Positions 1-64,000 of a stretch of DNA of 64,000 nt are shown piece by piece. Both the position numbers and the translations under genes were made by a program. Each line of letters begins with the position of its first letter. Positions within the stretch are counted from its first letter, which is position 1. Under the pieces are notes generated by a model. The model searched no databases and was not told the origin of the DNA. It saw only the letters and a list, made by a program, of their open reading frames with translations. The stretch lies in contig JASCQW010000072.1 of NCBI GenBank assembly GCA_030264375.1, positions 83,332,164-83,396,163 on the forward strand. Reading direction: 5' to 3'. The DNA is from Carcharhinus longimanus (Eukaryota).

Positions 1-275
1 CTGTACACTGGAGCTACAATTCAGGTTCCCATCCCCCTGCTGAATTAGTTTAAACCCTCCCAAAGAGCATTAGCAAAGTGCACCCCTCCCCCCAGGATAT
101 TGGTACCCTTCTGGTTCAGGTGTAGGCCATCCCATTTGTAGAGGTCTTACCTACCCCAGAATGACCCCCAATTATCCAGGTATCTGAATCCCTCCTTTCT
201 GCACCATCCCTCTAGCCAGGTGTTCAACTGCTCTCTCTCCCTATTCCTCTCCTCGCTGGCACGGGTAACAAACCA
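1..275 (-). mobile_element. CR1-type LINE fragment (ORF1-like region)
   Basis: Recognised CR1-like sequence (TTAGTTTAAACCCTCCC, CCCAGGATATTGGT). Confidence 0.6.
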
Positions 276-2303
276 GAAATAACAATTCTGAAGTAGCTAT
301 GGTTCACATAGAAGTCTTGACAGTGAATTCCATCCAGCCAAGTACATGGCTGGCCTATATCCTGTCAGCCACATACCTGATACTCACACAATCACAATGC
401 CAGTAGCAGTTTCTAGATATCAGTGGGAAACAGGAACCGTAGTTAGTGGTAGTAGGGTTCAGGTGTCACACACTTACCACCATCTTGGATGGGGATCAAA
501 TCTCTGAAAAAAAATACTAGAAACACTCAGTGGATCAGACAGATCTGCAGATAGAGGAAAAGAAAGAGTAAACATTTCAGATTTTCACCATTGCATCAGA
601 ACTGATTCAATAAAACTAATCACTGTGTACAGAGGACAACAAATGAATTATATATGATTTGTCATTAATCTGCAATTATTATGTTGTTTAGCATTCCGAT
701 GCAATGAGCAACATGCTTGTGACTCATTGATATAAATTCAGTGATGTAAATAATTCTCGGTGAACGCTTGCCTTTTATATGAATTGAAATCTTCTGCTTT
801 AATGGATTATTTGTGATCCTTGCCAACAGATTGATAAAATTGTTTTTTTTTCCAAGTGTATAGACTTTCTCCTCCAGTTTTCCTCTAATCTTCTGGTCAT
901 CCTAGGACATGCAACACATGCACTTAATGTGTGCAATTGGCCTGTTTCCAGGATGCTGCAATTGCTGCCTTCATGTCTGACCATAAGGAGCAGACCTACA
1001 ATTAGGGAAAAACTGATTATCTTTCTGTTCTGAGGCACCCTGGCGTTAAATCATAACTTGCCATATTTTGGTCCTCAGCCATGTTAATGCTCTGGGACAG
1101 AACATACTAATGCTCTCAGCCTAGACAGCTGCAGTGGAGACCAATAAAATTAGTTCATATGCATGTTATAAAGATCATGGCTTTCTAGAATTGTCCCGAT
1201 ATTTGTCCACCTGTTCTGAGAGTACTGATTATTTGAAAAATGTTAGCGATCATCAGAGTGCAGCCCAGACCAACATCCAAACACACATTTTCCAGCAGAG
1301 GTCATTGGACAGTGAATAGGGATAGGAAAGACTGGCTTAGTCTTTCTAGCCCATGGATATTGTAACAAATTACAATAATTATACTGCTGCTGTTGCCGTT
1401 CTAGCTGAAGTCCAGGCTTCAAACTTGGGACTTGACTGACAAGTATGGCACCAGGAAATACATGTACCAGTGATACATTGGACAAAGCTTGCCTTAAATT
1501 TCCAAAAGAACAATTTCCAAAGTTCCTTTTTATAATACATTGTTTACAGGATATGGCTCATACATGTGACTATCACCTTGAGTANNNNNNNNNNNNNNNN
1601 NNNNNNNNNNNNNNNNNNNNNNNNNNNNNNNNNNNNNNNNNNNNNNNNNNNNNNNNNNNNNNNNNNNNNNNNNNNNNNNNNNNNATGCCTGTGGAGACAA
1701 AAAATTCATTATTAAACAGGCAAAGACTGTAACATCCCTGAGGTAAAAACAGAATCTCAAGACTACAAAGTTTAGTAAGGCCTGCTATATCCCCCTATAT
1801 GTAGACCTCTCATGTGGCTATCTAAGTGACGCTTAAACAAGCCAGTCTGGTGTTGGATGGCTCAGGTTAAGCTGTTCTCCTTCATCACATTGGACAAATT
1901 GATAGTCACTTCAGTAAAATAGTCATGTGGCTGATGTCTGACATGAAGATGTCACAAAAGTCTGTTGAGTTGGTAGAATTTGAATTTCGTGCCTGGATCT
2001 CATGTTTAGAAATGTCACATGTTGCCAAATCCCAAATTGGGAATGAGATCGGGAAAGGCAGAGGAGGGAACGCTAGTTTGAATTCCATTGTTTCCTTTAA
2101 ACCTTGTAATGTCTATCACTTTCATATTTTAAAACTGTGACAGTATGGATTTTTCTAAAGATTTCCATTTCAAAAAAGGAAACTTTTTGTGTACATTTTA
2201 GAAATTTCAGAACTACTACTCGAAAAATAGATGGTTGCAAAATTGATCGATGCAGATGCTGCAAAGCTATAGAATTTAAATGTTCTTTTCTTTTTAACTT
2301 AAG

Positions 2304-2446
2304 GTCTCAATTACGCTGCCATTACAATTGGCCTAGCGTTGGGAGGCACTGTGATCTATGTCGTTCTCCTCTTGTTGAAGAGATCGTTTGTGGGACTATA
2401 CTACAGGGGCGGGACAAGACATCCCAATCGGAGAAGACATTTTTGA
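2304..2446 (+). CDS. Possible terminal exon of an unidentified plus-strand gene: TM helix plus basic tail, (G)LNYAAITIGLALGGTVIYVVLLLLKRSFVGLYYRGGTRHPNRRRHF*
   Basis: Strong pyrimidine tract plus aag acceptor, phase 1; about 21-aa hydrophobic run followed by KR; local CpG enrichment; no upstream exon identified. Confidence 0.4.
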
Positions 2447-3304
2447 TAGAAGAAAACTGAATAGTGAAACCCTTTAAGTGATGTATACATCTGTTCATTG
2501 GTAGTCACCTCCTACATCTCCCTCTGCTGACAGGCCTCACAACCATCATAGGGTTATTTCTAGACTCCTGCTTTGCTCTCTGTAGACTTGGAACAGATTC
2601 AGAATTTATTTTCTGGGTTTGAAGTCAGTTCCTATATTTTTGCATAAGCACAAATGTAAATCATCAGCACAGTTTGTGCAAGATCCACTATCTGAATCTA
2701 TTTACAACTCAATCACAGAGGAAATGGGTGGCAGACTTTGTTCCTCACATCTTGGGACTGACCACAAATCTTGCTTGCGCTGATTAAATTACTCTCTTCT
2801 TGCTGTTTTCTGTTATTGTTCAACATGAAATAAGAATATGTCTGGTCCCAAAGCAAAAACAAAAGAAGCCATCATTCAGCTCAAGCACATGTTGAATTGG
2901 TAACTTCATTTTGAGGCCCTATTATTGGCAATTGGAAAATGTCACATTGGGACAGAAGGAAGATGGCCTTTACCTTTAGGGCTGAACTGCAGTAAGAGTA
3001 AAGTGAGCTTTAATAGATCCTGGAAATGGACACATATAGAAAAATTGTCCCATTCTCAACACTGGCATTGTCATTTTGATGAAACATGAATGTTTACTGA
3101 AAATAACCAAAGTTTTATTATGCCATCAGTTGTGGTTACAGGACAACATACTTCAACTGAGGACGCATGATATGTTGACAAAGGTCTATGGCTTGTCCTG
3201 GGTTCTTGTGTAGCTATTGGGGAAGAACTGTCTATATGCATCTGGAGGATAATTTTTTTGACTTTTCAAAAAAAAGCACAATTCAAAAACTGTAATTCTA
3301 TTAG

Positions 3305-3640
3305 CTGTTAGCTATAGCTCCAATAGTAGCATCCCTGCCTCACAGAAGGTCATAAAGCTGATACTCCAGAACAGTAGTGAGGAAATGCTGCACTGTTGGA
3401 GGAGCTGTTTTTTCAGATGAGACATTATACCTAGGCGCCATCTGCTCATTCATGTGGTTATAAAAAATCATAAAGGGACAGTTTTGAAGACAAGCTAGGA
3501 AGTTATTTCTGTTGTATTCGTAGGAACTGGTTGTGCATAAATTGGCTGCACGTTTCCAACAGTGACCAAATTATAAAAGTACTTTGTAAAGGATCTTGGG
3601 AACCACGTGTTCAGGAAAGGTGCTATATAAATTCATGTCT
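3305..3640 (+). mobile_element. Deu-domain SINE (SacSINE1/AmnSINE1-like), decayed
   Basis: GCTGCACTGTTGGAGG...TTTCAGATGAGAC core and AAAGGTGCTATATAAAT tail. Confidence 0.7.
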
Positions 3641-3667
3641 GAAAATTGTGGCTATCAGATTTGAGGT

Positions 3668-3779
3668 TGGCCCTGATTTTACTGGCATGCCTGCACAAGG
3701 CACACAGAACAGCATTCTCTGTGGGCCTTGGGCACGATCTTACGAGCCTCAAGCATGCATGCCAGTAAAATTCCGACCA
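3668..3779. mobile_element. Short MITE-like element with terminal inverted repeats
   Basis: ATTTTACTGGCATGC and GCATGCCAGTAAAAT form a 15-bp perfect inverted repeat near the ends. Confidence 0.65.
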
Positions 3780-4074
3780 TAACCGCAATCTTTCTGCTAG
3801 CTATGCTGCTCAACTTAATGTGCTCCCGTCAAATATTGTGTCACCCATAATCAATAAACATTTCTGCACTCCAACTTGAACTATAGTCAGTAGAACTGGG
3901 GTACTAACATAGCAACTCCTATCCAATTAACACCATTGATTTGGAGAGGAGCATCATTCTACTTTATAAAAATGAATCGGCACTAACAGTTTAAACAGAC
4001 CACATTTCTTGCGAGATCATGGACAGGGCCGTGACAGTCAATACAATTGCACCAAATTATCATGGAAGTTTAAG

Positions 4075-4398
4075 GGGAGGCAGTGGCATAATTGTATTGT
4101 AATCCTGAGTCTGGATGTGGATGGCACCTAGGTTCAAATTCCACCATGGCAGATGGTGCAAATTTGAATGCAATTAAAATCTGAAGTTAAAAAGGTAATG
4201 ATGACCATGAAAACATGGTTGATCATTGTTAAAAACCCACCTGATTCGCTAATGCCCTTTGGGGAAGGAAACCTGTCATCCTCATCTCACCTGTGACTCC
4301 AGATTCACAGCAATGTGGTTGACACTTAAATGCTGTCTAAAATGGCCACTCATGAGGGGTGATGGGCAATAAATGCTGGCCAACATCCCATGAAAAAA
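4075..4398 (+). mobile_element. tRNA-derived SINE with L2-like tail; related copies at about 27325-27505, 29295-29605 and, on the minus strand, 46690-47535
   Basis: GGGGAGGCAGTGG A-box-like start, GGTTCAAATTCC B-box, GGGCAATAAATGCTGGCC tail; repeated in the window. Confidence 0.7.
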
Positions 4399-6084
4399 GT
4401 TTGTGCTTGCAGTTCTTCAGTTAATGAGATTTTATCCAAACTCGTGGAAAGGTGTCAAGGAGAAACTAGGTGCTCCTTCATGAGGAGGGAAAACATGAGT
4501 GACTGTCTCCAGGTACTTTCCTCAGTTTTTGGACAGATGCTTAAATCTTGTTCCAATGATTCTTTTGCTCTTGGCCATGCCAGAACTAATCTGTCAAAAT
4601 TCTTAAGATGGCTGCAAGATGCATCCCTTTGAAAAGACACCACCTCCCTCCCACATTTGGCTATGACAGCCAGCAAACTCAAGCAGCCTCTTCTCTCTGC
4701 TGACCACACAGAACTTCTGTTGACATTTATTCTTTTATGGGAAACCTGTAACCTGATATCAAAGATGACTTGCTCTGCCCTCTTCCCCATGGCAACATGA
4801 AACCAATTAACTTTGCATTCAGGTAACTTATCCTTGACCTGTTACAAATCCTAGCTGATGTTATTGCTGGACAAGTCAGATTCTGAAGTGAAATCTGGCT
4901 TGATATAGTTTTAAAAAAAAAAATCATTGGAGGAAGGTTACTGAACAAATTCAGAGTCTGCTTATGAACTTTTAACACAAGAATAAAATGTTTATTAACA
5001 AGAAAAAAAGAACTGTATTGCACCAGACAAAACGATTAATAAGATCTTAATACAAACAAATGATTCAAACTCTGTTCCTTTTACCATAGTAATATCTTAG
5101 ACAAATTCACAAATATAAAACTATTTACAAATGTCTTATATTTTAATATGCAGATTAACCATGGGGTACGTGAATTAACTGTGGTGAGACACAGTTCCGA
5201 AGTAAATGGCAGATGCAACCGAAGTATATTCCGCAGATTTCTCAGCAATCCACCAAACGTTTGTTGCATTGTGAGCCAGTCTCAATGAACTGTGTCTTTC
5301 TCACATGGATAGCTGCAAGAATGACCCATCTTGTAGAGTTTCAATTTCACCTGAAATTCCTTTCCCTAGATCTGAAAGTACACTCAAGTCCATGTTCCAA
5401 GCCCAATTTCAGATTGTCAGCTAGCCAAGCAGAACATCATTGCTCCAACAAGCCCCAGTAAGAAAACATCAACCTTCGGTTGCCTCCTTGGATCTTAAGA
5501 GCTTACCTCAAGCTTGCTTTGCTTTATCTCTGCTCCTTACAACTCTCTAACTTGAAGCCTATTGCTCTGCTCCTTTCTTTCAAGCTGGACCTCTCCCTGA
5601 TCCTTGTCTTTGTTTCTGCCTGGGACTTTCCCTGGGGTCTCTCCCTGGCCCCCTCCCGTGCCCTGCTTCTTCAGCGCACACAGCACAATGGTGCTCGCCT
5701 CAGCTGCTTTTCACACTGTTTGCCCTTCTTTGCTTCTGTTTAGGGGCAGCCTCCTGCCTGAAGACATGAGAACCTGGAAACGCACGTGTGCAGTCATTTC
5801 CTGGCCGGCACATGCGTAATCGACCTGTTCCCAACCACTGCGTTAAGATTAAGGCAAGCATTGAGTTTCATCACAGATCCTAACTCCCTTTCATCTTAGA
5901 AGTAAATGGATAAGTTCCAGCACAACAGTTTACAAGCCGTAGTACCTTGAACATCTTTATCACACTATGTGAGACTCAAATTACTCATGATAAACTCAGA
6001 CTGTCATCAAGTGTAAATACCTTGCAGATTCTTCTGTAAAAATCAAACCACTCAGGCTGTGTGGCAGACTGCGGCATAACTCAG

Positions 6085-6775
6085 AATCGTACGAAGTTTA
6101 AAACACAGGAAGAGGCCATTTGGTCCATACATGACTTTGCCAGCCAAAAGAGGAGCCATTTCCAGTATTTAGTCCAGTGTTCTGCAGGTTATGGCACTTG
6201 AAATGCATATCCAGACACCTTTTAAATTAAATTGAGGGCTTCTGCCTATACTATCTTTTCAGGCAGTAAGTACTAGACGTCCACAACCCTCTAGATTGGA
6301 AAGATTTTCCTCATCTTACCTCTAATCTTTCTACCAATCACTTTAAATCTCTGCCCCCAGTCACTGACCTCTCTGCTGATGTAAATAGGCCCTTCCCCTC
6401 GAGCCCCCTCACAATTTTGTGCATCTCAGTCAAATCCACCTCAGCCTCCTCTGTCCAAGGAGAACCCCAGCCTTACCAATCTTTCTTCAGTTGCAATTTT
6501 CCAGTCCTAGCAACATCTTCCTTATTCTCCACTGTGACCTCTCCAGTGTAATTACATCCTTTCTGTAATGAGGTGACCAGAACTGCCATATTATTCAAGT
6601 AGTCCCAGCAAAACATCCCTGTTCAAATCGTCCCAGCAAAACATCCCTGCTCTTGTATCTATGCTTTGGCTAATAAATAAGTGTTCCATATGCCTTAACC
6701 ACCTTATCAATCAGTCCTGCTACTTCCATACATGCCAAGGTACCTTTAAGTTTCTGTATTCTCCCACTTATTGTG
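6085..6775 (-). mobile_element. CR1 LINE 3' fragment
   Basis: Reverse complement of CR1 RT C-terminus (QFWSPHYRKDV) and 3' UTR; internal 28-bp-period duplication at 6602-6649. Confidence 0.75.
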
Positions 6776-7492
6776 TACATGACTAATTTCATTTATTCTA
6801 AACTTAAAGCTATAGCCCAAAATATAATCTGAAAAACTTCATAATTGTAACAGAGAATGGATAATTGTATTTATTATTCACATTTTAGTGCCCAAGCCAG
6901 CATCCAAACACTCAAGTCAAATTTCCCTCAAGTTCAGTTCACAGCTATCAAGCCCTGTTCCATGGTACATTTTACAGATGTGTCACTTTAAAATCATGTG
7001 ACTCCAGGAAACCATGTCACAGATTCCAACATGTACAATCATAGTTCGTAGTGTGGTCTCCAACAAATGGGAAAGCCCAGAGTGGCACCCAGACCATTTT
7101 GAATGCATTTCTGTGGCTATTTCTATTGGTAAATCTCAAACAGTCTCGGAAGGCCAAAACAACTTTTAAAATGAGGGAACTTAATGCTTTCTAACAGATT
7201 TTCTCAAGTTGGCCATACTGCTATTTGCTTATATAAAGTGTATTAATAAATTACTCCCCCAGATTTACTTCCCTGTAAGAAATGTTCATCTTTCTACAGT
7301 TATTATAGGAAGTTCCAATTTACAATTTGCTTAATCCAAGACATTTATTTGGTCACAGTTAATACAAGCAGACTCAACATTAGTAAACCACATTTTTGTT
7401 GCTCAAATCAGATTTATCAAAAGTAGTTGACAACTGTGTGCACTGACATTGTGTACAAAAGCATTTGAAAGGGAAATATTTGACCAGCCTCT

Positions 7493-7604
7493 TCAACAAG
7501 ACTTGAGGTCCTCTTCAGCATCAGCTTTTGCCCGATTTCTTGTTTTTACTTTTGAAACTGGGAGTAGAGATTTTGTTGGTTCCAGTTCTTCAAACTGCTG
7601 AATC
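7493..7604 (-). CDS. GATD1: Candidate GATD1 terminal exon, (R)IQQFEELEPTKSLLPVSKVKTRNRAKADAEEDLKSC*
   Basis: Phase-compatible with exon 7 (AG|G); acceptor ...ctttatttcatgatcgtattag; minus-strand AATAAA at 7349-7344; no homology I can recognise. Confidence 0.45.
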
Positions 7605-10600
7605 CTAATACGATCATGAAATAAAGTGCAATCATTTCCTGGGAATAAAAGAGAACGTTCAAAAATATTTGGGAGGTCACAAAATACATCTTTTCACTAC
7701 CTACAATCAATGACAAGAAAACATAGTGCCGAACCAACCGTTTTAATATTACAACACTAATGCCACTTTGATACTTAACCCTTGTTTTTGGTTCTAGTCT
7801 GGGAATTAGTTAGTTTCCCAACTGCCAACCACCATTCATGACTGAATTCAGAAGGACCACAGAGCTTTGCTCTGATCCATTTGTTGTGGGCCTGTTCAGC
7901 TGTCTTTAACATACTGTTTGGCTGTTATTAAGTAAGGTAGTGTTGAGTAGCTTCCCATTCTTGACTGTAACATGGTTTTTGTACAAAGGGTACACTTGCC
8001 AATTCAGTGAGTGCTTAACTGTTTACATCACAAAATAACCAACTGGACAGGTTTTCTCGAATTTAACAAAGATAGAGATTAGCTTTATTACACTTAACCT
8101 TATCTAAAGAAAATGAACATGCTTCATCTTTCTTGCAAACCCACAGTTGAAATTGATATGCACACACAATCAGATTACAGAGTGGGGATAGATTAATCAA
8201 ATTAGAATCCAGAAAATTAAGAGAAGCATATAGTCTGTGGAGGTTGGCAACTTGGCTGAACTTGGTCTTGCAACAGTCCCTCAGTGGTCCTCAGGGTGAT
8301 GCTGCAGTATCAGAGCAGTTTAAAGATGTAGAAAGCTGACTTGGTTATGCCCCTAAAGGCAGTGGTGCAACTGGACTTGCTTCAAGAAGCCTCTGTCCAC
8401 ATCAGGGTGTCTTCAAGTGGTCATGGTCAGCAAAAAGGATTTGAAAACTTCCAAGTTCATTTGGAGACAGAAAGGAAGGAACCACCCCAAAATTCAGCTG
8501 CTAGCCCTCTTACTGCACAGAAAGCAGAAACTTAAACACAAAAAGTGGGTGTCATACATTACCATCGCCCAATGATTCAAATATGGTAGCTACTGGTGTA
8601 TTTCCCCATATCTTAATAATTCATGCTGAGAATCCCTTTCCTCAGTCAAGGTCCTTTTGTTCAAGTGATGGGTTTAAAGCACATTCTCATTGTAGCTTGA
8701 CAAGTTCATATCTTGGAACCCATGTCCCAGATGATAGCCTTGCTAATGGGAGTAGGATATGTGGCTCACTATATGCTCCTGAAGTTATTGTCCATGAGGA
8801 GACTTTGCAGATGTGATGGCTCCTAGTGGATTGAATGTGGAGAGTACAGTGATGCAAATTGAGTACCGTCACTGTTTTAAAAAGTTTCTTGTTTATAAAA
8901 GTTTAGATTGTATTTCCAGTCCTTGGATTAAAAACTGTTATTTGACTAAATATGTTTTTGTGACATTGTCTTTGGTTACCTATTCTTGGCATTTTAACAT
9001 GCAGGTAGTCTATTATTACACTTTCACCAAGTTAGTGCCTTATTCTAAGGTATGCCTGGTTCTGCTCCTGGCATTTCCTTTGACACTACAGTTCTGAGTC
9101 AGTGTTGGAGTTCTAGCTTGATGGCGATGCAGTAGTGAGAGATTTATTGGGCCATGAGTTTACACATTTATGATGGTGTATGATTATGCTGCTATTTGAT
9201 CAATGCAACCTTATGAATGCACAGTTTTGAGTTCCTAGATCTGCCTTTCATCTGTTTCACTTAACATTGTCACGAGTGCAGTCACTCAACAATTTGTCTT
9301 CACTAGGATTATGCCATATTCACTCTTTGCCCAAGTATTCAGAGTAGCAAGTCTCCTTGCACTGCAGAGAGGAATTAATAATTTAAATATAAGGAAGACA
9401 GGTTTAAAGGGCTGAAGACAAACGTATCATTTGGTAATTGCATTAATCCCAGAGTACAAGAGTAAATGAAAATTGAGATGGTTATTAATGATTAGAAATG
9501 TGGTGCATATTTAACAGAATGGAAACCAAGCAGCTACAAACAAACACAGACTATTAACCTTACTTCAATGGTGTAAAATAATGAAATCAGTCAGATTATC
9601 TGTACACTAATAACCTAGTAAACCAACGTTAGCATGGATTCAGAAGGGAAGCACTACCTTCCAATATCTTTTGATTTCTATGAGAAAGTGATATTCTAAG
9701 CAGGCTAAAAAAAGTCCCATGATACGGACCCAGTCTTCCAAATGGAATTCAATAAAGTTTGACATATAAAGCAATGTTAAACTCCAAACTATGGGAATTT
9801 AGGGCAATCTTGGGAATGGAAATTGGCCAAAGGTGGAAACTGTGTACTTGCCAAAAGAGCTATACGAATATGGGGGAGGGGGATGGGAGCTTTGGTGCAA
9901 ACTGAGATACTCAGGAATTGGTATCAGGATCACTACTGCTTTGAATTTACATCAAAGGATTGTATTCATAAACTCAAGAGAATTGATAATGTTACCAAAT
10001 TAAGGAAGGCAATTAATATCAATGTGATATTACAAAATAGAATACTGTTGTTAAGNNNAGAGGTGAACTTTTGAGGTAAACCTGAAAATTATTTCAAAAT
10101 GACTTATGTTTACAGGACAAGTGGAAACAAATTCAAGCTAATAAAAAGCAAACTTAAGACAAGTATCAGTAAGTTATAAATAATGATTAATAGACAGATT
10201 GGATTTCTGGATGGTTAGTAGAGATGAAAACCCTGAGATAATTTAAGAAACAATCGAAGGTTCTAACAGGAGACAACAGAACTTGAATGCATAAATATTA
10301 ATGAGCCAAAAATCTTCCACGTTTGTAAATGTGTGTTCAGCAGTATAATGTCATATAGACATAACTGATCACAACCATTTCCAATGGATCAACAGAAAGA
10401 TGCATGTTTATTATTCTCCAGTCTGAAAAACATTGTTCATCTAACAACTTGGTCAAGAATTAGTTGAACTCACATGGCAATGCTAGAAGAGTAAAATGTG
10501 AATATCAGCAATGTTATTTATACCCAGGGTTCAGCATGGGAATCCAACACTCTACTACTCAAGTTATGAAATAGCCCCCTCTGATATGTCAATGGATAAA

Positions 10601-10637
10601 ACTCTTTGCATCAATTGATTCTCAGATAATTTCTCAC

Positions 10638-10749
10638 CTTGCATTACAGCAAAGAATAAGGTTGTGAATGGCCGAGAGTGTAGATTGGTCATTCTGTCCA
10701 GTTATAAGGTGCCTGTCAAACACGACGTGTACGGCATCGGGTTTACTAG
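10638..10749 (-). CDS. GATD1: GATD1 exon 7, [37 protein letters not shown](R)
   Basis: tttag acceptor, gtgaga donor, 112 nt; matches human PDAVHVVLDRHLVTGQN. Confidence 0.95.
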
Positions 10750-11044
10750 CTAAAAATAAAGAGACATAGACATTGTAATGCCACTTAAGGTCTAATCATA
10801 GCATCCAATCTTCACACTGTCCCTTTGGTTCCTTCCCAATTCTTAAACGGCAGTTGATTAACCATGACTTGATTTGAAGATTTTGGATGTGTGGTCTCTG
10901 TGTTAGGAGATTTCACATTAATCATTTTAGGTTTTTTGAAAGAATGCCAGATACTAAGAGCAGCTGTTTTTGTAAATTAAACCTATCTAATTTTTTCCTG
11001 TCCTTTCTTAAAGGATTTCACTTAGCATAGCTATGATAAGACCA

Positions 11045-11378
11045 CAGAACCATAGAATCCCTACGGTGCAGGAGGCGGCCATTCGGTCCATCGAGTCTGC
11101 ACCGACTCTGCAAAAGAACATCCAGGCCCACCCATCTGCTAATTTACCATGACTAATCTACCTAACCTACACATGTTTGGACACCAAGGGGCAACTTAGC
11201 ATGGCCAATCCACCTAACCTGCACATATTTGGACTGTGAAAGGAAATTGGAGCAACTGGAGGAAACCCATGCAGACACCGGGAGAATGTGCGAACTCCAC
11301 ACAATTACCAAAGGCTGAAATCAAACCCAGGTCTCTGCTGCTGTGAAACAGCAGTGCTAACCACTTTTCCACCGTGCT
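11045..11378 (-). mobile_element. HE1/V-SINE-like SINE
   Basis: tRNA-like head, V-domain GGGTTTCCTCC..GCTCC, CR1-type tail GGGATTCTATG. Confidence 0.85.
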
Positions 11379-11611
11379 GGCCCTATTTAACCATCTGTAA
11401 TGTTGCTTGCAGGACTATTCTTCAATGAAGCATTGCTACCATCACAGTATCCCAACTCTTTTCCATCTTATATCCGTAATCTCTTACTTTCTAGGAAGAG
11501 TCACCTGGATAGTGACCAAGTATGAGAGTTTTTGCAGTTGTCCTTGTCATGGTAATTCAGCACAGAACAGGACTCTTCTCGATGGTAAGGCAACATAAGA
11601 ACAGCACATCT

Positions 11612-12055
11612 AAATAGGGTTGTTGTGGGTGATTTTAATCTTCCTGGAGTGGATTGGAAGGTGCCTAGAGCTGGGGGTTCGGACAGGGAGGAATTTGTAA
11701 AATGTGTGATGGAAGGGTCCTTGGAGCAGTATGTAACTAGCCTGACCAGGGAGGGGGCTATACTGGATTTAGTTTTGGGTAATGAGCCAGGTCAGGTGGT
11801 TGAGGTTGCAGTAAGCTAACAGTGACCACAAGTCTGTCTACTTTAGGATAAAAATGGAAAAGGATGAGTGCTGTCNNNNNNNNNNNNNNNNNNNNNNNNN
11901 NNNNNNNNNNNNNNNNNNNNNNNNNNNNNNNNNNNNNNNNNNNNNNNNNNNNNNNNNNNNNNNNNNNNNNNNNNNAAACACATTGTTAAGATGGCGGCGT
12001 GGGCTCGTTGGGCTGAAGGGCCTGTTTCCCGTGCTGTGTTGTTCTTTGTTCTAAT
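11612..12055 (+). mobile_element. CR1 LINE endonuclease fragment, gap, then 3' tail
   Basis: VVGDFNLPGVDW...TREGAILDLVLGNEPGQV...SDH endonuclease motifs. Confidence 0.85.
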
Positions 12056-13517
12056 GAACAAAACCATAAGGGAAACTCTGGCTGATCCTGATCAACAACA
12101 TTATCTATTATCTAATTTAGACAATTCATATGACCTGAAAAAATATGGAAGTGTTGGAATAATCACTGACCAACGAAGGCAGGGCAGAGGTGAAAAAGTA
12201 AGAATAATAGTTATTGGTGGCGAAGCAACACGTCAAACTTGGTTAGCTTACAACTTAACCAAAGTAAAACAAAATCGTACAACTAGTATTTGATACTGAA
12301 TATTTCTGGAGAATCCAGAATTTATTAAAAAGATGAAAGTAGATTACTCCCATTTTCTAATAAGTATTTTCCCATAGCACCATGTCATACTTCTTGCTGT
12401 AACACAGTAATGTAAAAGTTCTAGTTATATTTATTAATTTATTCTGAGCCATAACTTCCTGGCACCCCAGCAATGCGGGGGGGGGAGGGAGAAGGGTCCC
12501 CCGCAAAGAAGCACTGGGGAATTCCTCTTGGAAGTTCCCACGTAAGGGTTTACCCAACAATTATCCAGAAAGGCTAACTGAATGATTGTGCTGGGCTGGG
12601 AACCATCCAAAGTAACATAAACCACCAACTTTGAATGGTTCTGCCAGTTTTACACCAATAGTTATTCTGAAAGAAGTAGAAGGAAAAGAAGCATTTCTAA
12701 CTCCAGGGTAACAATTTGAAGGACTCTCACTGAGACCCGCATGGTACAGCCACTGCGCCCGGCCCCACATTCCAATGTTCATATCTGATCCCACCCTACA
12801 TCCAAATCAGGAAGGTGAGGTGAAACAGCGGCCTTGGATTCTTAGTGAAGACAAGTTACTATGGAGTGGCACTCTGTTGCTAAATGCCATTCTGAGGTAG
12901 TTACAAGTCTGTGTTTCAGCAAGAGACATATCAGCCATGAATCAGAGAAATCCCATTTGTTGCAGCTTTAATCAGCAGTGAAAAATTCTCTTAATACCAG
13001 ATGTTTAATGACAGAGTTAGGGTTGGCTGTGATTATTCTTTATAGCTATCAGCATTCACACTCGGTCTGAAATTAATTACAGCTATTTGGTTGAGTTGCC
13101 AGAGTACCTTATCCAGTGATAGACTGCCTTCAGAAGCACATGGTGAGAAAAATTGGGGAAAATACTAAAATAAATACACTGAGTCATGTAATGAATGCCA
13201 AGTCACTCTCCCTATATTTTTTAAAACAAAACTCACACTAATAATAATTTCAGCTATCCTTTAAACCAAAACAAATTTTAGTGTGATGAAAACGTGAACA
13301 TTATCTGTCTAATATTTGCATTGATATTATGCTGCCACAATCACCCAAGCAGTAGCAGCTCAGACTCACAGGAATGCAACATTCAGCTAAACAGATATCA
13401 GTTTGATAACTTTATAGAAAATTTGTACAAACCAGAGATTTTCTTTTAAATGGAAAGGAAACCGGAAGGTCTCTTAGTTACAATCATTGGACTAATATGA
13501 AACCAGAGATGACCTAC

Positions 13518-13611
13518 CACTGAAGGTGCCTCCAGAGTCTTTCACAAAATCCTCCACAATGATTGGCAGACTTGCAAAATCTTTCCTCCTCACTAGCTCA
13601 AAGACAGAGGG
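13518..13611 (-). CDS. GATD1: GATD1 exon 6, [31 protein letters not shown]
   Basis: cgcag acceptor, gtaggt donor, 94 nt; matches human [17 protein letters not shown]. Confidence 0.95.
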
Positions 13612-14035
13612 CTGCGAAGAAAGACAGCCAATTATCCATTTTTAAAAATAAATTGCAATTGTTCATCTTAAACCAAATCATCAGAACTATAGCTAAATCA
13701 GCAATCCAGAATGCTCCTGCATGGCACAGTCTTACAGTAATTAAAGACAGTCTATTTATCAAAAGATCTATAAAACAATCATTGGGTTTTTGAAAATATA
13801 TATGCCTGCAATTTTTGCACAAGTTTGAGTGAAAGCTCAGCAAAATTGCCTGCCCAAAATGGAATTTCTCAGACTGTCTCCAAAATATTATAAGAAATCA
13901 AGGCCATGAGGATTTAGCAATGAGGGGAAATCATCAAAATGGCATTTTATCAATGCAATGGACAGTTGCCATACAGTAAAATAAACAAATGTTTTTCTCA
14001 CCTTATCGTCTTACTTGCATATTATTTAAAATATG

Positions 14036-14349
14036 GGATGACACAGTAGTTAGTACTGCTGCCTCACAGCACAAAGGACCCAGGTTCAGTTCCAGCCTTA
14101 GGTGACTGTGTGGAGTTTGCACATTTCTCTCCGTGTCTGCTTGGCTTTCCTCCAGGTGCTCCGGTTTCTTGCCACACTCCAAAGATGTGCGGATTAGGTT
14201 GATTGGCCATGCTAAATTGCCCCTTAGTGTTAGGGGTAACAGAGTAAATATGTGGGGTCATAGGGATAGGGCCTAGGTGGCTTTATCATTGGTGCAGATT
14301 CAATGGGCCTAATGACCACCTTCTTCTGCACTGTAGGGATTCTATGATT
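14036..14349 (+). mobile_element. HE1/V-SINE-like SINE
   Basis: Full head-to-tail similarity to the other copies in the window. Confidence 0.85.
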
Positions 14350-15750
14350 GTAAGAAGGGAGAAAGGGACAACTTGAGTAATTACAGGCCAGCCAGTCTAG
14401 CTATGTTTGATATTGTTTATGTGGGTTTTAGGTTTCTGACAAGATTATGCATGGCATACTGATCAGTAAATTGAAAGCTCATGAGCTGAAAAATTGGTCC
14501 AATAACTGGAAGAGTTATGGTCGACATGTGCTTTTCTGAAAGGAAGGCTCCAGTGAGGATAGTATAAAGACTCAACACCAGGTTAAAACTCAACAGGTTT
14601 ATTTGATACTACAAGCTTTTGGAGTCTCGCTCCTTCTTCAGATGACGTGCCTGAAGAGGGAGTGAAACTCCAAAAGCTTGTGCTACCAAATAATCCTGTT
14701 GGACTTTTAACCTGGTGTTAAGGACTTTTACTGTGCTTACCCCAGTCTAACGCCAAGATCTCAACATTTAATGTGGATCACAGGTATCATCACTTGATGT
14801 TTATGGTGAAGCATCAATGATTTAGACTTAAACGTAGGGGACATAATTTTTAAGTTTGCAGAGGATACCAAACTGGCTGTGTAGTTGATAGTGAGGAACA
14901 AAGCTGCCAAATTTAGGAACATATCAATAGTCTTGTCAGGCAGATTGATTAGGAGCAAATGGAGTTCAATTTAGAGGAGTGTCAGATAATGCACTTGGGA
15001 AGGGAAAACAAGACAAAAGGAATACACAAAAAACATTGGAATCTGGAAAGTGTAGAGGCACAAAGGGGCCGTGGCATGTGTATCTACAAATCCCTGAAGG
15101 TAGCAGGATAGGTAAACAATGTCAAGATGACATGGGATAGTTTATTTTATTGGTTGAAGCCTACAATAGAAGAGTGGAGAGGTTATACTTGAACCATACA
15201 AACCACTGGTACAGCTAGTCCATACAGTTCTGGTCACCATATTAGAAGAAGTCTGTGATTAAACGAGACAGTGCAAAAGAGATTTACAAAGATATTGCCG
15301 GGAATAGTTAGCAATGAGAGAAAATAATTAGATGGGCTGGGATTGTTTTCTTCGGGTCAGAGCAGGCTGAGACTAGATTGAATGAAGGTGGTATTATGAT
15401 AGACTGGACAGCAAGAACCTATTTTTGATTAGCAGATAGATCAATGCCAGGGGGCATAAATCTAAATTAATTGTTAAAAGGAGTAGAAGGGAGTTGCAGA
15501 GCATTTTTTAATTCCTGAAAACAGGGGACGGGATTGGGCTCGAGAACTCACTGCTTGAAAGGGCGGTACAGACAACAGCTATCATTGCGCTTAAAAAAAA
15601 AACCCTTCGTATTCTCTCTATTTTGAACATGCACTTGAGATTCCATTAACCAAAGGGCTACACACCAAGAACCAAAAAGCGGGATGAGGTTGGATTGTTC
15701 TTTTTTGGTTAGCATTAACACTCTGGACCAAACTGCTTCCTTCTATAATT
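14350..15750 (+). mobile_element. Decayed CR1 RT region interrupted by a Penelope-like insert
   Basis: NYRPAS, KFAEDTKL and QFWSPY-type remnants with stops and frameshifts. Confidence 0.75.
14571..14768. mobile_element. Penelope-like terminal repeat in inverted (palindromic) arrangement
   Basis: 14571-14641 is the reverse complement of 14651-14722; CTGAAGA...AAAGCTTGTG core. Confidence 0.7.
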
Positions 15751-15915
15751 CATGCCTTTAAGAGTTTAACTAAAGCATTACTTTTATCAAATCACTTATG
15801 AGATGCAAGCATCTCTGGCTAGGTCAGCATTTATTGTCTATCCCTAATTGCCCTTGAGAAGGTGCTGGAGAACCATCTTTTTGGACCACAGCGGTCCTTG
15901 TGGTGTAGGTACAGC

Positions 15916-16384
15916 ACAGTAAGAGGTCTCACAACACCAGGTTATAGTCCAACAGGTTTATTTTGTAGCACATAAGAACATAAGAAATAGGAGCAGGAGT
16001 AGGCCATCTGGCCCTTCGAGCCTGCCCTGCCATTCAATAAGATCNNNNNNNNNNNNNNNNNNNNNNNNNNNNNNNNNNNNNNNNNNNNNNNNNNNNNNNN
16101 NNNNNNNNNNNNNNNNNNNNNNNNNNNNNNNNNNNNNNNNNNNNCCTCAACGGGCAGAGAATTCCATAGATTCACCACCCTTTGAGTGAAGAAGTTCCTC
16201 CTCAACTCCGTTCTAAACCACAAGCCACTAGCTTTTGGAGCACTGTTCCTTCGCATCTGATGAAGGAACAGCGCTCTGAAAACTAGTGGCTTGAGTTACC
16301 AAATAAACCTGCTGGACTTTAACTTGGTGTTGTGAGATTTCTTACTGTGTTTACCCCAGTCCAATGCTGGCATTTTCACATCAT
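15916..16384. mobile_element. Penelope-like palindromic insert containing a CR1 3' end (about 15971-16218), inside an L2-like fragment (about 15800-16560)
   Basis: Same family as the 14571 copy; flanked by direct repeat GTGTAGGTACAGC. Confidence 0.7.
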
Positions 16385-16610
16385 GTGTAGGTACAGCCAT
16401 AGTGGTGCTAGGGAGGGAGGTCCAGGATTTAGACCCAGTAGTGAAGGAATGATGATATGTTTCCAAATCAGGATGGAATGTGGTTTGGAGAGGAACTTGC
16501 AGGTGGTGGCGTTGCCATGCATTAACTGCCCTTGTCGTTCTAGGTGGTGGATGTTGCGAGCGAAGGGGCATTGTCTTCTTACATAAAGTACACTTAAACT
16601 GAGCACTTAC

Positions 16611-16705
16611 TCCAGTTACACTATATCCCTGGAATATCCACGACTTGTCCTGGTTTGTAGCACAGCACAAAGCAGCAACTCCGTGCCCCACCACACATAT
16701 TGGTT
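16611..16705 (-). CDS. GATD1: GATD1 exon 5, [32 protein letters not shown]
   Basis: tgcag acceptor, gtaagt donor, 95 nt; matches human [22 protein letters not shown]. Confidence 0.95.
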
Positions 16706-17937
16706 CTGCAATGAAGGCGAATGAAACAACATTAATTAAAGGCCAATCAAAATTCCTTCTTAATTATTATATTCAAGAAATTATTTAACTAGTCTTTGAA
16801 AATAGATTTAATTCAAATGCTTTATGCTGTTTCGTTTTTTTAAAAAAAATCACTGCAAACAGGTTGGTCAGCGGCCATGGAGAACAAATTGATGTAACTT
16901 GAGCTGCAGCTTTTCAGAATGTAAAAAGAGTGAAAAATAAAACAAGTGTTGAAATGCAACCAAAACAAAGGGGTAGCAGATATTTATTAAAATAAAACAC
17001 ACAAGAATAGATATAATATGCTTAAAGGTAAAACAGCAGCTTGAAGAATGTGTAAATGTGGGAGGCAGCTAACAGACGAGATGAATATCTATAGGATAGG
17101 AAACTTGCATTTCAAGTTTCAAATGAAAGCAGAAATTACAAAAGCAGGGTACAATCAATGGCCCAAAAAAGAAAAACTGGCCAAAAGTTGCGTTTTTTTA
17201 AAATTAGTCTAACAATGCAAGTTAATTTCCCCTTCCCCCACTATTTCTAAATGTTAATTTCGAGAAATTAAGCAATTATCAATTTCACCAAATATTAACA
17301 ACTTAAACAGTAGATCTCCTCTTGCCGACCCTGAGCAGACCATGACTTAATCAGGTTCTAAGAAAAACTTTCCTATTTTGTATTTCATTATCACTTTAAC
17401 ATTTTAAGGAACAGATTATTTTCACCAAACAGTGGCAGTTCTTAACTGGGTAAACATAACAGTCATTGTACAAAAGAATCAAGAGCAGGACTCGGCCACT
17501 AACAAAAGTGCAGTAATATAGAGTACACTAGCAATCTTTTACAAGCTGCAGAGGAATGAACAGCTTAAAAAAAATCCAATAATACTTCTGGGAGTATTTT
17601 GGCCAGGGCACTAACAGAATTCCATGTTATGTTTCCGATAGTGCCGCAGAAAATGTAAACGCCCACTTGTACAAGCAAACAGGACCTTCATTTAACATTG
17701 TATCTAAAAGCATAGTTTAGCACCAACTACATTACAAACCACAACAAAAGAAACATCAGTATATAATTCGAGACAAAGTTCATGGTTTGGTGCCTGCCAT
17801 GTAGCAATACTTTCAAGAAGCTTGGGTTCAATACATCAAATAAATAAGTACATCCCACTGATAACATAAGATTGAGGGCAGGCAATGAAAGGTAGTGGGA
17901 AGTGAAAGAGCCAGCAGGAGCCGCAGAGTAGTAAAAT

Positions 17938-18212
17938 TCATTTATTAATCACAAATAGACTTACATTAACACTGCAATGAAATTATTGTAAAAATCCCTT
18001 AGTTGCCACACTCCGGCACCTGTTCGGATACACCGAGGGAGAATTTAGCATGGCCAATCCACCAAACCAGCACAATTTTTGGACTAAGCGAGGAAACCCA
18101 CACAAACACAGGGAGGACATGCAAATTCCACACAGACAGTGGCCCTAGCAGGAATTGAACCTGGGGCCCCGGCGCTATGAGAGGGCAGCACTAACTACTG
18201 TGCCACTGTGGC
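17938..18212 (-). mobile_element. V-SINE-like SINE, alternative-tail subfamily; plus-strand copies at about 19928-20215 and 31030-31272
   Basis: Same head as the HE1-like copies, but tail TTCATTGCAGTGTTAATGTAAGCCTACTTGTGAC..AATAAA. Confidence 0.8.
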
Positions 18213-18700
18213 AGCCAGAAGTGAGGGGGTATGGCTGGAAGCAGGGGGGGGGGGGGGGCGGGAANNNNNNNNNNNNNNNNNNNNNNNNNNNNNNNNNNNN
18301 NNNNNNNNNNNNNNNNNNNNNNNNNNNNNNNNNNNNNNNNNNNNNNNNNNNNNNNNNNNNNNNNNNNNNNNNNNNNNNNNNNNNNNNNNNNNNNNNNNNN
18401 NNNNNNNNNNNNNNNNNNNNNNNNNNNNNNNNNNNNNNNNNNNNNNNNNNNNNNNNNNNNNNNNNNNNNNNNNNNNNNNNNNNNNNNNNNNNNNNNNNNN
18501 NNNNNNNNNNNNNNNNNNNNNNNNNNNNNNNNNNNNNNNNNNNNNNNNNNNNNNNNNNNNNNNNNNNNNNNNNNNNNNNNNNNNNNNNNNNNNNNNNNNN
18601 NNNNNNNNNNNNNNNNNNNNNNNNNNNNNNNNNNNNNNNNNNNNNNNNNNNNNNNNNNNNNNNNNNNNNNNNNNNNNNNNNNNNNNNNNNNNNNNNNNNN

Positions 18701-18880
18701 TGTGTTTCTATACTCTTGATGGCCCTGCCATTTATTGTATAACTCCCCCCTACATTAGTTCTTCCAAAATGCATCACCTTGCATTTATCTGGATTAAATT
18801 CCATCTGCCATTTCTCCGCCCAATTTAGCAGCCTATCTATATCATGCTGTATTGTCCGACACTGTTCATCACTATCAGCG
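18701..18880 (-). mobile_element. CR1 RT fragment
   Basis: WQMEFNPDKCKVMHFG motif. Confidence 0.85.
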
Positions 18881-20250
18881 GAGAAGTCAGGATGCAGAAG
18901 GAGGAAACTTTATTAAGTACTTAAAATCAACCTGAATGCACATTTTCATTACTAAGATTCAAAGTCTTTCAGCTAAGCATGCTCTTCAGCCTTCCTCAGG
19001 TTCAAAAGAAAATTAATCATTAAAATTTGGCTTTTTAAATTTGGATTCCTCTTCATGCACTTATATTCATCCCCTCCACACCACAAGTGAAGTAACATTG
19101 AGTGTATCTAACTCTATATATTACTATATATGGCTAGCAAACCATAGTGGAGGTTTTCATTATTTCAAGTAGAAACTAAACCCAAGTCCCTGAAAGTAAA
19201 GGGGAAACACTGCAGCCGGGATTTCCTGGCTCAATTCTGCACAAACCCTTTGTTGCTCAGTGCCCCTGGTTTCCTGTCCTCCACCACATTCAGTTCCGGT
19301 CCTTAGATTTATTTTCTAGTTTACTAAGTCACATTTCACTTTATTGGAATAATCTTTCTATATCAAAGCCCAAGCAAATAGTTTCTGCATCAGGTTCCCA
19401 ATTCTGTTTGCAGACATTTTATCATTGGAGGCCAATTGTTCATTCTTGGGAATAATTTCCAAAATCACTTCACCATTTTACTCCCAATTCTTCAGAAGCT
19501 TCAGTGCTCCATGACTTTCTTCATCATGAGGGTGGCACTAAAGAACTTAAAAACCCCGTCGGTGCTCTGTATTTTCAGATGGGTCAGAAGCTCACCAGCA
19601 CCTGTCACAAGTGGCCATTGTTCTGTAAACTTTGACAACAGGCATTGTCATCACAATCAAGTTCAATCCTTGAACCACAAACACAACTTCCAGGGTGACT
19701 GGATAGCAATCTGGGCAGGAACGTTCTCTTAATTTGACTTAATTGAGCAAAGAGGTGCCAATGGCCAACTTCAGCATTTCAACCATTGCTCTGTCTGAGA
19801 TCCGCCCCCTCAGCACTGACTGGAATTAGGTTTTCTTCATACATTGCAAAACAAAGCACTATAATTAACAATTAGGTATTTTCTCTTTCAAGCCTCTGGC
19901 ATGAGTTACAGTACAATTTTGAATAAATGGGTGGCACAGTGGCTAGCACTGTTGCCTCACAGTGCCAGGGGCCCAGGTTCAATTTCTGGCTTGGGTCACT
20001 GTCTATGTAGAGTTTCCACATTCCCCCAGTGTCTGCACGACTTTCCTACTAGTGCTCCGGTTTCCTCCCACAGTCTGAAAGATGTGCTGGTTAGATGCAT
20101 TGACCATACTAAACCAGCATGCCCAAACAGGTGCCAAAATGTGGCGTCTAGGGGGATTTTCACAGTAATTTCATTGCAGTGTTAATGTAAGCCTACTTGT
20201 GACACTAATAAATAAATTTTAACTTTAAACTTAAATTTTAAATTACTCAC

Positions 20251-20358
20251 TTGACTCAGTGCAGAAATGCTGAAGAATCTTGGCTAGGTATCCATTGGTT
20301 GCAAGATCTACCATAGCACCAGGACAGTTAGGAATCAGGATAGCATTGTACCTAGCAC
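20251..20358 (-). CDS. GATD1: GATD1 exon 4, [36 protein letters not shown]
   Basis: ctctag acceptor, gtgagt donor, 108 nt; matches human [20 protein letters not shown]. Confidence 0.95.
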
Positions 20359-20630
20359 CTAGAGACACAAAATAGGTAATTTAATAGGAAATTATCAAAA
20401 CATTTTGGTTTAGGTTTGCCTTTAAATGTCCACTGTACTATGTAAAACATAAAATGTTAAACTTAGCATACATGATTTACTGTAAAGAAAAACTGCACAA
20501 ATCACAGGGACATCATCAATGTCTCTTTTTCATCAGGTCTCGTCTGACCCTCTCTTAGTGTCTCTTGCTCTTTGTACTGCTTACACTTCAGGCTTTCTCG
20601 CCCTCTCGCTGACCTCCCTTTATATTGTGC

Positions 20631-20883
20631 TCACTCTTCCTCAGTCTGTTAGAGATTTTTTCATGCAAAACTGGAATACTTGGGCAACAAATTGCACTCT
20701 CCTTATTAGCTACAGAAATATGTGCAAAATGATATGGAATTTTGTGTAAAACATTTATTGTAATTAAAACACATTACATTCATATCATCATTTAAATCAG
20801 TACAGTCTTTAAAGGTACTCACATCCTTTTCTTCTACAATTTAGACACCCATTACTCTAAATGCAAAAGGAATTCTGATGCTG
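20631..20883. repeat. About 250-bp direct repeat, copy 1 (copy 2 at about 22875-23128)
   Basis: Colinear match visible by eye, e.g. AAAACTGGAATACTTGGGCAACAAA and CTCTCCTTATTAGCTACAGAAATATGTGC. Confidence 0.9.
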
Positions 20884-21047
20884 CCAACCATAAACCTAAA
20901 CTTAATTCTGTAAGCACATGATAATTATTTAATCCCAACTTCCAAAAAAAAAATAATAACAGGCACTGACGGAGCTGCTATTCTTAGATTACCTTCTATA
21001 TTTGAAATATATCAAAAGCTGTGACTTATAATGGATGAGGTCCCTAC

Positions 21048-21153
21048 CATCAATTGATTCCAGCTTAGCTGGGTTTGCGTATGGTTTCATACGGAAGTCC
21101 TGGATCCAGCGTATGTTATTCTCATCCAGCCCCACAAAATCCAATGGTTTTCC
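21048..21153 (-). CDS. GATD1: GATD1 exon 3, [35 protein letters not shown]
   Basis: AG/GT boundaries, 106 nt; matches human [21 protein letters not shown]. Confidence 0.95.
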
Positions 21154-21248
21154 CTATTACAAACACAGACAGATAAGACCCTTCTTATCAAATGGGTGCC
21201 AACTAGCTTGGGTCAGAGCTATGCTTCACAAACTGAGGACAATGGCGG

Positions 21249-21318
21249 GGGAGGGAGAGAGGGAGGGAGAGAGGGAGAGAGGGAGAGAGGGAGAGAGGGA
21301 GAGAGGGAGAGAGGGAGG
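21249..21318. repeat. (GAGG/GAGA)n purine microsatellite in GATD1 intron 2
   Basis: Pure G/A tandem tract. Confidence 0.9.
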
Positions 21319-22117
21319 TGGCGGGTGGTGCAAAACATGCTAATTGAATATTTAATTCAACACATTAAGGCAAGATGCCAAAAACATAATCCAATCATTC
21401 TCGGTTTTGAAGTAGAATGTGAGAACTGTACATCCTAAACAAGATTTTTTAGTAATGTTAACTGATAACTCTTGTTGTATAATTCATAGAGTAAGATCAA
21501 GTATAGTCTTCAGGTAAAGGAGCTAAAAAGATTTGAATAATTGGAACAGAATATACTGACATAAATATGTCTTCATTTTAAAGCTATATAACTTTTTTTA
21601 TTTTTAGCTAATATCAAAGTATTAGGTGTACCCAAGAGAGTCGTGCAGAGTCAATGGGCCAAATGGCTTCCATCTGCACTGTAGGAATTCTATGATTCTA
21701 CCTGAACTTTATGGTTTATTAGGACAACTAATGGCAACTGGGAAGTTCAGAAATGGAGTTGGAGCATGAGGCTGTCATACAAACCGAAGAGCTGGCAGAT
21801 TAAAGATAAACCCATTCCAAGAGTGTATATTTGAAGTGCAAGATATTTATATAGGGAACTATATTTAAAACCATCCACACACACATAATGGAAAACATAT
21901 AACACAAAGATGTGACAATGGGAAGCAAGGCTTGCAGTCAGGAAGTTTCCAATAGAGATACAGATTATAGATATTAACATGCCTTTACCCTTCAATGGAC
22001 CTTCCTTCCCCTTCCAATAGGTTTAGTCAGACTGCTTATTCGTACAGCAGAATGATTATGTGTATTGTAAAAATATGCACTGATTCAGTGAATAAAACAT
22101 ATGTCTCTGGCACTTAC

Positions 22118-22194
22118 CCCTGGAGTAGCAATCTGCAGGTTAAAGGCTGTGTTACATAGTGTATAGGAGTGATAAAACGAGTGTGCAGATACAC
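22118..22194 (-). CDS. GATD1: GATD1 exon 2, (G)VSAHSFYHSYTLCNTAFNLQIATPG
   Basis: ccag acceptor, gtaagt donor, 77 nt; matches human [26 protein letters not shown]. Confidence 0.95.
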
Positions 22195-23132
22195 CTGGGG
22201 GGTCAGGACAGAAAGAAAAGCTAAATAAAACCAATTCAGTACAATCATTACCGTATATACTTATTACATTCCCATACATGGGTATAAAATGATTGAAGTA
22301 ACAGTATTCTGCTTTGTCATTACCATCCAATACTTTGAAGGATTAATCTGCTTCTCAATAGTTTTAGCTAATTTAGCAATGTATCAAAAGTAGACAATAA
22401 TTTCCTCGCTGCAAAGATAAACTATTCTTAAAGGCTTTAATGAAACAGAGGAATGATAGATGGAGTGGATTCCCTGAAGCCACACTCCATTGGAACTAGA
22501 CTGAGACTCACTTCTCACAGGGGTGTGAGCATAGCATGAGAATGGATGTTTTTGAAAATATGTTTGGGAATATTTGTTACTCTCTGAAAACAACTGTGTG
22601 TGCAAATGATTTAATTAAGCTGGGAAAAGTTACTAGAGATAGATTCCCTGGGAAATTTAAGGCATGAAATGATAGAAATGTGAGGTTTGTACATTTGTAA
22701 TAAGATTTTACAGTGGGTTTGGGGTGCAGGTAAATAGATCGATTATTTGCATTACGAAATATATAGGGACTTTTTCTGCCACAGCTGTTTAATTTCAAAG
22801 GAAGTAAGAAACTTTTAAAACTTGTAAATATTTAATGAGTAAACTATTAAATTTTATTTGACCCGAAAGTGTGTTCACTCTTCCTCAGTCTGCTTGAGAT
22901 TTTTTCATGTAAAACTGGAATACTTGGGCAACAAACTGCACTCTCCTTATTAGCTACAGAAATATGTGCGAAATGATATGGAATGCTGTGTAAAACATTT
23001 ATTGTAATTAAAATACATCACGTTCACATCATCATTTAAATCAGTATAGTCTTTGAAGGCACTCACATCCTTTTCTTCTACAATTTAAGATGCTCATTAC
23101 TCTGAATGCAAAAGGAATTTTGATGCTGATTA

Positions 23133-23663
23133 CAGTTATGCAGCTAAAATAGTCTTACAAAGATGAGTCCTCCCAAAGGACTCCCTATTTGGTCAGATCC
23201 ACAAGTAAAGATCTTCCAGGTAGCACTCCCACATAGATAAAGACACAAGAAAACATGAAAGTTTTTACATGAAAGTGGAGAAGTTGTGAGGACAATGGAA
23301 TCATAGACAAAAGGCTCTTTAAGGAGAAATGTTAAGTTGATTTGGTGTTGGCTGCATGAGGAATATCTCAGAAAAACAGCTCTGGATTGGGAGAAGGTGC
23401 ACTTTGCATCAGCCACCCATTCAAGCCAGAAAAATCCCAGGCTTTGAAAAGTAGTCTTGTAGAAAGTAGAAGGCTTTTTGGATTTCCACAGTAGATTAGA
23501 AGAATGCTTAAGAGGTTGTGCAGTTGTCTTGGGTAATAATATTGGGATTTTTATAGCCAAACATCTATATGGAGTACTACCTGGAAGATCTTTACTTGTG
23601 GATCTGACCAAATAGGGAGTCCTTTGGGAGAATGTTTGTAAGACTATTTTAGCTGCATAACTG
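23133..23663. mobile_element. Foldback/MITE-like element with about 100-bp terminal inverted repeats, TA-flanked
   Basis: TA|CAGTTATGCAGCTAAAATAGTCTTACAAA ... TTTGTAAGACTATTTTAGCTGCATAACTG|TA. Confidence 0.75.
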
Positions 23664-24194
23664 TAATCTTGCACGCTGAGGTTCTCTTTTCTAGTTAATA
23701 AATTATCTTTAATTTTTAAAACCCCAAAAACATTACTGAACTTCTTGCTGCCTGGATCAGTACATCCGCTTGTCATTTTCAAAATACAAAAAATAGGAAT
23801 GGCCCATAAACCAAGGCTTCCCCCATTGGGATTTGGTTGGTTCAGTGTTTAACATCTGCTGTGATCATAACAACAGTGAGACAAATATCCAAGGGGCAAC
23901 AGGGTGACGATCCGACAAGTACATGGTTATAAACAAGAAAGATTTTAACATACTACTGGAAAATAAAATAACAGGTATTGTATGGTGATATAATCTACTA
24001 TGATTTACTCGGAATTGTCCATGGGTTTTATTTACAGTCTAAGTGTAAGAGATCCTTACTTAAATTTTCCTTGCCCCCAGTGAGAATTTCAGCTGACGCC
24101 AGTAAATAGAGAGAGATTGATAGGCCAATCAGCAACAAACTCATACATAATGGTTAATGTTCAGGAAGTCTGTCTCAAGTCCAGTTTAGATAGT

Positions 24195-24560
24195 TTGTCT
24201 TGGCTGTGCCTCAGAAGACTGAACCCAAATTCCATTCTGGAGCCTCGAGTACATGACGTAAGCTGAGTGCAATATTGAGTGCAATACTGGAGGTGCGATC
24301 TTTCAGATGAGATGTAAAAAAGAGGGTCCCTCTACTCCATGGATGTCAAGGATCCCACAGCACTATTCAAGGAAGAGTAGGGCAGATCTCCCTGGTCAAC
24401 GTTTATCCCTGTAAACACTGAAAATAGTTGATCTACTCTGTTATTTTGTTGCTCTTTGTCAAACCTTCCTAAGAACAAATAGGCTGCTGCATCTCCCTAA
24501 ATTAGTGAATTCAAAAGTACTTAGCTAATTATAAAGTGCAAAACAGAAAATCTTTCCTTT
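24195..24560 (+). mobile_element. Deu-domain SINE, second copy
   Basis: GGAGGTGCGATCTTTCAGATGAGATG...GATCCCACAGCACTATTCAAGGAAGAG. Confidence 0.7.
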
Positions 24561-25329
24561 CCTTCGGTCTAGTACAGCTATTACTTTCTGTTTTACAAAA
24601 GAGAGACATCTTATTTAAAACTGCAAGGAAGGTCATTGCTTTGATTTAATGAAGCAGTTCTACCATTTATAATCTAAGACATAATCAAGCAGCATATATA
24701 TTCCCATTATCTTTCAAAATCAAGATACAGTCCATGATACAACATGTCACTAATACAGAGAAAAGGGTAAAAACTTATTCAACCCTCAGGACCACAGTTA
24801 TCTACATACTGAGCAATTAAAGACACAGTGCAGTAGATAGGAAACTGAGTCTTGCCTATGGAAGCAGCCCAATAAAGGAAGGGCACTACATAGAGCCAAC
24901 ACTGACGCAATGGGTCAAGTGGCCTCCTTCAATGTTATAACCATTCTGTGAATGTACTGAACCAAACAAAACTATCTAGTAATAAACAAATATAAAGCAT
25001 AACAATTCCTTGGAGAAATGAAAGAAGAATGCACCCTCAAGTACTAAAAAACAAAAAAAAACTTGCCAATGAACTGAAGAGACAAAGGCAGAATGGTGGA
25101 ACCTTTGCATTCCAAAAATTGGTGCACACCTGCAAACATTTATTTTTGATAATGAATTTTATAAAGTGATTATTTTATAAATGAATAAATGAAAATAGGA
25201 GAATCTTTAGAAACAAATACTGGGATCTAACTAACACATGAACTCCAAATGTCTCCTTTAGTGTTTGAAACAATGCCTTTTTTTATATTGATCACAACAT
25301 TGTCAGAGAAGCAGAGTAGAAGGAATACA

Positions 25330-25892
25330 ATAGAAGTCAGGCTTCAGATATACAAAAGCCTAGGCTGGATTATATCTGGAATACTGTGAATAACTATGCA
25401 CCACACTTTCGGAAGAATATACAGTACTGGCCTTAAAGAAGGATTACATAATCTTGACTTGCATTCTCTTGAATTTAGAAAGTTAGACTAAAGTTTACTT
25501 ATTAGTGAAAATCTCCTAGTAAGGTGAATTCATTGAGCTTTAAGCCATTAACGGGAATAGGTAGGATAGATGGAGAACAACAATCTCCTACTGTTGAAGA
25601 ATTTAGGACTGGGAGGTAGAGATTTAAAATTGCAATCAAACTTTCAGGTGTGAAGTTAGGGAACATCTCCACACAGAAAAGGTGGGAGAAGTTTGAAACA
25701 CGCTTCTGAAAATAGGACTTAAAGTTAGATTAATTGCTAATTTTCAAATGGAGATTGATAATTTGCTAACAAATGGCTTATAAGAGATAGAGACAAAGAC
25801 AGTTAAATGGAGTTTGGTCACAGATCAGTACTGATTTCACTGAATGGTGGATGTGACTTGAGGGGCTAAATGGCCAACTCTTGTTCCTATAT
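25330..25892 (+). mobile_element. Old CR1 3' fragment
   Basis: LEYC..APHFRKNI remnant and GAGGGGCTAAATGGCCAACTCTTGTTCCTAT tail. Confidence 0.7.
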
Positions 25893-26524
25893 CCTTAACA
25901 ACAAAAGAACAGCTCAGTCAATACATGAGCCATTCAGCATGGAATTAATCATTCATGGAGTCCAAATTAGCTGATGGCAAAAACGAGGAGTAAGAAAATT
26001 ACAAATTGGCATCAGCACTCCTGGTCTACAGCGGTGCCTGGGAAATAAAAATAAAAAGCAATCAGTCTTTGACTAGTTACTATCCCTTATTTGAAAGTTC
26101 ATACTTTCAAATGTTGGGTACCAACAAAATGAGCTAGCTGCAATGTTTACAGGGCTATGGTGAAAGTTTGGAACTAATTGGACAACTTCAGCTGGTACAG
26201 GACTTAATGACCTCCTTCTGTGTTGCAGGAGTCCAATACCTTCCACAGCCTGGCAACACTCACTGCCCAACATCATATAATAAAATTAATTTAGACCGGG
26301 CACTTAACATTGTATTTCAAAAAGGACAAGGACAGCTTATTCAGAAATATATTCCGGCCCCCATTTTCATATTTGGACGATGTTACTCAATGATATCAGG
26401 ATTAGCAAATGCAATTTATTTCCTTACAATGGAGTTGGCAACAGATTGGAATGAACCAAACACCGGCGAAGACACTCGGGTTTAATACCTCTCCGAGTTC
26501 AGAGGCAGGTTTGAACCGACCTAC

Positions 26525-26573
26525 CTTCAGCAGCAGCGCTGAGGACAACCAGGAGGCTGGGTTTCGCAGACAT
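26525..26573 (-). CDS. GATD1: GATD1 (PDDC1) coding exon 1, MSAKPSLLVVLSAAAE(G)
   Basis: ATG at 26573-26571; donor G|gtaggt; matches recalled human N-terminus RPACLLVASGAAEG; phase 1 joins exon 2. Confidence 0.88.
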
Positions 26574-26641
26574 AAGACTCGGTGCCGAGGACCAGGAATA
26601 AAATACAAGGGCACCAGCCTGGCTCACCCAGAGTAGGGGAC

Positions 26642-27128
26642 GGTGCACCGCCCAAACACTTCCCCGCCACCTGGTGCACCACCCAAACACTTACCCGCCA
26701 CCAGGTGCACCGCCCAAACACTTCCCCGCCCCCNNNNNNNNNNNNNNNNNNNNNNNNNNNNNNNNNNNNNNNNNNNNNNNNNNNNNNNNNNNNNNNNNNN
26801 NNNNNNNNNNNNNNNNNNNNNNNNNNNNNNNNNNNNNNNNNNNNNNNNNNNNNNNNNNNNNNNNNNNNNNNNNNNNNNNNNNNNNNNNNNNNNNNNNNNN
26901 NNNNNNNNNNNNNNNNNNNNNNNNNNNNNNNNNNNNNNNNNNNNNNNNNNNNNNNNNNNNNNNNNNNNNNNNNNNNNNNNNNNNNNNNNNNNNNNNNNNN
27001 NNNNNNNNNNNNNNNNNNNNNNNNNNNNNNNNNNNNNNNNNNNNNNNNNNNNNNNNNNNNNNNNNNNNNNNNNNNNNNNNNNNNNNNNCCGCCAATGCCG
27101 TCCCCGCCACCTGGTGCACCGCCCAAAT
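26642..27128. repeat. 31-bp GC-rich minisatellite upstream of the GATD1 ATG, spanning an assembly gap
   Basis: Unit GGTGCACCGCCCAAACACTTCCCCGCCACCT starts at 26642, 26673 and 26704, and recurs at 27113 after the gap. Confidence 0.9.
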
Positions 27129-27644
27129 TCGTCCGCCGGAGTTGCTTGTTTTGACCCAAGCGTCCTGCATTCGTGACTCAAGCTCATTATTCCAACTTTT
27201 ATTCACTTCTCGCCCACAGTCCCCACCGCTTCACCCCGTTGATTTATTTTATTTTCAGAGGGATAATATGTTAACCGAGTTAAGTTAAAACAATTACAAA
27301 AGGAAACGACCACATCTGAAATGAGAGAGGCAGTGGCATGGTGGTATTGTCACTGGGCTAGTAATCCGGAGTAATGCTTTGGGGAATGGTTTCACAATCC
27401 CACCTTGTCAAAAGGTGAAATTTGAATGTGGCTAACTCATGAAAGCTTAGTTTGTTACGGATGGGCAATGAATGCTGAGATGCCCAAGCCCCATGAACAA
27501 ATAAACAAAAGGTAGTTGCTGCCAATGCCACATGTGTGCTGCCTCACTCTGTCGTGGTATTGATCAGCTTCCCCCATTTAATCGCTTCTTTTAGGATTTT
27601 AGAACCAAAAATAGTTATTCAGGAAAAAAACATTCATTTTCACC

Positions 27645-28102
27645 TAGGTATCACAGCTTGGTATAGTCCTTGTTCTGCCCAACACAAGAAACTACAAAGG
27701 GTTGTTAATGTGGCCCAGTACATCGTGCAAACCAGCCTCCCCTCCATTGACTCCACCTACACTTATCACTGCCTTGGAAAAGCAGCCAGCATAATCAGCC
27801 AGAATAACCAGGGACCCCACGCACCCCGAATATACTCTCTTCCACCTTCCGTTGGGAAAAAGGTACAGAAGTCCAAGGTCACGTACTAACAGACTCAAGA
27901 ACAGCTTCCTCCCTGCTGCCATCAGACTTTTGAATGGACTTACTTCATATTAAGTTGATCTTCCTCTACACCCTGACTAACACTAAATTTTGCACTCTCC
28001 TCCCCTATGTAGCCTATGAACTATATGCTTTATCTGTATAATGCACAAGATACAATACTTTTCATTGTATACCAATAATATGACAATAATAAATCAAATC
28101 AA
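27645..28102 (+). mobile_element. Rex1/Babar-type LINE 3' end
   Basis: ITAWY..CSAQ.KKLQRVV, LPSI, SGKRYRS and RLKNSFLPAAIRLLN motifs; AATAAATCAAATCAAA tail. Confidence 0.8.
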
Positions 28103-28384
28103 AAGCTTTAACATTTTCTATGTCATCCATTTCGAACAAGTGAGCATGAACATAGAACTGAAGACTTCAAATTCACTTTAAAGAACAATAGGGCAGATTT
28201 TCATGTTCCTGCTTCTGCTATGCCTGGACACAGCCACAAAGATTAAAATTAGGCTGGGAAATTGCCTGGCTCCCTTTTGGATATGTGATTCACCTCACCT
28301 GATTTTTCTCCATGCTCTGTATCTGAGAAACACAAAGAAATCTGCATCAGTTTTTAAAACATTCAGCGAGAATACCAAACATAT

Positions 28385-28847
28385 GGATCATAGAACAGTA
28401 CAGCATAGTACAGGCCCTTCAACCCTCGATGTTGTGCTGAGCTTTGTCCAAAACCAAGATCAAGCTATCCCACTCCCTGTCATTCTGGAGTGCTCCATGT
28501 GCCTATCCAATAACCGCTTGAAAGTTCCTAAAGTGTCTGACTCCACTATCACAACAGACAGTCCATTCCACACTCCAACCACTCTCTGAGTAAAGAACCT
28601 ATCTCGGACATCCCTCCTATATCTCCCACCATGAGCCTTAGTTATGGATAGTTAGGATAGTTATGCCCCTAGTAACATATCCACCAGAGGAAATAGTCTC
28701 TGAATGTCTACTGTATCTGTCCCCCTCATCATCTTATAAACATATATTAAGTCGCCTCTCATCCTCCTCTGGTCTAAAGAGAAAAGCCCTAGCTCCCTCA
28801 ACCTTTCCTCATAAGACCTACCCTCCAAACCAGGCACCATCCTGGTA
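28385..28847 (-). mobile_element. CR1 3' fragment
   Basis: Reverse-complement CR1 C-terminus and CATAGAACAGTACAGCA tail. Confidence 0.8.
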
Positions 28848-30432
28848 ATAATAATATCACCATGCCACTGCCTCCATCATTACAGGATTATTATTAATCA
28901 TTTGGTATTTAGCCTTAAATTTAAATTTCCATCTGAATTCCACTGTTGGCAAGATTCAGCTTTAGGTTTTGAGTCTCTTGAACTCACTTCTCTAAAAGCA
29001 GTGGAAGCAGGGTCTTTGAATATTTATAAAGCAGAGCCAGACAGTTTCGTGATTAACAAGGGGATAAAAAGTTACCTGGTTAGCCAGGAATGATGGATTG
29101 AGGTTACAATCAGATCAACCATGATCTTATTGAATGGTCCGAGTGGCCCATACTCCTGCCCCAGTACATATTTTCGTAGGTTTTCTGCACAAAAACAGAA
29201 TGCAGGGATATTTTCCCTCACAAACTCCAAAATGCCTACACATTTTCTTGTTAAATATGATTATAAGATAAAATTGATAATATTAGGATATACAGGGGAG
29301 GCAGTGGTGTAATGACATTATCGATGGATTGTAATCCGGAGACTCAGGTCATATCTGGATAAATTTGAATCCACCATGGCAATAAAAATCTGGAATTAAA
29401 AGTCTAATGTTGATTGTCATAAACACTCATTTGGTTCTCTAATGTTCTTTAGAGAAGGAAATCTGCCAGGCTTTCTAGGCCTGACTGACATATGATTCCA
29501 AATCCACTGCAGGATGGTTGACTCTGAGAAGTGGCCCAACCAGACGCAGTTTAAGGGCGATTAGGGATGGCAAACAAAAGCTCACCTTGTCATCATATGA
29601 ATGAATTTTTTAAGAAGTCCGAAGCAGATTGTGATAGTATGACCCCTTTAATGGGCAATCTTTCATGGCCAGTTGACCAAGCTGGAACCAATGGAGTGCA
29701 AGTGAATGAACCAGGGCAAATTGGTAGTAAAGGCTCACATTCCAGGGGCTGGTAGGCTTCAGTTGGAGTTGGGCTGTTGTCGAGAGTAAACCTCAAATCC
29801 CAAGTTGTACATAGTTCTTCTCAGTCAATAAATCATTTAGTTTATTACTTGCCACATCAAGTTGCCTTGAATACTACACTGTTGACAATGGGAAAATTCC
29901 AGAAACCAATGAAACTCCTGTTTGTGAAGCATTGCTTTGAGGCCACATGACTTGTACTGATAGATTGCTGCTCAGCAAATTTGGTATGCTGGATGTGTCT
30001 TTATTAGTTACAGCTTTTTATGAATATTAAAGAAAGTGTTATTTATTACTGCTGAACTTGGACCCAGTGTCAGGAGGCACAGTGGTACAGTGATGTTCGG
30101 GCAAGGTGAGTGCAACCCCCACCCCTCAGGACAGGCCTTTGGGTATTCATCCTCCAGCAGACATATGGGCTGAGGAGCCTCAGGGTGTATGCTGGGAATG
30201 GGAGGTATGTGTGCCTTCCTGACCATGTTTTTCCTCCTGGGTCCTCTCAAAACAGAGCCTAAATCAGATGATCCTTGACATTAATGGCCTGTTATGAATC
30301 AGTGTCTTAATTAAACTGAGTGTATCATGGCTGCCCTGGACATTTTCTCAGCGGGGTGGGGTCTGGAATGGTCAGAGTGTAGAATTGTGACAGCCTGGAT
30401 GACTGAAGGATGAAGCTGCCTGGATGGCAGCT

Positions 30433-30505
30433 AAAAGTCTGACAACACCAGGTTTTAGACTTTTTACTGTGTTTACGCCAGTCCAACGCCGGCATACCCA
30501 CATCA
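30433..30505. mobile_element. Tiny Penelope-like remnant with a 12-bp target-site duplication
   Basis: TGGATGGCAGCT at 30421-30432 and 30506-30517 flanks ACAACACCAGGTT...CCAGTCCAACGCCGGCAT. Confidence 0.7.
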
Positions 30506-33217
30506 TGGATGGCAGCTGTCATGAAAACCAGCACAGACATGGAAGACATTATTGTTGTCACGGACAGCTGAACACTGAGGAAGTGAAAGCCTTTCCTGTT
30601 GTTAAATTTGACTGGCCCCTCACTGGATGCCTTTTTAGCCATATTGGTATGATCAATGATGCTCTCTTCCTGGGGGAATCCAGCCTTGGCAGTGAAATTC
30701 ACTACTCTTTGTCCCTGTGAGGCCATGCCTCTCTGGAATTGAATGTACTGCCCAGCTCTCACAAACAGGGCCAGCAAGAAGTAATGATGTGCAGCCATTT
30801 GCAAGTAACAAACTAAAAGATTTATTGACTGAGGAGAGCTATGTACAACTAAGGGTTTAACAGCAAAATAATGCAGGTTTGCTCTTGACAACACCAGGGT
30901 CCAGTCTGATACTTGAAAGGAGCCAGAAGCAAAAAAAGTTCATGGCTGTAATGACTAGCAGCTACTGGCAGGATATAGTGAGTTGCACTACAAGGTGTGA
31001 CTTCTCAGAGATGAGGGAAAATGCTGGCTGGTTCCATTCCCAGCTTGGGTCACTGTTAGTGCGGAGTTTGCACGTTCTCCCTGTGCGTGAGCTTCCTCCG
31101 GGTGCTCCAGTTTCCTTTCACAATACAAAGATGTGCTGGTTAGGTGCATTGGCCAAACTAAATTCTCCCTCAGTGTACCCAAACAGGCACTGGAGTGTAG
31201 TGACTAGGGGATTTTCACAGTAACTTCATTGCAGTGTTAATGTAAGCCTACTTGTGACAAATAAGTAAACTTAAAAAAAAGACCAATTCCCTGGAGAGAC
31301 ATAATTTCCTGCCGCATTAACTCTCAGTCATGTCAAGGTAGTTCTTGATTCATCGGTAGGTACAATGCTGACGGTATGACCTTCATGCACTTCCTGCCTC
31401 TTGTCCCTTTCCTGAGGAATTCTGGCCTCTTGCGCTTCATGCAGAATGGTGTTCCCCCATTCACAGCTTAAACTGAAATCTGAGATGTGTGCCCCATTGC
31501 GAGCTTTATGACCCAGAATTGTACACAATCTCTAGTTGTATTCTAATAAGCAATTTATACAGTTACATCATATATTCTGTACCTCAGTTAACAAAGGCAA
31601 GTATCCCACATGCCTTCTTAACTATCTTGTCTACCTGCTGCCTTCGGGGATTTTTGGACTTGCGCCCCAAGACTTCTCTTGTCCTCTATAGCTCCTAGTA
31701 TCCTACCATTCATTGTGCATTCCCTTGCCCTGTTAATCTTTCCAAAATGCATCACCTCACACTCTCAGGATTAAATTCCATTTGCATTTACCTGGGCTGC
31801 CCCAACCTGTGTGTCGCTGTCAACATCAGAAACTGTCTCTTAATGAGCTTTCAATGAGCGCTCTAACAATGTTTAATCTTGGATTAGATGGGATCTTGAG
31901 GCCACTTCGTCTCACCTTGGTGGGTTTCCCTGACGCAGGAAGGGTTTTGGGGAACTGATATTCTCATTCCCCCCAACCCTGCCTGCATTCTCGTCCCTGA
32001 CAGGACTGAAAATTCAGCCCGCTAACTTTCTTTCTCTTTATAAAAATGCTGCTTGATCTATTGAGTATTTTCAGGATTTATTTTGAGATTTTCAGCATTA
32101 ATAATTTATGCTCTTTTTAGATATTGCTCATCTGTAATATCTTTCAGGTCTGCAAAATGATCCACACCTAAAACATTAACTGAGCTGTTCTCACCACAGA
32201 TACTTAATGGTGCACTGAGTGTTTCTGATGGTTTCTATTTTCCTTTGTGTTCTTTCCTGAATCTCTTTTCTAAAAACTGTGTTATCACTCAGACCATGTA
32301 GTGTAAAATTTCTATTATTCATGGGGAATGGATGGTGGAGATTCATCAGAAAATGTTGGTTATTTATGAGTTCCATGTTTTTACACAAACAGAAAGCTCC
32401 TGGGTGATCTCTTTGTGATGCGAGTGTTGAGGTCTTGAAAGAGGCTTGGGATTGTGTGAATCTAATGAATGGTGCTGTAGGAACATTGGCAGAGAGCTGG
32501 AAAACACAAAGTTTACTTTATTTCCAGCTCTGTAACTTTGCCAGACTTTGCCCTATCTCAGCTCATCTGTTGAAAGCCTGGTTCATGCCTTTATTACCTT
32601 TATTCCAATGCACTCCTTGTCAGCCTCCCGTCTTTCATCCTCTATAAACTTGAACTTATTCACCTTGGCCAGCCCTCCCTCATCATACCCTTGGAAAATG
32701 CAGGTGGAGCATTGAAAATGTTTAACATTGATACAGTAAAGTGTGTTTTTCTGAGATTGGGAACTGAGGCATATTGAACTGACAGGTCAAGGAAATGGGA
32801 TATATCTGACCTGGAAGTAATAATGTCTGGTGGTGTTGACTGAGGGTAAATAATTGGTCAATATAGTAGGAAAATTCCTTCTCTTTGAATAGTATGACCT
32901 ATTTTTTGTAGTCACCTAGAGAGGGGCTTAAATTTAACATTTTATCCAAAACTAATGGTAGGGCAGTCCTTGCATAGCAATGAGTAACACTCACGCAGCT
33001 AAGCGTGAGTCTTCACTAAATGTCGACTCACCAAATGGAGGTTCAGTTTAACACCATTAATAGAATATATATCTGATTAACGTTTCACTCAACTTCCTCT
33101 TCTATGGCTTGTCATTTACCCTCACTCTCAGTCCCTCTTCCTCCTACTCCTGCTGTTGCCGACTCTCTCTCCAGTTGCTGACGCCCTTTCTGTTAATTAT
33201 AGCCTTGCTGGCTCCCA

Positions 33218-33345
33218 GGGTGGGATGTTTCTGTTCCCGCCCGCCAGAGGAATCGTAGCGGGTGGGAGCTGACCATGCAAAGGTCCATTGACCTTGGGCG
33301 GGAATTTCCAGCCTTGGGACGAGCCCGGCTGGAAAATCCTGCCCG
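33218..33345. mobile_element. About 125-bp MITE-like family with GGGC-type ends (Harbinger-like); copies at about 41430-41557, 42030-42155 and 46993-47117
   Basis: Mutual similarity (GGTCAACAGAGATT, GGTAGAGTTCTGGCC); ends GGGCGGGATTTT / GAAAATCCTGCCC. Confidence 0.6.
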
Positions 33346-34453
33346 CAGTATCTGTTCTTACAGATTGGGGGTCTGTTCTTCAATAGCTCTTGACTTCTGG
33401 CTTCACATCAGAACTCGCTTTAGGTCAGGACATCATCTGCTAACTGCACCAACCAACTTCTACCACTAGTAAGAGCCTATTCACTCTAAAATCACTGTTT
33501 ATTGAGGTGAGAATTATGGAGTGCCGTAATTTTAAAAAATAATTTAATATTGTATTTCTTTTTTGTTGAATGATTTATTTTGCAAGTTTATTCAACTAAA
33601 AATGCGCAGTGCTCAGACATGTGATACAATATTTGTACTTGTACTTTTTATTCCGGGTAAGAAATGACTGTAGGAATCTAACTCTGGCTTTAACATTGAG
33701 TTCTATGGGAACTTACGATTCACATAAAGTTGTTTCACTTTGTCATGATTTTTCAGGAACAATTGCAACTTTAAAGGAGGAGTTACTGTACACTGATACA
33801 TAATCATGGATTATGCCCATGAATCTCCAGATTAATGTACGATCCACAACATTCTGGCTCAGGTAAGAGTGCGATCAGCCATGGCTGATATTTGTATCTG
33901 TATATTTGACATACCATTTTTAATACACTGTAGATACATATATAGACACATACATAAGAAAATACAGCAAATAAAAATAGCCAATTTGGCCCAACTAGTC
34001 AGTTCTTATGCATCTCACAAATCTCCCATTCCATCTACCTCCTCTCAACCTTTCAGCAAAGACTTTTATTCCCTTTCCCCTCATGTACTTTAGCTAGTTT
34101 CTTTTTGAAAGGGTCTAAACTATTTGCCTCTACTGCTTCCTCTGATAGTAAGTTCCGCATTCTAACTACACTCAGAGTGAAGACATTTCTATTTCCTTGC
34201 TGGATTTAGTAGTAACTATCCTGTATTTGTGGATTTTCCAAAAGTGAAAACATTCTTTCTACATCTACCCTGTCCAAAAGCCAGTCATTATTTTAAAGAC
34301 TTCCATCACCTCCTCTAAATCTTCTCCTTTTTAGACTGAACAGGTTCAGACCTTTTAATCTTTCAAATAGCTGTGGTCAGGATTCTCTTTTTCATGGAGC
34401 TTGAGATATGAACAAATATTCAAATCGGAAAGAAAATAAATTAGATGCCATGC

Positions 34454-34459
34454 TTTATT
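34454..34459 (-). terminator. TNNT3: TNNT3 polyadenylation signal AATAAA
   Basis: AATAAA on the minus strand about 250 nt after the stop, followed by a U-rich downstream element. Confidence 0.7.
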
Positions 34460-34712
34460 TACAAAAACAAGAATGTTAAGACAGTTGTTTGTAATAGAGG
34501 AGGATAGGCACTATATTAACATGGTAAATGAAGAGGGTAATTGTTGTGAATCCAATGTGCAACGCAGAGTAAGATAGCTCAGTGGATTGTTGCCAAGCCT
34601 TGGACCTAATAGTGCTATAGATTGTTTGCCACTTGAGATATGCCTTGTAAGAATCCAAGCTCGAGGCAATGCAGTCAGGTCATGCTGCAGTGGAGGCTCC
34701 TGCTTCAACCGC

Positions 34713-34761
34713 TTACTTCCAGCGGCCACCAACCTTGCCCTTGCCAGCACCCTTCTTGCTG
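34713..34761 (-). CDS. TNNT3: TNNT3 last coding exon, (H/F)SKKGAGKGKVGGRWK*
   Basis: Diagnostic troponin T C-terminus KVGGRWK; long pyrimidine tract plus cag acceptor; TAA at 34715-34713. Confidence 0.96.
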
Positions 34762-37700
34762 CTGCAGATCACAAGCAAAAAAAGAGAAAGAGTTGTCACC
34801 CTCCATTTCTTAATGTCAAACATTGACCCTCTCTTGAGTGACAAACTAAACAGGCTGTGGATGCAAAGCCCAGATAAATAAGGAACCCCACTGTTGCTCA
34901 TGTATTTTGTGACTGGGACTTGTTGGAAGATGTAAGGGAATAGGCTGGGGGATCTTTGCTGTGCCTGTCCCAAACTGCTTCGGCAATCCACTAACAAGCA
35001 GCATCCTTGTTGGAGGCAACCTGTGAAGGTGGTCTCACTGACTGTCTTCCCCAGCCTTGTCCTCACATGGATAGCACTGGAGAAGGAGCATGAGGCCTTC
35101 TGCAACTGGACACAGCAGTGTTTGTGGATAGGGAATATTTTATAATTTTAACTTACAAGTTGCCTTCATTTTTAAATGCTTTATTAGATATGCCTTACTA
35201 AAAATTGGACACTTCTTATTAGGCTTTTTATTTTGGTGACACTGGAGTAACCAATTTCCATTGCCAACTGATCCTTCTAATGGCCTAGGAAAGGGCTGAT
35301 GAAAACCGTCCTCACTAGAGAGTGAAAACATGTGTCTTGCAGCTCTGGGATATTTATTAATGACTAACCAATCGTTTCTTATCACAGAAATCTTTACAAT
35401 AACTACCAAGCTTTTGGTCCATCGATGGCAAATGATTTAAATTTAAGTGTTCCCACAGCACTGGGGTTAATTGTGATGTTGCAGGGGAAGGGGTGGCTGT
35501 GGATAAATGGTCAATATCAGATCAGCCGCTCTTTATACATCTTTCGCGATTTTAATTTCCACTGATGTTAACAAAAATTAAAATTGGGAGAGATGTGTCT
35601 AGAGCAGTTGAATCCATTTTATGTTGTTCCCAAAGTTATAAATACTCTCAATTACTTGACCATTCATATACATCCTCCCCTTCCCCAACGTCAGAGTTAA
35701 CTTCAGTAGTGTGGGAATGTTTAAATTTAAATCAGTCAGGAATAGATGAGCAGTGATTCCTTCTGGCCCAGACACTGCCATTTTTGTACTTACCCGTAAG
35801 CTGAAGGTGAAATAAATGATAATTTTTTTTATTTTTAAGAAGTGTTACAGCTCCCTCATGGGTAGTGAAACTTGTATATGTTTTACAGATATACATGGTT
35901 TTAATATTAGCACTCTAACTACCAGGCAATAAGCTAGCATGACATTTGCTTCTCCTTTATGGTTATATTATGCTAATTTTCTTCATGTATTTGTTTGCTC
36001 ACCATCCTGGCTTATCTTGCAGTTGATCCAGGTGGCAGTATTTAACATGACTAATTTACCCAGGTAAAGATTCACCCGGTTGTACCATTGAGCTGTGCCA
36101 TCGGGGTGACAGGATTTGGTTTAGTGTACATAATTACCAAAGTAAATTCTGATTTGTGACCAGTGGCTTTGGAAAAATTTCTCTGGGGAAGTAGAAATGG
36201 TGGGGTAGGGATGGTGGTGGGACGGGGTGAGGGGGAGGGGATAAAGGAAAGTCAGAGGTGACAGATGCTAAAAGGCCTTCATTGTCAGGTCAGATTGCAA
36301 AGGCAGATTTGTATTCTCCTGAGTGGGGAAGATTAAAAGGTAATCTAATCAAAGTGTTTAAGTTGATTAAGGGAGTTGATAGAATGGATAAACTTACCTT
36401 TTGTCGGATAGTGCTAAACAAAGGACAGATCCTTAAAAATCAGAGCTAAACCATTCTGGGGTAGACACAGGGGGTTGTACAAATTTGGAATCTTTCCCCT
36501 CAAAATGGTAGGTCAATTGATACTAGGTCAATTGAAAATTTCAAAACTGCAATTGATCAATAGTTGTCAGAAAAAGGTAACATGGGTTGCAGAATCAAAG
36601 CACAGACGGAGTTAAATTATAGATCAGATGAGATCTGTAGTGGAACGGAGAACAGTTCAAAGGGTATGAGTGGCCTATTTCTATTCCCATGTTTCTAAAT
36701 ACATTCATGCCAATGTCACTCTAGGAATCTTTCTTGTACATCTTGGAAGAAAGCAAGATGACAGAGATTAGGGAAGCCGCTACCTACCAGCCTGCCGCTT
36801 GTCCTGGTACAGTCACAGTGTTAGCAGCATTTGAAAGGCAGAGCATTAATAATAAAAGGAAATTCAACAGATTGAAGAATGGTCGAACTTGACCAAAGTA
36901 AAATGCATGTCATGCATCCTTTTTATTTCACTTACCTGAATAACCCTAGGCTTCAATACTCTGTCTAAGCCTTATTTTCAAATTTTGCATGCTATTCTTT
37001 GCATCTAAAACCTAAAAGTTAGCATGCCAGCATGGATATGTAATTGAAGGAGAAAGACATGCTTTACATACCATTCTTAGCCTTGGCAGCCTTTAATGTA
37101 GATTAACAAATTACTTACATTGAGTACCAGGTGAGTTGGCCTACAGCCCATCTCCCGAGTATTATAAAAAAACCATAATGGAATTAAATGTAAAAGTAAG
37201 TGCTACTAAGGAGGACCTTACTTTAAGACTTCGTCCTGATTCACCACAGATATCTTCCCAATAAGTGTTGATCTTTCAATTTAGTTGCGATTCTGATAAT
37301 CCTAATAGGAATTTTGTACAGCACCAATTGAAATATCCCTGTTGAAACACTTCACGTATAACTTTAAAATGAACAAAAGCAAAATTGTTTTCTTAATTTA
37401 ACTCATGAAGAAATGATTTCTTTACGTATCGTGCAGTCCAGCCCATTTCCTAATGTTCGATCCCTGTTGGGAATCAAGGGTGGTTTATTTAAACACTGGA
37501 ATTTATTGCTGTGTAAACTACAATAAATACCAGAGAGTCTGTCATTCAGGTCATGTTTGTAAAAGATTCCTCAAGATCCCCACTTTGTGTCAACTGTTAA
37601 GAAGAATCTTTAACCAAAATCTTTGGGTGCAGGTTATTATCCATGATGCATCAATCATACAACATGAACACAGACAAGGCACCATGTAGTTGAACAAACA

Positions 37701-39798
37701 GTAGAAGTAGTCGCACAAATGAAAGAATCCTGGCACAAAGCATTGTGGACAACTTAAAATAGGTGAGTGCTCAAAGTATGATACCACACAGTATTATTAA
37801 CAACAAGGCCCATAAAGAGGACTTGATTCTAACTTGGTCCAGTCAACAGCTTTTTTTGATACACCAATAACCTAAACCTTGTTACACTTAACAATTTTTG
37901 GCTGGTAAGCATTCCAAACAACTATTTAATTATGGAGACTTGGCCAATTTGCCATATTCAAGCGGTTGACAACTGTCATCCAAGAGGGCATTGTAGTCAT
38001 GCTATCATTCCAGGTGAATGCATTTTAATATTCAGTCTTCATTCTCAAGAAAAATATTTAATTATTCAAGTTGGTTTTTAAGGATGCTATTTGCACTGGT
38101 AGATGTTAAAGACTTAATACACTAGTTGTGAATAAACGAGTTAAATTTGTGAAGCAATCAGTACAGAATTACTGAACCATATTCACACAAGAAACAACTC
38201 ATCAAGTAACAACTGTTTGGGATTATACAATCTTACTTTGACTTAAAATTCTTACCAATATTTCATTCTTTGCAACAAAAATACATGTAAAATGTCTTTG
38301 AAGTGCTGTAAGATTTCGCCTTCCCTATTTTCAGAAACAGTTTTCTTTAAAGAAAAAGTTCAATCCAGTTATAGTAAACTAAAAACAAGTGTGTTCTTTC
38401 AACAAGTATATGTGCAGCTTTCACTCTGTGATTACACTGGAGAAAGGTTTAAAGAAAGTGCGTGTATGGGATTTATTCACAATGCTCTGTGCCACGGTTT
38501 GTCAGGCCCCATAAAGACAACATGAAGTTAGACAGTACTCAGTATCCAATTAGTACTCTGCACAAGTTAAGAGAATACCCTATAGAGGAAATGAGGGTAC
38601 TAAGTGAAATGAAAGAGGGATTAAACAAAAAGGAACATACCAGCATGTCATATGTCAATATGGGATTTAAACTAAACAGGAAATCATTTAGTTTGGTTAA
38701 AGATAATGAAGTTTCCATACAACTGGATTTCAAACCAGTCCAGTTTTTGTTTATAAAATATCAAAAGTGAAATGGAACTTGAAGATGATGGTAGGTGTAG
38801 AGACACAGTTACGGATAAATACAAAGTTCTGCAGTACTTTAAACCATCCCTTACATGACTCTAAGTGCCGAGTGTTGGCAGACTATTTGACTCTGAGGGG
38901 CATTACAGCTGTACTCAATCCTATCCTCAACAGATGACCACTAAATTTCCATTACTGTCGCCAAATAGCAGGCAGGAACTGCAGTGGCGTTCTTTCATCC
39001 CAAGCCCAAAAACATCAGATACAACTGTAATACCCGACAACTTTGTGAATTATGCCAAGTTATCTCAGGACAGAGCAGGGATCATATCTGGACCTTTCTT
39101 GCCTGCATTGCCTCGTACCCCAAAAGGGAAATGTAGCCTTTTGAGAGGGATCATATAATCTACACTGAAAAAAACACATACCCATTACAAAGGTAGCATT
39201 CCAGCACTCTGCTGACATTCACTATTATTGGACACAAGACCTGATCAAATAGCCTTTTTTGGCAGATTAGCAACATGGTCCCTCAAAAATTTGATTGCAT
39301 TAGTTTTTTTCTTTCTAGACTTTCTCAAACTAAACCAATTTTGCATGTTGAGACTGCTAGAAGGAATCATAGTTTAGGTTATCACCAAGACTGAAAAGAC
39401 AGGAGGAATTGGTTGTTAAGTGTCTCTACTGTTTGTAGGATGGTCTAATGCAAGTAAGATGTTTGATCTACAAGTTATCTTAAGTCCCCAACAAATCTTT
39501 GAATTAAGAAGGACCGGTTTTGCTGGTAGGCAGCCCAGTTGTGTGGAGACTGACATTTCTTTAAACGTTTCGAACACTAGGGTGTGCATTTCATAAAAAA
39601 GAAATTGAATTCCACCAGGCACTAGATGATTAATGAATGATCACAATTCCGGATATCAATGCACAAATTATTTTCACTTGCAGCTCTGTGCCATGCCTGT
39701 TTGAATTGAATTTCTGTTAGCTTTGTCCACAGTAGATAAATTAGATGGACATGTGCCTATGTTCCTTTTGCTGGGAAAATGGATAGCAATGTACTTAC

Positions 39799-39839
39799 TG
39801 CTTCTGAAGTTCATCAATGCGATTTCTGGCTGTAGTAAT
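39799..39839 (-). CDS. TNNT3: TNNT3 mutually exclusive exon 17-like, ITTARNRIDELQK(H)
   Basis: 41 nt, phase 0 to 2, ttacag/gtaagt; resembles mammalian ITTLRSRIDQAQKH; branch-point-like TACTAAT upstream. Confidence 0.93.
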
Positions 39840-41063
39840 CTGTAAATAACATATGCTCATTAGTACATTTCGCTGAAGACTGACACAGTTACCTGCGGTT
39901 GGAGGTTTGGACCACTTAACTGCTGAATGTCTGGTTCCTGTGGAAGCGCTCAAGGAAAGCCACAGAGTGACCTGTCAGATAAAATTTTGAAAATTGCATA
40001 TTGCGTACATCAAGACTGACACTTACTGGGTCTTCTTCTTGTTCCTGCTTCAATCCTGCAGGAAGGCACTCTAGGAAAAGTGGAGGTCTCCAGACTTATG
40101 ACAGCCTGTAGACCTGGCTCAGGAACTGTACTGGACTGTTGCAGCTAGCCTGAAAGCTTTTTGAGGAGGCAGCAGGTTAAACTGGAGACCAATTAAATGT
40201 TTAAAAATATATTGGATCTACAAGGCAGGAGTAAAGAAAAACATCTGTACTATTGTTTTGTAAAGGGGTCAAATATCACATACTAAGCGCACCATAACTA
40301 ATGGCTTAGGAGGAAACAAAATATTTTTTGTTGAAAAGGTGCTTTAATTTTTAAATATAATTAATTGTGACCTATTACCTAAATAATGGGTGAATGCATT
40401 TTAAGTAAATTTTGCTAAATGCTTTTTGTATCGCAATAATGACAAAACAGATGTCCCTGACAATAACTGTTTAATATTTTCGAAGCAACTAAAAAGTCCC
40501 TTAACTGGTGCAAATTGTTAGAATTTCACAAATATTGTGCAATATTTATGAATATTGTCCAAATTGAAAAAGACCAGGTCTATTCCCTTCATGCACACTT
40601 AAGATTAAAATAAGTTAGAGAACAATGAAGGGAATTCCTGTTGTAAGGTAAATAATGCCATGGCTGGTGCTACCTATTACCTTAATCCAAAAGGGTTCTA
40701 GCATTGGATTATTTTTCAATGGTAATTGCATTCTTGTAATGAAATGGACTGGCCAAATACAGTTTGATCAGATGATCAGTAAAATAGTCCTATTGAAATT
40801 AAGTGAGAGAGAAGCATTTTGAACTCAATGAGTAGTGATAAAGTCAAATAGATAGCAAAGGGATCATTGGTTTTGTCACTGGGTGGTCAGTTTCACTTAG
40901 ATGAAGTTAAAAGTAAAATCCTGGGTTTTAAGCAGAATTTTTACCTGCTACCTCCTCTCTGGATGTTTGATGGTTCCTTGGCTTACCATGCAGCCGGCCC
41001 ATGCATATTTCAGGCAGGACCCTTATAGCTGCAGCGCTAACAATGACTCTGTTTAGTACTTAC

Positions 41064-41104
41064 AACTTAGCCAGCAGCTCCAATCTTTTACGCAGTGTTG
41101 TTAT
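41064..41104 (-). CDS. TNNT3: TNNT3 mutually exclusive exon 16-like, ITTLRKRLELLAK(F)
   Basis: 41 nt, phase 0 to 2, ttttag/gtaagt; resembles mammalian IMNVRARVQMLAKF. Confidence 0.92.
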
Positions 41105-42849
41105 CTAAAAGAAATACAGCAATATGCATTTCAGTGGAACAATAAAATCATGGATTAGGTCAGGAAGTAACCTGTACAATGTGCTTTTTGTAAATGTCAA
41201 GTTTAAAATTACGTGGAATATTCTGTAAAAATATTGTCCTGAACAGAAACATTTGCAATTCTGTGCTTATATTAAGTATGTATTATGAGACATAGTAATG
41301 TTTTAATAATGTTTTCATTTTCACAGCATGTGTGAAACATTGTGCTAAATTGGGACAAGGCTTGTTATCTCCTTTAATCTCTCATTGGCAGTTCTGACAT
41401 CCTATTTGACCATGATTGCTAGAGAAATACTGGGTGAGGTTTTACAGTCTCGCTCGGGCAAGGCTGGAAATTCCAGACCGTGGTCAACAGAGATTTTTGT
41501 TATCGGACCCTCCTCTGCGCCGATTCTGTGGCAGGTGAGATGGTAGAGTTCTGGCCGTTCAGTTTTATTTAACACAACACCACCTCTATCTTTCTACTTC
41601 TTTTGCCAAATGACAACAAGAACAACATATCAGTTCACTACATGTTCCAAGGGATCGTCCATTTATAAAGGCTACTTGTACATATTTGTATCAGGGCAAT
41701 TGGGGATGTAGAATTCTGAAAGATGACATTCCAGTTGGGATTCTTCAATTAGTTTGTTCTGCTTCAGTCTCCAGTACAGTATAGGCAGAGTCCCATGAGT
41801 ACTATTCAATCAGTGCTTCGGAGTTCAGCACTGCACTAAACAGGAGAAAAAGCCTCAGGTCAGATGAGATAACTTGGCCTTTTCTCCCCAGAGTAACAAA
41901 AGTGTTAGCCAGCTTTATAAAAGCAATTAATTTTAAAAACAAGTATGTCTTTCATAAAGAGGCTGGAGAGACGTTGGAAATTATAAAAGTATAGATTAAA
42001 ATGATCTGGCACTCAATTGAACGTTGTAAAGCTGGATTTTCTGGCTGCACTCACCCCAAAACCGGAAAATCCCACCCAAGGCCAATGGGCTTTTCCATGG
42101 TCTGCCCCTCACCCACTATGATTCCTGTGGTAGGCGGAATGGAAAAATTTGCTCCGTAGTCTTTCTGTGGTGTCAGAGATGAAAAGGCTGCAGTCTATGA
42201 AAGGCAGTAGCTCAGGGTGGAGTAGGAGAAATAGGAAATGGATGATTATTTGGGATTTCACTTGTTTACTCTTGCAGAAGAAGTACTTGTATGAACATGA
42301 ATGCAAGAGACTAAATCCTTTTTTAAAATCATTCATTGGGCATGGGTATCACAGAATCCATGATAGGATGAATACATAAGAACATAAGAAATAGGAGCAG
42401 GAGTAGGCCATCTAGCCCTTCGAGCCTGCCCCACCATTCAACAAGATCATGNNNNNNNNNNNNNNNNNNNNNNNNNNNNNNNNNNNNNNNNNNNNNNNNN
42501 NNNNNNNNNNNNNNNNNNNNNNNNNNNNNNNNNNNNNNNNNNNNNNNNNNNAAAGTGGATAACCTCACATTTGCTAACATTATACTCCATCTGCTAGGTC
42601 CTCGCCCACTCACTCAGCCTATCCAGATTTCTCTGCAGACTTTCCACACCTTCCACGCAATTTGCTTTTCCACTCATCCTCGTGTATTTGCTATGCAGAA
42701 ACAAGCTTGAAGGGCTCAATGGCCTTTCTTCAATTCACACTTTTTTAACATGCGAACATGTGTTTCTGACCAACAAAGAATTCTCTGCTAAACACGTGAT
42801 ATGCTGATTACTAGACATATTAGAACATGCCATTGCAATTGCTGACAAT

Positions 42850-43190
42850 CCAAATTTGGAAAGTTATGAAACATGGATCTGGAGAAGGATGGAGCAGGTC
42901 AGTTGGAGAGAACACAAGAACAATAAAGAAATTCTCAGGATGGTGGAAGAAGAAAGATTGTTAATGAATGTCAACAAGAAATGGCAGCAAGGTTGGCTTG
43001 GCCATATACTAAGTCAAGGGAATTTGCTGAAGGAGGCAATCGAGGGGAGAATAGAAGGCTGTTGACCAAAAGAGTGGAAAAGAATGATGATGTTAAACAA
43101 CCTGAAATTGAAAGTGGAAGTCTCCTACAAGCCATATAAGAGGAAAGAGGAAGACTGCAGGCATGGAGAAATAGGCAGAGGGTCTGCTCT
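42850..43190 (+). mobile_element. RTE-clade LINE 3' fragment
   Basis: ETWIWRRMEQVSW..NKEIL..WLGHI..IEGRIEG, typical RTE ORF C-terminus. Confidence 0.75.
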
Positions 43191-43989
43191 TAGGCAAATC
43201 ACTGCTCCAGTAATCAAGGGCAGTTTGCTCTTCAAGAAGTTTGAAAATATAGTAGTTAATCAATTGTATTTCATTCCCTTTTAAAACAGGATTACTGTGG
43301 TCCATTAAAGATGTTTTATGGTTTAACTTACTGCTTTTTGAAACTTTATTAACTGCTAGATCTGAAATGGAGAAATGATGATGAAAAGTTCAGTAACATT
43401 ACTGGTATCCATGCAAAACGCAATTTCTGGCAGCACTGAAACAATTCTAGAAGATATCTTTTCTCAGCCCTGTATTTATGCACAGTGATCTCAACTCCAT
43501 CTACCATGATTCACAACAGACATAAAATAAAAGCATTCACTTAATATTGTTCCTCAAAACTTGAAAATGTTTCACATTACTCTGTTATAGTAATATGTAT
43601 ACAGCTCTAAGGATCTACAATAACACATGTCAGAAATTAAACACCAATTCATTGTTAACTGATTAATCCAAATTTCTTGTGTTTAATAGAAATGGGAGCA
43701 AGTGATTGTATTTATTATCAAAAGTTGATTAACTATACAGGAGAAATTATGTCATCTATACATTATAGCGCTGACTCTGCACTCCTGATCTCCCAGCTAA
43801 CTGGAAACCAAAGGAATTCTAAACCTCTTCAAGGGCTTGGAGGCTTGGAGTTACTAATCAAGAATCAATGAAGTAAATCTTTATACATGAAGCAAAGAGT
43901 CTGTTGTGTAGTGTAAATCAATTAGCATTTGTATGGATCCGTGTTACAAACTGTCAAGAGTCACAAAACCAAAATCATGTAGTTGGACC

Positions 43990-44088
43990 TGAAAACAGAA
44001 AATATTGAAAACACTCAGTAGATCTCGCAGCATCTGTGGAGAGAAGCAGTGTTAACCATTCAGCAAGGTGACCCTTCCTCAGAACTAG
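43990..44088 (-). mobile_element. Penelope-like short repeat, second family; related decayed copies at about 505-606 and 32020-32100
   Basis: Reverse complement reads GTTCTGAGGAAGGGTCA...TTAAC...TCCACAGATGCTGC..CTGAGT. Confidence 0.55.
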
Positions 44089-44581
44089 GAGTGCCATTGG
44101 GAATACTTTGGGCAATAGCTCAGAGACATTGAGGCAACATATCCTCTGAGGACCTAAGTGAATCTGAGCACTACAGGTATAGATTAAAAGAACTGTATTT
44201 AAAAATATTGAAACACAAATTATTGAGTGGAAATACATTCATTCCAACTGAAGTATGCATTCTTCATCCAATTGCACTGGAAATTGAAGAGTATATCTCA
44301 AGCATTGAATTGAGCTGACAATCTGAGAACAAGCTACAAGAGGGACCGAGTGAAATATATAGGTGATGTGTTCAACTAAATTCCAATTTAGTGTTTTCGC
44401 TTTTAACACACGTAAGTGCAATGCCTATCTCATAGTGAAAAGTTTTAAAAAGTCTGTTATAGTATTTAGTATCAACAATGTACATCGAAACAAGGAGGAA
44501 TTGTNNNNNNNNNNNNNNNNNNNNNNNNNNNNNNNNNNNNNNNNNNNNNNNNNNNNNNNNNNNNNCAAATTGGGTACATAC

Positions 44582-44672
44582 CTCATACTTCTGCCTCTTC
44601 AGTTTCTCACCCATATCAAATTTTTCAGATTCTAGGTGGCACAGCCATTCGTGGAGTTCCTTGGCTTTTTCC
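44582..44672 (-). CDS. TNNT3: TNNT3 exon, (R)[30 protein letters not shown]
   Basis: 91 nt, canonical splice sites; conserved EKLKRQKY motif. Confidence 0.96.
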
Positions 44673-45055
44673 CTGATTGTTTAAAAAAGCAAGGTATTGG
44701 TTTTACATTGGTAACTTCAAACAGAGCTTGGTATTGGAAGGACAGAATGGAGGGAAATTAGATCGGGCCCCAGGCCTCAACTACATTTACATATGAGGGA
44801 GGAGCAAATTGCAGTGGAGTAAAAGGGAAATCAAGCTTTTAGGATTAGGAATGCAGCAGGAGGCATCATTGCCCAGTTGTCCTCTACTTTCCATCCCTAC
44901 ATCACACAAATTCTGGTGGTTTCAAAGAGCAAAATTCATTTCAAGATGTTTCAAAGTAAGGCCGATCTGAGGGATAAACCCTGAGTTTGTTAATATCAGA
45001 GACAAAAAAAATCAGAATTGGAGGCTGAATAAGAAAGTTTGAAATTGAAAAGGAT

Positions 45056-45350
45056 AATCATAGAATCCCTACAGTGCAGAAGGAGTACATTTGGCTCATG
45101 GAGCCTACAATGACAACAATCCCACCCAGATCCTATTCCCATAACCGCGCACATTTATCCTGCTAAACCCCCTGACACTAATGGGCAGTTTAGCACATCT
45201 TTGGAGTGCGGGAGAAAACTGGAACACCTGGAGGAAACCCACACAGATAAAGGGAGAATGTGCAAACTCCACACAGTGACCTGAGTCAGGAATTGAACCC
45301 GGTTCCTGGCACTGCAAGGTAGCAGTGCTAATCACTGCAACAACATGCCA
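45056..45350 (-). mobile_element. HE1-like SINE
   Basis: ATCATAGAATCCCTACAGTGCAGAAGGAG tail and tRNA-like head. Confidence 0.85.
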
Positions 45351-46301
45351 TCCACAATCATAAAATCTACTCTTTTTGCAGACCATGCAAGACCTCAGGT
45401 TGAATACCCCTGCACTATGGCCCCAAATGTCTCCCATCACACATGCCAATATCTCTATACTTTCTTTCCTAATGCCTCTAAATTTGGTAGAGAATTGAGG
45501 TAAAATGGATAACTCTTTCCGAGACCCAGCATATCTGTGAGGAACCACTTCCTGTGCTGTAAAATGCAATGATTTTTGTGATGAATGCCCTTTAAGAGCA
45601 TTAAATCAGAAAAGGGTCACCTGGCTTAGGGGACCAATTGCAAGTCAGAGTGGGTAATTACCTCAGGGGGACACATAGGGGACTAAATGCAGTCATTTGG
45701 CTGCTGTACTGTTCTTCTTATCAGTAAATCCTTTTGTGTTTCTAATGAAATCTGTGAAAGTGGATCTTCATAATCACACAGTCCATAAAATGAGGATCCA
45801 CTATTGTCTTTCTGAATATATTTTGGCCTTGGAGGGAGTGCAGAGGAGGTTTACTAGGCTGATACCGGAGTTGAGGGGGTTGAGCTATGAGGNNNNNNNN
45901 NNNNNNNNNNNNNNNNNNNNNNNNNNNNNNNNNNNNNNNNNNNNNNNNNNNNNNNNNNNNNNNNNNNNNNNNNNNNNNNNNNNNNNNNNNNNGATCTTAT
46001 TGAATGGCGGGGCAGGCTCGAAGGGCCAGATGGCCTACTCCTGCTCCTATTTCTTATGTTCTTATATATAAATCTTGTTTCATTTTTAAAGATACAAACT
46101 GATTGAGAACTAACTAATTATGATGGTGGTCTTGGGAATGCAAACAATTAAGTTATGCAAAAGCTGAGTTCAGTGAAAATCTTTGTCCAAAACTTAACAC
46201 ATTTTCCTTTAATATGGTCATTAACTTCTTTAAAGTGCAAGTACGAAAGAGAGGGATGCATTCATCAAACATTAAACAGTGACACGTTTGTAAGTACTCA
46301 C

Positions 46302-46411
46302 CTAAGCTTGTCTTCATTAAGATGGTCAATGTTGAGTGGCTTGCGCCTCTCTGCTAGGATTTTCCTCTTCTTTTCCCTTTCAGTCTGCTTCTTGCCTCTC
46401 TTCTGGTCAGC
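46302..46411 (-). CDS. TNNT3: TNNT3 exon, [36 protein letters not shown]
   Basis: 110 nt, canonical splice sites; highly conserved TnT segment. Confidence 0.97.
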
Positions 46412-46941
46412 CTGATTTTACAATCAAATTTAAATGTAAGAAAATCAATTTGACTTTTAATTTTAAAATTTAGGGATGCACGAGTGAGTTTACAGTTCTA
46501 CCAATTTTTCAACGAGTTTATTCGAGCCAATTTCTACTTTCCAGAATTGCCTGGTATTTTCAGCTTCAGCATTCCTTGTGCATGCTGTTAGTTTATGTCA
46601 ACATGTTATTTGTTTTAATAGTCAGAATATTGTTGTTTGGGCAAGTGTGTAATATGAGCCTAATCATTTTGTTCTGACATGCTATGTGGGTGTCACTGAT
46701 AAAGCCAGCATTTGTTGGTCATTCCTAATTAGCCTTGAGCTGAGTGGCTTACTAGACCATTTCAGAAGATAATTAAGAGTTAAGGACATTGCTATAGGGT
46801 TTGGAGTCAAATATAGGCCAAACTAGGTAAGGATAGCAGATTTCTTTCCCTGTAGGGATATTAGTGAACCAGATAAGTTTTTAATGAAAATCGACAACTA
46901 TTTCATGGTTACTATTACTATGATCAGACCCTAATTAGAGA

Positions 46942-47424
46942 TCATAAAATCATAAAATCCTTATAGTACAGAAGGAGGCCAATAGGCTCACTGGGCGGGA
47001 TTTTACAGCCTTGCTCGGGCAAGACCAGAAATTCCTGCTGGAGGTCAACAGAGATTTCTGTTGTTGGACCCTCATTCGCACCGATTCCATGGCAGACGAG
47101 GTGGTAGAGTTCTGGCCATTGTATCTCCATTGACTCTCCAACAGAACATCTTACCCAGGCCCAAGCACCATAAATCCACGTATTTATCCCACTAATCCCC
47201 CGAACCTACACATCTCGGGACCTAAGAGAGGCAATTTACTACGGCCAATCAATCTAACCTGCACATCTTTGTTCTGTGAGAGGAAACCAGAGCACCCAGA
47301 GGAAGCCCACGCAGACACGGGGAGTATATGCAAACTCCACACTGTTTGTTACCCAAAGTCGGAATTGAACATGGAGCCCTTGGTGCTGTGAGACAGCAGT
47401 GCTAACCACTGTGCCACTGTACTG
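46942..47424 (-). mobile_element. HE1-like SINE with an internal MITE insertion
   Basis: SINE tail interrupted at about 46993-47117. Confidence 0.8.
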
Positions 47425-47839
47425 CCAGATTTTGTTAACTTAATTTACATTCCACCAGCTACCATGTTTCCAGAGCATTAGTCTGGGCCTCTGGATTACT
47501 AGTCCAGTGACATTGCCGCTCACAGCTATCCCCAGTATGTACCAAGGATGCTAGGTTTATGGGTTATGTTTATGCTTTTCAGCTAAGATAGGGAGCACCA
47601 AGAGACACATCTCCTGATCATAGTCAATAATGGAGCCCATGAATGAACACATCCACCTTTTAGGCTATCCCAATTTAAAAATGGAGCCAATATTCAGCTC
47701 CATTCCTTGCCTGAGCTTTGGACAGCCGCAGTGTAACCAAAGTAGAGGCTGTGACCTCAACATTCCCCATGTGACAGGAGGCAATATGGGGCCTATATTA
47801 TCATGAATTCACACGTTGACACATATGCTGGCATTTTAC

Positions 47840-47953
47840 CCTGGCAAGGTAGCTGCTGTATTGAGCACCCATGCTGGTTAGAGCCTTCTTCTTCTTGGCA
47901 TCATCATCAGCCCTCCTCCTGGCATCACCCTCCTCCCGTCTAGCTTTTTCCTC
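47840..47953 (-). CDS. TNNT3: TNNT3 exon, [38 protein letters not shown]
   Basis: 114 nt, phase 0-0; matches fast TnT SMGANYSSYLAK. Confidence 0.96.
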
Positions 47954-48304
47954 CTATTGAATGAATAAGAGATTATGAAATATGATGGGCAAGAAATTGA
48001 GGTTAGCACAGAACCGGAGACATATCAAATTTTCAAACTCAAGGGCTGGGATTCTCTGCCCCAGTTTTCGGTGGTTGGGAAAGCTACTGGGGGTCAGAGA
48101 ATCCAACAGAGTCCCCGAGATAGCATCTACACCGACGGGATTTCTCTTTCCCCTTGTTATCACCTTGCTGGGGCTACACACCGCTTTTCCCGCCCAAGTT
48201 GACAGTTAGATCAAAGAATGATAAACTTCCACCCCAAGTGGGACAAAGAAACTTGCATTTATTCACATTTCATCACTCAGATAAGTTCCAAAGTCATTCA
48301 CAGA

Positions 48305-48647
48305 GAATCATAGAATCCCTGCAGTGCAGAAGGAGGCAATTTGGCCCATTGAGTCTGAAGTGACCACAATCCCACCCAGGCCCTATTCCCATAACCCCAT
48401 GCATTTACCCTAGCTAGTCCTGCTGACACTAAGGGGCAATTTAGCATGGTCAATCCACGTAACCCGCACATCTTTGGACTGTGGGAGGAAACTGGAGCAC
48501 CTGGAGGAAACCCACATAGATACCCTATGTGGAGAATGTGCACCCTAGGGGAGAACGTGCAGACTCCACACAGACAGTGATCCAAACCAGGAGTCAGACT
48601 TGGGTCCCTGGCGCTATGAGGCAGCAGTGCTAACCACTGTGCCACTG
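48305..48647 (-). mobile_element. HE1-like SINE with a short internal tandem duplication
   Basis: Near full-length copy; CCCTA..GGAGAA.GTGCA repeated at 48522-48561. Confidence 0.85.
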
Positions 48648-48967
48648 TGAATCAGTTAAAAGTGCATTCTGACACGTCTTAGGTTTTGCAGATGAAAAAC
48701 ATTCATTTGAGGGAAGCATCAGGTAACAGCTAATGCTCTTAAAACAATGATCCACAATGTGTCTTAGCAGGGCAGAGAGATGGTGGGGGAATGAGTTTGC
48801 AACTTCTTATCGATGATAAATCTCATCTCTAACATTATCCCAATTTTGACAGCTGTGGTTTCACCTTGTTACATTTTTTGACATGTCTGAGTTTGCGCCT
48901 TTATTTTGTATCAGTAGGGTTGATGAAAAGCTGAACAAGTCAAACCCACTATTGTTGAGTGACTTAC

Positions 48968-49045
48968 CGCCTGCCTGGCCTGACGCTCCTTCTCCTTTTC
49001 AGCGCGAATTCTTTGCTGTTCAGCTCTTTCAGCTCTACGCTTCTC
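48968..49045 (-). CDS. TNNT3: TNNT3 exon, EKRRAERAEQQRIRAEKEKERQARQA
   Basis: 78 nt; invariant TnT motif RRAERAEQQRIR. Confidence 0.97.
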
Positions 49046-49097
49046 CTGTGGAGTGCAGAAAAAAATATGTAAAGGGTGGCAGTGTGTTTGCCTTGTT

Positions 49098-49414
49098 TAG
49101 AATCATAGAATCCCTACAGTGCAGAAGGAGGCCATGCAGCCCATCGAGCCTGCACTGACAACTATCCCACCCAAGTCCTATCTCTGTAACCCTATGTATT
49201 TACCCTGCTAGTCCCCCTGACACTAATGGGCAACTTAGCATGGCCAATCAACCTAACCCACATATCTTTTAGAGTGTGGGAGGAAACCGGAGTATCCGGA
49301 GGAAATCTACACAGACACGAGAAGAACATGCAGACACCACACAGACAGTGATCCGAGAGCAGAGTTGAACCCGGGTCCCTGATATGGTAAGGCAGCAGTG
49401 CTAACCATGGTGCC
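49098..49414 (-). mobile_element. HE1-like SINE
   Basis: Near full-length copy. Confidence 0.85.
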
Positions 49415-49672
49415 CCCATGTCCATGGTCAATTCATATAGGTTCAGAAGTAAGTGATATCTCATTACAGTGAGCATAGCTCCATCATTGTTACTAGTCAG
49501 AATGTATCTTTACTGTTGCAATGCACAGCAGCAGCACAACTCTACTGTGCACAGTGACACAGCTGACTTAGCAAGATACCATGGGTTCAGTCTGAGATGA
49601 TAATTACAGTATGGGGGTGACACACCTTGGTCAGGATTCAATTTGTTGTTTTAATATTCATGTAACACTCAC

Positions 49673-49789
49673 AATCCTCTCTTTCAGAGCAATCAGTTCC
49701 TCTTCCTCCTTCTTCCTATTCTCAAAATGAAGGTCAATCAGGGCTTGCAGCTCAACCAGATCTTTGTTCTGCCGCTTCTTCTGGATGTC
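49673..49789 (-). CDS. TNNT3: TNNT3 exon, [39 protein letters not shown]
   Basis: 117 nt; [11 protein letters not shown] is the fast-isoform signature (slow and cardiac have DIHRKRMEKDL). Confidence 0.97.
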
Positions 49790-50891
49790 CTGAACATCAC
49801 ACAAACACAGAAGCATCAGAGCAGTAGAAGAAATATCATATCCATAGCTAGTTCATACAGCACAAGTGAACAGATTCATACAAATCAGGAGGACATAGCG
49901 CCGGCGAGGGTAAACTATGATTTCACCCAACTGATTTTCCTCTGCTAAATACAATAAGGTTTGAGTCAGAGGCAGCATCCTAAATAATGCAGATGTAAAA
50001 GGAATCATACTGAGTGCAAGTTGTGACTGAGCAACTGTGATAGCTGTATTATATTAAATAAACACTAATCAAACAGGATAAGGACACCTTGAACCAGGTA
50101 TGCATCTGACATAATTCAAAATTCACAGATCAATGTGCCATCAAAGCAATTTTTTGGAAATAAGGCAACAATTTCCTGCTGGTTTTGCAGACCCTGATAA
50201 CATTTCTTGGTACATGAGCCATTAATTTACAAGTATCTGCTGATCTAAGGAAACATCCATCAGTAGTTTTCTCTACTTGGGCTAAGCAAATGGCTAATTA
50301 TACCAAATGTACCGCNNNNNNNNNNNNNNNNNNNNNNNNNNNNNNNNNNNNNNNNNNNNNNNNNNNNNNNNNNNNNNNNNNNNNNNNNNNNNNNNNNNNN
50401 NNNNNNNNNNNNNNNGCAGTAATGGTCTTAACCACACAGTCATGGTTAAATTCATTCCCCCCACCCCCTTATCTTAGTATCTTTTCTGGGAATGCACTTT
50501 GTGATATGATTGAATGGTACATCCAGAAGCAGCTGTGATCTCTATATGATTATATGGTGCACTGATGTTAATTTTCTGGTCCCACACATAAAAGCATTGC
50601 CACTTAAATAAGTTCTAGAGAATTGCCAGTGCCTCTGGAACCTTGTACGATTTTCAGTACCTCTCTATGGGAACAGAAAAAGAGACTACTTTGGGAAAAG
50701 AGAAAAATAGCAAAAGTTCTGGATTAACTTCCTCACTGAATCCTACTTGGAATAGAAATGACCATCATTAATGATTTTACAATTGTTACTAACTTTGATC
50801 TTATATATTAAAGAACAAAAGCTTATGAAGCCATCAACAAAAAACATGCTTATTGAACAATAAATAGTCTGTTTGATAACTCTGTACTCAC

Positions 50892-50937
50892 ATCAAAGTC
50901 AACTTTCTCTCCCTCTGGGATTTTGGGAGCAGACATT
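50892..50937 (-). CDS. TNNT3: TNNT3 exon, (K)MSAPKIPEGEKVDFD
   Basis: 46 nt, ttacag/gtgagt; matches APKIPEGEKVDFD. Confidence 0.96.
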
Positions 50938-51619
50938 CTGTAATAATGGAACAAGAATTAATGACAGCTAGAACTGTAAACAGGTTGTGATAGTTTTTGG
51001 AGCTTTCTCTGTGAATTGCTTCTTCACTCTGATGAAGGCTGTGTGCACTCTGGGAAATGAAACATTTTCAATTTCAATACCCTAATCGCTATTTCTACTG
51101 CTCTGCATCACGTATCCGCCTCCACAATTTTTTTTCAGTTAAAGACACTGCAGCAATTTTCACTCTAAACATTGGTGGATATATTGGTGGATTATCCACC
51201 CATTACACTGTCCTTTCCAGGGCCATTCTTTTTCCACAGTTGCCACAACTGACTATCATCACCACTACTTAAAAGCTCTTGTTGCACCTTGCGCTGTTGT
51301 AATGATCCTGGTCAGCTCTTTCCTGTTCCCCATAGTAGCGTGGTAACCCCAATAAACTCTCATGACCCGTGTCAGTTGTCTAGACTGCTCACTTCCCTCT
51401 CATCCCCCAATCTTCCCATGCCAAGCTGACCAGGGGAAGGTAACAAAAAGGGAAAGTGAATACAGCAAAGTAGAAGAATGGATAAAATTTAGCACCTCTT
51501 GCCCTCCAAGCATTGAGTCACACTCAATGGAAACATGCATCAGAGAATTAGGGTTAGTTCCTTTGAACAAAAGTTCAAATTAGAGAGAATGGGATCCCTG
51601 AATTACCCTGGACAAACAA

Positions 51620-52195
51620 CTTAGAAAGAGATATCTACAAATGACAAGAGAAAGGAACACAAGTTAGAGAACAGCAACAGAGAGAATGCAACAAACAAAA
51701 GATGGATGACAAAGAAATAAGGAACAAGAAGGGAAGAAGAAACACATGGGCAGAAAAAAAGCAATAGAAAGACAGAAATGGAAGTGAAGGAGAGGGAAAG
51801 AACCAAGATAGAACAGAGGTGGGACAAATGGATCGAAAGGGGGTAAATACAGAAGGATAAGGCAGGCAGAAGGGAAGGAGAGAACCACATGGGAAGAAGA
51901 ATGAGAAGGAAATTAGGAATAGAGAAACACTCACACACAGACACACAGAAAGAAAGGTCAGGGAGGGGAACAGAAAATTTAGAAAATAGCACAAATGATG
52001 AGAGAGTCAAAAGAGAAAAACATGACAGAACAGGAGAGACAGGCAGAAAAGGAGAGAAATAGAAAGACAGTGAAGGTGAGAGAAAAAGAGATGCACAGAG
52101 GAAAAGCTGGAGGGAAGTAGATGGGAATTCATGAAAAAAAAGAAATGGGGAACAAGACACAACTTGGAAAGGCATGGACAGGAAAAGAACAATAT
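51620..52195. repeat. About 570-bp low-complexity purine-rich tract (pyrimidine-rich on the TNNT3 sense strand); similar tract at 60340-60660
   Basis: Strong A/G bias on the plus strand without a fixed unit. Confidence 0.85.
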
Positions 52196-53389
52196 TTATC
52201 ATCAGAGATACCATGTTGCACGAGTTGAAAATATTGACATAGCAATGAACAATGATACATGTTGTCACAATGTTTTTGGCATGTTTTTCTATCAATGGAA
52301 AGCAAGGTATATGGATAGAAAGTTTGCAAGCTCTGCAAGATTTGCAATAACGTATACAGATTACATTATTTATTCAGTCAGCTTTTTTAAATATACATTC
52401 CCAGACAGATCACAGGGTAATGCCATGACCCTAAATGCCAAAAAAAAACTGCATTTGATGGCAATGTGGGCTGTCAAATTAGAGCTACAATTTTGTCATT
52501 CTATCTACAACCTGCAACTTTTGACAATGGTGCAAATAATCTAGCCTCTATCTCTATTCATCCCATAGTCAGGCTGGGAGCTTAGCTCTAAGAGCAGAAT
52601 CCATAGACAGAAACTGGAAACACTGAAACTGATTGCTTATAGGAGCAAATTTTACACTCACATTGTCTTCTTTTGGATTGTATCGTACAAAAACAAGGGA
52701 ATGATGCAGCATCCATTCCCCCCATTGTGCCTGTACTGGCCCTTTGAAATTCCTACCCAATTTATTCTGTTCTTTCTCCATCACCTTGTAAATCTTTTCA
52801 TTTTGAGTAAGAGTACGCTTCCACCACCCTCTCACATGGATCTTAACTGGCCACATAAAAATGTTTACTCATCTGCCTCCTATATGGGGCAATCGTCTTA
52901 AATCTGCATCCTCTGATTACCTATCCTCCTGCCCATTACAGTATCATTGTTCCACTAACCTGTTACTGGGATTGCCAAATCTGAACAGCAATTTATACAT
53001 GGGTCACTCTCCGTCATCTACTAATCTGCTGCAGTACAGAATATTCAACTTCTAACATTCCAGTCCCACAATGGTTGCATTTGTAGCCAGAAGTTTCTCC
53101 ATAGAATTAGACAGGAGTGCAAAACAATGCATTTTATAGTTTTGCAAAACAATTTAGGTGCTAGGACAACACCACCTGCAGGTGAGTTTCTCTTTGCTTT
53201 CTCCTATTGGGAAAGAAAAAGGAGCAGAGGAAAAATGATAAAACCCAGGCTCAATTAATATTCTGCTCCTCAGCGAGTTATGACTGGAGTCCCAGAGCCA
53301 AACAAAGCAATGGAGCTGATGAAAGCCTTTGGCGAATTAACATTTTAGAAGTGTTCCTGTGTTAAATAAATCTTCAAATCGCTACTCAC

Positions 53390-53411
53390 TTCATCTTTGG
53401 CTTTTCCTCCT
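53390..53411 (-). CDS. TNNT3: TNNT3 exon 9-like, (E)EEKPKM(K)
   Basis: 22 nt, phase 1 to 2; T-rich acceptor, gtgagt donor; equivalent to mammalian EEKPRPK. Confidence 0.88.
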
Positions 53412-54796
53412 CTGTAGTAAAACAAAACAAAACAAAAAATAAAAATGAAATTAGCCATTTCATACAAAATTAAAGACAAAGTACCACATAAATGACATCA
53501 AAATATTGTAGCTTTTTTTTCTGGAAAAAAAAGTACAATCTGCCGCATTACAGGTTAAATTTTTTTTTTCCCTGAAGGTGTTGACTCCATGTTAGGAACG
53601 GTTCTACAGGTGGTGATCATTGTTCAGTATCTCATTCAAATGTGCATTATTCCTATGTGATCATTTATCAGTGAATTGAACCAGGGCAGGACTTACTCAG
53701 TTAATGGTAGGACATTGGGGAGAGTTACAGAACAAAGAACATCGTGTAAACACCTTCTTGAAAGTGAAGTCACAGATGGACAGAGTGATGAAGAAGGCAT
53801 TCAGCATGCTTGGTTTCATTGGTCAGAACATTGAATACAGGAGTTGGTGAAAGATAGGGGGAACATACACTGAGATCACGAGCGTAGTGTTTGCCAGATG
53901 AATATCACTTTGGTTAGGAAAACAAAGGCACTTTAAGGGATTAGTTTTTGTATTTGTAAACATTAGAAATTAGATATAGTTTTAAGTGTGTTAAATTTAA
54001 TTTTTTTTGTCCAGGAGGATAAAATCCATAGTTAGATTTATGCTGGATAAAGGTGTTTATATGTATGTGGGTTTCAATTCCACTGTGATTCTATTAAGCT
54101 TCGAGAGGGCTACAGCATGAAAAATAAACAATAGTAGCTGTTGTTGCTTAACAACTGGAGCTTGTGAGGCAGAAAAGCAGTTTTAGTTGGACATTGGTTA
54201 GAGGGGGGTGACATCTCTCAACTCTGCCAGAAGAAAGATTGGACAGGATTGGAGCTGCAAAAAAGGCAGGCTTTCTAAAGAACCAGTTACCGTCTAGGTA
54301 ACCAGTGAATTGGATAGAAGGAATGTCTTAAGACAATTGAAGCTAAGAGAACAAGAGACCAAGGTATTGTTCAGAAGAATTGAAAGAAATGTAAAGTGTT
54401 CTGCGTTAAAGGGAGAATTACAGAAATGAAATTGTGGGTCCGAATCCTGCTGTGGGCGGGGCTTAGCATGCCCAAAATGATCGGAGCTCTGAACTGCGTA
54501 TGCACAGTTAGAAAAAAATTTGAAAAAGCACGCCCATGTTGCATTGCTCCCGGGCCACAGAAAGTGCATAAAACAGCCTGGGAGTGAAAAGCCGTTGCGA
54601 TGGCCCCCACAGACATCACTGGTCCCCCTTAACCACCCAACCCCCCACGATCCAGACCAATTGCAACCCCCTGCCCCCTGCTCCCCTACCAAAAATNNNN
54701 NNNNNNNNNNNNNNNNNNNNNNNNNNNNNNNNNNNNNNNNNNNNNNNNNNNNNNNNNNNNNNNNNNNNNNNNNNNNNNNNNNNNNNNNNNNNNNNN

Positions 54797-55150
54797 TATA
54801 AAATAATGAGGGGCACAGATCAGCTAGATAGTCAATATCTTTTCCCAAAGGTAGGGGAGTCTAAAAGTAGAGGGCATTGGGTTAAGGTAAGAGGGGGGAG
54901 ATACAAAAATGTCCAGAAGGGCAATTTTTTCACACAGAGGCTGTGGTGAGTGTCTGGAACAAGTTGCTAGAGATACCAGTAAAGGCAGATGCAATTTTGT
55001 CTTTTAAAAAGCATTTAGACAGTGACATGGATAAGATGGATATAGAGGGATATGGGCCAAATGCAGGCAATTGGGATTAGCTTAGGGGTTTAAAAAAAAG
55101 GGCAGCATGGACAAGTTGGGCTGAAGAGCCTGTTTCCATGCTATAAATGA
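54797..55150 (+). mobile_element. CR1 3' end; other CR1 pieces at about 28975-29170, 31500-31790, 33960-34370, 36290-36695, 42375-42690, 45820-46065 and 53670-53850
   Basis: YKIMRG.D..LFP..SRGH..FFTQR motif and CR1 3' UTR. Confidence 0.8.
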
Positions 55151-58100
55151 ACTTCTGTGACTCTATGACGCTATGAATGCTGTCAGGCTGTTCAGTCATG
55201 GAAACCATCACAGCTGAGCCTGCTCCTGTGTACACATGATCCTTGGCCACAGATATTTCAGCCAAATGTTTCTGGAATACCAGTCAGAAACCAGGAATCT
55301 AGTCAATCATTTCCCCCGCCCCCCACTCTTCTAACCATGAGGGATCCAGCACTTGGGGAACAGTTCCTCAACATGTGTTAATACCTTAAGACCAAATAGG
55401 TGAGGGGAGAAAAAAGGAACAATAAAAAGTGAAAATGATCAAAGAAGATAATAATAACAAAATAGAGCAATCTAAAAAAAAAGAACTGCTACAAATTACC
55501 TCCCATCTATCATTTTCAATAAAGTCAAAATTAACATGCCTGAGGTTCTAAGAGTTAAAGAGTCTTTGTGCTTCTGGCTTGTCTGGTACGGCCAGGTACT
55601 TTGATAATTACACAGTAAAGTAAAAGAAACTGATTTTTATTAATGATTTACAGGGAGTGAGGCACTTCACAGATCTGATCATTTTTTTCAAAGGGTGCTG
55701 TATTTTGTTAAGTTCTCAGCAGGAGAACAGTGATTCAAGGATCAACTAACTGTTAAGTTTTCAAAGAAACTAACTTTTTAAAATTAATATTAACCATAGT
55801 ACTCTTACTATCTGTTAATGCAGGGAAATGAATCTGTTCAGTTAACAATATTGGGTGGAGTAAAACCCCATGAACCATTAAATCTCTACCTTTCTGCAAG
55901 CTAATCTTTAACACAGCAATCAACTACACATGAACTCTTCCTCTTCAGAGCTTTAACTCCACAGTCCTGCCTTGTAGAAGAATTCAAACTTTCAACAATC
56001 ATCAAGTTTAAAAGATGTTATTGATTTTAGATGTTTTTCCTTATTTTAAGTAGGCATACTTTGAATAGTCTGATTTCTTGAAGTCATATTTTGTGTTTAC
56101 TTCGTCCAATTATTTAATATTTTGTATATTGTGCTGAGGATCCACCGCCCTTAGTCTCTTTTCTCTGCAGCTGACCAGTTCTTGCAGCTTGAAATAAATC
56201 TTTCTACTTCCAAGCCTCAGGCAATGTATATGGAACAACAAAGCAAAGTATTAGGCTCATTGACTTGGCCGTTATCCTGGTCATTCTGAGGGGAAGCAGG
56301 GTGTATATGGGCCAACAAATCCATGAATGTTTTCCAAAAATAGCAGCAAATTGAAAAAAAGTTGTGGAGAGATTCACAGCTTCCATCATTTTCAATGGAA
56401 TTATAATGAGGCAAGGTCAACAAAAGGCACCACTCAGGTGGTGGAGACAATTTTGCGTCAAATAAAAATGCATTGATGATTGTCCAAAAGCAATGGGTGG
56501 GGTATCTACAACTCAGTAATGCTGGCAGAATGCCAGGTCCATTTTCATGGTGGGACCTCACTGGCGTTGAGTGGGCAAGGCTCCACTTGGCAATCACGCT
56601 GCTTCTAGGCAGCTCGCTATTTAGGAAGGCAAGAAATCCCAGTGAGGTGGACATTGATCACGTACCTTCAAGGGGAGGTTTAGAAAGATCAGACGGTCAA
56701 TGAGGAGGTTGATTTCAACATCAGAAGTTAAAGCAAAGGGTTGAAGTTAAGAAGGCACTTAAGGCTCAAAACCCCACCCAGAAAATCAAATAGCAATGAG
56801 GGTCAGACCGATTTCCAGCTTTCCCTCACAACACATAATGATCCTTATAATTAACAGCAGAACTGGCTCATCACAACTTGTACTGTCCATGATTTTGAAA
56901 AGGTTGAGGAAGATACAATGGTAGCAATGACTGACATGAAAATAGCGATTTTGACTTAACTGCCTAATTTAACCCCTATTTATACACATTCAAGTGTCTT
57001 CTTCAGTCAGGATTGCTGACCATCTAAACTGATGATGTTGGTCAGCACCATCTTGACAATATAACCAACAAAATGAACATCTGAATATTAATGTTTTATT
57101 GCAGGTTGCCTTAAATATCTCTGTACAGAAAAGACTGGGGAGGGGAAGGTGGAGGTAAAGGAAATGCAATTTTATTGCTACTATTGTTTTATCAATGGGG
57201 TATGGGAACTGGACTTTCATTGAAGTACGGTAGATCATTAAAAATAAATAGAAAACATCATCTCATCTTTGAAACACACCGCCTTCAGGGGAAATAGCAA
57301 ATATTGTTTCCTGTTTGCTCACAAACACACAGGGCACTGCCCTAAACCACACTGAAATGCAACATTACTTTATTCACACATGACTTCACTGTGAGGAAAA
57401 CTGCACACAACTGTGCCCCCCAAAGGAAACAAAATGTTTGCAAAGAAGTGGCTTTCAATAGCTCAGCTTTCAATGTTCGATTTATAGCAGCAATTCGCAG
57501 TCCAGGACAGTGCTTAGTTGTGTGCTCCTGCAGGTGCCTACCTGAGCAACCAGCTTAACTCACCAAGTTGATGGTGGCTCACCCACTGGCCTGTTTATTG
57601 GCTCCTTCTTCCAGCCCTCTGCCCATCAGCATACCACTGAGTGAATGCCAGCGAATGAGGCCAACTGATCAATTGATTCACCAATGTGTGGGGTTATTTC
57701 CGAAAAAGTGGCGCCACACATATAAACACAATGCAATTGCTCTCCTCAGTGACAGATCACAGTGCCATTAAAGCCAATCAAGGTACTTATAGCCTTAGAT
57801 TGTCCCCACTTCTGATTCATTAAATGTTGCATTTCCCTTTAGAGGAAATCAGGTAACAAAATGTGATTTTAAAAAAACAGTTAAAGGGGGTGATACAAAA
57901 TCCTGCATGATTTTCAACAGTTTGAAAATTAACGCTTCCATTTTAGAATTTTGCCTGTCTTTTGAAAAAAAAGTTGTTTTGCGGGAGTGGGCAGTGTGAA
58001 GATTAAATCTGTCACACTATCCTCACCCAATTTATAACCTTTGCATCCATTTTAGCCTGACCTTTCTGCAGCAGAGAAGCTGATGCACAACTTTGAGTCA

Positions 58101-58541
58101 GGACCTCTTGTTAATACTCTCACAGTCCAGCCATGTCACCCAACTCATATTTACACCACTTTCTAATTTGGCACATTATGCTACCAATGTTATCAGCCAA
58201 AGCACACACACTATCCTCAAAGAAATTAAGTTGAATTATGAAATGAAGACACGATTATGAAATTGACAGTGTAACAGACAAAACATTAATATTTTAGCAA
58301 CCAGCACTGTGAATTAAACCAAAAATAATCAGGTCGTAGTACATGTAGTGAACACGAAATTGAAATCTGTTAGTCGAAGTACTAGCTGAATCTCGCAGCT
58401 ATATAATGTGTTATATATAGACTGCTACTGGATCACCTCAAGCCACACGTTTAGAAGAATTAACCCCAGAGAATTAGGGGGAAGGAGAAAACAGTTAGAA
58501 TTCAGTGGGGTGAATTTATGTTGGTGATAAAGCAAAAATAC

Positions 58542-58565
58542 CGTCTTCATCTTCGTTTCCATAAA
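58542..58565 (-). CDS. TNNT3: TNNT3 N-terminal micro-exon, (V)YGNEDED
   Basis: 24 nt, symmetric phase 1-1; T-rich tract then acag acceptor, gtattt donor; acidic peptide. Confidence 0.65.
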
Positions 58566-59867
58566 CTGTCCATTGCAATGAAAAAAACACAACAGAGTAA
58601 AACAAGATTAAGTCAATGTGTTCAGGATCGTTATTCGACTTAGTGAAATTTGTAGACTGACTGTGGGCTTGCACTGATTCATTCTGCGCTAAAGATTCAC
58701 TCAGGATATGGAACACCTTGCTTGCACTATTGATTGGAGGTCAGAATAGTTTGATGTGTATCAAAGCCTGATTTCAGTCAGATGTGTTTGTGCTCTGACT
58801 TCTTTCTCAGGATTAAACTGAACCAACTCTGTCAGATGGGGCCTATTTTGCAGGCTGCTTGACACTCATTTGACCATCTTGCTAACAATTAAAACCCTCT
58901 GTCGTACATCACCTGGCCCTATTCGGACAATTACTTGGAGTCCAGAATCACACGTGGAATTGTATTAAATTGAGCAGTGATTACGCTCGGTGAGAATCAA
59001 CAACGTGAGTGTAGCTAACTACACCTTGACTGCCAACATGGATTCAATCCTCTGCTTAGGTTATGGTTTTGGCATAATCAAGGCTAATTCTAACCTCATG
59101 TGTTCATTTATATGCATTACTTTATAGCTATATGTAAATAAAATTAAATGTTTCTAGATGCACATAAAATTACTCAGAATAACAGATTCATAGCATATTT
59201 CTTTCTTTAATTCTTTGCTAATGCTCTCAATTATCCATTCCCTAACCATAAATATGAAATTAGGATATGTGCCAGACACAGTTGTGTCTATGGACTATCC
59301 ATGAGCAAACTCTATCCACAAGTCTTCTATTGTGTCACAATTATTAGTTGATGACATAATATACAGAGGGTGACATATAAATGTAGAACTTTCACGGTCA
59401 GGACATACATTGTGTTTTGAAGATGATCAAGTAAATGAATTGTAGATTAAATGACACATCCTTCGATGAAACACCCAAAAAATATGGTTTAAAATGTAAA
59501 ATTACACAAAACAAAACTAAAGGCACTTCTTCCCCAACAGGTTTTATTGAGCAGGATAATCAAGATGAGCAGATATGCAATAGGCCATTAAAATGCAATC
59601 TGAATTTGAATGCCAAGATAAGGATCTAATTAAATGTGGTACCCTCCTGAGTCAAACATGCACCTTGGCAACCTCTACAAGGCCTCAGTTAAGAGGTAGC
59701 AAGCAGAATCAAGTGGTAATAGGTGGAAATTCTTTGCACAGCAATATTAGCTACACACTGGCTGGAAAGGGACAATATAACTTGTCCAAAGCATTCCCTG
59801 AAAAAGAGATTTGAAATAACTTGGAATCCCATGCATGATTTATAAAAAACAGCAAAGAGCAACATAC

Positions 59868-59885
59868 CTTCTTCATGGTGCACTT
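59868..59885 (-). CDS. TNNT3: TNNT3 N-terminal micro-exon, (E)VHHEE
   Basis: 18 nt, phase 1-1; ttctcccag/gtatgt; resembles EVHEE-type variable-region exons. Confidence 0.82.
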
Positions 59886-60681
59886 CTGGGAGAAGTCAGG
59901 TACATGCAGTGAGCAGCAAATACAAAGAAGCAAAATACATGTTAATACTAAGCGTTGAAGAGCAAAAGATGTCAATGCAGCAGACGCAGGGCTGCCCCAA
60001 GAAGAACTAACAAATCATTAAACTAAATGCAAGAGGGTTACCTTTTCAGCATAGATTACCAACTTAGTTTAGCTATTCCCAGAACAATTAATAGCCCTAT
60101 AATTACATATTGGCAATGCCTCCATCACTCATGTTATCAAAAGCTGATTAAATTTTATCTAATAGAAACAGAAACTAAGGAGTAATGAAGGAAATTATAA
60201 TATCTCACTAATAAATGGTGATGATGGGTGATACATAAGCATTGAGGATGCAAATGAACACAGAATAATTAGGAACTATGATGGATACAGAATGATTGGG
60301 ATGATTAATGCAAAATAATGGGCAAAATGAAGGATACGACATCATTGGAATTGATAATGAAGTGGAATGATTGAGGATAAGGAAATGAACATGAGGAGGT
60401 AATAAAACAAGGGAAAAACAGTAACGTGCAAATGAAAATTAGAAGAGAAAAAAAGCAAATGAGAGAAAAAGAGAATGAAGGTAAAACAGAGGACTGAAAT
60501 AAAAAAAGGATCAGAACATAACATTCGATGAAAAGGAAAGGGGGAATGAAGAAGAAAATGAAATGACAAAATATAAGGATAAAAGGAAAAACAAGAGGGA
60601 AAATAAAAATGAAGGAAACTAAAAGGACAATAAGAGGAAAAAAGAAAAAAAAGGAGCGTAAATGGATATTGCATTACATAC

Positions 60682-60699
60682 CTTCTTCAGCAATCTCTT
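60682..60699 (-). CDS. TNNT3: TNNT3 N-terminal micro-exon, (E)EIAEE
   Basis: 18 nt, phase 1-1; attttcag/gtatgt. Confidence 0.8.
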
Positions 60700-61529
60700 C
60701 TGAAAATGGTGTTAATGTACAGCAAGCAGAAAAGAAGCAATGCAGGGATTGAAAGGGACAAGACAGAAAAGCATAAAAGGAACAATATTGACTTTTATTT
60801 ATATTTGTTAGCAGTAAAAACTAGTATAAGAATAAAGAGAAATATACACAGAAGCAAAAGTCTCCTCCTTCACATACATTCACTCCAAACTTACTTAGGT
60901 AACATACACCAATTAATTGTTACAACAAAGCGCACTTCGACAGACATGAACCCAAAATAAAAACATGATAGATATCATTCAATCACCTTTATATTCCTGA
61001 ATGTCAGGAATAAAAATCTTTCACACCAACAGGGATAAACAGTCTCCATATTTGTCCTTTGTCAATGTTCAAACATTCTTCATCCATCATCATAAATATG
61101 AAGCCGGGTTACGTAGCATTCAAAGCTATGTTTAATAAACTGTCCATGAACAAATACTAAGCCACTGACAAATCTTCAGCTGTATCATAAATATTGGATG
61201 GTGGCAAAACATATAGAAGGTAACATAACATATAACATTCACACTCAAACAATTATATTAGGTTTTGATATGACCAACATCATGAATTGTAGATTTAATA
61301 ATATGTCTTTTACTCAAAACAACAAAAGATTGCTGTTTAGAATATAAACCAAACCAACAGATTTTTTTGGTTGTCACCGGTCTTATTTTTCGCATTGGAC
61401 AGTCCACTTTCAGAGTATACAATGGGAGGTGGAGACTTTATGGGTAGAAATAAGAAATAAAAAAAGATTTAAGACTTGTGAGAGTTGTGCATACGTCTCC
61501 TGGCACTAGGTGTTTATGGTGCCTTGTAT

Positions 61530-62470
61530 AAACACTGAGAATAGACAAGTGTCTAGCAATGGTAGAGTGGTTTTAATGGAGGATTGTAACTCTCATATCA
61601 ATTGGGATAGGCAGATATGTCAGAAAGGTGATGAATTTCTTGAGTGTGTTCTGCAAAGCATGCCCAAGAACCAACAAGGGAGCAAATTAGATTAAGTAAT
61701 GAGATAGGTTTAGTTAACACCCCTAAAAATGCATAAGCATTTACCTAATGTGACAGAGTTCAACATGGTGTTTGAAAGGGAATAGCTATTAAGACTCTAG
61801 ATTTTAGGTAAGGCTGACTTCAATGAAATGAGGCAGAAATGCTTCGCAACAAAAGGGGCAAATGTGTAAATGGGTTAAGTAGAAGGTTAGTGAGAGGTGT
61901 TCAGCAATGAATTTGTGATACAGAACAGTCTATACTTCTAAAAGACAAGTGTTTCTGCTTGCCAAATAAGCAGCTAGGGACAACTAAAGAGGTAAGAATC
62001 AACACAAAAATTAAAAGAAAGAGGATATAAAACACAGACCCTGGCAGCTGGGAGAGATACAAAGAACAATAAGGGACTACAAAGCCACAAAAAGGGAGGA
62101 TGAAAACAAATTAACATAAAACAACTCACAATTACAATCAGGGGGAAAAAAGGGTGCTCAGAAGCAATGTTGGCCTCTTAAAAACTGATAATGTTGACAC
62201 AATCATCAGTAATGGTAATAAGGAAATATCTGGCATGTTGAATAATTGGCTTACTTTTGCACTTAGAGAAAGAGGTCAGCATTTTAGATATCCCAAGGAA
62301 ACCCATTGAATCAGGCAAAGAATTGAAGCAACATTAGCAGAAACAAGATAACAGTAATGGATAAATGAATGGCACGAAAAAAGTGACGGTAACCAGGGCC
62401 ACATGGTTCCCATTCCAGGGTTTGAAGAAGGTAGGTGCGAATACAGTGACTGCCTTAACGATAATCCACT
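61530..62470 (+). mobile_element. Old CR1 endonuclease-region fragment inserted in the duplicated TNNT3 intron
   Basis: VVLMEDCN.HINWD..KGDEFLECV and LDFSKADF-like remnants. Confidence 0.65.
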
Positions 62471-63380
62471 CCTGTTTCTATGTTCCCATGCAACATCACA
62501 ACTCCAGTTATGACCTATGCATATCTTTTCCAAAACCCCTTCCATTTTGATTTGGACTTGGCAAAGAGATGTCAGCGCGAATTTGGGTTATATTTTGTAG
62601 GAAAATGTTTGTCCACAGTAGTAAATTCTCCTTTCCATTTTAATCCATCCAGCTGATTCACATCTTTTGAATCGCGCCAGCCCTTCTCCTCCAGATGGCC
62701 ACTCGAATTAGAGGACTTGTTCCTTCACTTTCCTTCCACATTTTGAAGAACAGGTGGTTCACATGAGCACCCTGCTCAATAAGCTATTGAGCCCAAATAA
62801 TATTCTAGATATCAGTAATGATGAGGTCTTGGGACGCAGTGAATAGTATCGCTACCTCTGAGCTAGAAGCTCAGGGTTCGAGTCCAAGCCCAGGATCTGA
62901 GAGCTATGGAAAGTGCGCTCAAAACGCGGACAAACAAGTTGAGTTTCAGCCTGTAAAATCATTTCAACGTGCCAATGGCAGGGAGTAGGAATGGAGAGAC
63001 AACTGGTCAGCCAGGATTGATGCAGAGTGGCACCTCTCAAGCTATAAGCCGCTGACAATAAATTAGTGAGTGACCTATCGCAGGAATAACTTGCTGTGGA
63101 AACAGACAAAAGTTTGCCTTTGTGCACCACGAGGTACGGGAAGAGGAAGAAAGTCACTAATGATATCCCAAATGAATCAGGCAGACATCTCAGACATGTA
63201 TGAAGGGCCCAGTTAAGATAGTATTTAGTGGGAAGGTCTTTGCACAGCTATTTTAACTGTGTTCACCAGGCAGGGCAGGATAAAACTATTCCCATTATCA
63301 GAGAGTCTGACAGTTCCAAAATATAACTGGTCTAAAATGTTTCCAGGAAAGGTGACTTGGAATAACAGACAGCGACATAC

Positions 63381-63398
63381 CTTCTTCAGCGTACGCTT
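63381..63398 (-). CDS. TNNT3: TNNT3 N-terminal micro-exon, (E)AYAEE; gene continues beyond the window
   Basis: 18 nt, phase 1-1; tttcccag/gtatgt; flanks paralogous to those of the 59868 exon. Confidence 0.8.
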
Positions 63399-64000
63399 CT
63401 GGGAAATGCCAGGTACATACAACGAGTAGCAAATACAAAGAAGCAAAATTTGTTTTAATACTGAGCATTGAAAAGCAAAAGATAAGAACATGCCAGAAAC
63501 AGAACAACATCAAAATGAACCAATAAATTAACAAAAAGCAACAAGGGTCACTTTTCAGCATCACTAACTTAACACAAAGGTTGTCTAGCCTCAGAACAAT
63601 TAGTAGCCCAATAGTTAAGTATTTATCATATCTCTCCCAATCAAAAGTTGCTCAAATTATCCCAATTAAAAATTCCTGAATTTCTATAAGTAGTAATAAT
63701 AACAAGGGAAATTTCAAGACATCACATGATGATTGGGGTAATGAGTGATATACACTTTTTGGGGATAACCATGGAAATTGAATGGGAAGGAAGAATACAT
63801 ACGAACTGAAAAGGAAAGAATAGATGCAAAAGGATTAGAGCTATGGAAGGGTGCACAATAATTGGTAATGGGGGATGTAGAATGATTAGGGATAATGAAC
63901 AAAATTATTGAGGATAACGAAGGATATTATTGGGATAATGTAGGAATCAGGATTATTGGGGATAGTGTAGGGTAGACAATTATTAGGGATAATGTAGGAT

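Follow-up and report, generated by a model that had tools for sequence, protein, structure and literature searches.

How did the short optional exons of fast skeletal troponin T arise, and can the event still be read in the DNA? Excerpts of PMC2447309 and PMC11016001 describe the N-terminal alternative exons of TNNT3 (human exons 4-8 and the foetal exon) as short, optional, Glu-rich and of the same phase, and exon shuffling is proposed for them from phase alone in the PMC2447309 excerpt. So far, arguments on the origin of these exons have drawn on exon phase and on the likeness of the peptides. We examined a stretch of 64,000 nt from Carcharhinus longimanus (the window) and the DNA around it, where an original prediction had placed N-terminal TNNT3 micro-exons made by tandem genomic duplication.

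The gene is fast skeletal troponin T

The gene is TNNT3, on the minus strand of the window; core sequence, synteny and exons 16/17 all fit the predicted identity. The equivalent of core exon 11 (117 nt, 49673-49789, minus strand) matches Pfam Troponin, reaches 97% to shark TNNT3 models and has fast troponin T as the best of its eight PDB matches. Catshark TNNT3 agrees with this locus at 78-93% per exon, as against 45-74% with other troponin T-like loci. The conserved core opens with a 22-nt exon, equivalent to exon 9, at 53390-53411 on the minus strand, and the alternative 41-nt exons 16 and 17 were read directly at 41064-41104 and 39799-39839, with both peptide types present in shark models.

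Two more alternative exons lie outside the duplicated unit described below. One, of 24 nt (VYGNEDED, 58542-58565, minus strand), has an observed splice joint and orthologs in catshark and chimaera models; it was absent from the earlier exon list. The other, of 33 nt, lies gene-upstream of the unit at L001:2872-2904, where L001 denotes numbering beyond the window end (L001:485-490 is 64485-64490).

For TNNT3 locus II, part of PMC9825255 places a single TNNI upstream of the gene and an LSP1 gene (caldesmon family) in the interval. On the contig of the window (C72), exons of the caldesmon family lie at 83.49-83.57 Mb and a single gene of TnI type at 83.81 Mb, both neighbours being identified by family, and the two-TNNI locus sits on a different contig, C130. 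A synteny test with MRPL23 failed, as none of three ribosomal L23 matches fell on C72. Exon 2, which holds the start codon, did not turn up in the upstream 100 kb, a region with many N gaps; its pattern matched once genome-wide, on a different contig and as often as the control, and an N-terminal protein search returned three white shark clusters only.

A two-exon unit lies in two tandem copies

An intragenic stretch of about 1.85 kb is present twice in tandem, at 59.2-61.05 kb and 61.05-64.85 kb, close to the predicted unit of about 1.8 kb with two exons. Copy A, the gene-downstream one, spans 59210-61050 (about 1.85 kb, left edge possibly at 59119), and copy B spans 61055-64000 plus about 850 bases past the window end (L001:1-850), interrupted by an insert of about 1.8 kb. 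Self-BLAST aligned 59213-59452 with 61057-61299 (68% identity), 59858-60111 with 63371-63623 (73%) and 60696-61008 with 64487-64812, the latter past the window (69%). Overall 1108 of 1585 columns are identical (70%), and the copies are colinear over seven segments, introns included. Each of the seven segment alignments outscored all of its 100 shuffles (z 5.4-21.7, the weakest being the GA-rich part). K2P distance between the copies was 0.40-0.44 in four of five intronic segments and 0.34 in the fifth, and this genome differs from its relatives by 1.5-2.1%. Each of the four anchors quoted with the prediction has exactly two occurrences in 164 kb, one in either copy.

The junction between the copies falls within 60957-61103, and no three-way homology was shown there (outer copies z -1.0). 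A search for further exons ending in GAAGAAG/gtatgt, covering 164 kb, gave six matches: the four exons of the two copies (X, Y, X' and Y'), the additional 24-nt exon and one unrelated site; no further copies of the unit were found. A cross-pair comparison for an older duplication of X to Y gave a weak signal (z 4.2 in one of four pairs, 0.1-1.0 in the other three). Adjacent colinear copies, paralogous exons and alignable introns together make this an intragenic tandem exon duplication.

Copy B carries later transposon inserts. The old piece noted there, a putative CR1, is present as a decayed LINE fragment at 61432-62194 (plus strand), which aligns with a nearby LINE piece at 458 of 714 columns (64%, z 10.4), alongside a SINE-like dispersed repeat of about 325 bp at 62820-63150 (72-76% identity). 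The nearby piece used as reference contains an ORF fragment matching Pfam Exo_endo_phos_2 with E 1e-5, just under the cut-off; none of three insert fragments matched Pfam, and protein comparisons for LINE clade were not significant. In a search with the insert (1704 candidates, 40 scored), all 39 non-self scored matches fell on the SINE-like repeat.

Four phase-1 micro-exons and their splicing

Each unit holds two phase-1 micro-exons, and the doubled unit reads X, Y, X', Y'. The three 18-nt exons expected at 59868, 60682 and 63381 were recovered on the minus strand, each with a cag acceptor and a gtatgt donor: Y' (EVHHEE, 59868-59885), X' (EEIAEE, 60682-60699) and Y (EAYAEE, 63381-63398). A paralog of X' had been forecast just past 64000. 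It exists, beyond the window at 64485-64490 (minus strand, cag/gtatgt), so the forecast of its position stood; its length is 6 nt instead of 18, and this exon X would add EE. Each of the four exons is of phase 1-1 with a length divisible by three, and any subset therefore keeps frame.

Among the sequencing runs listed as matching the locus none is on record as RNA, and 12 of 18 type assignments are guesses. In a run with RNA-like contigs (X1), from a near relative, a GT..AG joint connects Y' to the 24-nt exon at depth 14.2 (depth 0 in the three other runs), and the 33-nt exon is spliced, through a loose end, to Y. Among the contigs listed for X1, no junctions for X' or X were seen. One catshark Trinity isoform includes the orthologs of Y, X' and Y' and another has none of the four, while skate-like Logan proteins carry all four exons or subsets of them. 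Cassette behaviour, that is, splicing in and skipping, is seen for Y and Y' in the near relative and for the orthologs in catshark and skate-like transcripts; the expectation of spliced reads was borne out for Y and Y' in RNA-like contigs.

YGCY is the MBNL motif, and upstream of the four exons it occurs 4-8 times per 100 nt versus 0-3 for ten others, beyond mononucleotide but not dinucleotide shuffles. In MBNL-repressed foetal-type exons the site bound by MBNL lies within an upstream hairpin (PMC2018611); we saw no special hairpins or folding in any of the four upstream regions (z -0.96 to 0.10).

Is the 6-nt exon X still used?

We consider it roughly a toss-up whether the 6-nt exon X is still spliced in. 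In this clade 12 nt have gone from the exon, the probable cause being slippage between a pair of 5-nt repeats set 12 nt apart. Its acceptor side matches that of X' at 142 of 183 positions, and the 6-nt form is common to two close relatives (A and G; 1.5-2.1% diverged). For organism H, 17 of its 18 gap letters lie outside the rows listed, and the 6-nt form is scored from A and G. The reading that X is a dead remnant, with the duplication real and three of the four exons working in this clade, we put at slightly short of an even chance. X inclusion was not seen in the near-relative RNA-like contigs, and the sole informative contig, which joins the 33-nt exon to Y, omits X; the relatives that share the short form are at 1.5-2.1% too close to reveal selection. 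However, X has an intact cag acceptor and gtatgt donor with its frame preserved, and it has the longest AG-free zone (142 nt) and the most YGCY motifs of the four exons. Moreover, rare forms get dropped from contigs, and the skipping was seen among the contigs listed. A 6-nt copy such as X would offer a clear example of how deletion can produce a micro-exon.

The duplication appears to predate the split of sharks and rays

The order X-Y-X'-Y' also occurs in protein models of catshark, thorny skate and the electric ray Narcine, and a sawshark protein has Y-X'-Y', three of the four, with matching intron ends. Gene models that read through introns match the X-type and Y-type acceptor regions of the window in sawshark, and its Y'-type acceptor region in rays and horn shark. 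White shark models contain X-, X'- and Y'-like peptides, with Y absent in all 21 read; models of whale shark, zebra shark, Mustelus and bamboo shark contain none of the four exons. The dating uses proteins, mostly RefSeq predictions, and short Glu-rich peptides easily align by chance. Given the four-exon series in catshark, skate and electric ray and three exons in sawshark, the event is likely older than the separation of sharks and rays (about 306 Ma), and on these comparisons the duplication appears at least elasmobranch-wide. The predicted independent expansion in this lineage, in the sense of a species or family, is not supported, as the exon series is shared with catshark, skate, electric ray and sawshark.

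We regard it as very probable that tandem copies of the two-exon 1.85-kb piece arose once, before sharks and rays separated, giving four optional acidic peptides instead of two. Unequal crossing-over or replication slippage may have copied the exons with their splice signals, and transposons entered copy B later.

The same mechanism could have acted earlier, before the chimaera split (421 Ma) or before jawed vertebrates arose, in which case the exons would have orthologs among the alternative exons of bony fish and tetrapods. Short Glu-rich units of a similar kind occur at the corresponding place in TNNT3 of reedfish, sterlet and gar, and an age of 421 Ma would be compatible with a rate near 0.5e-9 per site per year. 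We think this unlikely: at 70% identity the neutral intron DNA can still be aligned, and one chimaera model has 16 residues between the flanking exons versus 24 in catshark, without a clear two-pair pattern. Far less probable is an expansion peculiar to this shark's lineage, or separate events in sharks and rays, despite repeats of their own in lamniform models and an X' that reads EEIAEE here, like catshark X and unlike catshark X'. The copies are about 30% apart and close relatives about 2%, the transposons within copy B are old, and the same order and position-specific residues recur in catshark, skate, electric ray and sawshark. Gene conversion of X onto X', considered as an alternative source of the X' sequence, is not needed because X' is EEVA-like in sawshark and skate already, but it may have taken place.

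That the blocks stem from a dispersed transposon, or from faulty assembly, can be practically dismissed: LINE and SINE pieces do lie in the region and the genome search skips very common words, but copy A matched only itself and three pieces of copy B genome-wide (all three candidates scored), against the many candidates for the insert by the same search, contigs of three sequencing runs hold both copies in order, those of DNA run X13 span the copy junction and exon X with zero differences, and copies 30% diverged are no false duplication.

Comparison with known troponin T exons and significance

The duplication, which probably took place once and before the shark-ray split, belongs to a known class of events. 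The shark exons resemble the N-terminal alternative exons of vertebrate TNNT3 (human exons 4-8 and the foetal exon) in gene, region, shortness, phase, optional use, Glu-richness and effect on N-terminal length and charge; what sets them apart is that their copied introns can still be aligned and that limits in time can be placed on the event. Tandem duplicated exon substitution events, as outlined in part of PMC9741552, involve exons copied in tandem and retained for hundreds of millions of years. Those, such as TNNT3 exons 16/17, are mutually exclusive, whereas the shark micro-exons act as additive cassettes, and catshark and skate-like transcripts contain them jointly.

The avian Tx segment has seven tandem AHH[A/E]E P exons in Galliformes and Craciformes, according to excerpts of PMC11016001 and PMC7581897. 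Tandem exon duplication in the TNNT3 variable region is common to both, and Y' (EVHHEE) resembles one Tx unit. However, the shark has a single doubling of a two-exon unit rather than seven near-identical repeats, lacks a metal-binding cluster, and its duplication appears far older and elasmobranch-wide. Exons of the Tx type are further marked by transition-metal binding and by inclusion specific to adult fast muscle. In place of the four to seven tandem His-Glu repeats of Tx type we found two His in one exon of four, so that the parallel drawn with the galliform expansion is a loose one.

White and basking shark models carry His-rich repeats resembling the Tx segment, a stronger lead than the main finding. 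A broader proposal, which we hold to be doubtful, makes the elasmobranch TNNT3 N-terminus a recurrent exon-duplication hotspot, with a doubling more than 300 Ma old, a working two-residue micro-exon trimmed to 6 nt in this clade, and a lamniform array of His-rich 24-nt exons convergent on the supposedly bird-specific metal-binding Tx segment.

The locus adds a new case to a known process, the ordinary lengthening of the acidic tip of troponin T, with its tracks still visible in the DNA. For muscle, the consequence is probably a minor shift in charge, and the interest is therefore evolutionary and moderate. Slow-evolving shark DNA with readable copied introns provides a dated, direct example of how optional exons of fast troponin T arise, and the four sister exons, with their different splicing, offer a natural four-way comparison.

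Tandem duplication of a two-exon unit within TNNT3

Troponin T exons are read on the minus strand of the window. The 117-nt exon at 49673-49789 matched fast skeletal troponin T best among eight PDB sequences and shows 97% identity with the TNNT3 models of sharks. Against the 2.68-Gb genome, catshark TNNT3 aligned at 78-93% identity per exon at this locus versus 45-74% at other TnT-like loci, and the peptide KPKMKMSAPK of exons 9/10 is common to this gene and the catshark and Mustelus models, which points to a probable ground shark. Upstream on the same contig lie a caldesmon-family gene and one troponin I gene, an order that agrees with the TNNI2-LSP1-TNNT3 layout given in PMC9825255. The TNNT3 assignment of the original prediction is right. 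The window also contains both established alternative exons, 16 and 17, each 41 nt long (41064-41104 and 39799-39839).

Self-BLAST of the region gave three colinear blocks (68-73% identity), delimiting copy A (~59210-61050) and copy B (~61055-64850) of a ~1.85-kb unit; the four anchor sequences quoted in the original prediction each occur twice in 164 kb. Between the copies 1108 of 1585 columns are identical, and all seven segments scored above their own best shuffle. K2P distances lay at 0.40-0.44 for four of the five intronic segments, at 0.34 for the remaining one and at 0.29 for both acceptor-side segments. A genome-wide search with copy A returned itself and copy B and nothing else, which argues against the blocks belonging to a dispersed TE family, whereas the ~1.8-kb insert in copy B returned 1704 candidates. 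Six contigs from DNA run X13 cover a 6.5-kb stretch, including the junction and exon X, with zero differences, although this run may be the source sample and so tests the assembly without being independent of it. At the junction, the region 60957-61103 can be aligned to copy A's start (z 5.7) as well as to copy B's end (z 9.0), so that some 140 bases overlap. Altogether, the local tandem duplication originally proposed is real and well supported.

Within the insert, a LINE piece shares 64% identity (z 10.4) with an endonuclease-coding piece located nearby, and a ~325-bp repeat is 72-76% identical to its relatives. Protein tests of the insert were negative, and the name CR1 is the label of the original prediction. 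The tandem copy includes two same-phase exons together with their splice signals; transposons entered copy B after the duplication, and exon X was shortened later.

Paired micro-exons and the trimming of exon X

In transcript order, the minus-strand series comprises a 33-nt exon (66872-66904; L001:2872-2904 in the adjoining stretch), X (6 nt, 64485-64490; L001:485-490), Y (63381-63398), X' (60682-60699), Y' (59868-59885) and a 24-nt alternative exon, VYGNEDED (58542-58565), followed by exon 9. The exons form two pairs: the acceptor sides of X and X' are identical at 142 of 183 positions (z 17), those of Y and Y' at 145 of 193 (z 24), and for the other 26 of 28 pairs z never exceeded 6. The paralog of X' predicted past 64000 is present as X, 12 nt shorter than X' itself. 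The VYGNEDED exon, overlooked originally, has counterparts in catshark and chimaera models. The 33-nt exon contains an internal 9-nt repeat and is 24 nt in catshark models and 33 nt in skate models. An 8-nt exon further upstream, at L002:938-945, fits exon 3.

In a cloudy catshark model the same intron end leads into a complete exon of six residues, so the short X is derived. X' holds a 5-nt word recurring 12 nt apart, and with X' standing in for the ancestor, loss of 12 nt from X would fit slippage. In contigs spanning X from two close relatives, organisms G (run X14, 2.1% diverged) and A (run X1, 1.5% diverged), the listed indels explain all 26 and 17 gap letters, respectively; both therefore carry the 6-nt X. 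A second AG three bases into X makes a 3-nt form possible, and catshark models show a comparable one-residue choice at X'.

In public gene models with a misplaced start, from sawfish, manta, horn shark, skates and sawshark, intron sequence on the acceptor side of Y and Y' (63399-63460 and 59886-59950) is read as nearly identical peptide. This peptide is a recurrent annotation error, and the intron, judged by its conservation, appears to be a conserved splicing element.

Splicing and possible regulation

In run X1, which may be RNA, a 1302-base joint with GT..AG ends connects Y' to the 24-nt exon at a depth of 14.2 (0 in the three other runs). Next to Y, a loose end of 28 letters is an exact match to the 33-nt exon, and the contig carrying it passes over X. 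Junctions for X' or X were absent among the run X1 matches listed, in contigs that drop rare forms. Catshark Trinity isoforms in the PMC9825255 supplement include one type with Y, X' and Y' and one with none of these exons. Among Logan proteins almost the same as skate TNNT3, four contain all four exons and a fifth contains three. In these catshark and skate-like sequences the exons are thus additive cassettes rather than mutually exclusive.

Inclusion of such exons gives a longer, more acidic variable N-terminus and declines over mammalian development (PMC11016001), and the Tnnt3 foetal exon is described as repressed by MBNL1 via an upstream hairpin (PMC2018611). By analogy, the shark micro-exons might conceivably be under the same kind of control. 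YGCY, the MBNL motif, occurs 4-8 times upstream of the four exons versus 0-3 times for ten others, an excess significant against mononucleotide shuffles only. Folding revealed nothing special in hairpins upstream of the exons.

Age and distribution

With exon boundaries parsed from isoform differences, catshark carries EEIAEE, DANAEE, EEVVQE and EVHHEE in order, and thorny skate EEEVAQE, ETYAEE, EEVAAEE and EVHQEE. Narcine models have four units in the same order, and sawshark has Y, X' and Y' plus intron read-through peptides of both types. The event is thus older and broader than the lineage-limited expansion first envisaged. Models of Heptranchias, Mobula, Heterodontus, Pristis, Rhinoraja and Leucoraja contain Y' alone of the four units. 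Y is missing from 21/21 white shark models and all four units from whale shark, zebra shark, Mustelus and bamboo shark models, peptide absence in a model not amounting to exon absence. PMC3692497 puts the shark-ray split at 306 Ma and that of chimaeras at 421 Ma; the divergence then implies a rate per site per year of ~0.65-0.69e-9 for the first date or 0.48-0.50e-9 for the second. A stretch of 24 residues in catshark measures 16 in the only chimaera model, which leans towards an elasmobranch-level event, short of proof.

Relation to avian TNNT3 exons

Seven avian P exons are described as a tandem exon duplication in the same N-terminal region, and the shark duplication is a new instance of this known process. 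Searches of open-access full text listed no prior paper on it, and the portion of PMC9741552 consulted does not mention TNNT3. The suggested likeness to the His-rich avian Tx expansion did not hold, since the shark has a single doubling with His in one exon.

White shark models P0147, P0125 and P0026 and basking shark model P0142 carry up to five 8-residue His/Glu repeats at the TNNT3 N-terminus. Among the 21 white shark models these repeats (EHHEHHEG type) number 0 to 5, as 24-nt cassette exons would give, and in sequence they seem to resemble the metal-binding Tx segment, which PMC7581897 terms avian-specific. On this point PMC11016001 goes no further than noting a Zn motif in some cartilaginous-fish isoforms, and titles and abstract openings among the literature matches listed contain no description of His-rich shark TNNT3 repeats. 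The His-rich repeats of the white and basking shark models are a better lead than the duplication itself.
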